DNA from: Phycisphaeraceae bacterium | GTDB lineage: Bacteria; Planctomycetota; Phycisphaerae; Phycisphaerales; Zrk34 | Direction of reading: 5' to 3' | Length of the DNA stretch: 10,822 nt | Assembly (NCBI GenBank): GCA_028277685.1 | Contig: JANQFT010000356.1 | Coordinates: 1-10,822 of the forward strand | Part shown: positions 1-10,822 of the stretch, one piece after another | Numbering within the stretch: position 1 is the stretch's first letter | Layout: each line of letters begins with the position of its first letter | Translations under genes and position numbers: made by a program | The notes under the pieces: model-generated | The model's input: only the letters and a program-made list of their open reading frames with translations | Databases searched by the model: none | Told to the model about the DNA's origin: nothing

Positions 1-37
1 TGGCGGGGCGGCGCTCTGCCGGTTGAGCTACAGCCGC
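1..37 (-). tRNA. 5' portion (acceptor 5' strand, D-arm, start of anticodon stem) of a tRNA gene that continues beyond the window start; isotype undetermined
   Basis: Reverse complement of 1..37 reads GCGGCTG-TA-GCTC-AACCGGCA-GAGC-G-CCGCC..., a canonical acceptor/U8/D-stem-loop layout. The D-arm closely resembles the Ala tRNA at 3399..3470. The anticodon lies outside the window. Confidence 0.5.
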
Positions 38-46
38 AAGGAGAAA

Positions 47-86
47 GGCCGCCGCGCGACCTGTATCGCGCGGCGGCCGATCAGGC
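47..86 (-). terminator. Putative intrinsic terminator of the SPFH gene: perfect 12-bp GC-rich inverted repeat followed by a U-rich tract on the minus strand
   Basis: The + strand reads ggccgccgcgcg-acctgtat-cgcgcggcggcc, a 12-bp perfect stem with an 8-nt loop. On the minus strand the hairpin is followed by UUUCUCCUU. It sits immediately 3' of the SPFH stop. Confidence 0.45.
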
Positions 87-1235
87 ATCTTCATCTTCCA
101 TCATCGAGCGGAAACCGCAGCTGTTCTCATCGGTGGTCAGGCTTCGCACCTGCTCGACCAGGTCGCCCTTGCCGAGCACGAACGTTGCCTTCACGCCTTT
201 GAGTACTTCGCCGATTGCTTCCAGTTCGCGCATACGCGCGAGGGTGGGGTTGTCGGCCAGCAGCTTCGCGGTGTTCGCCTGGCTACGCGCCGCGGCGGTG
301 TCTTCACGACGTCGGATCAGGTTCGCTTCCGCCTGCTTCTGTGCGAGGATCACCTCGTTCAGAATCGACTTCATTTCACCGGGCAGGATGATGTCGCGCA
401 GGCCGATGCTTCGCACGACCACGCCGAACTCCGCCGCACGCGACGCCAGGGCGTTACGTACTTCGTTGCCCACTTCATCCTTATCCGACAGCAGCTTCTC
501 GAGCAGGCGGCCGCCCACCGCTTCACGTAGCACGAGCTGCGCTTCACGGTACAGGGCCTGGGCGTAATCGCTTACCACGGTGGCTGCCTTCACTGCATCG
601 ATTACCTGGTAAGTCACCACCAGGTTGACGCGAAGGGTTACTTTGTCGTTGGTCATGATTTCCTGACCCGCAACGTCGGCAACCTGTTCACGCAGATCGA
701 TGATCTTGCGCTCGATGCGGCCGGCACCGCGCCAGTAGACGTGCTTGCCTGCCTCCAGTTGCGCTACCTGTTTACCATCTCGATACAGCAGCACGGTTTC
801 ACCGGGCTCAATAGTCACGCCGTCGAACCAGTTCGATGCGCCCTGCATCGCGAGGATGGGCTCAATCTTGTTGTGTTCGAAGACGAAGTCGTTCACGTCG
901 TAGACTTCCACGTCGATCTTTGCTGGCGCTTTCCAGAACGCGTGGCGACCGGGACCAATCACCCAGCCGATACGGCCGTCCTTCCAGATAAGCGCTCGCT
1001 GGTTGTCGGTCAGATCAACCACTTCCAGGTGCGACGCGACCACGTGTTCGTCGACGAGTAAGTCGATGAGTGTATGCTCGAACTTCGTGTCCAACTTGTT
1101 GACGATGTGAACGCGATTGCGTCCGAACCAGTTGAACCATTGGCGGTACTTGCCCGGTTCGAGCAGACGGTGGAAATCGCCGTGGCGGAACCACAGGCCG
1201 ACTTCGTGTTTACGGATGCGAAGTGTTTTGAACAT
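81..1235 (-). CDS. SPFH/band-7 (stomatin/slipin-like) domain protein, ~385 aa, no obvious N-terminal transmembrane helix, N-terminal region with three copies of a ~45-aa beta-motif
   Basis: The ORF 81..1667 is open upstream, but only the ATG at 1233-1235 has a strong RBS (ccaaaAGGAGccaggacc-ATG). The upstream extension is low-complexity R/G/P-rich and overlaps a tRNA. The protein shows band-7 hallmarks: ...QEIMTNDKVTLRVNLVVTYQVID..., a coiled-coil C-terminal part (LAQKQAEANLIRRREDTAAARSQANTAKLLADNPTLARMRELEAIGEVLK), and three repeated ExG..W.R.G...PG.H.W motifs at the N-terminus. Confidence 0.8.
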   Translation of the reverse strand: MFKTLRIRKHEVGLWFRHGDFHRLLEPGKYRQWFNWFGRNRVHIVNKLDTKFEHTLIDLLVDEHVVASHLEVVDLTDNQRALIWKDGRIGWVIGPGRHAFWKAPAKIDVEVYDVNDFVFEHNKIEPILAMQGASNWFDGVTIEPGETVLLYRDGKQVAQLEAGKHVYWRGAGRIERKIIDLREQVADVAGQEIMTNDKVTLRVNLVVTYQVIDAVKAATVVSDYAQALYREAQLVLREAVGGRLLEKLLSDKDEVGNEVRNALASRAAEFGVVVRSIGLRDIILPGEMKSILNEVILAQKQAEANLIRRREDTAAARSQANTAKLLADNPTLARMRELEAIGEVLKGVKATFVLGKGDLVEQVRSLTTDENSCGFRSMMEDEDA

Positions 1236-1584
1236 GGTCCTGGCTCCTTTTGGGAGTGAGGTGTGTGAATCACGCGTGAACACCACGGCGTGTTGTGATA
1301 AGAAAAGCGGCGGGCCGGAGCGCAACGCATCACGCCCGTTGACCCCGTCATCAACAACGGCGTCGACTTGAGCGGCGGCCTGAAGCGTGCAGACGTCAAA
1401 CAGCCGCACGCCGCGAAGCGCCCTCCCCCCTGAGGGCAAAAACTTCGTCGGCGTGGGGCCGAATGACCGCCACGCGGTACCGCCGCGGTATCCGTCGAAC
1501 GACATGGCTGTGATGTCGGTGTTGCACAAGGCAACCGGTCGGGGCGATCGCGTGCATCCCGACCCGCCTGTTGGTGCCCTTAAC

Positions 1585-1635
1585 CGAGGGCCTTCGAGGG
1601 GACTTGAACCCCGAGGGTGGATAACCCTGCCATGG
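1585..1635 (-). other. tRNA-like remnant: T-arm-like hairpin (GGGG-TTCAAGT-CCCC) plus a short upstream hairpin; does not complete a cloverleaf
   Basis: The reverse complement contains ...AGGG-TTATCCA-CCCT-C-GGGG-TTCAAGT-CCCC-TCGAAGGC. No pairing 5' acceptor strand is present and there is no variable-region spacing. It abuts the 3' end of the tRNA at 1636..1708. Confidence 0.25.
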
Positions 1636-1708
1636 TGTGCGAGGCTGGATTCGAACCAGCTACCCATCGATCCTTAGTCGATTGCTCTACCTAATGAGCT
1701 ACTCGTGC
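1636..1708 (-). tRNA. tRNA, anticodon AAG (loop CTAAGGA), class-I (5-nt variable loop), A73; isotype uncertain (Leu-box anticodon on a non-Leu-type scaffold)
   Basis: Hand fold: acceptor GCACGAG/CTCGCAC with two adjacent A.C/C.A mismatches at 2:71 and 3:70. D-arm GCTC-ATTAGGTA-GAGC is perfect, anticodon stem ATCGA/TCGAT is perfect, and T-arm GCTGG-TTCGAAT-CCAGC is perfect. Confidence 0.6.
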
Positions 1709-1805
1709 ACATCACCTGAACCGGTCGAACCCGTGTCGCGGAATACATGTCGACAAAGTCTTGTGCACCGCCGGACGATACCGGTGACTGCTGAAGCAAA
1801 AGGAA

Positions 1806-1878
1806 CACGCGCGGCAGGAATCGAACCTGCATATGATGGTTTTGGAGGCCACCGCTCTTCCAATTGAGCTACGCACGT
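1806..1878 (-). tRNA. tRNA-Trp (anticodon CCA)
   Basis: Acceptor ACGTGCG/CGCGCGT (one G-U). D-arm GCTC-AATTGGAA-GAGC. Anticodon loop CTCCAAA is identical to the E. coli tRNA-Trp loop, with a C31:A39 mismatch as in known Trp tRNAs. T-arm GCAGG-TTCGATT-CCTGC, discriminator G. Confidence 0.85.
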
Positions 1879-1889
1879 ACTTCGGGCAA

Positions 1890-1962
1890 CTGCCCCGACT
1901 GGAATCGAACCTACACCCTTCGGGTTAAAAGCCCGATGCTCAGCCATTCGAACTCCAGGGTC
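1890..1962 (-). tRNA. tRNA-Lys(TTT)-like; anticodon arm, T-arm and 3' acceptor strand present, 5' third (acceptor 5' strand and D-arm) does not pair - probably degenerate/pseudo
   Basis: Anticodon stem TCGGG/CCCGA is perfect with loop CTTTTAA (TTT). T-arm GTAGG-TTCGATT-CCAGT has 2 G-U and 1 mismatch. The 3' acceptor is CGGGGCA+G, but the 5' region (…GACCCTGGAGTTCGAATGGCTGAGCA) has no matching TGCCCCG and no GCTC/GAGC D-stem. It lies 12 nt from tRNA-Trp. Confidence 0.45.
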
Positions 1963-2025
1963 GAAGTGTGTGACAAGGAAAGCATGGAATGGCATCCCAT
2001 CCCACGTTTCGAATTGTGCTTCTGG

Positions 2026-3258
2026 TCAATCCTTGTAGGGATCGAACTCATCCTCACCGGCCATGGCCACGCCGATGGGGGTGAGGGTGTGGATGATACG
2101 CACTGTTGAGCCGTGCGCTTCGAGTACTTCGGGCAGGCGCTTGTAGCAGTGGGGCGATTCATCGGTGCCCGCGCCCCGCAGTTCAACGCCGGCTTTGTGT
2201 ACCCAATCCATCATCATCTCACGCGAGATCTGGCCTTCGCTTTTGCGAACGAAGCCGCGCGCTTTCTTTGACCAGCGTTTCTTGCCAGCCGCTTGCGTAC
2301 GACTCATCACACGGCCGGCGCCGTGCACGGTCGATCGCAGGGCCATAACACTGTCTTCGCTGTCCATACCTTCAAGGATTACCGAAATATCGCCCATCGA
2401 ACCGCCTACGAATCCGCGTTGACCGGGAAACGCCGGCGTTGCGCCTTTGCGAACGATCCAGACATCGAGTTCGCAGTTGTCGATGAGGTGCGTTTCCTTC
2501 CACGCGTAGTTGTGATGGTTGTGTACCTCTTCAACAATGCGCGTTTCCAGCAGGCGGGCTACCTTCTGGCAAACCCAGTCGCGACCGGCATACGCATATT
2601 CCCCAGCCAGTTGCATGCACTGCAGATACTCCGCTCCGAGATTGGAATGCTCGTGGAACACAACCGGTTCAACGTGCATGCCGTCGGCACCACCACCTTT
2701 CTCGATAAAGAATGAAGCGATCTTGTGGCCGAGTCCGCGGCTGCCGAAGTGCACACCGCACCAGACGCGGTCTTCCTCATCAATGAACAGGTCAACGTAA
2801 TGGTTGCCCGAACCCACCGTGCCCAACTGTTCACGAGCCAGGTTTTTCAGGTTACGGTTCTTCGGACCTGTTATGCGCAACTGCTCAATCAGTTTCCAGG
2901 TTTCATCATCGAACAGTTCGTGGTCAACTTGCTCCTGGTTCTTTCGACCAACGCCGAACGAAATGCTCTTGAAGATCATGTTCATGATCTTGGCGATGTC
3001 GCGTCGCACGTCCTCGGCTTTGACGTCCAGTCGCACTGCTTTGTTGCCGCATGCGATGTCGTAACCAACACCCGAAGGTGAAACCATACCGTGGTAGGCC
3101 ACTACACCCCCGATCGGCATCGCGTAGCCCAGGTGGTGATCGCCCATCAGTGCGCCTGCCGCAGCATCCTTGTTTGCCAGACAAGTCTTGATCTGACGAA
3201 CTGCGCCTTCGTCCGGTTCACCCCAAACGGGTACGTTATCGATATTCGTGTAAGCCAT
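2026..3258 (-). CDS. rtcB: RtcB-family RNA 3'-phosphate/5'-OH ligase (RNA-splicing/repair ligase), 410 aa
   Basis: Full-length ORF with RBS GAGGTGcagc-ATG. RtcB hallmark motifs are present: ...GDHHLGYAMPIGGV..., ...DIACGN..., ...TVGSGNHYVDLF..., ...STVHGAGR..., with conserved His/Cys metal ligands and a length typical of RtcB. tRNA genes lie 52 nt upstream and 64 nt downstream on the same strand. Confidence 0.9.
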   Translation of the reverse strand: MAYTNIDNVPVWGEPDEGAVRQIKTCLANKDAAAGALMGDHHLGYAMPIGGVVAYHGMVSPSGVGYDIACGNKAVRLDVKAEDVRRDIAKIMNMIFKSISFGVGRKNQEQVDHELFDDETWKLIEQLRITGPKNRNLKNLAREQLGTVGSGNHYVDLFIDEEDRVWCGVHFGSRGLGHKIASFFIEKGGGADGMHVEPVVFHEHSNLGAEYLQCMQLAGEYAYAGRDWVCQKVARLLETRIVEEVHNHHNYAWKETHLIDNCELDVWIVRKGATPAFPGQRGFVGGSMGDISVILEGMDSEDSVMALRSTVHGAGRVMSRTQAAGKKRWSKKARGFVRKSEGQISREMMMDWVHKAGVELRGAGTDESPHCYKRLPEVLEAHGSTVRIIHTLTPIGVAMAGEDEFDPYKD

Positions 3259-3309
3259 GCTGCACCTCGCAAACTCATCATACGTGTGTTGTTGTTTCTA
3301 TTCTGTGAA

Positions 3310-3382
3310 AGCATTGTGTTGGAATCGAACCTGTGACCTTCTGGACCCAAACCGGACGCTCGGCCGATTGAGCTTCGCTCTG
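3310..3382 (-). pseudogene. tRNA-Pro(TGG)-like unit with intact 5' two-thirds but non-pairing 3' T-stem/acceptor strand (degenerate or chimeric tRNA)
   Basis: 5' acceptor CAGAGCG, A8A9, D-arm GCTC-AATCGGCC-GAGC perfect, anticodon stem TCCGG/CCAGA (1 mismatch), loop TTTGGGT (TGG). The T-loop TTCGATT is flanked by ACAGG on the 5' side and CCAAC on the 3' side, which do not pair. The 3' tail ACAATGC cannot pair with CAGAGCG. Confidence 0.4.
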
Positions 3383-3398
3383 GATAGAATGTCCGTAA

Positions 3399-3470
3399 TG
3401 GAGCCGCGGGGAGTTGAACCCCGATCATCCGGGTGCAAGCCGAGCGCTCTGCCAATTGAGCTACAGCCCC
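3399..3470 (-). tRNA. tRNA-Ala (anticodon TGC)
   Basis: Acceptor GGGGCTG/CGGCTCC with the diagnostic G3:U70 wobble. D-arm GCTC-AATTGGCA-GAGC. Anticodon loop CTTGCAC. T-arm CGGGG-TTCAACT-CCCCG, discriminator A. Confidence 0.85.
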
Positions 3471-3556
3471 CTGCTACGCCAAGGCTTCGCAGGGCTACGC
3501 GCACCTTCGCGTCATACGAAGTAGTGCGCGTTCTGCGAAGCTTCAGCGAAGCAGAA

Positions 3557-3630
3557 TGTCGCCGGAAGGATTCGAACCTTCACTGTCAGCCATCTCATGA
3601 CTGCGCCTCTGCCAGTTGGGCTACGACGAC
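3557..3630 (-). tRNA. tRNA, anticodon GAG (loop ATGAGAT), class-I, A73; member of a three-gene paralogous family; isotype uncertain
   Basis: Acceptor GTCGTCG/CGGCGAC (1 G-U). D-arm GCCC-AACTGGCAG-AGGC. Anticodon stem CAGTC/GGCTG. T-arm GAAGG-TTCGAAT-CCTTC is perfect. Variable loop is 5 nt. It lies 5 nt from the next tRNA. Confidence 0.6.
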
Positions 3631-3635
3631 GAGAA

Positions 3636-3709
3636 TAGCCCGGGTGGGAGTCGAACCCACAACTCACCAGTTTTAAGCCGGCGTCCTCTGCCAGTTGGGA
3701 TACCGAGCC
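3636..3709 (-). tRNA. tRNA, anticodon TAA (loop CTTAAAA), class-I, A73; paralog of 3557..3630 and 3712..3785; isotype uncertain
   Basis: Acceptor GGCTCGG/CCGGGCT (2 G-U). D-arm TCCC-AACTGGCAG-AGGA (T at position 10). Anticodon stem GCCGG/CTGGT. T-arm GTGGG-TTCGACT-CCCAC is perfect. 2-nt spacer to the next tRNA. Confidence 0.6.
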
Positions 3710-3711
3710 AA

Positions 3712-3785
3712 TACCGCCGACTGGATTCGAACCAGCACTGCACCGATTCTGAGTCGGTTCCCTCTGCCAGTTGGGGTACGACGGC
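3712..3785 (-). tRNA. tRNA, anticodon CAG (loop CTCAGAA), class-I, A73; paralog of the two preceding tRNAs; isotype uncertain
   Basis: Acceptor GCCGTCG/CGGCGGT (2 G-U). D-arm CCCC-AACTGGCAG-AGGG (C at position 10). Anticodon stem ACCGA/TCGGT is perfect. T-arm GCTGG-TTCGAAT-CCAGT. Variable loop GCAGT. Confidence 0.65.
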
Positions 3786-3867
3786 GTTAGTTATTTGGTG
3801 ATCTGGTGACTGGCGATTTCGTAATTTGATATTGCAGGCCGCACAAGACATTGCGCGAGGCGCGAAG

Positions 3868-3940
3868 CTGGGTTGGTGGGATTCGAACCTGCAAAAGCCG
3901 GATTCGTAATCCGGCGCCCGTCCAATTGAGCTTCGGGGTG
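3868..3940 (-). pseudogene. tRNA-Arg(ACG)-like unit; D-arm and anticodon arm perfect, but 3' T-stem half and acceptor 3' strand do not pair (degenerate or chimeric)
   Basis: D-arm GCTC-AATTGGAC-GGGC. Anticodon stem CCGGA/TCCGG is perfect with loop TTACGAA (ACG). The T-loop TTCGAAT has GCAGG on the 5' side but CCCAC on the 3' side. The 3' tail CAACCCA cannot pair with the 5' CACCCCG. A8A9 replaces U8. Confidence 0.4.
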
Positions 3941-3948
3941 GAGGCGAA

Positions 3949-4021
3949 AGCCGCAGGTCGGCGTCGAACCGACAACCTGCTGTTTACAAGACAGCTGCTT
4001 TGCCATTTGAGTTACTGCGGC
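3949..4021 (-). tRNA. tRNA-Thr (anticodon TGT)
   Basis: Acceptor GCCGCAG/CTGCGGC is perfect. Anticodon stem GCTGT/ACAGC is perfect with loop CTTGTAA. T-arm GTCGG-TTCGACG-CCGAC is perfect. The D-stem is weak. Confidence 0.8.
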
Positions 4022-4036
4022 AATGTGAAAACCAAA

Positions 4037-4110
4037 CGGCACCGACGGGATTCGAACCCGCGACCTCTTCCGTGACAGGGAAGCGCTCAGCCAAACCGAG
4101 CTCCGGCACC
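4037..4110 (-). tRNA. tRNA-Asp (anticodon GTC)
   Basis: Anticodon arm CTTCC-CTGTCAC-GGAAG. Variable loop plus T-arm AGGTC-GCGGG-TTCGAAT-CCCGT are nearly identical to E. coli tRNA-Asp. Acceptor GGTGCCG/CGGTGCC, discriminator G. Confidence 0.9.
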
Positions 4111-4235
4111 AGGCGAATCGCGGAGAGCAAACGCTCCACCGTCGGGCCACTGCGCTGTCGAACGCATGAAAAAATTTGACAGTGTCTATGCCACGATCCG
4201 TGTCGTCTACTTCTGCTGAAATGAATCAACAGCAA

Positions 4236-4306
4236 TTGACCCGGCAGGATTCGAACCTGCGTCCACCGATTATCAGTCGGCCGCTCATCCACTGAGCTAC
4301 GGGTCA
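4236..4306 (-). tRNA. tRNA-Ile (anticodon GAT)
   Basis: Acceptor TGACCCG/CGGGTCA is perfect. D-arm GCTC-AGTGGAT-GAGC. Anticodon stem GCCGA/TCGGT with loop CTGATAA, as in E. coli Ile. T-arm GCAGG-TTCGAAT-CCTGC, A73. Confidence 0.85.
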
Positions 4307-4400
4307 AGGACAGGCTCAGAGCGCACGCGCTCCAAGCCGTTGCATCCATCCGCTGTTCACTTGTCAAAGATCACTGCGCTGCAAGCAGCGCCCAAGGCAA

Positions 4401-4472
4401 TGGCTGGTCTCGGAGTTGAACCGAGGTCTCCCGCTTTTCAGACGAGCGCTATACCGACTGAGCCAACCAGCC
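4401..4472 (-). tRNA. tRNA-Phe (anticodon GAA)
   Basis: Acceptor GGCTGGT/ACCAGCC is perfect. D-arm GCTC-AGTCGGTA-TAGC, matching the Phe-type AGUCGGUAGAGC. Anticodon loop CTGAAAA. T-arm CTCGG-TTCAACT-CCGAG is perfect, A73. Confidence 0.85.
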
Positions 4473-4481
4473 GTATGTGAA

Positions 4482-4554
4482 TCGCCACGGTGGGATTCGA
4501 ACCCACGCACTCCTCTTTGTAAGAGAGGCGCTCTGGCCACTGAGCTACGCGGCA
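4482..4554 (-). tRNA. tRNA-Val (anticodon TAC)
   Basis: Anticodon arm CCTCT-CTTACAA-AGAGG is perfect and identical to the E. coli Val loop. T-arm GTGGG-TTCGAAT-CCCAC is perfect. D-arm GCTC-AGTGGCCA-GAGC, A73. 9 nt from tRNA-Phe. Confidence 0.85.
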
Positions 4555-4631
4555 AGATGTTCGCGCACCGATCGCGCATCCATGTCGGCCACGGCTTACA
4601 CCACCAACGGGTGTGCACGCTTCAGTTTCAA

Positions 4632-4704
4632 TGGCGGTGGCAGGATTTGAACCTGCGATCTCCGGGACATGCGCCCGGTGAGGATTCCGCTCCTCTACAC
4701 CGCA
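4632..4704 (-). tRNA. tRNA-Met (anticodon CAT) with initiator-like features (TTCAAAT T-loop, GGG/CCC anticodon stem, unpaired 1:72) but G at position 33
   Basis: Acceptor TGCGGTG/CACCGCC with a T1.C72 mismatch. D-arm GAGG-AGCGGAAT-CCTC. Anticodon arm CCGGG-CGCATGT-CCCGG. T-arm GCAGG-TTCAAAT-CCTGC, A73. Confidence 0.65.
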
Positions 4705-4705
4705 A

Positions 4706-4776
4706 TCGCGACGGTTGGATTTGAACCAACACCTTTCCCTTATGAGGGGAGTGCTCTGCCATTGAGCTACATCGCG
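4706..4776 (-). tRNA. tRNA-Met (anticodon CAT; loop CTCATAA), T-loop TTCAAAT; first gene of the array within this window, 1-nt spacer to next tRNA
   Basis: Acceptor CGCGATG/CGTCGCG (1 G-U). D-arm GCTC-AATGGCA-GAGC. Anticodon stem CTCCC/GGGAA (4 bp + mismatch) with loop CTCATAA. T-arm GTTGG-TTCAAAT-CCAAC is perfect, A73. Confidence 0.8.
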
Positions 4777-4922
4777 CGAGCTATTTACTTGTCAAAGGCC
4801 CAATCTTATGCGGCGAACGCGATATACATCCCACAGCAACACGAGGCCGAATATGCCTGAAAACACAGGCAAAACGCACACGATGCACCACCAGCAACAG
4901 GATGTCATTCGGTGTTGGCCGG

Positions 4923-5141
4923 TTACCCGATGGCTCGTGCGAGTTGCGCGGCTAAGTGCCGTTTATCGCATCTGCCCTGGAACCTGGCCCCGGTATCCTG
5001 TTGCCCGGCGGATATGCCGTTCGGATAACTCGGGAGCCCGCCGACCGCGCTCTTCAAAAGAGCAAACGCGGCAGACGCGCTGAACAGCATCACGCCGGAT
5101 AGGCGTTCAAGGCATGTCATGTTGTGCTGTGCAGCGTTCAT
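4923..5141 (-). CDS. Hypothetical small protein (72 aa) with a hydrophobic segment (VMLFSASAAFALL); doubtful
   Basis: The ORF track is the only support. The RBS is weak (GAGGcaggtaaccg-ATG) and no homology was recognised. It lies in an otherwise non-coding 900-bp gap. Confidence 0.2.
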   Translation of the reverse strand: MNAAQHNMTCLERLSGVMLFSASAAFALLKSAVGGLPSYPNGISAGQQDTGARFQGRCDKRHLAAQLARAIG

Positions 5142-5687
5142 CGGTTACCTGCCTCAAAGAAGAGGACGTTAAAGTATCAAGGTGGGAAATGTATCGGCGC
5201 AACAGGCGCGATGCAATAACTTTCTTATAGATTGAATCGAAAAAGTTCGTGCGTGCGTTCGTAAGTCTCAAACTTTGAGATTCTGGAGAATTGAGAATCG
5301 CACATGAGTGGTTGGCCCGAAGCATCCGTAAGTGTCAGCCGAAGTAAACGGGAACCGAATGAGCCAGACTTCGTAGTAAAGTGCCTGGTCTGATTGATGC
5401 CTGTCAACGCTGTTGCGGTGTTCCATCACTCCACAATCACATCCGCCGCCCCGTGTGAGCAGCTGCCACGTTCGTTGAACTCTCGGCGCCGATGGTCGAT
5501 GGGTTTTCGTCCTTTACCAGGTTTTGGGCAATGGCCATGACGACGCAGAATCGTATGGATCGCAGTCTTGTCGACAGGGCAGCCGAATTCGCCAGCGGTT
5601 CGTCGCGTGCCCCACAGTCAATTCTCCCCGGCTATGCGGAAGATCAATTCAATACGCTCGTGCGCTGATTCGCAATCGGTGAACCGG

Positions 5688-8126
5688 TTAATCCAAGCGA
5701 AGCACGATGGATGCATCCTGGCCGGGGACGAGGTTCACACGCTGGGTCTGCTTCTTACCGTTTGTGTGGACGGTGACTTCGTGTTCGCCGAAGAACGCGC
5801 GCACGGTGGTTTGACCTTGGGCATTGGTGGTGACTGTCTCATCCGTCCACCAGCGTTTGTAGACCAGGTCAATCCATGCCTGGCCGATCGGTTTGATGGT
5901 CCAGTCGCGCCGCCATAACGCCGCAGTGGGTGCCCAGTGTCGGCCCTCCCAGAAGCCCCACAACTGCACACCCGTCATGCGCGGGTGCGCGAACGCCAGA
6001 ATCACCGAATCGCGCAGCACATCCGCCTGGTATGCCAGCTGATCCGGGTCCCACGCATCGTCGATGCGTACGTCCAGTTCGGTCACCACGATGTCTTTGT
6101 CGTGGCGCGCGACCATGGCATCCCAGATGGCCCACGGCTCGACTTTACCATGCTTGTTCGGTTTGAGGCGATCGACAAAGCCGCTGTGGCCTTGCGTGCC
6201 CAGGCGGTCGATCGGCGCGTTGTTGGCCAACAGGTAGCCCACCCATCCGCCATGTTTCTCGCGGAGTTCAGCCGGCAGGCCGCCGCCGTGGTCGGCCCGC
6301 ACGTTCCATCGCGGTTCCAGGAACGTAAGCTTCACGTTGGGATCGGCCGCGCGGGCCAGGCGATACCATTCGACCATCTCCATCGGGCCGTACATGTCCA
6401 TGAAGTCGCGGTTGCCGCCGGTTTCGTTGGTGACATCCCAGTCGTCGATCAGGCCGTGGAACGTGGTGACGTAGTTGGTCACATGATCGCGCACGATCTG
6501 TTGCAGTTTGACCGGGTCGGTCTTGGCCAGTTTCTTGTATTCATGTGGGGTGTGGTAGATGCTCGGCCAGACGAGCACGTGGCCGCGCGTCTGCAGGCCG
6601 TGCTTGCGCGCCCATTCGAGCAGTTGCTTGGTGTTGGCCTGGCTGAAGGCGTTGGTCTGTCGGTGCTGCACCCACTTCAGTGAATTCTCCGGGCCGACGC
6701 CGTTGAAGTATTTGAGGATCGTTTCGCGATACTTTTTGCCATTTTCGCCCTGGTCGACCCAAACGGGGTTGGCCGTGGCCGTGCCGAACAGGAAGGCGTG
6801 GCGTTGCATGGCCACGTGCACTTTGGCGTTGGGTACGGATTGCTGATTGGCATCGACCACCTGCACGCGCAGATCACCTTTGCGGTACTTCTCGATGCGC
6901 TGCGCCGCTTCGGTGCGCCACGGTGCGTCAGCAGCGCGGCCGAGGTAACTCCAGTTCTTCTTGGGCAGGTGCGCCAGGTTCGACCCCTTGGGGAAGATCA
7001 TCCACGCCACACCGCCGATCTGCACATCCTGCGCCTTGTGGCCAAGCATCATCAGCAGTTCCAGCTTGCCCGGTGGGAAGTCCCACTTGCTGGGGGTGCG
7101 CGTCAGGATGAAGTAGCGCTGCCATTGTTCGGTCAACGCCTTGCGGTCGTGGTAGAAGGTAAGTTGCCGGTGCTTGGGGCCGTCGATCAGCGACTTGATG
7201 AACGGCTGCACCATCGCGCCCTGGCCGTCATCCACCTTCTGCGGCTTCTTCCTGCCCTTCGCCCAGAACGTGACCAGCACGGTGTCACCTTTGTAAATCG
7301 GTTCGCGATTGCGCTGGGCAAGATTGACATGCGCCGGATGCCGATGGCCGCCCGGCACGTGCACCTTGCGGGCATGCTTGAAGGGTTGACCTTCAACCGT
7401 GATCGCCTCGCCGGAGTTTCGCAGTTGCTTCATGGCCTCGGCTTCAGTCCCACCGACCACGAAGTAAGCCGGGCCGATCTTGGTGAATTCCTTCTTCAGG
7501 CTCGCGAAGTAGTCGTTAGCGGGGATGGTCTGCGGTTCGCGCTCGCCCAGGCGCATTTTCTCGAGCGTCGCTTTCTGCTCGGCGGTCAGTTCGCGCTCGG
7601 CGCTGACGGTGATGGTCATGTCCTTCAGGTCGAACGTACCGCTGGATTCCCAGAAGCCGACCATGAACTTCAGGGACGTAGCGCCCAGCGGCACATCCCA
7701 TTCCGCGGTGTACTGCTGCCAGTCGTCCGAAGGATGACAATGGATGACCGGGGGCCTGGCCTTGGGGTGGCTGGGGAAGACCGGTTCGATGCGGCTCATC
7801 TTCCAGCCGGCGTCGCCCTTCTTGAGATCCTTCACGCGCACCCACACGCTGAACTTGAGTTTCGACCACGTCGGCGCCAACGGAAGCGTGGAACCGATGA
7901 TCGAGTGGCCCTGTTTGGCTCGGGTGATGCGGAGGAAGGTCTGGTCGCCTTCGGTGATGACGTTGACCTGCTTGTGAAGCCATTGGGGCACCCCCCAGCC
8001 GCGCGGGTTCTTGAATTGCCCGGCGGTGAACTGGCCCTGCTTGAAGACGTTGGCGTTGTCGGCATGTAGCGATGTGCCCAGCATGAGCAGGGCAATACAG
8101 GCGATTAGCAGACGGTGGTAGGTCAT
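5688..8126 (-). CDS. Secreted glycoside hydrolase family 10 endo-1,4-beta-xylanase with N-terminal carbohydrate-binding-module-like region, 812 aa
   Basis: RBS cAGGAAGaacc-ATG. N-terminal signal peptide MTYHRLLIACIALLMLGTSLHA. The C-terminal catalytic domain carries GH10 signatures: GPENSLKW, GHVLVWPS, WDVTNE (acid/base Glu) and VTELDV (nucleophile Glu). The N-terminal ~180 aa beta-sandwich region resembles xylanase CBM4_9/CBM22-type modules. Confidence 0.85.
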   Translation of the reverse strand: MTYHRLLIACIALLMLGTSLHADNANVFKQGQFTAGQFKNPRGWGVPQWLHKQVNVITEGDQTFLRITRAKQGHSIIGSTLPLAPTWSKLKFSVWVRVKDLKKGDAGWKMSRIEPVFPSHPKARPPVIHCHPSDDWQQYTAEWDVPLGATSLKFMVGFWESSGTFDLKDMTITVSAERELTAEQKATLEKMRLGEREPQTIPANDYFASLKKEFTKIGPAYFVVGGTEAEAMKQLRNSGEAITVEGQPFKHARKVHVPGGHRHPAHVNLAQRNREPIYKGDTVLVTFWAKGRKKPQKVDDGQGAMVQPFIKSLIDGPKHRQLTFYHDRKALTEQWQRYFILTRTPSKWDFPPGKLELLMMLGHKAQDVQIGGVAWMIFPKGSNLAHLPKKNWSYLGRAADAPWRTEAAQRIEKYRKGDLRVQVVDANQQSVPNAKVHVAMQRHAFLFGTATANPVWVDQGENGKKYRETILKYFNGVGPENSLKWVQHRQTNAFSQANTKQLLEWARKHGLQTRGHVLVWPSIYHTPHEYKKLAKTDPVKLQQIVRDHVTNYVTTFHGLIDDWDVTNETGGNRDFMDMYGPMEMVEWYRLARAADPNVKLTFLEPRWNVRADHGGGLPAELREKHGGWVGYLLANNAPIDRLGTQGHSGFVDRLKPNKHGKVEPWAIWDAMVARHDKDIVVTELDVRIDDAWDPDQLAYQADVLRDSVILAFAHPRMTGVQLWGFWEGRHWAPTAALWRRDWTIKPIGQAWIDLVYKRWWTDETVTTNAQGQTTVRAFFGEHEVTVHTNGKKQTQRVNLVPGQDASIVLRLD

Positions 8127-8207
8127 GGTTCTTCCTGTCAGTCAAACGTTTCGTATCGAACATCCTTGCACGCGTGCCGAGCGCAGTCGGCGGCGTGTGA
8201 TTCATCT

Positions 8208-8588
8208 TCAGGTGCGGATAACGCCATCGCCATCCCGAAGGTCTTCTGATGACTGGTTGTCCTTCCACAGGAAGACCTGCCCTTTGATCAGACAGCATTG
8301 GCGGTCGACCGAAGCGATGCGTTGCATCTGCTGATCGCTGAGTGGCGGACTGAGCGCAGCTTCCATATTCGCCAGGTCATTCCGGGGTGTGGTGGAGAAT
8401 GGGATTGGCACCTGACCCCGCTGGATGGCCCACTTCACGCAGAGCGTGGTGGGGTGAAGATCGAGTTCCGCAGCGATCTCAATGAGCACCTGACGGTGAC
8501 CCGGCTGGGGAACATCAAAACTGTTCATCTCGACTGTCCAGTTACCCGGCAGGATGGCTCCAGTCATTTGGCTGGGGTGTGAAGACAT
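8208..8588 (-). pseudogene. C-terminal fragment (~100-125 aa) of an aldo/keto reductase (DkgA/YvgN-like); N-terminal two-thirds missing - gene remnant
   Basis: The translation ...RQVLIEIAAELDLHPTTLCVKWAIQRGQVPIPFSTTPRNDLANMEAALSPPLSDQQMQRIAS... aligns with the AKR C-terminus (…[54 protein letters not shown]…). The ORF is only 127-142 aa, versus ~275-320 aa for a full AKR. The space where the N-terminus should be is occupied by the divergently oriented araC-family gene. Confidence 0.5.
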
Positions 8589-8758
8589 CATGATCTCCGG
8601 CCGAGGCGACGAAGGGCAACGGGCAATGACAAACAACCGCCCCCTGAATGATCGATGATGGAGCCGTGGAACGGAATGACAGGAGTTGACGAGATAATAG
8701 CAATTCTTGACACTGTTTAAGCGACTTACTGACTCCGAAATCGACCCGTGAGTGCGAT

Positions 8759-9622
8759 ATGGCCGAACCCAAGCCCACGCCTGACTTTCTTTCTAAGCAA
8801 GTCCGCGAGGCGCGATACTACTTTCTGGATGCGCCTGGATCATCGCGTGCGCCGCTCCGTGTGATATGCGGTGGATGCGAATACTGTCAACCCGATTACC
8901 GCGTGCAACGCAGAACCTTTGAATATCATTGCATCGAATACGTCATGCGGGGTCGCGGCCATCTCATGCTTGCCGGCAAGCAGTACAAGCTCCGCCCGGG
9001 CATAATGTTCAGCTATGGCCCCGGTATTTCCCATATCATCCGGGCTGACCCGGATGACCCTCCCACCAAGTACTTCGTTGATTTCACCGGACGCGGTGCG
9101 AAGCAACTGCTTCAATCGGCAGACCTTCCCTGTGGTTCGTGCCGAGCGCTGCCTCCCGTCAGCCAAGTCCACGAGTTGATGGAACTGCTGATCAGCAATG
9201 GTTCGCGACAAACACCACAGACCGCCGAGGTTTGCCGAACCTTGCTGCGACTGATCGTACTCAAGATGGGAGAACCTGCGGCGGCTTCTCCCGAAGACCC
9301 CACCGGCGCTCATGAAACATATCTGGCATGCCGAGCAATTCTTGACCAGCACTTCCTCAAGCTGCGATCCCTCGAAGACCTGGCCACCCGTTGCAGCATC
9401 GACCCTGCCTACTTGTGCCGACTGTTCAAACAGTTTGACAGTTGTTCGCCTTACCAGGCGCTGCTTCGCCTGAAGATGAACTACGCGGCCACCGCCCTGA
9501 TTAAATCGGGCCGGCTTGTGAAGCAGGTTGCTCGTGAGGTTGGCTATGAAGATCCCTATCAATTCTCGCGCATCTTCAAACGCGTGCATGGTTCAAGCCC
9601 GAAGGCGTTCATGGATGGCTAG
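8759..9622 (+). CDS. AraC/XylS-family transcriptional regulator (N-terminal cupin-like sensor domain + C-terminal HTH), 287 aa
   Basis: C-terminal AraC-type HTH signature: ...LEDLATRCSIDPAYLCRLFKQF...VAREVGYEDPYQFSRIFKRVHGSSPKAF. The N-terminal ~150 aa matches the AraC ligand-binding fold pattern. It is adjacent to a xylanase gene, which fits a sugar-utilisation regulator. Confidence 0.85.
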   Translation: MAEPKPTPDFLSKQVREARYYFLDAPGSSRAPLRVICGGCEYCQPDYRVQRRTFEYHCIEYVMRGRGHLMLAGKQYKLRPGIMFSYGPGISHIIRADPDDPPTKYFVDFTGRGAKQLLQSADLPCGSCRALPPVSQVHELMELLISNGSRQTPQTAEVCRTLLRLIVLKMGEPAAASPEDPTGAHETYLACRAILDQHFLKLRSLEDLATRCSIDPAYLCRLFKQFDSCSPYQALLRLKMNYAATALIKSGRLVKQVAREVGYEDPYQFSRIFKRVHGSSPKAFMDG

Positions 9623-9761
9623 CGCAGAATCAGCGCGTCCATCGCGCTGTTCCCTAAAGCAGGTCGCCGTACTGACGACACGCGTGTGGCTGATGCAAAG
9701 CATCCTGATCGTTGGATCCGATCCACATTTGAAAGTTGCGTCCTTACCTGCAAACGTGCGT

Positions 9762-10822
9762 CTAGGCTTCGTAAATCCGAATGTTGCTGAACAACACATC
9801 CGTACTGCCGTTGGCATCATCATCCGCCACGAAGACCAGGTTGCTCATGCTGCCGGTGTAGTATTGACCAATATTGATGCGGTAGCGGCGCACACCATCG
9901 GATGTCTGGTAAGCAGACTCACCAATCGATTGCCAACTGCCGGGCTTGGCGTCGCTGCCACCGAGATGCAACACTTTGGCTGGGCCGGTGGCGTAGTTGT
10001 CATCATTGTCCAGGCCGATGCCGATCAGTTCACCGATGTCGGTCGCGCTCAGATCAAACTCGATGATCGTGTTCGCCGTGATGGTGTAGTCGAACGCGGT
10101 CTTCTTCCAGGCATTGCCGGTCAAGTGAACCGTCTGGCTGTTGTCTTCGACCGTTGCGTCAGACGACTGGCCGTTCTGACCGTCCTGTTCACCCGAGTAA
10201 CCAACCAGGCTGTCATCGGTGAACACCAGTGGACCAGCCCCTTCGTGAACACTGACATTGCTGAACTTCACGTTCGCACTGCCATCGGCATCGTCGTCGG
10301 CCACGAAGACCAGATCGCTCATGCTACCGGTGAAGTATTGGCCCAACTGGATGACGTAATGACGCGTCCTTTCGGCACTGGTGTAACCGGATTCTTCGAT
10401 CGCCTGCCAACCCGTGGGCATGCCGTCGCTGCCGCCCAGGTGCAGCACCTTGGCCGGGCCGGTGGTGTAGCTGTCATCGTTGTCCAGGCCGATACCGATC
10501 GCTTCACCGATGTCGCTTGCGTTCAAGTCGAATTCAAGCACGGTCTTGCTGGTGACTTTGTAGTCGAAGGTCGTCTTCTTCCAGGCGTTGCCGGTCAGGT
10601 GGACGGTTGCCCCGCTGTCCTCGACGGTAACGCTGGTGGGCTTACCGTTCTGGCCGTCCTGCGTGGTGGTGTAGCTGCTGAAGGTGGTGCCTGTGAAGTC
10701 GATCTCCCTGTCAGCCGGCTCGTATACCTGGATGTTGCTGAACGATACATCCGCGCTGCCGTTGGCATCATCATCCGCCACGAAGACCAGGTTGCTCATG
10801 CTGCCGGTGTAGTACTGACCGA
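9762..10822 (-). CDS. C-terminal part of a large repeat protein built from ~159-aa tandem repeats (at least two full plus one partial copy in window); continues upstream beyond window end; function unknown (possible secreted beta-sandwich/lectin-like repeat protein)
   Basis: The frame stays open through 10822: the codons upstream of the ORF-track Met read ...GQYYTGS-MSNLVF..., matching the internal repeat junctions. Conserved blocks recur in each repeat: SNLVFVADDDANGS.DV.FSNI.VYE, TVHLTGNAWKKT.FDY, IGIGLDNDD.YTTGPAKVLHLGGSD, GQY(Y/F)TGSM. Stop at 9762. Confidence 0.7.
   Translation of the reverse strand, partial: GQYYTGSMSNLVFVADDDANGSADVSFSNIQVYEPADREIDFTGTTFSSYTTTQDGQNGKPTSVTVEDSGATVHLTGNAWKKTTFDYKVTSKTVLEFDLNASDIGEAIGIGLDNDDSYTTGPAKVLHLGGSDGMPTGWQAIEESGYTSAERTRHYVIQLGQYFTGSMSDLVFVADDDADGSANVKFSNVSVHEGAGPLVFTDDSLVGYSGEQDGQNGQSSDATVEDNSQTVHLTGNAWKKTAFDYTITANTIIEFDLSATDIGELIGIGLDNDDNYATGPAKVLHLGGSDAKPGSWQSIGESAYQTSDGVRRYRINIGQYYTGSMSNLVFVADDDANGSTDVLFSNIRIYEA
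9775..10822. repeat. Intragenic tandem DNA repeats, period 474 and 477 bp (three copies; copies 1 and 3 are the most similar)
   Basis: The motif catgctgccggtgtagta recurs at 9846, 10320 (as catgctaccggtgaagta) and 10797. The flanking ~90-nt blocks (gttgctgaac...catccgccacgaagaccaggttgctcatgctgccggtgtagta) recur at 9781-9863 and 10737-10814. Confidence 0.75.

Follow-up and report, generated by a model that had tools for sequence, protein, structure and literature searches.

The window, i.e. the whole stretch of DNA analysed here, is an entire MAG contig of 10.8 kb. Its positions 1-4776 carry 17 tRNA-type units, all co-oriented on the minus strand: 12 intact decoders, three degenerate units, a Gly(GCC) gene truncated where the contig ends and a tRNA-like gene (1633-1708). 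The initial annotation had counted about 18 tRNA or tRNA-like units, a number that would be reached if the half-tRNA-like minihelix at 1595-1632 were included. ARAGORN detected 13 tRNAs, and Rfam RF00005 gave 14 matches above the gathering score (45-69 bits and one at 31.9 bits), every one of them minus-strand and within 1633-4776. With 14 tRNA genes per 4.8 kb, chance expectation is far exceeded. A covariance model built in this study (R1) added matches at 3865-3939 (31.9 bits), 3304-3385 (26.5 bits) and 1883-1965 (39.7 bits) and a truncated one at 1-40, which were identified by orthologue alignment as an Arg(ACG) pseudogene, a Pro(UGG) pseudogene, a weak Lys(UUU) unit and the 5' half of Gly(GCC), respectively. 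In agreement with the initial annotation, the Rfam coordinates put 1 nt between the two Met genes, 2 and 5 nt within the Leu triplet and 9-15 nt between the others. An Rfam search found no rRNA gene in the window.

Read along the minus strand, the array opens with a small ORF (4923-5141) that has no Pfam match but whose RBS and ~22 initial codons are conserved in the related contigs L003 and L004. In the relatives it is followed by genes for tRNA-Glu and tRNA-Val, both of which are absent from the window copy. The first tRNA gene of the window, a tRNA-Met(CAU) of elongator or Ile2 type with paired 1-72 (4706-4776, ARAGORN, Rfam 69.2 bits), shows 78-88% identity to its orthologues, with compensatory stem changes. 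It is followed by an initiator-type tRNA-Met(CAU) (4631-4705, 45.1 bits) exhibiting a 1x72 mismatch and a GGG:CCC anticodon stem, whose window copy has G33 in contrast to U33 in the relatives. Detected by ARAGORN and Rfam and aligned with orthologues were the genes for tRNA-Val(UAC) (4481-4555, 67.1 bits), tRNA-Phe(GAA) (4401-4472, 62.2 bits), tRNA-Ile(GAU) (4235-4307, 69.4 bits), tRNA-Asp(GUC) (4036-4111, 52.7 bits), tRNA-Thr(UGU) (3949-4021, 52.4 bits), tRNA-Ala(UGC) (3399-3470, 60.9 bits) and tRNA-Trp(CCA) (1805-1879, 60.2 bits). Three tRNA-Leu genes with short arm (type I) and A73, found by ARAGORN and Rfam, complete the intact set: Leu(CAG) (3712-3785, 48.8 bits), Leu(UAA) (3635-3710, 45 bits) and Leu(GAG) (3557-3630, 48.3 bits). 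None of the 12 intact decoders encodes CCA, and only about 10 amino acids are represented in the window copy. In the gap between Phe and Ile we detected a conserved element, TTTGACAAGTGAACAGC (4352-4368, minus strand), which occupies the syntenic position in each of the clade's six arrays and has a GC hairpin (4376-4391) before it. The window holds it a second time at 4780-4796, immediately before the first Met gene. The element might be a processing site, an operator or an internal junction of terminator and promoter.

Two of the degenerate units are clear pseudogenes. The Arg(ACG) unit (3865-3940; Rfam 24.1 bits, below threshold) has kept its 5' two-thirds in the alignment, but its T and acceptor stems have lost their 3' strands. 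The Pro(UGG) unit (3305-3385) is collinear with Pro(TGG) of L003, and its lesions, too, lie on the 3' side. The Lys(UUU) unit (1889-1963, Rfam 31.9 bits, alignment) has weakened T, D and acceptor stems and is detected by ARAGORN only with a lowered threshold; judged by its sequence it is probably a pseudogene as well. The partial tRNA noticed earlier at 1-37 is the 5' half of Gly(GCC), matched by R1 in truncated form, with 92% identity to positions 13549-13585 of L004 and 86% to 13769-13805 of L003, both of them Gly(GCC).

Within the array, Pfam identifies just two protein genes, for RtcB and an SPFH/Band_7 protein. The RNA ligase RtcB (2026-3258, minus strand, 410 aa; PF01139, 228 bits) shares 77-82% identity with the array-linked RtcB proteins of the relatives. 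An alignment to P. horikoshii RtcB shows that the catalytic motifs GYDIxCG, GSGNH, GSRGLGH and HGAGR are kept, and the protein is apparently an active 3'-phosphate/5'-OH RNA ligase. The second gene (81-1235, minus strand; PF01145, 104 bits), whose RBS and start codon are conserved among the relatives, encodes a soluble SPFH/Band-7 ("slipin") protein of 384 aa and is followed by a terminator-like hairpin (47-78, minus strand; 14-bp stem with 12 GC pairs, then a T-rich tail). The protein consists of three N-terminal beta repeats, the SPFH domain and a long helix (AlphaFold model, pLDDT 82.7), and no transmembrane segment was found (hydropathy maximum 1.37). Foldseek matched the model to stomatin (E-values to 1e-15), HflK/C and, over the full length, the major vault protein MVP, with matches covering most of the query and TMq up to 0.52. 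MVP and the SPFH cages (stomatin, HflK/C, prohibitin) share the predicted order of beta repeats, SPFH domain and long helix. By comparison with these, the window protein has just three repeats in its 384 aa and no membrane anchor, and its identity to MVP is 11-13%; the modelled likeness is a resemblance and does not imply membership. No PADLOC model matches the SPFH protein or RtcB.

The tRNA-like gene at 1633-1708 (minus strand), the best R1 match in the window (74.7 bits), is a band-7-associated tRNA-like gene (b7a-tRNA). It is labelled tRNA-Leu(AAG) by ARAGORN, is of type I, has a 3' end encoding CACCA and is mismatched at the top of the acceptor stem; it is probably not a decoder. A unit of this type was found by ARAGORN 250-800 nt upstream of the SPFH gene in 60 of 81 loci, and by R1 in most of the others. 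Its cloverleaf shows covariation (90.7% of cells paired, 324 double changes, a value reached by none of 500 shuffles). Sixty-three copies carry 30 different "anticodons", U33 is present in 37/57 and A34 in 11/57 copies, and about half of the copies leave acceptor pairs 1-72 and 2-71 unpaired. Between the b7a-tRNA and the SPFH start lies a conserved non-coding leader of ~400 nt (1236-1632, minus strand) with 72-73% DNA identity to L004 and L023. It contains the minihelix at its 1595-1632 end and the motif AACACCG...GGATACCG at 1486-1523, and it matched no Rfam family. The Band-7/b7a module is also widespread as an ordinary chromosomal locus, e.g. in the complete chromosomes L008 and L009. Of the 49 SPFH loci whose downstream sequence extends for 2.5 kb or more, 10 contain RtcA and/or RtcB, and in eight of these there is no array and RtcA/RtcB follows directly. 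As only ~20% of the Band-7/b7a loci with enough flank are near RtcA/RtcB, the role of the Band-7 module may go beyond RtcB-dependent repair.

An RtcB/Band-7/b7a-tRNA system was predicted by Burroughs & Aravind 2016, and as described in bioRxiv 10.1101/312249 it has RtcB beside Band-7, whose gene is immediately preceded by a tRNA-like gene, as seen here. Differing from that description, the module of the window is interleaved with a tRNA array. A conserved leader of ~400 nt follows the b7a-tRNA here. In P. aeruginosa an SPFH gene sits within the rtc locus (PMC13086221). The initial annotation had regarded rtcB and the SPFH gene as the sole interruptions of the array. They are indeed the only protein genes inside, but not mere interruptions, since together with the 1633-1708 unit they form this known or predicted repair module.

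Five related contigs, probably from Planctomycetota, contain this array with its gene order unchanged and with 21-36 tRNAs. Collinearity of the window with these independent assemblies (ENA, NCBI, Logan) extends over ~5 kb, spacers and leader included, and orthologues of intact genes are 73-89% identical, with most stem changes being compensatory or wobble. The flanking genes differ across all six contigs, so that the synteny comparison proposed earlier shows an array kept in order with new neighbours each time. A further contig, L001, encodes an RtcB with 81% identity and has no tRNA at all. Together with the lack of rRNA genes, these observations support the earlier view of an accessory array and not an rrn/tRNA operon. 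The same view is supported by L003, which has a non-array copy of tRNA-Glu(CUC) sharing only 62% identity with its array gene. Most tRNA-Leu genes of the arrays lack a long arm, in contrast to an 85-nt non-array tRNA-Leu(CAG) on L006. Array gene content ranges from 13 to 36, full-size relatives span all 20 amino acids, and about 87% of the array tRNAs have a proper anticodon loop; some in this clade have non-U33 loops.

The proposed horizontal mobility of the locus was supported with qualifications. It agrees with the differing flanks and with L103, a viral contig of 94 kb with a more distant array (36 tRNAs, HNH gene, b7a-tRNA, SPFH) 5.5 kb from a phage terminase gene. An HNH homing-endonuclease gene is common to seven arrays, and a small MerR/excisionase-like gene terminates the array in L003, L004 and L105. 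On the other hand, GC, GC3 and tetranucleotides showed no discontinuity between array and flanks and give no sign of a foreign origin, and no integrase or phage gene was seen in the window. Neither was a phage structural gene or integrase found within +/-10 kb of the five related arrays. Among 50,697 GenBank phage records the Band-7 module had no relevant match, the sole match being partial and in a 1.4-kb Salmonella phage record.

The window array is an undescribed example of already known or predicted systems. L-arrays occur in Planctomycetes, are spread by horizontal transfer and are linked to HNH and rtcB (PMC8421152). In Anabaena PCC 7120 the trn L-array shares its control with rtcB, an HNH gene and a slipin gene (alr0739-0740): TrcR represses all of them, and translation inhibitors switch them on (PMC10272220). 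These systems and the present array have in common dozens of co-oriented, tightly and non-periodically spaced, supernumerary tRNA genes with patchy distribution, frequent indels, some pseudogenes and linked HNH and rtcB genes, and a slipin gene belongs to the TrcR regulon, too (PMC8421152, PMC10272220). Whereas rtcB and slipin are dispersed in PCC 7120, they are embedded in the array here; moreover, the window has a planctomycete-like host, mostly short-arm Leu tRNAs and 12 intact decoders, and neither an RHH TrcR homologue nor direct repeats of the TrcR type were found. The tRNA array units of Acidithiobacillus, Mycobacterium and mycobacteriophages (PMC4758250, PMC5966550) are alike in having at least 2 tRNA genes per kb, an association with mobile elements or phages and redundancy with the host set. 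They are defined by at least 20 genes, compared to 13-14 scored in the window before the contig end and 21-36 in the relatives, and no ICE or plasmid genes were seen here. Salmonella rsr-yrlBA-rtcBA combines an RNA-repair ligase operon with a putative ring or scaffold protein, the Ro60 homologue, and with tRNA-mimicking Y RNAs having a tRNA-like domain (PMC7790460). In contrast, the window lacks Rsr/TROVE and RtcR, its RNA is a full cloverleaf, and YrlA gave no match in it at the Rfam threshold. Phage tRNA clusters with homing endonucleases are known from T5 and mycobacteriophages. Another, with segB, is that of T4 (discussed in PMC8421152). Such clusters resemble the arrays in their embedded HNH or Seg endonucleases, and the L103 array is itself phage-borne; the window differs by lacking an HNH or phage gene and by its Band-7 module.

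The most likely explanation is that the locus is a reduced copy of an accessory L-array (tRNA array unit), which is built around an RtcB-centred RNA-repair module, is passed around among Planctomycetota-like bacteria and one or more of their phages and serves as back-up for, and in the repair of, damaged tRNAs. We count the host-like composition and the lack of an integrase or phage gene in the window against this reading. By analogy with the systems above we infer that the cluster would be expressed upon translation damage by anticodon nucleases, other ribotoxins or translation inhibitors, the ribotoxins originating from phage-host or inter-bacterial conflict. The array would then supply a second, sequence-divergent tRNA set replacing or buffering cleaved host tRNAs and depending on RNase P and RNase Z for maturation and on the CCA-adding enzyme for CCA, while RtcB would reseal broken tRNAs. 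The Band-7 protein, which like other SPFH proteins probably assembles into rings or cages, might act with the b7a-tRNA as scaffold, cofactor or decoy for repair. Relative to an array of 30-35 genes, the window copy is reduced and in part pseudogenised; as about half of the ancestral genes are lost, it is probably in decay or has kept only part of its function. With many missing isoacceptors, three degenerate units and a G33 initiator-type tRNA, the set may be non-functional as a whole.

Alternatively, a phage might have carried the array with RtcB and Band-7 for counter-defence, the spare tRNAs and the ligase defeating host anticodon nucleases; left behind by a defective prophage, it would be of no benefit to the host now. 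The array adjoining a terminase gene, the HNH endonucleases of several arrays and the excisionase-like genes ending three of them would fit, as would the two clear pseudogenes, the weak unit and several deletions in the window. We nevertheless consider this rather unlikely, given surviving tRNAs still under cloverleaf constraint, a host-like composition, a Band-7/b7a module widespread on chromosomes and the lack of phage structural genes or integrases in the window and around the five related arrays. That the array tRNAs and the b7a-tRNA mainly absorb tRNA-targeting nucleases or signal damage instead of decoding seems improbable with ~87% proper anticodon loops and all 20 amino acids in full-size relatives; besides, 23 of 26 operonic tRNAs of Anabaena are aminoacylated in vivo (PMC8421152). 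Such a sponge has been discussed for these tRNAs (PMC8421152) and for YrlA (PMC7790460), and the unconstrained b7a anticodon with its often open acceptor top and the non-U33 loops of several array tRNAs point in the same direction.

A vertically inherited, ordinary housekeeping tRNA operon would share the host-like composition and the gene order repeated across several related MAGs. It is very improbable for a locus without rRNA genes whose flanks differ per genome and whose content varies from 13 to 36, that has pseudogenes and covers only ~10 amino acids in the window, and whose RtcB orthologue occurs without an array on one contig; the divergent Glu(CUC) duplicate of L003 and the long-armed Leu(CAG) of L006 argue against it, too. 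Practically negligible is a chimeric or collapsed MAG contig joining tRNA-rich fragments: the contig is metagenomic and short and ends inside a tRNA gene, but its collinearity over ~5 kb with five independently assembled contigs includes spacers and leader. Outside the proposed explanation of a reduced L-array with a repair module lie the ~400-nt leader, the short-arm tRNA-Leu genes and the vault-like SPFH fold.

The tRNA genes of the window form a dense array, all of them on the minus strand between positions 1633 and 4776. ARAGORN detected 13 genes and Rfam 14 above the gathering score, which bears out the dense, co-oriented array proposed in the initial annotation. A permissive Rfam scan added a sub-threshold unit at 3875-3934, and a covariance model built in this analysis indicated extra units at 3865-3939, 3304-3385 and 1883-1965 as well as a truncated one at 1-40. 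The window holds 13 to 14 intact units, three degenerate units and a truncated one, and the array runs off the contig end. The spacers are as short as had been claimed, with 1 nt between the two Met genes, 2 and 5 nt within a Leu triplet and 9-15 nt in the other gaps within blocks. The Leu triplet, whose members differ in their anticodons, is the sole repetition in the window array. With 14 Rfam-scored genes in 4.78 kb, protein genes counted in, the density is about 2.9 tRNA genes per kb. This exceeds the minimum of 2 tRNA genes per kb which, together with a number of at least 20 such genes, defines a tRNA array unit (Tran et al. 2016, PMC4758250). Furthermore, the array is a same-strand, closely spaced and non-periodic run as described for L-arrays (Santamaria-Gomez et al. 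2021, PMC8421152).

The degenerate units noticed earlier were recovered by alignment. In ψ-Arg(ACG) and ψ-Pro(UGG) the T stem and the acceptor stem are without their 3' strands, and the points of loss coincide with missing neighbours that relatives have. The stems of the Lys(UUU) unit are weakened, and the partial tRNA at the window start is the 5' half of Gly(GCC) (positions 1-37). The possibility that the 3' parts of the pseudogenes are chimeras arising from T-loop recombination with another tRNA was rejected, as no donor was found. The remaining tRNA genes show 73-89% identity to their orthologues with mostly compensatory or wobble changes in the stems; they still evolve under cloverleaf constraint. 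The second Met gene (4631-4705) is of the initiator type, exhibiting a 1x72 mismatch and a GGG:CCC anticodon stem. It carries G33 in the window, whereas U33 is present in four relatives. In the arrays of L003, L004 and L007, U33 is replaced by C33 in the genes for Glu-UUC, Gly-GCC, Val-GAC and His-GUG (e.g. Glu loop CCUUCAA). C33 is common to orthologues of different genomes, so it has been kept in these genes and does not reflect random decay.

A long variable arm is absent from 27 of 30 array tRNA-Leu genes (73-78 nt; L003, L004, L007, L022, L103 and others). The Ser and Tyr genes of the same arrays keep this arm. The short tRNA-Leu genes retain the 3-bp D stem of the Leu type, and all three copies in the window (3557-3785) possess A73. 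Since leucylation in E. coli needs A73 and not the long arm (PMC9976931), the short-arm tRNA-Leu may still be charged with leucine.

RtcB homologues with 77-82% identity were found on the contigs L003, L004, L105, L106 and L107, which carry 36, 30, 21, 32 and 22 tRNAs, respectively, collinear with the window. The common order is small ORF, (Glu, Val), Met, fMet-type Met, Val, Phe, Ile, Asp, Thr, Arg, followed by Gln, Arg, several Leu, Ala, Pro, (HNH), His, Pro, Gly and RtcB; after RtcB come Lys, Lys, Thr, Arg, Asn, Trp, the tRNA-like gene and Band-7, and at the end Gly, Cys, Ser, Tyr, Gln and a small MerR/excisionase-like gene. Window and L004 show 74% identity over 960 nt in the first block and 72% from Trp to the end of the Band-7 gene. 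The window is the shorter of the two, being without Glu/Val at the array head and without Gln/Arg(CCG), and having neither the HNH-His-Pro-Gly block nor Lys(CUU)/Arg(UCU)/Asn. The array copy in the window is a reduced remnant, and its tRNA set may no longer suffice to work alone. The window is the whole 10,822-bp NCBI MAG contig, so that the array was followed up to its start. The array of L107 is broken by opposite-strand genes at 5878-8714 and 12047-12784, encoding a Methyltransf_21 protein and proteins of 472 and 245 aa, which points to the plasticity of these arrays; the Band-7 gene of this contig looks truncated. The MerR/HTH_17 excisionase-like protein (65-72 aa) terminates the array in L003 (14614-14811), L004 (14108-14314) and L105 (6410-6628). 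The two of these proteins that were scanned, from L003 and L004, match the PADLOC model 'mad1' (E about 1e-10). In the window, the matching site would fall beyond the start.

The reading of the array as accessory and horizontally mobile gained support from these comparisons. The gene order is the same on the five contigs and the flanks differ each time, being unlike in all six contigs: a xylanase in the window, and GH31/SSF, sigma-FecR/GH2, a type II secretion secretin, MoxR-VWA or SASA elsewhere. A further contig, L001, encodes an RtcB 81% identical to that of the window with no tRNA nearby. SPFH homologues were found in 17 GTDB genomes, all labelled Planctomycetota except one Verrucomicrobiota; two of the 17 are linked to an array, as are about 9 of 80 metagenomic loci, and most Band-7 loci, complete chromosomes included, are without one. 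A distant array lies at 4900-18318 of a 94-kb viral contig (L103, IMG/VR UViG_3300007072_000340). It comprises 36 tRNAs, an HNH gene, the band-7-associated tRNA-like gene (b7a-tRNA) and SPFH, and is located 5.5 kb upstream of a gene for a GpA-type large terminase. An identical fragment (L104) comes from another sample. The HNH gene is common to seven arrays. In L003, Glu(CUC) of the array and the non-array Glu(CUC) are only 62% identical. L-arrays are described as supernumerary to the housekeeping tRNA set of their host, and this second Glu(CUC) gene lends indirect support to such a status. Composition, which had been proposed as a check, gave no signal, as there was no break between array and flanks (GC 0.58 vs 0.59, GC3, tetranucleotides). 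Flanks, the array-less RtcB orthologue and the phage-borne relative agree with the patchy distribution and foreign origin of L-arrays, composition being uninformative. L-arrays have an origin in horizontal gene transfer, are patchily distributed and occur on phages and plasmids, too (PMC8421152). Planctomycetes, HNH and rtcB neighbours, frequent indels and phage carriage are already part of the published descriptions (PMC8421152, PMC4758250), and the accessory features observed here fit the L-array and tRNA-array-unit concepts.

Two protein genes lie within the array of the window, rtcB (2026-3258) and an SPFH/Band_7 gene of the slipin type (81-1235), both on the minus strand. That these are the only ones had been stated correctly; they are more than interruptions, forming with b7a-tRNA a repair module of a known or predicted type. 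RtcB matches PF01139 with 228 bits, and all catalytic motifs, those for metal binding as well as the His-GMP motif, are kept (alignment to 4dwr/1uc2). The SPFH gene (PF01145, 104 bits) follows on the same strand 790 nt downstream, and this pairing recurs in L003, L004 and L106. At eight array-less loci, RtcA and a divergent RtcB are located directly downstream of SPFH. Array-less loci with b7a-tRNA show, in apparent operons, the order SPFH-RtcA-RtcB (L080, L093, L077, L081, L079, L084) or SPFH-RtcB-RtcA (L043, L051, L066); the RtcB proteins encoded there have a length of 406 or about 500 aa and 23-38% identity to the window RtcB. RtcA or RtcB is present in 10 of the 49 loci whose downstream flank was long enough.

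The true start of SPFH is at 1235. An ORF extended across the leader (81-1667, ATG at 1667) was rejected because tblastn matches start at residue 1 and the ATG at 1235 is conserved along with its ribosome binding site. No hydrophobic segment was found in the protein. Its AlphaFold model (pLDDT 82.7) consists of three N-terminal beta repeats, the SPFH domain and a long helix. In Foldseek it matches stomatin and HflK/C as well as, over the full length, the major vault protein (414-476 columns, TMq 0.38-0.52, 11-13% identity), stomatin and HflK/C scoring better. The major vault protein has many repeats, a shoulder, a cap helix and a cap ring, whereas the window protein has three repeats only. PADLOC has no model matching the SPFH protein or RtcB, and no real homologue of the SPFH protein was detected in GenBank phages.

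The b7a-tRNA gene (1633-1708) is located 398 nt upstream of the SPFH start. ARAGORN calls it tRNA-Leu(AAG), 76 nt long and without a long variable arm. It encodes CACCA, whereas the array genes are CCA-less. A homologous unit was detected by ARAGORN 250-800 nt upstream of SPFH in 60 of 81 loci, and the covariance model adds most of the others. Among 60 distinct copies, there is hardly any variation in the D and T arms and free covariation in the anticodon stem; 90.7% of the cells of the cloverleaf are paired, with 324 double changes, a result equalled by none of 500 shuffles. The acceptor pairs 1-72 and 2-71 are open in 35 and 30 of the 60 copies, respectively. The 63 copies called by ARAGORN exhibit 30 distinct 'anticodons', with U33 in 37 of 57, A34 in 11 of 57 and six loops that are not 7 nt long. 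This variation shows that the anticodon is not constrained. 'tRNA-Leu(AAG)' and calls of similar type upstream of slipin genes are probably not decoder tRNAs, a point of caution for annotation. Rfam holds no separate b7a-tRNA family; our set supplies about 80 instances of this still-unvalidated RNA with strong covariation.

The leader between b7a-tRNA and SPFH (1236-1632, minus strand, 397 nt) is as conserved as the coding DNA. It contains a half-tRNA-like minihelix (1595-1632), comprising a hairpin and a T arm GGGG-TTCAAGT-CCCC; in other clades, hairpins with anticodon-loop-like CUGAUAA loops take its place. A 5-bp hairpin with a 7-nt loop (CUGAUAA, CUGCAAA, CUGUGAA or CCCAUAA), often next to ACCA, was observed just 3' of b7a-tRNA in L015, L016, L018-L021, L024, L033, L037, L039, L044, L053 and L056. 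Further downstream (1486-1523) the leader contains the motif rACAnC...GCCnTGCAG...GGATACCG, which a simple pattern detects in 44 of 82 leaders, the background rate being 0.08 per kb. A small ORF was rejected as its explanation, because 1-nt indels separate the conserved blocks, and so was a sigma-54 promoter, whose spacing, judged by eye, does not fit. RNAalifold gave no covarying helix around the motif, and no Rfam family, YrlA, GOLLD and ROOL included, matched the leader or the degenerate units at permissive E-values.

A housekeeping rrn/tRNA operon was rejected, since there is no rRNA match in the window and flanks and gene content vary among relatives. An Rsr (Ro60)/YrlA module was rejected as well: the window has neither a YrlA match nor a TROVE protein, and the YrlA matches in 14 related loci reach 24-27 bits compared to a gathering score of 69 and all fall on tRNA genes. 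The system predicted by Burroughs and Aravind (2016), as quoted in bioRxiv 10.1101/312249, consists of RtcB, an adjacent Band-7 gene and a tRNA-like gene upstream, and the window unit corresponds to this description, with a ligase retaining its catalytic residues, an adjacent Band-7 gene and the upstream tRNA-like gene. Two known or predicted kinds, the L-arrays and the RtcB/Band-7/b7a-tRNA repair system, overlap at this locus, which is a hitherto undescribed member of both.

A trcR mutant of Anabaena shows derepression of the trn L-array, of rtcB (77-fold), of the HNH gene all8564 (17-fold) and of alr0739-alr0740 (71- and 42-fold), which encode a hypothetical protein and a slipin (PMC10272220). 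Chloramphenicol induces the trn L-array, rtcB, all8564 and alr0739-alr0740, too, and in EMSA TrcR shifts every tested promoter fragment but all5040, the alr0739 fragment being among those shifted (PMC10272220). The Anabaena protein Alr0740 and the window SPFH protein are both of the slipin type, being likened by family name. By analogy, this regulon supports, independently and experimentally, a functional link of the module parts. At our locus and its relatives four parts are physically joined, a spare tRNA array, RtcB, HNH (in relatives) and slipin/Band-7. Linkage and co-regulation together support the idea of a single functional unit that helps cells to survive when tRNAs are attacked, and the cluster is most likely a back-up and repair kit for translation. 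Where anticodon nucleases cut tRNAs or translational stress causes their loss, spare divergent tRNAs would act as replacement or buffer, RtcB would reseal 2',3'-cyclic-phosphate/5'-OH breaks, and Band-7 and b7a-tRNA might act as scaffold, cofactor or decoy. The array can be carried by phages and would then act in counter-defence.

A joint reading goes further, and we consider it unlikely to hold as a whole. It takes b7a-tRNA as the possible 5' domain of a longer conserved RNA (about 400-500 nt), in which the cloverleaf would be followed by the half-tRNA minihelix or the anticodon-arm-like hairpin and then by an invariant GGAUACCG motif. Its partner would be a soluble vault-like SPFH cage, and both might form a ribonucleoprotein sensing or handling damaged tRNAs. 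L-arrays of Planctomycetota and their phages would repeatedly assemble around the b7a/SPFH module and would carry nuclease-evading variants, e.g. short-arm tRNA-Leu and non-U33 loops. The conserved leader RNA and the short-arm tRNA-Leu family were brought to notice by this locus.

A further element, TTTGACAAGT...GATG, flanked by GC hairpins, was present at the Phe/Ile junction of each of the six arrays (consensus TTTGACAAGTrAAgAGCrGATkGATG), and a related copy precedes the first Met gene. Elements of this type are located at 4352-4368 and 4780-4796 of the window and at 7915 in L003, 7025 and 7455 in L004, 1390 in L105, 7314 in L106 and 5510 in L107. Its role may be that of an internal terminator/promoter or of an operator. 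A scan for the sigma-70 consensus gave no promoter in window positions 1-5800. The small ORF at the array head (4923-5141, minus strand) has counterparts in L004 (6581-6802) and L003 (about 6940-7100) and no Pfam match. Its ribosome binding site and first approximately 22 codons are conserved in three genomes, with the N-terminal pattern MNA.Q...ER.S..LLF, and the conserved block closes with another GGATACC. The right flank contains a GH10 xylanase gene, a gene for an AraC-type regulator and an ORF of unknown function. The xylanase (5688-8126, 812 aa) has a large N-terminal half without assignment and a C-terminal CarboxypepD_reg-like domain, and the ORF (9762-10799, 345 aa) gave a sub-threshold LptD_N-like match.

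Follow-up and report, generated by a model that had tools for sequence, protein, structure and literature searches.

Probable hybrid tRNA pseudogenes from separate in-register deletions in a long, rtcB-containing tRNA array

Three tRNA-like units in a metagenome-derived contig of a Phycisphaeraceae bacterium are most probably hybrid tRNA pseudogenes that arose by three separate in-register deletions in an apparently horizontally acquired long tRNA array, a reading to which we assign a probability of about 0.85. The window analysed here is the whole 10.8-kb contig (10,822 nucleotides), one end of which falls inside a tRNA gene. Each unit carries the 5′ part of one tRNA gene and the 3′ part of another, the genes found between these two parents in related arrays are missing, and the junction lies in the T-arm. 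The proposed products are Arg-ACG::Gln-UUG, Pro-UGG::Gly-UCC-position and Lys-UUU::Asn-GUU, referred to below as the Arg-like, Pro-like and Lys-like units. The first-pass annotation had located them at 1890-1962, 3310-3382 and 3868-3940 on the minus strand, with 73 nucleotides each, and these coordinates are correct. Its description of halves that do not belong together is borne out by ten related arrays and by half-by-half matching.

The array and its relatives

The features of the window on which the argument rests are the following, all on the minus strand.

81-1235, minus: SPFH/Band 7 gene, conserved neighbour on the downstream side of the array segment (Pfam PF01145, E = 8.6e-30)
1633-4776, minus: tRNA array in a single orientation, 13 intact tRNA genes and the three probable hybrids (ARAGORN, Rfam, synteny)
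1890-1962, minus: probable Lys-UUU::Asn-GUU hybrid tRNA pseudogene, 73 nt, anticodon UUU (no ARAGORN call, 31.9 bits, acceptor and T-stem defects)
1910-1962, minus: its 5′ part, from Lys-UUU (44/53 to Lys-UUU of L173; top matches are Lys genes)
1890-1902, minus: its 3′ part, CCAGTCGGGGCAG, from Asn-GUU (11/13 to Asn-GUU, CCAGCCGGTGCAG, in L001, L163, L168 and L173)
2026-3258, minus: rtcB (RNA 3′-phosphate/5′-OH ligase), embedded in the array (Pfam PF01139, E = 3.4e-67)
3310-3382, minus: probable hybrid tRNA pseudogene of Pro-UGG and the pre-RtcB tRNA (Gly-UCC position), 73 nt, anticodon UGG (no ARAGORN call, 13.9 bits, T-stem 2/5)
3330-3382, minus: its 5′ part, from Pro-UGG by its top matches (acceptor strand CAGAGCG and A8A9 as in Pro-UGG of L001 and L165)
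3310-3329, minus: its T-loop TTCGATT and 3′ strands, CCAACACAATGCT, from the tRNA immediately upstream of rtcB in all relatives (family ranked first)
3786-3867, minus: 82-nt spacer at the place of the relatives' Arg-CCG (MAFFT overlay on Arg-CCG; local score no better than shuffles)
3868-3940, minus: probable Arg-ACG::Gln-UUG hybrid tRNA pseudogene, 73 nt, anticodon ACG (no ARAGORN call, 24.1 bits, halves match different genes)
3888-3940, minus: its 5′ part (tRNA positions 1-53), from Arg-ACG (46/53 to Arg-ACG of L163)
3868-3880, minus: its 3′ part, CCCACCAACCCAG, comprising the T-stem 3′ strand, the acceptor 3′ strand and the discriminator G, most like Gln-UUG (10/13 to Gln-UUG of L001)

The array appears to be a horizontally acquired long tRNA array ("L-array") of a known kind, with an embedded rtcB. 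It consists of many closely spaced, non-periodic tRNA genes on one strand, and RNA-processing genes accompany arrays of this group: rtcB lies inside that of the window, relatives carry an HNH endonuclease gene, and one has a TROVE/Ro60 and an EndoV-like gene. RtcB-linked arrays are scattered over Planctomycetota, Armatimonadota and Acidobacteriota. Window ORFs with Pfam matches encode RtcB, the Band 7 protein, a GH10 protein, an aldo/keto reductase fragment and an AraC protein. In some relatives a small MerR/HTH_17 excisionase-like gene stands at the far end of the array, and anticodon switches are frequent in the orthologous tRNA bodies of these arrays.

For comparison we used ten related arrays (designated by L numbers) found through RtcB homologues, with RtcB 76-83% identical to that of the window. 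They share a common gene order and contain intact copies of every proposed parent. The gene order of the window is syntenic with L001, L163, L165-L169, L171 and L173, and the Band 7 gene occupies the equivalent position in L001, L163, L167, L169 and L171. The closest RtcB proteins reach at most 76% identity in the genome collection, 67% in metagenomes and 83% among 5.8 billion proteins; since no relative exceeds about 83%, the parents are deduced from diverged orthologues and none is observed directly. The ancestral order would have been ...Thr-UGU, Arg-ACG, (Ile-UAU), Gln-UUG, Arg-CCG, Leu-CAG ... Ala, (HNH), Pro-UGG, His, (ORF), Pro-CGG, Gly-UCC, rtcB, (Lys-CUU), Lys-UUU, Thr-CGU, Arg-UCU, Asn-GUU, Trp... 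Within 4.8 kb, the window holds 13 intact tRNA genes, the three hybrids and one truncated gene, and the relatives have 21-35 genes. The 82-nt spacer was considered as a decayed Arg-CCG gene and rejected, as MAFFT aligns it so but shuffled sequences score as well in local alignment (p about 0.5). Local alignment against shuffles likewise gave no tRNA remnant in the 63-nt spacer after rtcB.

Structural defects of the three units

Although each unit is exactly 73 nucleotides long and in the canonical tRNA register, ARAGORN passed over all of them while calling 13 other tRNAs in the window. Against the Rfam tRNA model RF00005 (gathering score 29 bits), the 13 intact array tRNAs score 45-69 bits. 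The Lys-like unit aligns at full length with 31.9 bits, slightly above the gathering score; its acceptor stem shows two non-pairs and a deletion, its T-stem one mismatch. The other two fall below the gathering score and align in part, the Arg-like unit over model positions 7-64 (24.1 bits, with two non-pairs in the T-stem) and the Pro-like unit over positions 9-63 (13.9 bits, with three). The covariance model recovered a full cloverleaf for none of them.

Complete stems are the norm in these arrays: the acceptor stem has all seven pairs in 103 of 113 scorable tRNAs of the window and its relatives, and 101 of them combine it with a full five-pair T-stem. None of the three units possesses the 7-bp acceptor stem and 5-bp T-stem of a functional canonical tRNA. 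The 3′ strands of the Arg-like and Pro-like units had been said to be unable to pair with the 5′ halves, and we find the same, with 3/5 T-stem and at most 2/7 acceptor pairs in the former, and 2/5 and at most 4/7 in the latter, these four solely off register. In the Lys-like unit, 4/5 T-stem and 5/7 acceptor pairs form and both terminal acceptor pairs are broken. The relatives display the intact parents and offer no compensatory pairing that the hand folds had missed. Minimum-free-energy folds of the three units are non-cloverleaf; in three intact controls the acceptor and T stems formed, and two of these folds were full cloverleaves.

All three units retain the D-arm, the anticodon arm with its 7-nt loop and a TTCRAnn T-loop. 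The 5′ two-thirds of the Arg-like and Pro-like units had been described as perfect, which is right for the preservation of D-arm and anticodon arm but overlooks a single C29-A41 mismatch in the anticodon stem of the Pro-like unit. The residues A8A9, taken earlier as a possible sign of decay, are indeed present, but intact and fully paired orthologues carry them too (Arg-ACG of L163, CACCCCG AA GCUC; Pro-UGG of L001 and L165, CAGAGCG AA GCUC), and A8A9 is therefore a trait of the array lineage and no mark of damage. A split, permuted or intron-bearing tRNA with a distant acceptor partner was rejected, as the 7-mers needed (CGGGGTG, CAGGGTC and, for the Pro-like unit, CGCTCTG) are absent near the units.

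Parentage of the halves and position of the junctions

The 5′ 53 nucleotides and the 3′ 13 nucleotides of each unit were matched separately against about 200 array tRNAs. The 5′ halves match Arg-ACG, Pro and Lys-UUU, and the 3′ halves match Gln-UUG, the pre-RtcB tRNA and Asn-GUU, so that in every case the two parts come from different parent genes. For all three units, the predicted donor family of the 3′ half ranked first of about 45 families by mean identity; were rank random, the joint chance of the donor ranks would be ~(2/45)(1/45)(1/45), or about 2e-5. As a control, both halves matched the same orthologous gene in 12 of the 13 intact window tRNAs. Single 13-nt matches have to be read against the background, in which the acceptor/T-stem signatures of unrelated isotypes reach 10-12/13 by chance and 2.8% of comparisons score at least 10. 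Compared with the parent genes of any relative, the orphan 3′ halves have two to four differences, mostly G:C to A:T changes.

For the Arg-like unit, the six top matches of the 5′ part are all Arg-ACG genes of relatives. Gln-UUG of L001 is the only match of at least 10/13 among 196 to the 3′ part, and the Gln-UUG family ranks first with a mean of 8.67, the runner-up having 7.4. In the relatives, Gln-UUG follows Arg-ACG. Gln-UUG is thus the putative donor, although of the three donors it is the one assigned with least certainty; the Val and Leu-TAA tRNAs, whose GTGGG had been suggested to pair with the 3′ T-stem half, find no support as partner or donor. The T-loop, TTCGAAT, is of the Arg type, and the block shared by the parents at this junction could be as short as CC if the Gln loop differed.

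All top matches of the Pro-like 5′ part are Pro genes of relatives, and its 3′ part agrees at 10/13 positions with the pre-RtcB tRNA of L166 (CCAACACGACGCA). The T-loop TTCGATT is identical to that of the pre-RtcB tRNA in L001, L165, L166, L168, L172 and L173 and occurs in no Pro gene. The surroundings agree with this parentage: the unit ends 51 nt before the rtcB ATG, compared with 39-72 nt for the relatives' pre-RtcB tRNA, and a leader of the form ATGATGA..GCGAGGTGC..CATG precedes rtcB in both the window and L173.

The Lys-like unit had been presented as the reverse case, with an intact 3′ portion and a scrambled 5′ third. The comparison turns this around, since the unit shares its D-arm (GUUC/GAGC), its anticodon arm and the 5′ acceptor strand GACCCUG with Lys-UUU orthologues and the foreign part is the 3′ end. 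ACCCTG and CGGG-CTTTTAA-CCCG are common to the unit and L173. For the 3′ part, the Asn-GUU family ranks first with a mean of 10.5, and Trp-CCA follows about 10 nt after the unit, as it does after Asn in the relatives.

The junctions of all three units lie in register between tRNA positions 51/52 and 62/63, inside the motif GGTTCRAnnCC. In the relatives, the donor of each 3′ end (Gln-UUG, Gly-UCC before rtcB, Asn-GUU before Trp) directly precedes the feature that the window retains next. Comparison of the window with the gene order of the ten relatives (RtcB 76-83%) shows that the parents have the same orientation and that the DNA between them is missing.

A blind screen for chimeras by isotype discordance of halves, run over all arrays, marked 37 of 184 scorable units and was discarded as too noisy, owing to anticodon changes in orthologous bodies and to unrelated acceptor strands that agree at up to 12/13 positions. 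The sole case from it to stand up is an Arg-UCU::Gly-GCC fusion in L165, an independent, fourth and cleaner example whose parts match the L001 parents at 50/53 and 13/13. Its downstream spacer is homologous, and Asn, Trp, the last tRNA and Band7 are lost.

Origin, alternatives and comparison with known systems

We propose that each deletion would have fused the T-arms of two genes of like orientation, one upstream and one downstream, with loss of all that lay between them and with the near-invariant GGTTCRAnnCC as crossover block. Replication slippage, or single-strand annealing after a break, acting on short homology, would be the likely molecular route. As the block has an identical place in every tRNA, the products retain tRNA length and register; their 5′ acceptor and T-stem strands face another gene's 3′ strands and therefore do not pair. 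With unpaired ends, the products should fail RNase P cleavage, 3′-end processing and aminoacylation, and all three have probably lost their function, although the score of the Lys-like unit above the Rfam threshold leaves this unproven for that unit. Inter-tRNA recombination in a mobile array, leaving pseudo-tRNAs behind, was among the early suggestions and is supported by the ten related arrays.

The units might instead work as non-canonical tRNAs or tRNA-like RNAs: one could, for example, be a Lys-UUU decoder whose acceptor stem is loosened, or they could act as decoys for tRNA-targeting nucleases. The Lys-like unit speaks for this by its score and by G69 (T in Asn genes), which forms a C4-G69 pair with the Lys 5′ strand; the well-kept D and anticodon arms of all three units and the RNA repair ligase gene within the array point the same way. 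We nevertheless consider it very improbable, because the Arg-like and Pro-like acceptor stems have essentially no pairing, the Lys-like unit lacks its first two acceptor pairs and one T-stem pair, and no relative conserves the hybrid sequences while all have the intact parents. Very improbable, too, is an artefact in which the metagenome assembler jumped between tRNA genes through shared T-loop sequence. The contig is short and ends inside a tRNA gene, and tRNA arrays are rich in repeats; however, the exact identity of the parents near the T-loop spans about 7-11 nt in relatives, which should be far under usual assembly k-mers, the differences in the orphan 3′ halves and the Pro-like stem mismatch fit real, decaying pseudogenes, and the L165 fusion comes from a separate assembly.

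The 3′ halves of tRNA genes are classic integrase targets, and the first-pass annotation had raised the possibility that a tyrosine integrase recombined at the T-loops and left the orphan 3′ ends as att-site duplicates, to which the excisionase-like gene of some relatives would lend colour; we hold this to be highly improbable, as the window ORFs include no integrase or recombinase by Pfam, a search of the window that allowed two mismatches gave every orphan 13-mer a single time, all units have full length and none is a 3′ fragment, and foreign 3′ ends that match the next array genes, with the genes between them missing, are the signature of deletion and not of insertion.

Under the hybrid-pseudogene reading, the identified parents show how a presumably horizontally acquired tRNA array loses genes: the deletions use the sole sequence block common to all tRNA genes, and the leftovers therefore resemble full-length tRNAs with mismatched ends. 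Hybrid formation of this kind is ordinary gene-cluster decay, as expected of tandem homologous genes. It matters for annotation, since hybrids can pass covariance-model thresholds (one here, with 31.9 bits) and be miscounted as tRNA genes, or be misread as integration scars; comparing each half separately with syntenic arrays is an easy way to tell them from both. That in-register T-arm fusion is the main way in which such arrays shrink, occasionally giving usable hybrids in which anticodon and acceptor identity are newly combined, for which Lys-UUU::Asn-GUU, with its score above the Rfam threshold and a substitution that restores one acceptor pair, would be the candidate, is a speculation that we think unlikely to hold. 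If true, then together with the frequent anticodon switches it would make these arrays a natural workshop for new tRNA identities.

In the literature collection consulted, our search for naturally occurring hybrid tRNA genes of bacteria found nothing directly relevant. The nearest parallel is reportedly the work of McClain and Foss in the 1980s, who are said to have obtained hybrid tRNA genes by unequal recombination between neighbouring genes of the phage T4 tRNA cluster; those hybrids were reportedly laboratory-selected, and some were functional suppressors. As there, a 5′ part and a 3′ part from two genes of one cluster are joined in register, the intervening DNA is lost and the crossover falls in shared sequence. 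Unlike them, the fusions in the window are natural, number three in one array, have junctions confined to the T-arm and gave apparently dead products.

The distribution, regulation and function of L-arrays were the subject of a 2021 study (PMC8421152), according to which their neighbourhoods are enriched in RNA-processing genes; a term search of its text returned no mention of chimeric tRNAs. The window array resembles the arrays described there in the single orientation and lack of periodicity of its tRNA genes and in the embedded rtcB, with HNH in relatives, but is a shrunken form: it has 13 intact genes, and relatives reach 35. A second point of comparison is tRNA gene fragments, the subject of van der Gulik et al. 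2023 (PMC9897764), which integrative elements leave at their attachment sites. Like such fragments, our units appear to be non-functional partial tRNA sequences that confuse annotation, and the breakpoints of both often lie in the 3′ half. Attachment-site fragments duplicate the end of an intact target and flank inserted DNA with an integrase, whereas the units in the window, with neither repeat nor integrase beside them there, are full length, descend from two parents and accompany deletions.

The tRNA array and its relatives

The window is one complete contig of 10,822 nt. ARAGORN called 13 tRNA genes in it, all in one shared orientation on the minus strand (1633–4776). Three further units, here named Arg-like, Pro-like and Lys-like, occupy gaps between the called genes, and none of them was called.

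1–40, minus strand: partial tRNA at the contig end, 5' part only (GCGGCUGUAGCUCAACCGGCAGAGCGCCGCCCCGCCA); this is Gly-GCC, placed after Band7 in relatives
81–1235, minus strand: SPFH/Band 7 gene (Pfam), downstream of the array
1890–1962, minus strand: Lys-like unit
2026–3258, minus strand: rtcB, 410-aa RtcB RNA ligase (Pfam E = 3.4e-67), among the tRNA genes
3310–3382, minus strand: Pro-like unit
3868–3940, minus strand: Arg-like unit

The order is Met, Met, Val, Phe, Ile, Asp, Thr-UGU, Arg-like unit, Leu-CAG, Leu-UAA, Leu-GAG, Ala, Pro-like unit, rtcB, Lys-like unit, Trp, the last tRNA, Band7. An RtcB search returned a locus of a Planctomycetota genome (L001; RtcB identity 76%) where 32 tRNA genes surround rtcB in the same order, and a large protein search added L163, L165–L169 and L171–L173, whose versions of this array hold 7 to 35 tRNA genes (RtcB identity 77–83%). 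Genome, metagenome and protein collections yielded no relative above 83% RtcB identity; RtcB-linked arrays are also present in loci of Armatimonadota and Acidobacteriota. The consensus of the relatives runs Met, Met, Val, Phe, Ile, Asp, (Thr-UGU), Arg-ACG, (Ile-UAU), Gln-UUG, Arg-CCG, Leu-CAG, Leu-UAA, Leu-CAA, Leu-GAG, Ala, (HNH gene), Pro-UGG, His, (ORF), Pro-CGG, Gly-UCC, rtcB, Lys-CUU, Lys-UUU, Thr-CGU, Arg-UCU, Asn-GUU, Trp, last tRNA, Band7, Gly-GCC, Cys and onwards. The window array is a long tRNA array (L-array), a type reported to have spread by horizontal transfer and to have a neighbourhood enriched in rtcB and an HNH endonuclease (Santamaria-Gomez et al. 2021, PMC8421152).

Several array tRNAs are unusual in themselves. 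The last tRNA (window 1633–1708, minus) and its orthologues share a conserved body, yet the anticodon varies in almost every relative (AAG, GAA, GUC, AUG, GAU or an 8-nt loop), and pairing in the acceptor stem is poor (window: 5/7). Leucine-anticodon tRNAs (CAG, UAA, GAG, AAG; window 3557–3785 and 1633–1708, minus) measure only 73–76 nt and have a variable loop of 5 nt where bacterial tRNA-Leu has a long variable arm; the same holds in relatives. Orthologous bodies also switch anticodon (L165 3933–4007, L166 4218–4292, L171 6686–6758): the tRNA just upstream of rtcB (pre-RtcB tRNA) reads UCC (Gly) in most loci, UUC (Glu) in L165 and UUU (Lys) in L166, and the Arg-CCG body in L171 carries CUG (Gln).

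Directly after the last tRNA and before Band7 lies a structured element (window 1533–1632, minus) of three hairpins followed by CACC, conserved in L001 (8228–8330), L163 (9934–10040), L166 (10596–10700), L168 (11678–11780), L169 (9526–9630), L171 (10129–10230) and L173 (3638–3740). Its second hairpin resembles a T-arm (GGGG-TTCRANT-CCCC), its third has base changes on both sides, and an Rfam search gave no match; a tRNA-like RNA is one possible identity, the 3' portion of a class II tRNA another. Inside the L169 array, three T-arm-bearing non-tRNA elements (2500–2950) sit just upstream of a TROVE/Ro60-like gene (3032–4372); these are candidate Y RNA (YrlA-like) genes adjacent to rtcB. A block in the Phe–Ile spacer (CTTTGACAAGTGAACAGCGGATG; window 4341–4372, minus), identical in L173 (~560–600) and similar in L001 (3200–3230), contains TTGACA and may thus be an internal promoter. 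ORF 8208–8636 (minus; 142 aa) aligns to no more of the aldo/keto reductase profile than its last 65 positions and so may be a gene remnant, and ORF 9762–10822 (minus; more than 345 aa), which has internal repeats of ~170 aa and runs off the contig end, had no match in a Pfam search.

Structure and parentage of the three units

Each unit is exactly 73 nt long and in canonical register. The 13 called tRNAs reach 45–69 bits against the Rfam tRNA model, the Lys-like unit 31.9 bits over its full length (gathering score 29; acceptor stem with two non-pairs and one deletion, one T-stem mismatch), the Arg-like unit 24.1 bits at model positions 7–64 only and the Pro-like unit 13.9 bits at positions 9–63 only; a fully paired cloverleaf was recovered for none of the three. 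When stem pairs were counted from the T-loop, 101 of 113 scorable array tRNAs of the window and relatives had complete T (5/5) and acceptor (7/7) stems, compared with 3/5 and at most 2/7 in the Arg-like, 2/5 and at most 4/7 in the Pro-like, and 4/5 and 5/7 in the Lys-like unit, whose higher score is owed entirely to five chance pairs between GACCCUG and CGGGGCA. Thermodynamic folding gave a cloverleaf in none of the units; among three intact controls, all formed acceptor and T stems and two the full cloverleaf. A search near the units found no 7-mers able to complete the acceptor stems. The mismatched halves described in the first-pass annotation are thus borne out by the ARAGORN misses, the low Rfam scores, the stem counts and the folds, and the outcome named there as refuting them did not occur. 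The 5' two-thirds of the Pro-like unit, described there as perfectly folded, have a C29-A41 mismatch in the anticodon stem.

To identify parents, each tRNA was cut at the T-loop, and the 5' 53 nt and 3' 13 nt (T-stem 3' strand, acceptor 3' strand and discriminator) were compared separately with ~200 array tRNAs of relatives. The 5' part of the Arg-like unit matches Arg-ACG best (46/53 to L163; the top six are all Arg-ACG genes), and its 3' part Gln-UUG (10/13 to L001, the only match of at least 10). For the Pro-like unit the best 5' matches are Pro genes, with the CAGAGCG acceptor strand and A8A9 of Pro-UGG in L001 and L165, and the best 3' match is the pre-RtcB tRNA (10/13 to L166, CCAACACGACGCA). 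The Lys-like unit joins Lys-UUU (44/53 to L173) to Asn-GUU (11/13 in four loci). When gene families were ranked by their mean identity, the donor expected from synteny came first of ~45 families in all three units (probability ~2e-5 if rank were random). In a control, both halves pointed to the same orthologous gene in 12 of 13 intact window tRNAs, the exception being an ungapped-alignment artefact.

The flanks of the Pro-like and Lys-like units agree with this assignment. The Pro-like T-loop, TTCGATT, is of the pre-RtcB type and absent from all Pro genes; 51 nt separate the unit from the rtcB ATG, against 39–72 nt in relatives, and the rtcB leader ATGATGA..GCGAGGTGC..CATG is common to the window and L173. 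Trp follows the Lys-like unit after ~10 nt, the Asn–Trp layout of relatives. From half matches and flanks, the Lys-like unit is built like the other two, with a foreign 3' end, and is not the reversed case it had been taken for. The 82-nt spacer after the Arg-like unit could not be shown to be a decayed Arg-CCG. Orphan 3' halves differ from the donor families mostly by G:C to A:T transitions, a pattern that fits relaxed selection once the pairing partner was gone and also fits true parents with compensated A-U pairs.

The A8A9 noted at first is present (3932–3933 and 3374–3375, minus) and is no mark of damage: intact, fully paired Arg-ACG (L163) and Pro-UGG (L001, L165) carry it too, with A in place of the near-universal U at position 8, which is A, U or C among Arg-ACG orthologues.

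Probable deletion between T-arms, alternatives and precedents

The last base specific to the 5' parent lies at position 50 or 51 and the first specific to the 3' parent at 59–63, which places all three junctions within the T-arm, in the GGTTCRAnnCC block that all tRNA genes share. A crossover at this block between two directly oriented genes removes the intervening DNA and keeps the register, which explains why all three products are 73 nt. The probable route is a short-homology deletion, through slippage during replication or through single-strand annealing at a break, and such a break could come from the HNH endonuclease of the arrays. The units are very probably hybrid tRNA pseudogenes from three T-arm-to-T-arm deletions in a decaying L-array. 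An independent hybrid is found in L165 (5697–5771, "Arg-UCU"), with a 5' side from Arg-UCU (50/53 to L001) and a 3' side from Gly-GCC (13/13 to L001); the Gly-to-Cys spacer follows, and a deletion of ~2 kb has taken Asn, Trp, the last tRNA and Band7 with it. A blind half-discordance screen for further hybrids was too noisy.

That the units work as hybrid tRNAs is conceivable for the Lys-like unit only, and the hybrid sequences are conserved in no relative. An assembly artefact has a small probability, given that the parents match exactly around the loop over only ~7–11 bases in relatives, that the halves carry private substitutions and that a similar hybrid occurs in a different assembly (L165). 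Integrase scars, one of the origins first suggested, are not supported, as the window ORFs include no recombinase gene, the orphan 3' ends are not repeated within the window, and the units are full length with the genes between the parents missing. Another suggested origin, inter-tRNA recombination within the array, is upheld by half-by-half matching and synteny: comparison with relatives identified the parents and showed the genes between them to be missing from the window. The first-pass annotation was correct as an observation and partly correct as an interpretation.

The window hybrids are of value chiefly for annotation, which gains a worked example, and for what they reveal of how L-arrays shrink. 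A literature search found no bacterial precedents of hybrid tRNA genes. Hybrid tRNA genes and rtcB L-arrays are both already known kinds: the former are reported to arise by unequal recombination in phage T4, a precedent for the three hybrids of the window, and L-arrays with rtcB are the precedent for its array.

Follow-up and report, generated by a model that had tools for sequence, protein, structure and literature searches.

Long tRNA arrays form a class of horizontally transferred elements that is still puzzling; their sole experimental model, Anabaena, implicates them in the survival of translational stress. In a contig from a Phycisphaeraceae bacterium (JANQFT010000356.1), such an array encloses rtcB, the gene for an RNA ligase, raising the question of whether tRNA genes and ligase form one functional unit and what that unit would do. 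The window, i.e., the whole stretch of DNA analyzed, spans 10,822 nucleotides (nt). We consider it probable that the locus is an L-array-type operon with rtcB as fixed, co-oriented cargo, functioning in the supply of spare tRNAs and the resealing of cleaved ones.

The RtcB protein encoded in the array

The ligase gene is an intact open reading frame (ORF).

2026 to 3258, minus strand: rtcB, predicted RNA 3'-phosphate/5'-OH ligase of 410 amino acids (aa), with a GAGG Shine-Dalgarno sequence upstream

RtcB enzymes join 3'-phosphate or 2',3'-cyclic-phosphate ends to 5'-OH ends in a GTP- and Mn2+-dependent reaction. 16S rRNA and other RNAs have also been reported as substrates of bacterial RtcB, a point against the tRNA-repair reading.

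An earlier, sequence-only reading had identified the product as RtcB, and this identity is borne out by full-length coverage of the RtcB domain in Pfam (PF01139; E = 3.4e-67, 228 bits, model positions 16 to 424 of 426) and by matches to known structures, with PDB RtcB entries 4dwr, 1uc2, and 7lfq matched at E values of about 1e-28. The active-site His, Cys, and Asn ligands that it proposed to check are all present: alignment to the Pyrococcus horikoshii RtcB structures, together with motif positions, shows that all metal-binding and catalytic residues are kept.

D67 and C70: motif GYDIACGN
N152 and H153: motif GSGNHY
H170: motif HFGSRGLGH
H249: motif HNHHNY
H312, the nucleophile: motif VHGAGR, the guanylylated histidine of HGAGR

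We take these residues to correspond to D95, C98, N202, H203, H234, H329, and H404 of P. horikoshii RtcB, respectively. Values of dN/dS against relatives range from 0.10 to 0.13, indicating that rtcB is under purifying selection.

The protein reaches the cut-off of neither the E. coli-type equivalog NF007153 (107.3 bits; cut-off, 407) nor the PrfH-associated family TIGR03073 (release_rtcB; 81.9 bits; cut-off, 271.8), and a homolog on a viral contig is matched by the PHROG "tRNA splicing ligase" family. No rtcA, rtcR, or prfH-like ORF occurs among the window ORFs, in agreement with the initial description of a lone rtcB. These results bear on the possibility that RtcB repairs the ribosome or mRNA (e.g., cleaved 16S rRNA) and owes its link to the array solely to common regulation under translational stress. 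Bacterial RtcB has been tied to 16S rRNA religation, and a PrfH-associated paralog to ribosome repair, in work cited by two reports (PMC10272220, PMC9304027), and the SPFH and MerR-like genes co-located with rtcB in arrays of this type are not tRNA specific. Such a role is nevertheless improbable here: the protein scores well under the PrfH-associated cut-off, prfH is absent nearby, and tRNA is the substrate suggested by the embedding among tRNA genes, an arrangement seen again in several lineages and in the tRNA clusters of phages.

Composition and erosion of the tRNA array

As the sequence-only reading had proposed, rtcB lies inside a co-directional tRNA array, which within 4.8 kb of the minus strand comprises 13 intact tRNA genes together with 3 decayed copies and 1 truncated one.

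4706 to 4776, minus strand: tRNA-Met(CAT), first array tRNA in the window (ARAGORN; Rfam, 69.2 bits)
4631 to 4705, minus strand: tRNA-Met(CAT) (ARAGORN and Rfam)
4481 to 4555, minus strand: tRNA-Val(TAC) (ARAGORN and Rfam)
4401 to 4472, minus strand: tRNA-Phe(GAA) (ARAGORN and Rfam)
4235 to 4307, minus strand: tRNA-Ile(GAT) (ARAGORN and Rfam)
4036 to 4111, minus strand: tRNA-Asp(GTC) (ARAGORN and Rfam)
3949 to 4021, minus strand: tRNA-Thr(TGT) (ARAGORN and Rfam)
3875 to 3945, minus strand: decayed tRNA-Arg(ACG)-like remnant, a pseudogene (Rfam, 24.1 bits, below threshold, model positions 7 to 64 only)
3712 to 3785, minus strand: short tRNA (74 nt) with Leu anticodon CAG and without a long variable arm (ARAGORN)
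3635 to 3710, minus strand: short tRNA with anticodon TAA, ortholog of the relatives' tRNA-Leu(CAA) with C34 changed to T
3557 to 3630, minus strand: short tRNA with Leu anticodon GAG (ARAGORN)
3399 to 3470, minus strand: tRNA-Ala(TGC), nearest intact tRNA upstream of rtcB (140 nt)
3311 to 3385, minus strand: decayed tRNA-Pro(TGG) remnant, 52 nt upstream of rtcB
1891 to 1962, minus strand: degenerate Lys-like tRNA with anticodon TTT, a probable pseudogene, about 63 to 64 nt downstream of rtcB
1805 to 1879, minus strand: tRNA-Trp(CCA), nearest intact tRNA downstream of rtcB (146 nt)
1633 to 1708, minus strand: tRNA with anticodon AAG, in a slot whose anticodon differs in each relative
1 to 37, minus strand: first 37 nt of a tRNA-Gly(GCC), 92% identical to positions 13549 to 13585 of locus L083, the start of the L083 tRNA-Gly(GCC)

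The 13 intact genes, all ARAGORN calls on the minus strand between 1633 and 4776 (Rfam, 45 to 69 bits), are contiguous, measure 71 to 76 nt, and represent nine amino acid specificities (Met, Val, Phe, Ile, Asp, Thr, Leu, Ala, and Trp). The array shows no tandem periodicity beyond motifs common to tRNAs. Its last element is only the start of a tRNA gene at position 1, which indicates that the contig ends within the array, whose proximal two-thirds lie in the window.

The tRNAs originally placed 52 and 64 nt from rtcB exist as elements, but both are decayed. In the tRNA-Pro(TGG) remnant, the 3' T-stem and acceptor strand are gone by comparison with orthologous tRNA-Pro genes, and neither ARAGORN nor Rfam, even at E ≤ 10, finds a match. 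The TTT-anticodon element passes the Rfam threshold (31.9 bits; threshold, 29) and is rejected by ARAGORN; aligned to its orthologs, it has G8 for U8, two mismatches in the acceptor stem, and a T stem that is weakened, so that the Lys-TTT-like gene once singled out as a PrrC target is probably not functional. The tRNA-Arg(ACG)-like remnant is syntenic with the relatives' tRNA-Arg(ACG). An HNH gene and Pro, His, and Gly tRNAs that relatives have in the interval of the 3311 to 3385 remnant are deleted in the window. With three tRNA pseudogenes and the loss of the HNH gene and several tRNAs, the window copy of the array is eroding.

The tRNA structures also bear on whether RtcB might serve as a maturation or splicing ligase for interrupted, permuted, or intron-containing array tRNAs. 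RtcB is the tRNA splicing ligase of archaea and metazoa, and oversized array tRNAs of 79 to 95 nt occur in Acidobacteria and Bryobacterales. Their extra nucleotides, however, lie in long variable arms and not in the anticodon loop (ARAGORN intron search), which largely refutes a role in tRNA splicing; moreover, the window tRNAs are contiguous and a splicing endonuclease is absent, making this the least credible of the alternatives.

Leader, motifs, and other protein-coding genes

Several further elements of the window belong to, or adjoin, the array.

4923 to 5141, minus strand: small leader ORF ahead of the array, with the first ~22 codons (5141 to 5076) and the Shine-Dalgarno sequence conserved
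4780 to 4797, minus strand: motif CTTTGACAAGTRAAYAGC, copy 1, containing TTGACA and abutting tRNA-Met; candidate promoter or operator
4352 to 4369, minus strand: motif CTTTGACAAGTRAAYAGC, copy 2, 45 nt upstream of tRNA-Ile(GAT)
81 to 1235, minus strand: SPFH/Band 7 protein, 384 aa, whose true start is M145 of a long ORF (81 to 1667)
47 to 78, minus strand: strong terminator-like hairpin of 14 pairs after the SPFH gene

Conservation of the leader ORF is limited to the codons and Shine-Dalgarno sequence noted, and a hairpin follows at 5081 to 5065. Three relatives retain the second copy of CTTTGACAAGTRAAYAGC at the syntenic place, and conservation of the TTGACAAGT motif is confined to Planctomycetota-type arrays. 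A promoter scan returned no sigma-70-like match, and no terminator-like site lies between tRNA-Ala and rtcB. The SPFH gene is kept at the same place in most of the related arrays examined; it was rejected as a universal array component, being found only in Planctomycetota-type arrays. The other large ORFs of the window encode a GH10 glycoside hydrolase, an AraC regulator, and an LptD_N-like protein.

Position of rtcB in related arrays

In 9 of the 10 loci of the clade of the 410-aa RtcB, rtcB occupies the same array position despite different flanks. The order in relatives is leader ORF, tRNAs, HNH endonuclease, tRNAs, rtcB, tRNAs, SPFH protein, tRNAs, and MerR-like gene. In six loci (L001, L083, L085, L148, L149, and L151), rtcB has tRNA-Gly(TCC), or whichever tRNA fills that slot, on one side and tRNA-Lys on the other, and it holds the corresponding place in L147, where Glu precedes it, and in L150, where Lys stands on both sides. 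These homologous arrays contain 21 to 36 tRNAs each, with all 20 amino acids covered in L085. The array of L151 also includes a gene for a TROVE/Ro60-like protein, a known partner of RtcB in RNA repair operons. The HNH endonuclease, absent from the window, is encoded within 18 related arrays in different phyla (L001, L083, L147, L148, and L151 among them).

The genes flanking these loci differ between relatives, and homology of the window to L083 ends at position ~5155. Identity between an array tRNA and its counterpart with the same anticodon outside the array is only about 65%, and two arrays can occur in one metagenome-assembled genome (L042 with L050; L058 with L070). At locus L081, a homolog 81% identical to the window RtcB is surrounded by neither tRNAs nor tRNA remnants, indicating that RtcB of this clade is not obligatorily array bound.

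Recurrence of the linkage across lineages

Among 83 genome loci of the RtcB subfamily, 24 have at least three tRNAs within 10 kb of rtcB, mostly 16 to 36. Array-linked rtcB was also found in Armatimonadota, Bryobacterales, Acidobacteriaceae, and IMG/VR contigs, so that the comparative search suggested at the outset shows a recurrent pairing: 9 of the 10 clade loci, three further bacterial groups, and IMG/VR contigs. On five of these contigs (L093, L134, L125, L103, and L096), rtcB lies inside tRNA clusters, and the same HNH family is present on IMG/VR contigs.

The array-linked RtcBs do not form a monophyletic group, an argument for functional coupling. Monophyly was recovered in 0 of 200 neighbor-joining bootstrap replicates, leading to rejection of a single traveling array-plus-rtcB lineage, and array-linked groups nest with the non-array RtcBs of their own phylum with 81 to 100% support. 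Two homologous arrays place rtcB differently, within the array in Bryobacterales but transcribed divergently from it in Acidobacteriaceae, indicating repeated linkage. At least four separate RtcB lineages became array linked, in addition to those of phage-like contigs.

Could the linkage be neutral, the array having landed around or beside a resident rtcB without functional coupling? The clustering of array-linked RtcBs with same-phylum non-array RtcBs is what this would produce, and the tRNA-free L081 belongs to the same clade as the window RtcB. We regard neutral linkage as very improbable, since at least four RtcB lineages, IMG/VR contigs, and cyanobacteria (PMC8421152) show the same association and nine Planctomycetota-type loci with differing flanks all have rtcB at one fixed position. 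Array and non-array loci of Terracidiphilus, Bryobacterales, and Armatimonadota, compared by tblastx, share only rtcB, plus a downstream DUF6847 gene in Terracidiphilus. Flanks are not common to the two kinds of loci, Terracidiphilus included, and the idea that the array inserted at a fixed chromosomal site next to a resident rtcB was rejected. Outside arrays, the RtcB subfamily has no conserved protein partner beyond lineage-local synteny.

Proposed function

The fixed array position and the other array-linked RtcB lineages make a module for tRNA supply and tRNA sealing a reasonable functional reading. Array and rtcB would be expressed together when translation is compromised. The array would flood the cell with replacement or decoy tRNAs, and RtcB, with GTP and Mn2+, would rejoin tRNA halves bearing 2',3'-cyclic-phosphate or 3'-phosphate ends and 5'-OH ends, of the kind that metal-independent endoribonucleases leave (toxin-antitoxin RNases, anticodon nucleases, and colicin-like toxins among them). 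Replacement and resealing together would restore the tRNA pool. Because its array is eroding, the module may be only partly functional in the window.

A narrower proposal, that of the sequence-only reading, is that array and RtcB are cargo of a mobile element or prophage remnant that specifically defeats anticodon nucleases (PrrC, RloC, PARIS/retron effectors, and colicins). The genomic context of the module differs in each relative, a homing-type HNH endonuclease is embedded in related arrays, homologous rtcB-bearing arrays occur on phage-like IMG/VR contigs, and phage pairs of tRNAs and RNA ligases are an accepted counter-defense idea (PMC7824862). We nonetheless judge it unlikely, if less so than the other alternatives. 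Neither the window nor the relatives' flanks examined contain an integrase, a transposase, a phage structural gene, an RNase toxin, or an anticodon nuclease. A phage or plasmid origin of the window was rejected, megablast of the whole window against phage and plasmid collections giving no match, as was membership in a defense system, PADLOC recognizing neither RtcB nor the SPFH protein nor the leader ORF. The GC content of the array is no different from that of its flanks, the Lys-TTT tRNA cited for PrrC is a probable pseudogene in the window, and array-linked RtcBs resemble the RtcB of their own phylum rather than one traveling lineage. Placement with core chromosomal RtcB had been named in advance as an argument against a mobile-cargo origin, and it holds in part, with array-linked RtcBs nested in phylum-typical clades. 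Action against anticodon nucleases is plausible as a general reading; that the window module is mobile cargo directed against them is something we only infer.

A more speculative extension of the supply-and-sealing module, which we view as doubtful, is that array, rtcB, HNH, SPFH, and MerR-like genes constitute a self-contained mobile anti-tRNase "translation-rescue island." Separate captures, at least four of them, would have brought in RtcB in different phyla and phages; the conserved leader peptide and hairpin would respond to stalled ribosomes by turning the island on; and the short-arm Leu tRNAs and those of the shifting-anticodon slot would be nuclease-resistant substitutes or decoys. 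If true, the island would be a defined anti-tRNase system rather than mere spare tRNAs.

The fixed place of RtcB inside such arrays, together with the recurrence of array-linked RtcB lineages in at least four bacterial groups and on phage-like contigs, strengthens the case for tRNA supply and sealing as one unit, and the compact Planctomycetota-type module (leader ORF, tRNAs, HNH, rtcB, SPFH, and MerR-like genes) offers a tractable one. The pairing, at first taken to be largely undescribed, had already been published for cyanobacteria (PMC8421152, PMC10272220) and phages (PMC7824862); the idea is not new, and the gain is one of breadth and of a better-defined module, not of principle.

Comparison with known systems

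The enterobacterial rtcBA-rtcR (rsr-yrlBA-rtcBA) operon shares the RtcB catalytic residues and a presumed role in repairing stress-cleaved tRNA, and the TROVE/Ro60-like gene of the L151 array has a counterpart in the Salmonella RNA repair operon. Unlike this operon, the window has neither the RtcA cyclase nor the sigma-54 activator RtcR, and its rtcB stands among tRNA genes and not in a protein-only operon.

tRNA arrays of an Acidithiobacillus ferrooxidans integrative element and of Mycobacterium are reported to be poorly expressed under standard conditions (cited in PMC8421152). They are supernumerary and horizontally acquired, as the array studied here probably is, but no integrase or conjugation genes were seen in the window. 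No association of rtcB with these arrays is known.

Phage tRNA clusters with RNA ligases (RtcB, Rnl1, and Rnl2) likewise supply tRNAs and seal cleaved ones, and HNH or homing endonucleases are interspersed with their tRNAs, as in the arrays of the window's relatives. In T4, Pnkp and Rnl1 act against the anticodon nuclease PrrC; RtcB differs in sealing directly, without a heal-and-seal kinase/phosphatase step. Supplementation of phage tRNAs by RtcB ligases has been reviewed (PMC7824862). In the window, by contrast, phage genes are absent, sequenced phages show no similarity to it, and the array is flanked by ordinary chromosomal genes (GH10 and AraC).

The closest likeness is to the L-arrays of Anabaena sp. 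PCC 7120 and other cyanobacteria, defined as closely spaced tRNA genes in one orientation, up to 43 in number and far more than would arise by accretion (PMC8421152). By its sequence features, the array matches this published class, described as long, horizontally spread, supernumerary tRNA operons. The cyanobacterial arrays are also long, nonperiodic, and same-strand with diverse tRNAs and have some pseudogene members; a sporadic distribution consistent with horizontal transfer is probably a further parallel. Embedded or linked protein genes include rtcB in both, with an HNH endonuclease in the window's relatives and an SPFH/slipin-type gene in the same set, a comparison by gene type and not by orthology. 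In cyanobacteria, rtcB is linked to or embedded in L-arrays and is co-induced with the Anabaena trn operon by translation inhibitors (PMC8421152), and stress leads to cleavage of tRNAs from the array (Santamaría-Gómez et al. 2021, PMC8421152). The regulon of TrcR, published in 2023, unites the trn operon with rtcB, an HNH gene, and a slipin gene (PMC10272220). The systems differ in phylum, here Planctomycetota, and in arrangement. In Anabaena, rtcB and the slipin gene lie elsewhere on the chromosome and are tied to the array by the RHH repressor TrcR, whereas in the Planctomycetota-type module no TrcR-like gene was seen, a MerR-like gene stands at the distal end in relatives, and the rtcB, SPFH, and MerR-like genes are inside the array at fixed positions. 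RtcB is a fixed internal array component in a second, unrelated lineage.

An intact rtcB gene within a reduced tRNA array

The rtcB gene is embedded in a tRNA array, in which ARAGORN identifies 13 tRNAs, every one on the minus strand, that span positions 1633 to 4776 and score 45-69 bits in Rfam. Three further tRNA-like elements are decayed, and positions 1-37 hold the start of a further tRNA-Gly(GCC), indicating that the array runs past the contig end.

Features of the window
1-37, minus strand: tRNA-Gly(GCC), first 37 nt only, from comparison with relatives
78-47, minus strand: strong hairpin 3' of the SPFH gene (hairpin/terminator scan)
81-1235 (start corrected), minus strand: SPFH/Band 7 protein, large ORF with profile match
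1891-1962, minus strand: decayed tRNA with TTT anticodon (Rfam, 31.9 bits; G8, two acceptor-stem mismatches, weak T stem)
2006-1983, minus strand: weak hairpin 3' of rtcB (hairpin/terminator scan)
2026-3258, minus strand: rtcB, ORF of 410 aa with Pfam RtcB match
About 3311-3385, minus strand: decayed Pro-TGG-like tRNA, 3' T-stem and acceptor strand gone (no Rfam match)
3875-3945, minus strand: decayed Arg-ACG-like tRNA (Rfam, 24.1 bits)
Other large ORFs with profile matches: GH10 glycoside hydrolase; AraC regulator; LptD_N-like protein

The RtcB of the window is intact. It matches the Pfam RtcB domain almost end to end (E=3.4e-67) as well as solved RtcB structures, and its catalytic set is complete (D67, C70, N152, H153, H170, H249, and the nucleophilic H312 in VHGAGR). 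The dN/dS of rtcB is 0.10-0.13 against four close homologues, with dS near saturation. The protein scores far below the NCBIfam cutoffs for both E. coli-type and PrfH-associated RtcB, and a PADLOC search with it returned no match. Neither rtcA nor rtcR occurs among the window ORFs, in line with the lone rtcB of the sequence-only reading. The "tRNAs" that this reading placed 64 and 52 nt from the gene are the decayed elements at 1891-1962 and about 3311-3385; the closest intact tRNAs lie 146 and 140 nt off. The window scan detects no terminator-like site between tRNA-Ala and rtcB.

Compared with the arrays of relatives, that of the window is a reduced copy: their segment of HNH, Pro, His, and Gly has shrunk to about 140 nt, and several of their tRNAs are absent or dead.

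A conserved array in the same RtcB clade

The arrangement of array and rtcB is conserved in relatives. The nearest RtcBs, each of 410 aa, are 74-83% identical; one of them carries a Planctomycetota label. Among the ten clade loci with usable context, rtcB lies within a homologous array of 13-36 tRNAs in nine (the window, L001, L083, L085, and L147-L151; L numbers denote related rtcB loci), and the clade member L081 has neither tRNAs nor tRNA remnants around rtcB. The typical order is Met-Met-Val-Phe-Ile-Asp ... Leu x3-4, Ala, [HNH], Pro, His, (Pro), Gly, rtcB, followed by Lys, (Thr), Arg, Asn, Trp, a variable tRNA, and [SPFH], and then by Gly, Cys, Ser, Tyr, Glu/Gln, and [MerR-like]. Some elements are missing from individual loci: L147 is without the SPFH gene and has a Glu tRNA preceding rtcB, and in L150, where no HNH or SPFH gene is called, Lys tRNAs flank rtcB on both sides. 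The genes flanking the array differ at each clade locus, and homology between L083 and the window stops near position 5155.

Array features in relatives
SPFH/Band 7 gene: L083 12329-13486; L085 12587-13717; L001 12731-13900; L148 12506-13681; L151 10018-11145
MerR/BldC-like HTH gene: L083 14108-14314; L085 14614-14811; L147 6410-6628; L001 14844-14966
CTTTGACAAGTRAAYAGC motif: L083 7025-7040, 7455-7470; L085 7915-7930; L001 7207-7222
Variable tRNA slot: window 1633-1708 (minus strand); L148 11984-12058; L151 9459-9530; L150 10440-10528; L085 12061-12133; L001 12157-12232; L083 11859-11938

The SPFH/Band 7 gene is a fixed component of the Planctomycetota-type array, with products of 376-391 aa that are 62-72% identical between loci. 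Before the array lies a leader ORF (window 5141..4923, minus strand; conserved part 5141..5076; hairpin 5081-5065), which in 9/9 loci has a Shine-Dalgarno sequence, an ATG, and ~22 conserved codons reading MN(T)KQ(H/Q)NLNxxERT.... Conservation ends after these codons. The GC-rich hairpin that follows is present at every locus but differs in sequence, and in the window it is terminator-like; the element may serve the array as a leader-peptide attenuator or a sensor. The window has two copies, at 4780-4797 and 4352-4369 on the minus strand, of a 16-18 nt motif, CTTTGACAAGTRAAYAGC, which includes TTGACA; of 200 shuffles, none gave two copies. In three relatives the motif is retained in synteny, 45-73 nt ahead of tRNA-Ile(GAT), and it may serve as an operator or as the -35 element of an internal promoter. 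The MerR/BldC-like HTH gene (65-72 aa), a candidate regulator of the module, ends the relatives' arrays distally, a site past the contig end in the window.

Unusual array tRNAs

Short tRNAs with Leu anticodons (CAG, GAG, CAA, TAA, TAG) occur in the window (3557-3630, 3635-3710, and 3712-3785, minus strand) and in L001, L083, L085, L147-L151, and L038. At 73-76 nt they have A73, a D stem of 3 bp, and, where bacterial tRNA-Leu typically has a long variable arm, a loop of 4-5 nt. In 23 copies drawn from two phyla, 99% of stem cells are paired and 15/20 pairs show compensatory changes, indicating that the fold is under selection. The window "Leu(TAA)" at 3635-3710 is orthologous to the short Leu(CAA) of relatives, with C34 changed to T, and their long-arm Leu(TAA) is absent from the window; this is a shift of anticodon through point mutation inside the array.

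Immediately ahead of the SPFH gene, one tRNA slot has a common scaffold in most relatives and a varying anticodon: AAG (window, L148), ATG (L150, L151), GAT (L085), GAA (L001), or GTC (L083). AAG and ATG, both with A34, are unusual anticodons in bacteria.

Among the array tRNAs of Acidobacteriaceae and Bryobacterales (L036, L037, L039, L042-L046, L049-L052, L058, L059, L070, L071) are ones for Lys(TTT), Ile(TAT), Arg(ACG/CCG), and Asn(GTT) that measure 79-95 nt, have an encoded CCA end, and carry a long variable arm resembling that of class II tRNAs; Ile(TAT) is a frequent member of these arrays. A role for RtcB as a tRNA-splicing ligase is contradicted by ARAGORN intron mode, the extra bases of oversized tRNAs being variable arms.

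Repeated linkage of rtcB to tRNA arrays

A comparative check for recurring pairs of tRNA array and rtcB found them across lineages and IMG/VR contigs. Among the best 80 genome matches, three more groups have rtcB in or next to arrays of 10-32 tRNAs: Armatimonadota (L031, L038), Bryobacterales (L058, L070, L071, plus the short locus L068, with rtcB flanked by 3 tRNAs), and Acidobacteriaceae/Terracidiphilus (many loci). The Bryobacterales rtcB is inside the array and co-oriented. The Acidobacteriaceae array is clearly homologous to it in tRNA order, and there rtcB and the DUF6847/DIP1984 gene downstream of it run divergently from the array, whose start is separated from them by ~500 bp. On IMG/VR contigs, rtcB occurs inside tRNA clusters of L093, L134, L125, L103, L096, and L143; L093 resembles the Bryobacterales array in tRNA order and rtcB position, with multiple phage-type HNH genes between. 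In all, 18 arrays, some of them on IMG/VR contigs, have a gene of the same HNH endonuclease family embedded in them.

There is evidence that this linkage is repeated and independent. In a bootstrapped NJ tree, array-linked RtcBs are monophyletic in 0/200, and each group pairs with non-array RtcBs of its own phylum (81-100% support). Array and non-array loci have rtcB alone or rtcB plus DUF6847 in common, and not the flanks. That the linkage is neutral was also considered.

In Acidobacteriota, the DUF6847/DIP1984-family gene is a conserved partner that directly follows rtcB of this subfamily in array-linked and array-free loci alike (L033, L037, L039, L042-L046, L048-L051, L054, L056). Two MAGs each carry two separate rtcB-linked arrays (L042 and L050, Terracidiphilus; L058 and L070, Bryobacterales), reflecting either multicopy arrays or a bin that mixes strains.

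Function and known systems

The array in the window fits the L-array class, with rtcB as its cargo. L-arrays were defined by Santamaría-Gómez et al. (NAR 2021, PMC8421152), who list Planctomycetes among the phyla that have them and report rtcB, HNH endonuclease, and other genes as "frequently linked or embedded" in cyanobacterial L-operons. Translation inhibitors co-induce Anabaena rtcB and the trn operon, and RtcB was proposed to mend tRNAs cut by stress-induced toxins (PMC8421152). A jumbo-phage survey has RtcB or Rnl ligases supplementing phage tRNAs by rejoining cleaved tRNAs (PMC7824862). Given these precedents and PMC10272220, the pairing is already described, not "largely undescribed" as first read; new here are another lineage, a fixed module architecture, and the evidence of repeated independent linkage.

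What is established of RtcB chemistry, taken with the Anabaena results, suggests a mechanism in which array and rtcB would be co-expressed under translational stress or tRNase attack, array tRNAs would replenish or decoy the tRNA pool, and RtcB would seal tRNA halves with 2',3'-cyclic-phosphate and 5'-OH ends. The narrower sequence-only reading, of anti-anticodon-nuclease or mobile cargo, is possible, with nothing in the window that supports it directly. The sequence-only observation is confirmed in part, and its interpretation is supported in part. Ribosome or rRNA repair by RtcB was considered as well.

The main value of these loci is comparative, lying in the nonmonophyletic array-linked RtcBs and in a compact module fit for experiment. 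The L151 array also encodes a TROVE/Ro60-like protein, a partner of RtcB in the rsr-rtcBA operon of Salmonella, and, between tRNAs, an Endonuclease V-like protein (3032-4372, 8490-8999). In Anabaena, the single repressor TrcR governs the trn operon, rtcB, an HNH gene, and the slipin (SPFH) family gene alr0740 (PMC10272220, 2023), a regulon that, likened by family, parallels the physical module of the Planctomycetota-type array.

Follow-up and report, generated by a model that had tools for sequence, protein, structure and literature searches.

The window, by which we mean the whole stretch of 10,822 nucleotides analysed here, contains an array of tRNA genes on one strand, with an RNA ligase gene inside it. 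Three nearly abutting genes in the array combine leucine anticodons with a short variable loop. The features are as follows.

81-1667, minus strand: open reading frame of the SPFH/Band 7 family (Pfam PF01145, E = 3.7e-29)
1633-4776, minus strand: same-strand tRNA gene array (ARAGORN, RF00005)
1636-1708, minus strand: class I tRNA, anticodon AAG (RF00005, 57.2 bits, two flagged acceptor mismatches)
1891-1962, minus strand: weak tRNA-Lys(UUU)-like gene (RF00005, 31.9 bits, no ARAGORN call)
2026-3258, minus strand: RtcB RNA ligase gene, 410 aa (Pfam PF01139, E = 3.4e-67; PHROG tRNA splicing ligase, 5.9e-73)
3305-3398, minus strand: pseudogene of tRNA-Pro(UGG), uncalled by ARAGORN and RF00005, aligned to the intact Pro(UGG) genes of contigs L246, L247, L249 and L250
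3557-3630, minus strand: type I tRNA-Leu, anticodon GAG (ARAGORN; RF00005, 48.3 bits)
3636-3709, minus strand: type I tRNA-Leu, anticodon UAA (ARAGORN; RF00005, 45.0 bits)
3712-3785, minus strand: type I tRNA-Leu, anticodon CAG (ARAGORN; RF00005, 48.8 bits)
3866-3948, minus strand: pseudogene of tRNA-Arg(ACG) (RF00005, 24.1 bits, below threshold, model positions 7-64 only)
4349-4391, minus strand: hairpin followed by the motif TTGACAAGTGAA, between the Phe and Ile tRNAs

ARAGORN called 13 tRNA genes, each of them on the minus strand. A first scan with RF00005 gave 13 tRNAs at or above its gathering score of 29 bits, and a permissive scan gave 14 together with one sub-threshold tRNA-like stretch; the 14th is the second Met tRNA, at 4632-4704. 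The order of the array is Met, Met, Val, Phe, Ile, Asp, Thr, pseudo-Arg, Leu(CAG), Leu(UAA), Leu(GAG), Ala, pseudo-Pro, RtcB, Lys-like, Trp and the AAG tRNA. The SPFH/Band 7 open reading frame follows the array, as it does in the sister arrays described below; its start is uncertain, and the mechanical reading frame overlaps the AAG tRNA. Genes for a GH10 glycosidase and an AraC regulator lie upstream of the array.

The three leucine genes were first noticed in a sequence-only reading, which described them as class I tRNAs with the anticodons GAG, UAA and CAG. Both ARAGORN and RF00005 agree with that description. In the window-wide search, the RF00005 matches had E-values of 5e-8 to 4e-7 and spanned the full model length (1-71). 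The covariance-model alignments, one per gene, placed the GAG, UAA and CAG triplets at positions 34-36 and no other triplet there, and all three genes passed the tRNA model at 45.0-48.8 bits. The anticodon loops have 7 nt, AUGAGAU (GAG), CUUAAAA (UAA) and CUCAGAA (CAG), each with U33 and A37; the presence of A37 in the CUN-reading tRNAs differs from the usual G37 (m1G37). The sole non-standard pair in each gene is C13.A22, a mismatch that is a family-wide trait. The acceptor stem of the CAG gene is GCCGUCG/CGGCGGU, with G1.U72. The tRNA fold fits the minus strand only, as had been stated. Reading the loops on the opposite strand as CTC/TTA/CTG, a curiosity raised by the same reader, gives a mere complement, and we rejected it as meaningless because the best plus-strand RF00005 matches were far below threshold.

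A long variable arm that hand folding might have missed was looked for, and there is none. Each gene is 74 nt in total length with a variable loop of 5 nt (ACAGU, GAGUU and GCAGU for GAG, UAA and CAG), in contrast to the canonical bacterial type II tRNA-Leu, whose variable arm exceeds 10 nt and forms a stem-loop. The discriminator base is A73 in all three, and the D-arm N-CCC-AACUGGCAG-AGG-N is common to them, exactly as first described. CCA is encoded in none of the three, and the intergenic spacers are 5 nt and 1 nt. Thermodynamic folding of the single sequences yielded z-scores from -0.6 to -1.4, with the cloverleaf recovered in one of the three genes; in the GAG tRNA, the A32/U38 bases of the anticodon loop can pair, which lets the minimum-free-energy fold close the loop. 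Folding is uninformative here, as is usual for tRNAs; therefore, the structural case comes from the covariance model and from covariation among orthologues. The GAG, UAA and CAG genes are intact type I (short variable loop) tRNA-Leu genes.

To place the shared D-arm, the exact 15-mer CCCAACTGGCAGAGG was scanned in two public collections (at least 120 loci in each), and ARAGORN called 1024 tRNAs on the 240 loci that were fetched. Among the matches listed, the 15-mer lies in at least 153 tRNAs at 147 of the 240 loci (88 viral and 59 genomic); at the remaining 93 listed loci it lies in non-tRNA DNA. All 153 listed tRNAs have leucine anticodons (CAA 56, UAA 42, UAG 32, CAG 14, GAG 8 and AAG 1), with all six represented, and all are 74-80 nt long. 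No class II tRNA with the 15-mer was called by ARAGORN among the matches listed from the 240 loci. The shared D-arm therefore appears to mark a large family of short-armed leucine tRNAs.

The genomic members occur in two settings. A single tRNA was present at 49 of the 59 listed genomic loci, mostly on long chromosomal contigs of Actinomycetota (among the matches listed, Mycobacterium, Nocardia, Amycolatopsis, Cellulomonas, Nocardioides, Plantibacter and others). An identical CAA gene body recurs in many Mycobacterium assemblies, where a few copies differ at 1-2 bases and the calls vary only in the extent of the 3' CCA included. At the other 10 listed genomic loci, 2-22 tRNAs form an array, with at least 7 in eight cases; among the matches listed, the array carriers are Kribbella, Polyangiaceae, Myxococcales, Planctomycetota and Microcoleus. 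From this distribution, the family members look like housekeeping genes in Actinomycetota and like genes carried by phages and arrays elsewhere.

The amino acid identity of the tRNA bodies was assessed with per-isotype profile HMMs built from the fetched tRNAs with their anticodons masked, as a stand-in for isotype-specific models; the window tRNAs were masked in the same way. The masked GAG body scored 45.5 bits on the profile of type I Leu tRNAs with the 15-mer, 46.6 bits on that of type I Leu tRNAs without it and 24.1 bits on the next isotype. The corresponding scores were 51.5, 50.6 and 34.4 bits for the UAA body and 54.5, 51.9 and 33.2 bits for the CAG body. The type I Leu profiles were thus ahead of any other isotype by about 20 bits, and the preference holds on the profile built only from tRNAs that do not have the 15-mer. 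The body and the anticodon both point to leucine in all three genes, unlike in an anticodon-mismatched tRNA.

The identity and tertiary elements listed for E. coli LeuRS are A73, A14, A15:U48 and G18G19 (PMC6614811). All of them are present in the three window genes, together with a D loop of 9 nt. In the two type I Leu groups, A73 reaches 100% and 97%, and A15:U48 reaches 98% and 90%; for the class II Leu tRNAs of the same loci, the A73 and A15:U48 figures are 100% and 97%. The combination of A14, A15:U48 and A73 occurs in 12% of 585 non-Leu class I tRNAs and in three of the three window Leu genes. In all 13 syntenic type I Leu genes, C-G occupies positions 3-70, and G3:U70 does not occur.

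The sequence-only reading had considered mischarging or a non-Leu identity to be possible. Deliberately mistranslating bacterial tRNAs exist as a precedent, and the long variable arm is absent from these genes, so one can picture an identity-switched tRNA in which a non-Leu body with a Leu anticodon delivers another amino acid. The masked-profile scores and the identity elements do not support a non-Leu identity. The exclusive association of the listed D-arm tRNAs with leucine anticodons, the absence of G3:U70 and the leucine acceptance shown for a type I tRNALeu (PMC6614811) also speak against it, and we regard mistranslation as scarcely credible.

The AAG tRNA had been grouped with the three genes as a set of four Leu-codon readers. 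This grouping does not hold, and the AAG gene was rejected as a fourth paralogue on the basis of its D-arm, its U15/A48 combination, its masked body and its orthologues. Its D-arm is AGCUCAUUAGGUAGAGC, different from that of the three Leu genes, its D loop has 8 nt, and it encodes CCA. The flagged acceptor mismatches are C2.A71 and A3.C70. The Asn, Lys, Ile and Phe profiles give its masked body the highest scores, and both Leu profiles fall outside the top four; it is a generic body and not a Leu-like one. Its positional orthologues are, in L248, an AAG tRNA with G73 and, in L246, a GAU tRNA; the acceptor stem is imperfect in both, and the calls at this position in L244, L249 and L250 are odd or unassignable. 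Judging from these features, the AAG tRNA is probably degenerate or non-canonical, and it may have no function in translation.

The RtcB gene led to related arrays. Its relatives show 74-83% identity, and one at 83% is named as coming from a Planctomycetota MAG. This relative, together with the Planctomycetota arrays that share the D-arm, makes a Planctomycetota-like MAG the probable source of the window. In six sister arrays (contigs L244, L246, L247, L248, L249 and L250), an orthologue with 74-82% identity lies at the corresponding position; the six RtcB-encoding contigs share the array order, and their flanking genes are unrelated. The SPFH/Band 7 product is 56-68% identical to those of L244, L246 and L248 (tblastn). 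The sister arrays contain 21-36 tRNAs in the order Met-Met-Val-Phe-Ile-Asp-Thr-Arg(ACG)-Gln-Arg(CCG)-Leu(CAG, type I)-Leu(UAA, type II)-Leu(CAA, type I)-Leu(GAG, type I), which continues as Ala-[HNH]-Pro-His-Gly-RtcB-Lys-Thr-Arg-Asn-Trp-X-[Band 7]-Gly-Cys-Ser-Tyr-Glu-Gln-MerR. The HNH gene is present in L244, L247 and L248. One further contig, L242, has an RtcB gene without nearby tRNAs. RtcB was also seen in an array of Kribbella, and Band 7 in one of Myxococcales.

Each of the three Leu genes has orthologues in the sister arrays. Those of the CAG gene, with compensatory changes, are found in all six contigs; those of the GAG gene are found in L246, L247, L248 and L249, and the acceptor stem of the L246 copy is identical. 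The orthologues of the UAA gene are type I CAA genes, in L246 and L248, with which it shares an identical acceptor stem (except for position 72), D-stem, 5' strand of the anticodon stem and T-arm; at position 40 it has G30.U40, whereas the CAA genes have G30-C40. It is unlike the type II UAA genes of the sister arrays, which are 82-86 nt long with a paired arm and lie between the type I genes in L246, L248 and L249, and the window has no type II UAA gene at all. The comparison indicates an anticodon switch from CAA to UAA (C34 to U) in a lineage that lost its type II UAA gene. Such a switch would keep both UUR codons readable, given a modified U34, which we infer. The window therefore offers a small, clean example of isoacceptor remodelling.

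The 13 syntenic type I Leu genes of the seven arrays have 99.6% standard pairs. Compensatory changes, with both sides altered, were found in 12 of the 20 pairs; none of 500 shuffles reached this level, and no slid register came close.

The rest of the window array is less well preserved. About half of the sister-array genes are absent, and two clear pseudogenes and two doubtful genes remain. The Arg(ACG) remnant has kept the 5' two thirds of the gene, and its 3' T-stem and acceptor strands are unpaired in comparison with intact orthologues. The Lys(UUU)-like gene has a one-base deletion in the 3' acceptor strand when aligned to its orthologues. As far as these lesions indicate, the window array appears eroded and may be decaying.

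This damage raises the question of whether the array was acquired horizontally and is now decaying, so that the three Leu genes persist as silent relics with no present function. The missing genes, the Arg(ACG) and Pro(UGG) pseudogenes, the damaged Lys(UUU) gene and the mismatched AAG tRNA fit such a fate. A scan for sigma-70-like promoters gave 0 sites against 2 expected by chance, a result that carries no weight in either direction for a non-model phylum, and L-arrays, long tRNA gene arrays of this sort, are reportedly poorly transcribed in standard conditions (PMC8421152). However, the cloverleaves of the three Leu genes are flawless apart from the family-wide C13.A22, their differences from the orthologues are compensatory and not disruptive, and the RtcB and SPFH reading frames are intact. 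We therefore consider it very unlikely that the three genes are relics. The motif TTGACAAGTGAA is kept at the Phe-Ile position in seven of seven arrays, the preceding hairpin is evident in most of them, and the motif recurs at 4780-4797, immediately 5' of the first Met tRNA. The hairpin and the motif may serve as an internal terminator plus a promoter or operator.

Two classes of tRNA gene cluster are relevant for comparison. Tran et al. (2016) defined a tRNA array unit by at least 20 tRNA genes at a density of at least 2 per kb (PMC4758250). The window falls outside this definition, with 13-14 callable tRNAs in about 3.1 kb and an interruption by RtcB; the window copy is an eroded version of the 21- to 36-gene arrays. 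It corresponds to the L-arrays in being a long, same-strand, horizontally spread array, with its order kept in seven loci and unrelated flanks; conserved order with unrelated flanks is the pattern of horizontally spread L-arrays. Like the L-arrays and tRNA array units, the window array is a dense same-strand cluster without encoded CCA, and its tRNAs would be supernumerary to the host set; the host LeuRS and housekeeping tRNAs are absent from the window, which is a complete 10.8-kb contig. The association with RtcB and an HNH endonuclease is also shared, the latter through the sister arrays only. However, RtcB lies inside the array here, whereas the Anabaena enzyme is encoded elsewhere and co-regulated with the array, and an SPFH/Band 7 gene is also embedded, unlike in the described L-arrays and tRNA array units. 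The Anabaena L-array stays silent as long as translation is unimpaired and is induced together with rtcB by translational stress (Santamaria-Gomez et al. 2021, PMC8421152). The authors of that study speculate about a sequestration of toxin RNases by array tRNAs (PMC8421152), and a putative anti-defence function of tRNA array units has been discussed (Yano et al. 2026, PMC12803027).

The closest biochemical counterpart of the three genes comes from Streptomyces. S. coelicolor has one type I tRNALeu(CAA) gene, four type II tRNALeu genes and a single LeuRS (Fan et al. 2019, NAR 47:6369, PMC6614811). This type I tRNA is leucylated, which refutes the statement of the sequence-only reading that bacterial tRNA-Leu is always type II. 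The kcat/Km values of S. coelicolor LeuRS are 6.25 per second per micromolar for the type I and 14.2 for the type II tRNA, and the shortest variable loop for good charging is 5 nt (PMC6614811). Deletion of the type I gene was not achievable, and the gene is essential (PMC6614811). The ability to charge the type I tRNA is conferred by the leucine-specific domain of LeuRS; human mitochondrial LeuRS charges Streptomyces type I tRNALeu, and the LeuRS enzymes of E. coli and S. purpurogeneiscleroticus do not (PMC6614811).

Compared through its published description, the S. coelicolor tRNALeu(CAA) matches the window genes in being bacterial, in having a Leu anticodon and in the 5-nt length of its variable loop; it stands beside type II tRNALeu genes as do the type I genes of L246, L248 and L249. 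However, the S. coelicolor gene is a single essential chromosomal CAA isoacceptor, while the window has three supernumerary isoacceptors (CAG, UAA and GAG) in a mobile array of a probably non-actinobacterial genome. Position 48 also differs, with C48 in S. coelicolor and U48 (A15:U48) in the window genes. A short-armed leucine tRNA is therefore already known from Streptomyces, and the window genes add members, not a new kind. The type I tRNALeu of animal mitochondria also combines a short variable loop with A73; it belongs to a different sequence family with a relaxed elbow and is not charged by ScoLeuRS (PMC6614811), and there is no evidence of its kinship with the window genes.

We consider it likely that the three genes are leucine-accepting type I tRNA-Leu isoacceptors in a mobile supply-and-repair tRNA array. 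The genes would be expressed within a polycistronic array transcript, from which RNase P and RNase Z would free the tRNAs before the addition of CCA; CCA addition is proposed because none is encoded and the spacers are only 1 and 5 nt. LeuRS ignores the anticodon and could read the body through A73, A14, A15:U48, G18G19 and the 9-nt D loop on a 3-bp D stem. Since all of the elements recognised by LeuRS are kept, the tRNAs most likely accept leucine. However, the failure of E. coli and S. purpurogeneiscleroticus LeuRS on the Streptomyces tRNA means that charging by a non-actinobacterial host LeuRS is not to be assumed. Once charged, the three tRNAs would cover the codons CUG (CAG), CUC and CUU (GAG), and UUA and UUG (UAA). 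RtcB joins 3'-phosphate or 2',3'-cyclic phosphate ends to 5'-OH ends, and the array enzyme could reseal tRNAs cut by anticodon nucleases. The whole array would most plausibly provide tRNA supply and repair under translational stress or tRNA-targeting attack.

The same surroundings can be read in another way. The tRNAs might be decoys or sponges for tRNA-targeting nucleases, or have some other non-translational role, being poorly leucylated or not at all and resealed by RtcB. The failure of the E. coli-type LeuRS on a bacterial type I tRNALeu in vitro (PMC6614811), the suggested sequestration of toxin RNases (PMC8421152), the discussion of tRNA array units as anti-defence elements (PMC12803027) and the RtcB gene embedded in the array are all compatible with such a role. 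However, the LeuRS identity elements are strictly kept, at the frequency seen in class II Leu tRNAs, which would be superfluous in a pure decoy. The six leucine anticodons in the family and the CAA-to-UAA switch where the type II UAA gene was lost suggest selection on decoding. In addition, the D-arm family occurs in lytic phages of Pseudomonas, Enterococcus and Prochlorococcus. On balance, a decoy role seems unlikely, and the reading as leucine-accepting isoacceptors is preferred.

The phage members resemble the window genes in several respects. Myxococcus phage Mx1 carries two annotated family members, Pseudomonas phage ZC03 combines a single type I gene with a neighbouring 84-nt type II gene, and further carriers are Enterococcus phage EFDG1, cyanophage P-RSM6, Bacillus phage P59 and cluster C mycobacteriophages. 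These genes share the D-arm NCCCAAnnGGCAGAGGN, a U-ending 5-nt variable loop, A73 and Leu anticodons with the window genes; they are 74-77 nt long and 73-81% identical to them. The phage copies lie on phage genomes, whereas the window genes lie in a chromosomal or MAG island, and megablast of the whole window against phage records gave no match. The phage genes are annotated plainly as tRNA-Leu, the missing arm being passed over. The literature searched gave no explicit mention of phage or array Leu tRNAs as type I, which is weak evidence given its incomplete coverage.

For a neutral census of tRNA length, a second sample of viral loci was drawn with an unrelated generic D-arm. In this sample, 13 of the 50 listed Leu-anticodon tRNAs, about a quarter, are 80 nt or shorter, while 46 of the 47 Ser tRNAs and 22 of the 25 Tyr tRNAs listed are class II. 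This asymmetry, in which Leu tRNAs on mobile elements often shed the long arm and Ser and Tyr tRNAs keep it, calls for an explanation. Loss of the arm could be adaptive, with the type I form favoured on phages and mobile arrays, if it is spared by host nucleases or toxins that target type II tRNAs or the variable arm. We hold this to be rather unlikely; LeuRS would still have to charge the short form, and in that case many non-actinobacterial LeuRS enzymes would charge type I tRNALeu, contrary to the E. coli result.

Type I tRNALeu is found as solitary genes in Actinomycetota, in arrays of Planctomycetota, Myxococcota and Cyanobacteria, and in phages of many hosts. Its occurrence in these settings suggests that it is far more widespread than the single biochemically studied Streptomyces case. 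The failure of E. coli LeuRS on the tRNA from Streptomyces (PMC6614811) raises the question of which LeuRS enzymes accept such tRNAs and whether the array and phage copies are charged in their hosts. For annotation, a Leu anticodon on a 74-nt body indicates a recognisable family, neither an error nor a mistranslating tRNA, and its members can be diagnosed by the D-arm NCCCAAYUGGCAGAGGN, A15:U48 and A73.

An anticodon switch was found within one orthologue of the type I (short variable loop) tRNALeu genes. The gene with anticodon CAA in two sister contigs (L246 8985-9059 and L248 8296-8371) carries UAA in the window (3636-3709, minus strand), and the switch coincides there with the loss of the adjacent type II tRNALeu(UAA) gene. 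The GAG tRNA (3557-3630, minus strand) has A32 and U38, and in its minimum-free-energy fold the anticodon stem is lengthened to 7 bp, leaving a loop of 3 nt. The orthologues of this tRNA have C32/U38, U32/G38 or U32/A38 at these positions.

The fourth tRNA compared with the three type I tRNALeu genes is the following.

1636-1708, minus strand, class I tRNA with anticodon AAG

Its acceptor stem contains two mismatches (C2.A71 and A3.C70), and it is the only one of the four with an encoded CCA. In L248 its positional orthologue also has an AAG anticodon, and in L246 the anticodon is GAU. This array position is occupied by a fast-evolving gene. Three other tRNA genes in the window are decayed.

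3866-3948, minus strand, remnant of tRNA-Arg(ACG)
3305-3398, minus strand, remnant of tRNA-Pro(UGG)
1891-1962, minus strand, tRNA-Lys(UUU) gene

The Arg and Pro remnants retain their 5' halves and anticodon arms, with unpaired 3' strands, and the 3' acceptor strand of the Lys gene is short by one base owing to a deletion.

Each of the seven syntenic arrays has a motif, (TC)TTGACAAGT(G/A)AA(C/G)AGC(A/G)GAT, in the interval that separates its Phe tRNA from its Ile tRNA, and in most cases a GC-rich hairpin precedes it. The window, L244 and L246 contain another copy directly upstream of a Met tRNA.

Window 4349-4391, minus strand, Phe-Ile motif with hairpin
Window 4780-4797, minus strand, second motif copy
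Sister arrays, Phe-Ile motif at L244 7455, L246 7915, L247 1390, L248 7314, L249 5510 and L250 2625

The Phe-Ile motif and hairpin could constitute an internal terminator plus promoter, or they could be an operator comparable to the direct repeats by which the Anabaena array is regulated.

In tblastn, the similarity of the SPFH/Band 7 ORF (window 81-1667, minus strand) to the sister contigs reaches far upstream of the called starts of their genes, at query residues 18-140.

L244 12131-13477, sister SPFH/Band 7 gene
L246 12152-13687, sister SPFH/Band 7 gene

Therefore, the SPFH/Band 7 protein may possess a conserved N-terminal extension that starts near the last tRNA. A T-arm-like sequence, GGGGTTCAAGTCCCC, is also present at approximately 1592-1606, inside the upstream stretch of the ORF in the window.

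A Band 7 homologue (34% identity) was observed in a 19-tRNA array of a Myxococcales MAG (L228), and an RtcB homologue (31% identity) in an 11-tRNA array of Kribbella (L127). Type I tRNALeu is present in both of these unrelated arrays, and these cases hint that Band 7 and RtcB are recurrent array passengers. An RtcB 81% identical to that of the window is encoded in L242 (ENA contig_39465, 264 kb), within a 21-kb stretch that contains no tRNA genes; therefore, the ligase gene in this lineage is also found outside arrays.

Partial type I tRNALeu-like sequences were observed in Actinomycetota genomes (L121, L123, L172 and L189) and viral contigs (L012, L031, L014 and L091). They resemble the first 25-35 nt of such a tRNA (the acceptor strand and the exact D-arm), followed by DNA without a recognisable tRNA. 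They may be what remains of attachment sites used by integrating elements, or else genes that have been interrupted.

Among the matches listed for phage and array loci, Tyr-anticodon tRNAs of 80 nt or less are a minority, with 5 of 26 in the loci fetched by the D-arm 15-mer (L001-L240) and 3 of 25 in the viral loci sampled with an unrelated generic D-arm (L251-L368). Ser tRNAs of this length are very rare among the matches listed (1/57 and 1/47, respectively).
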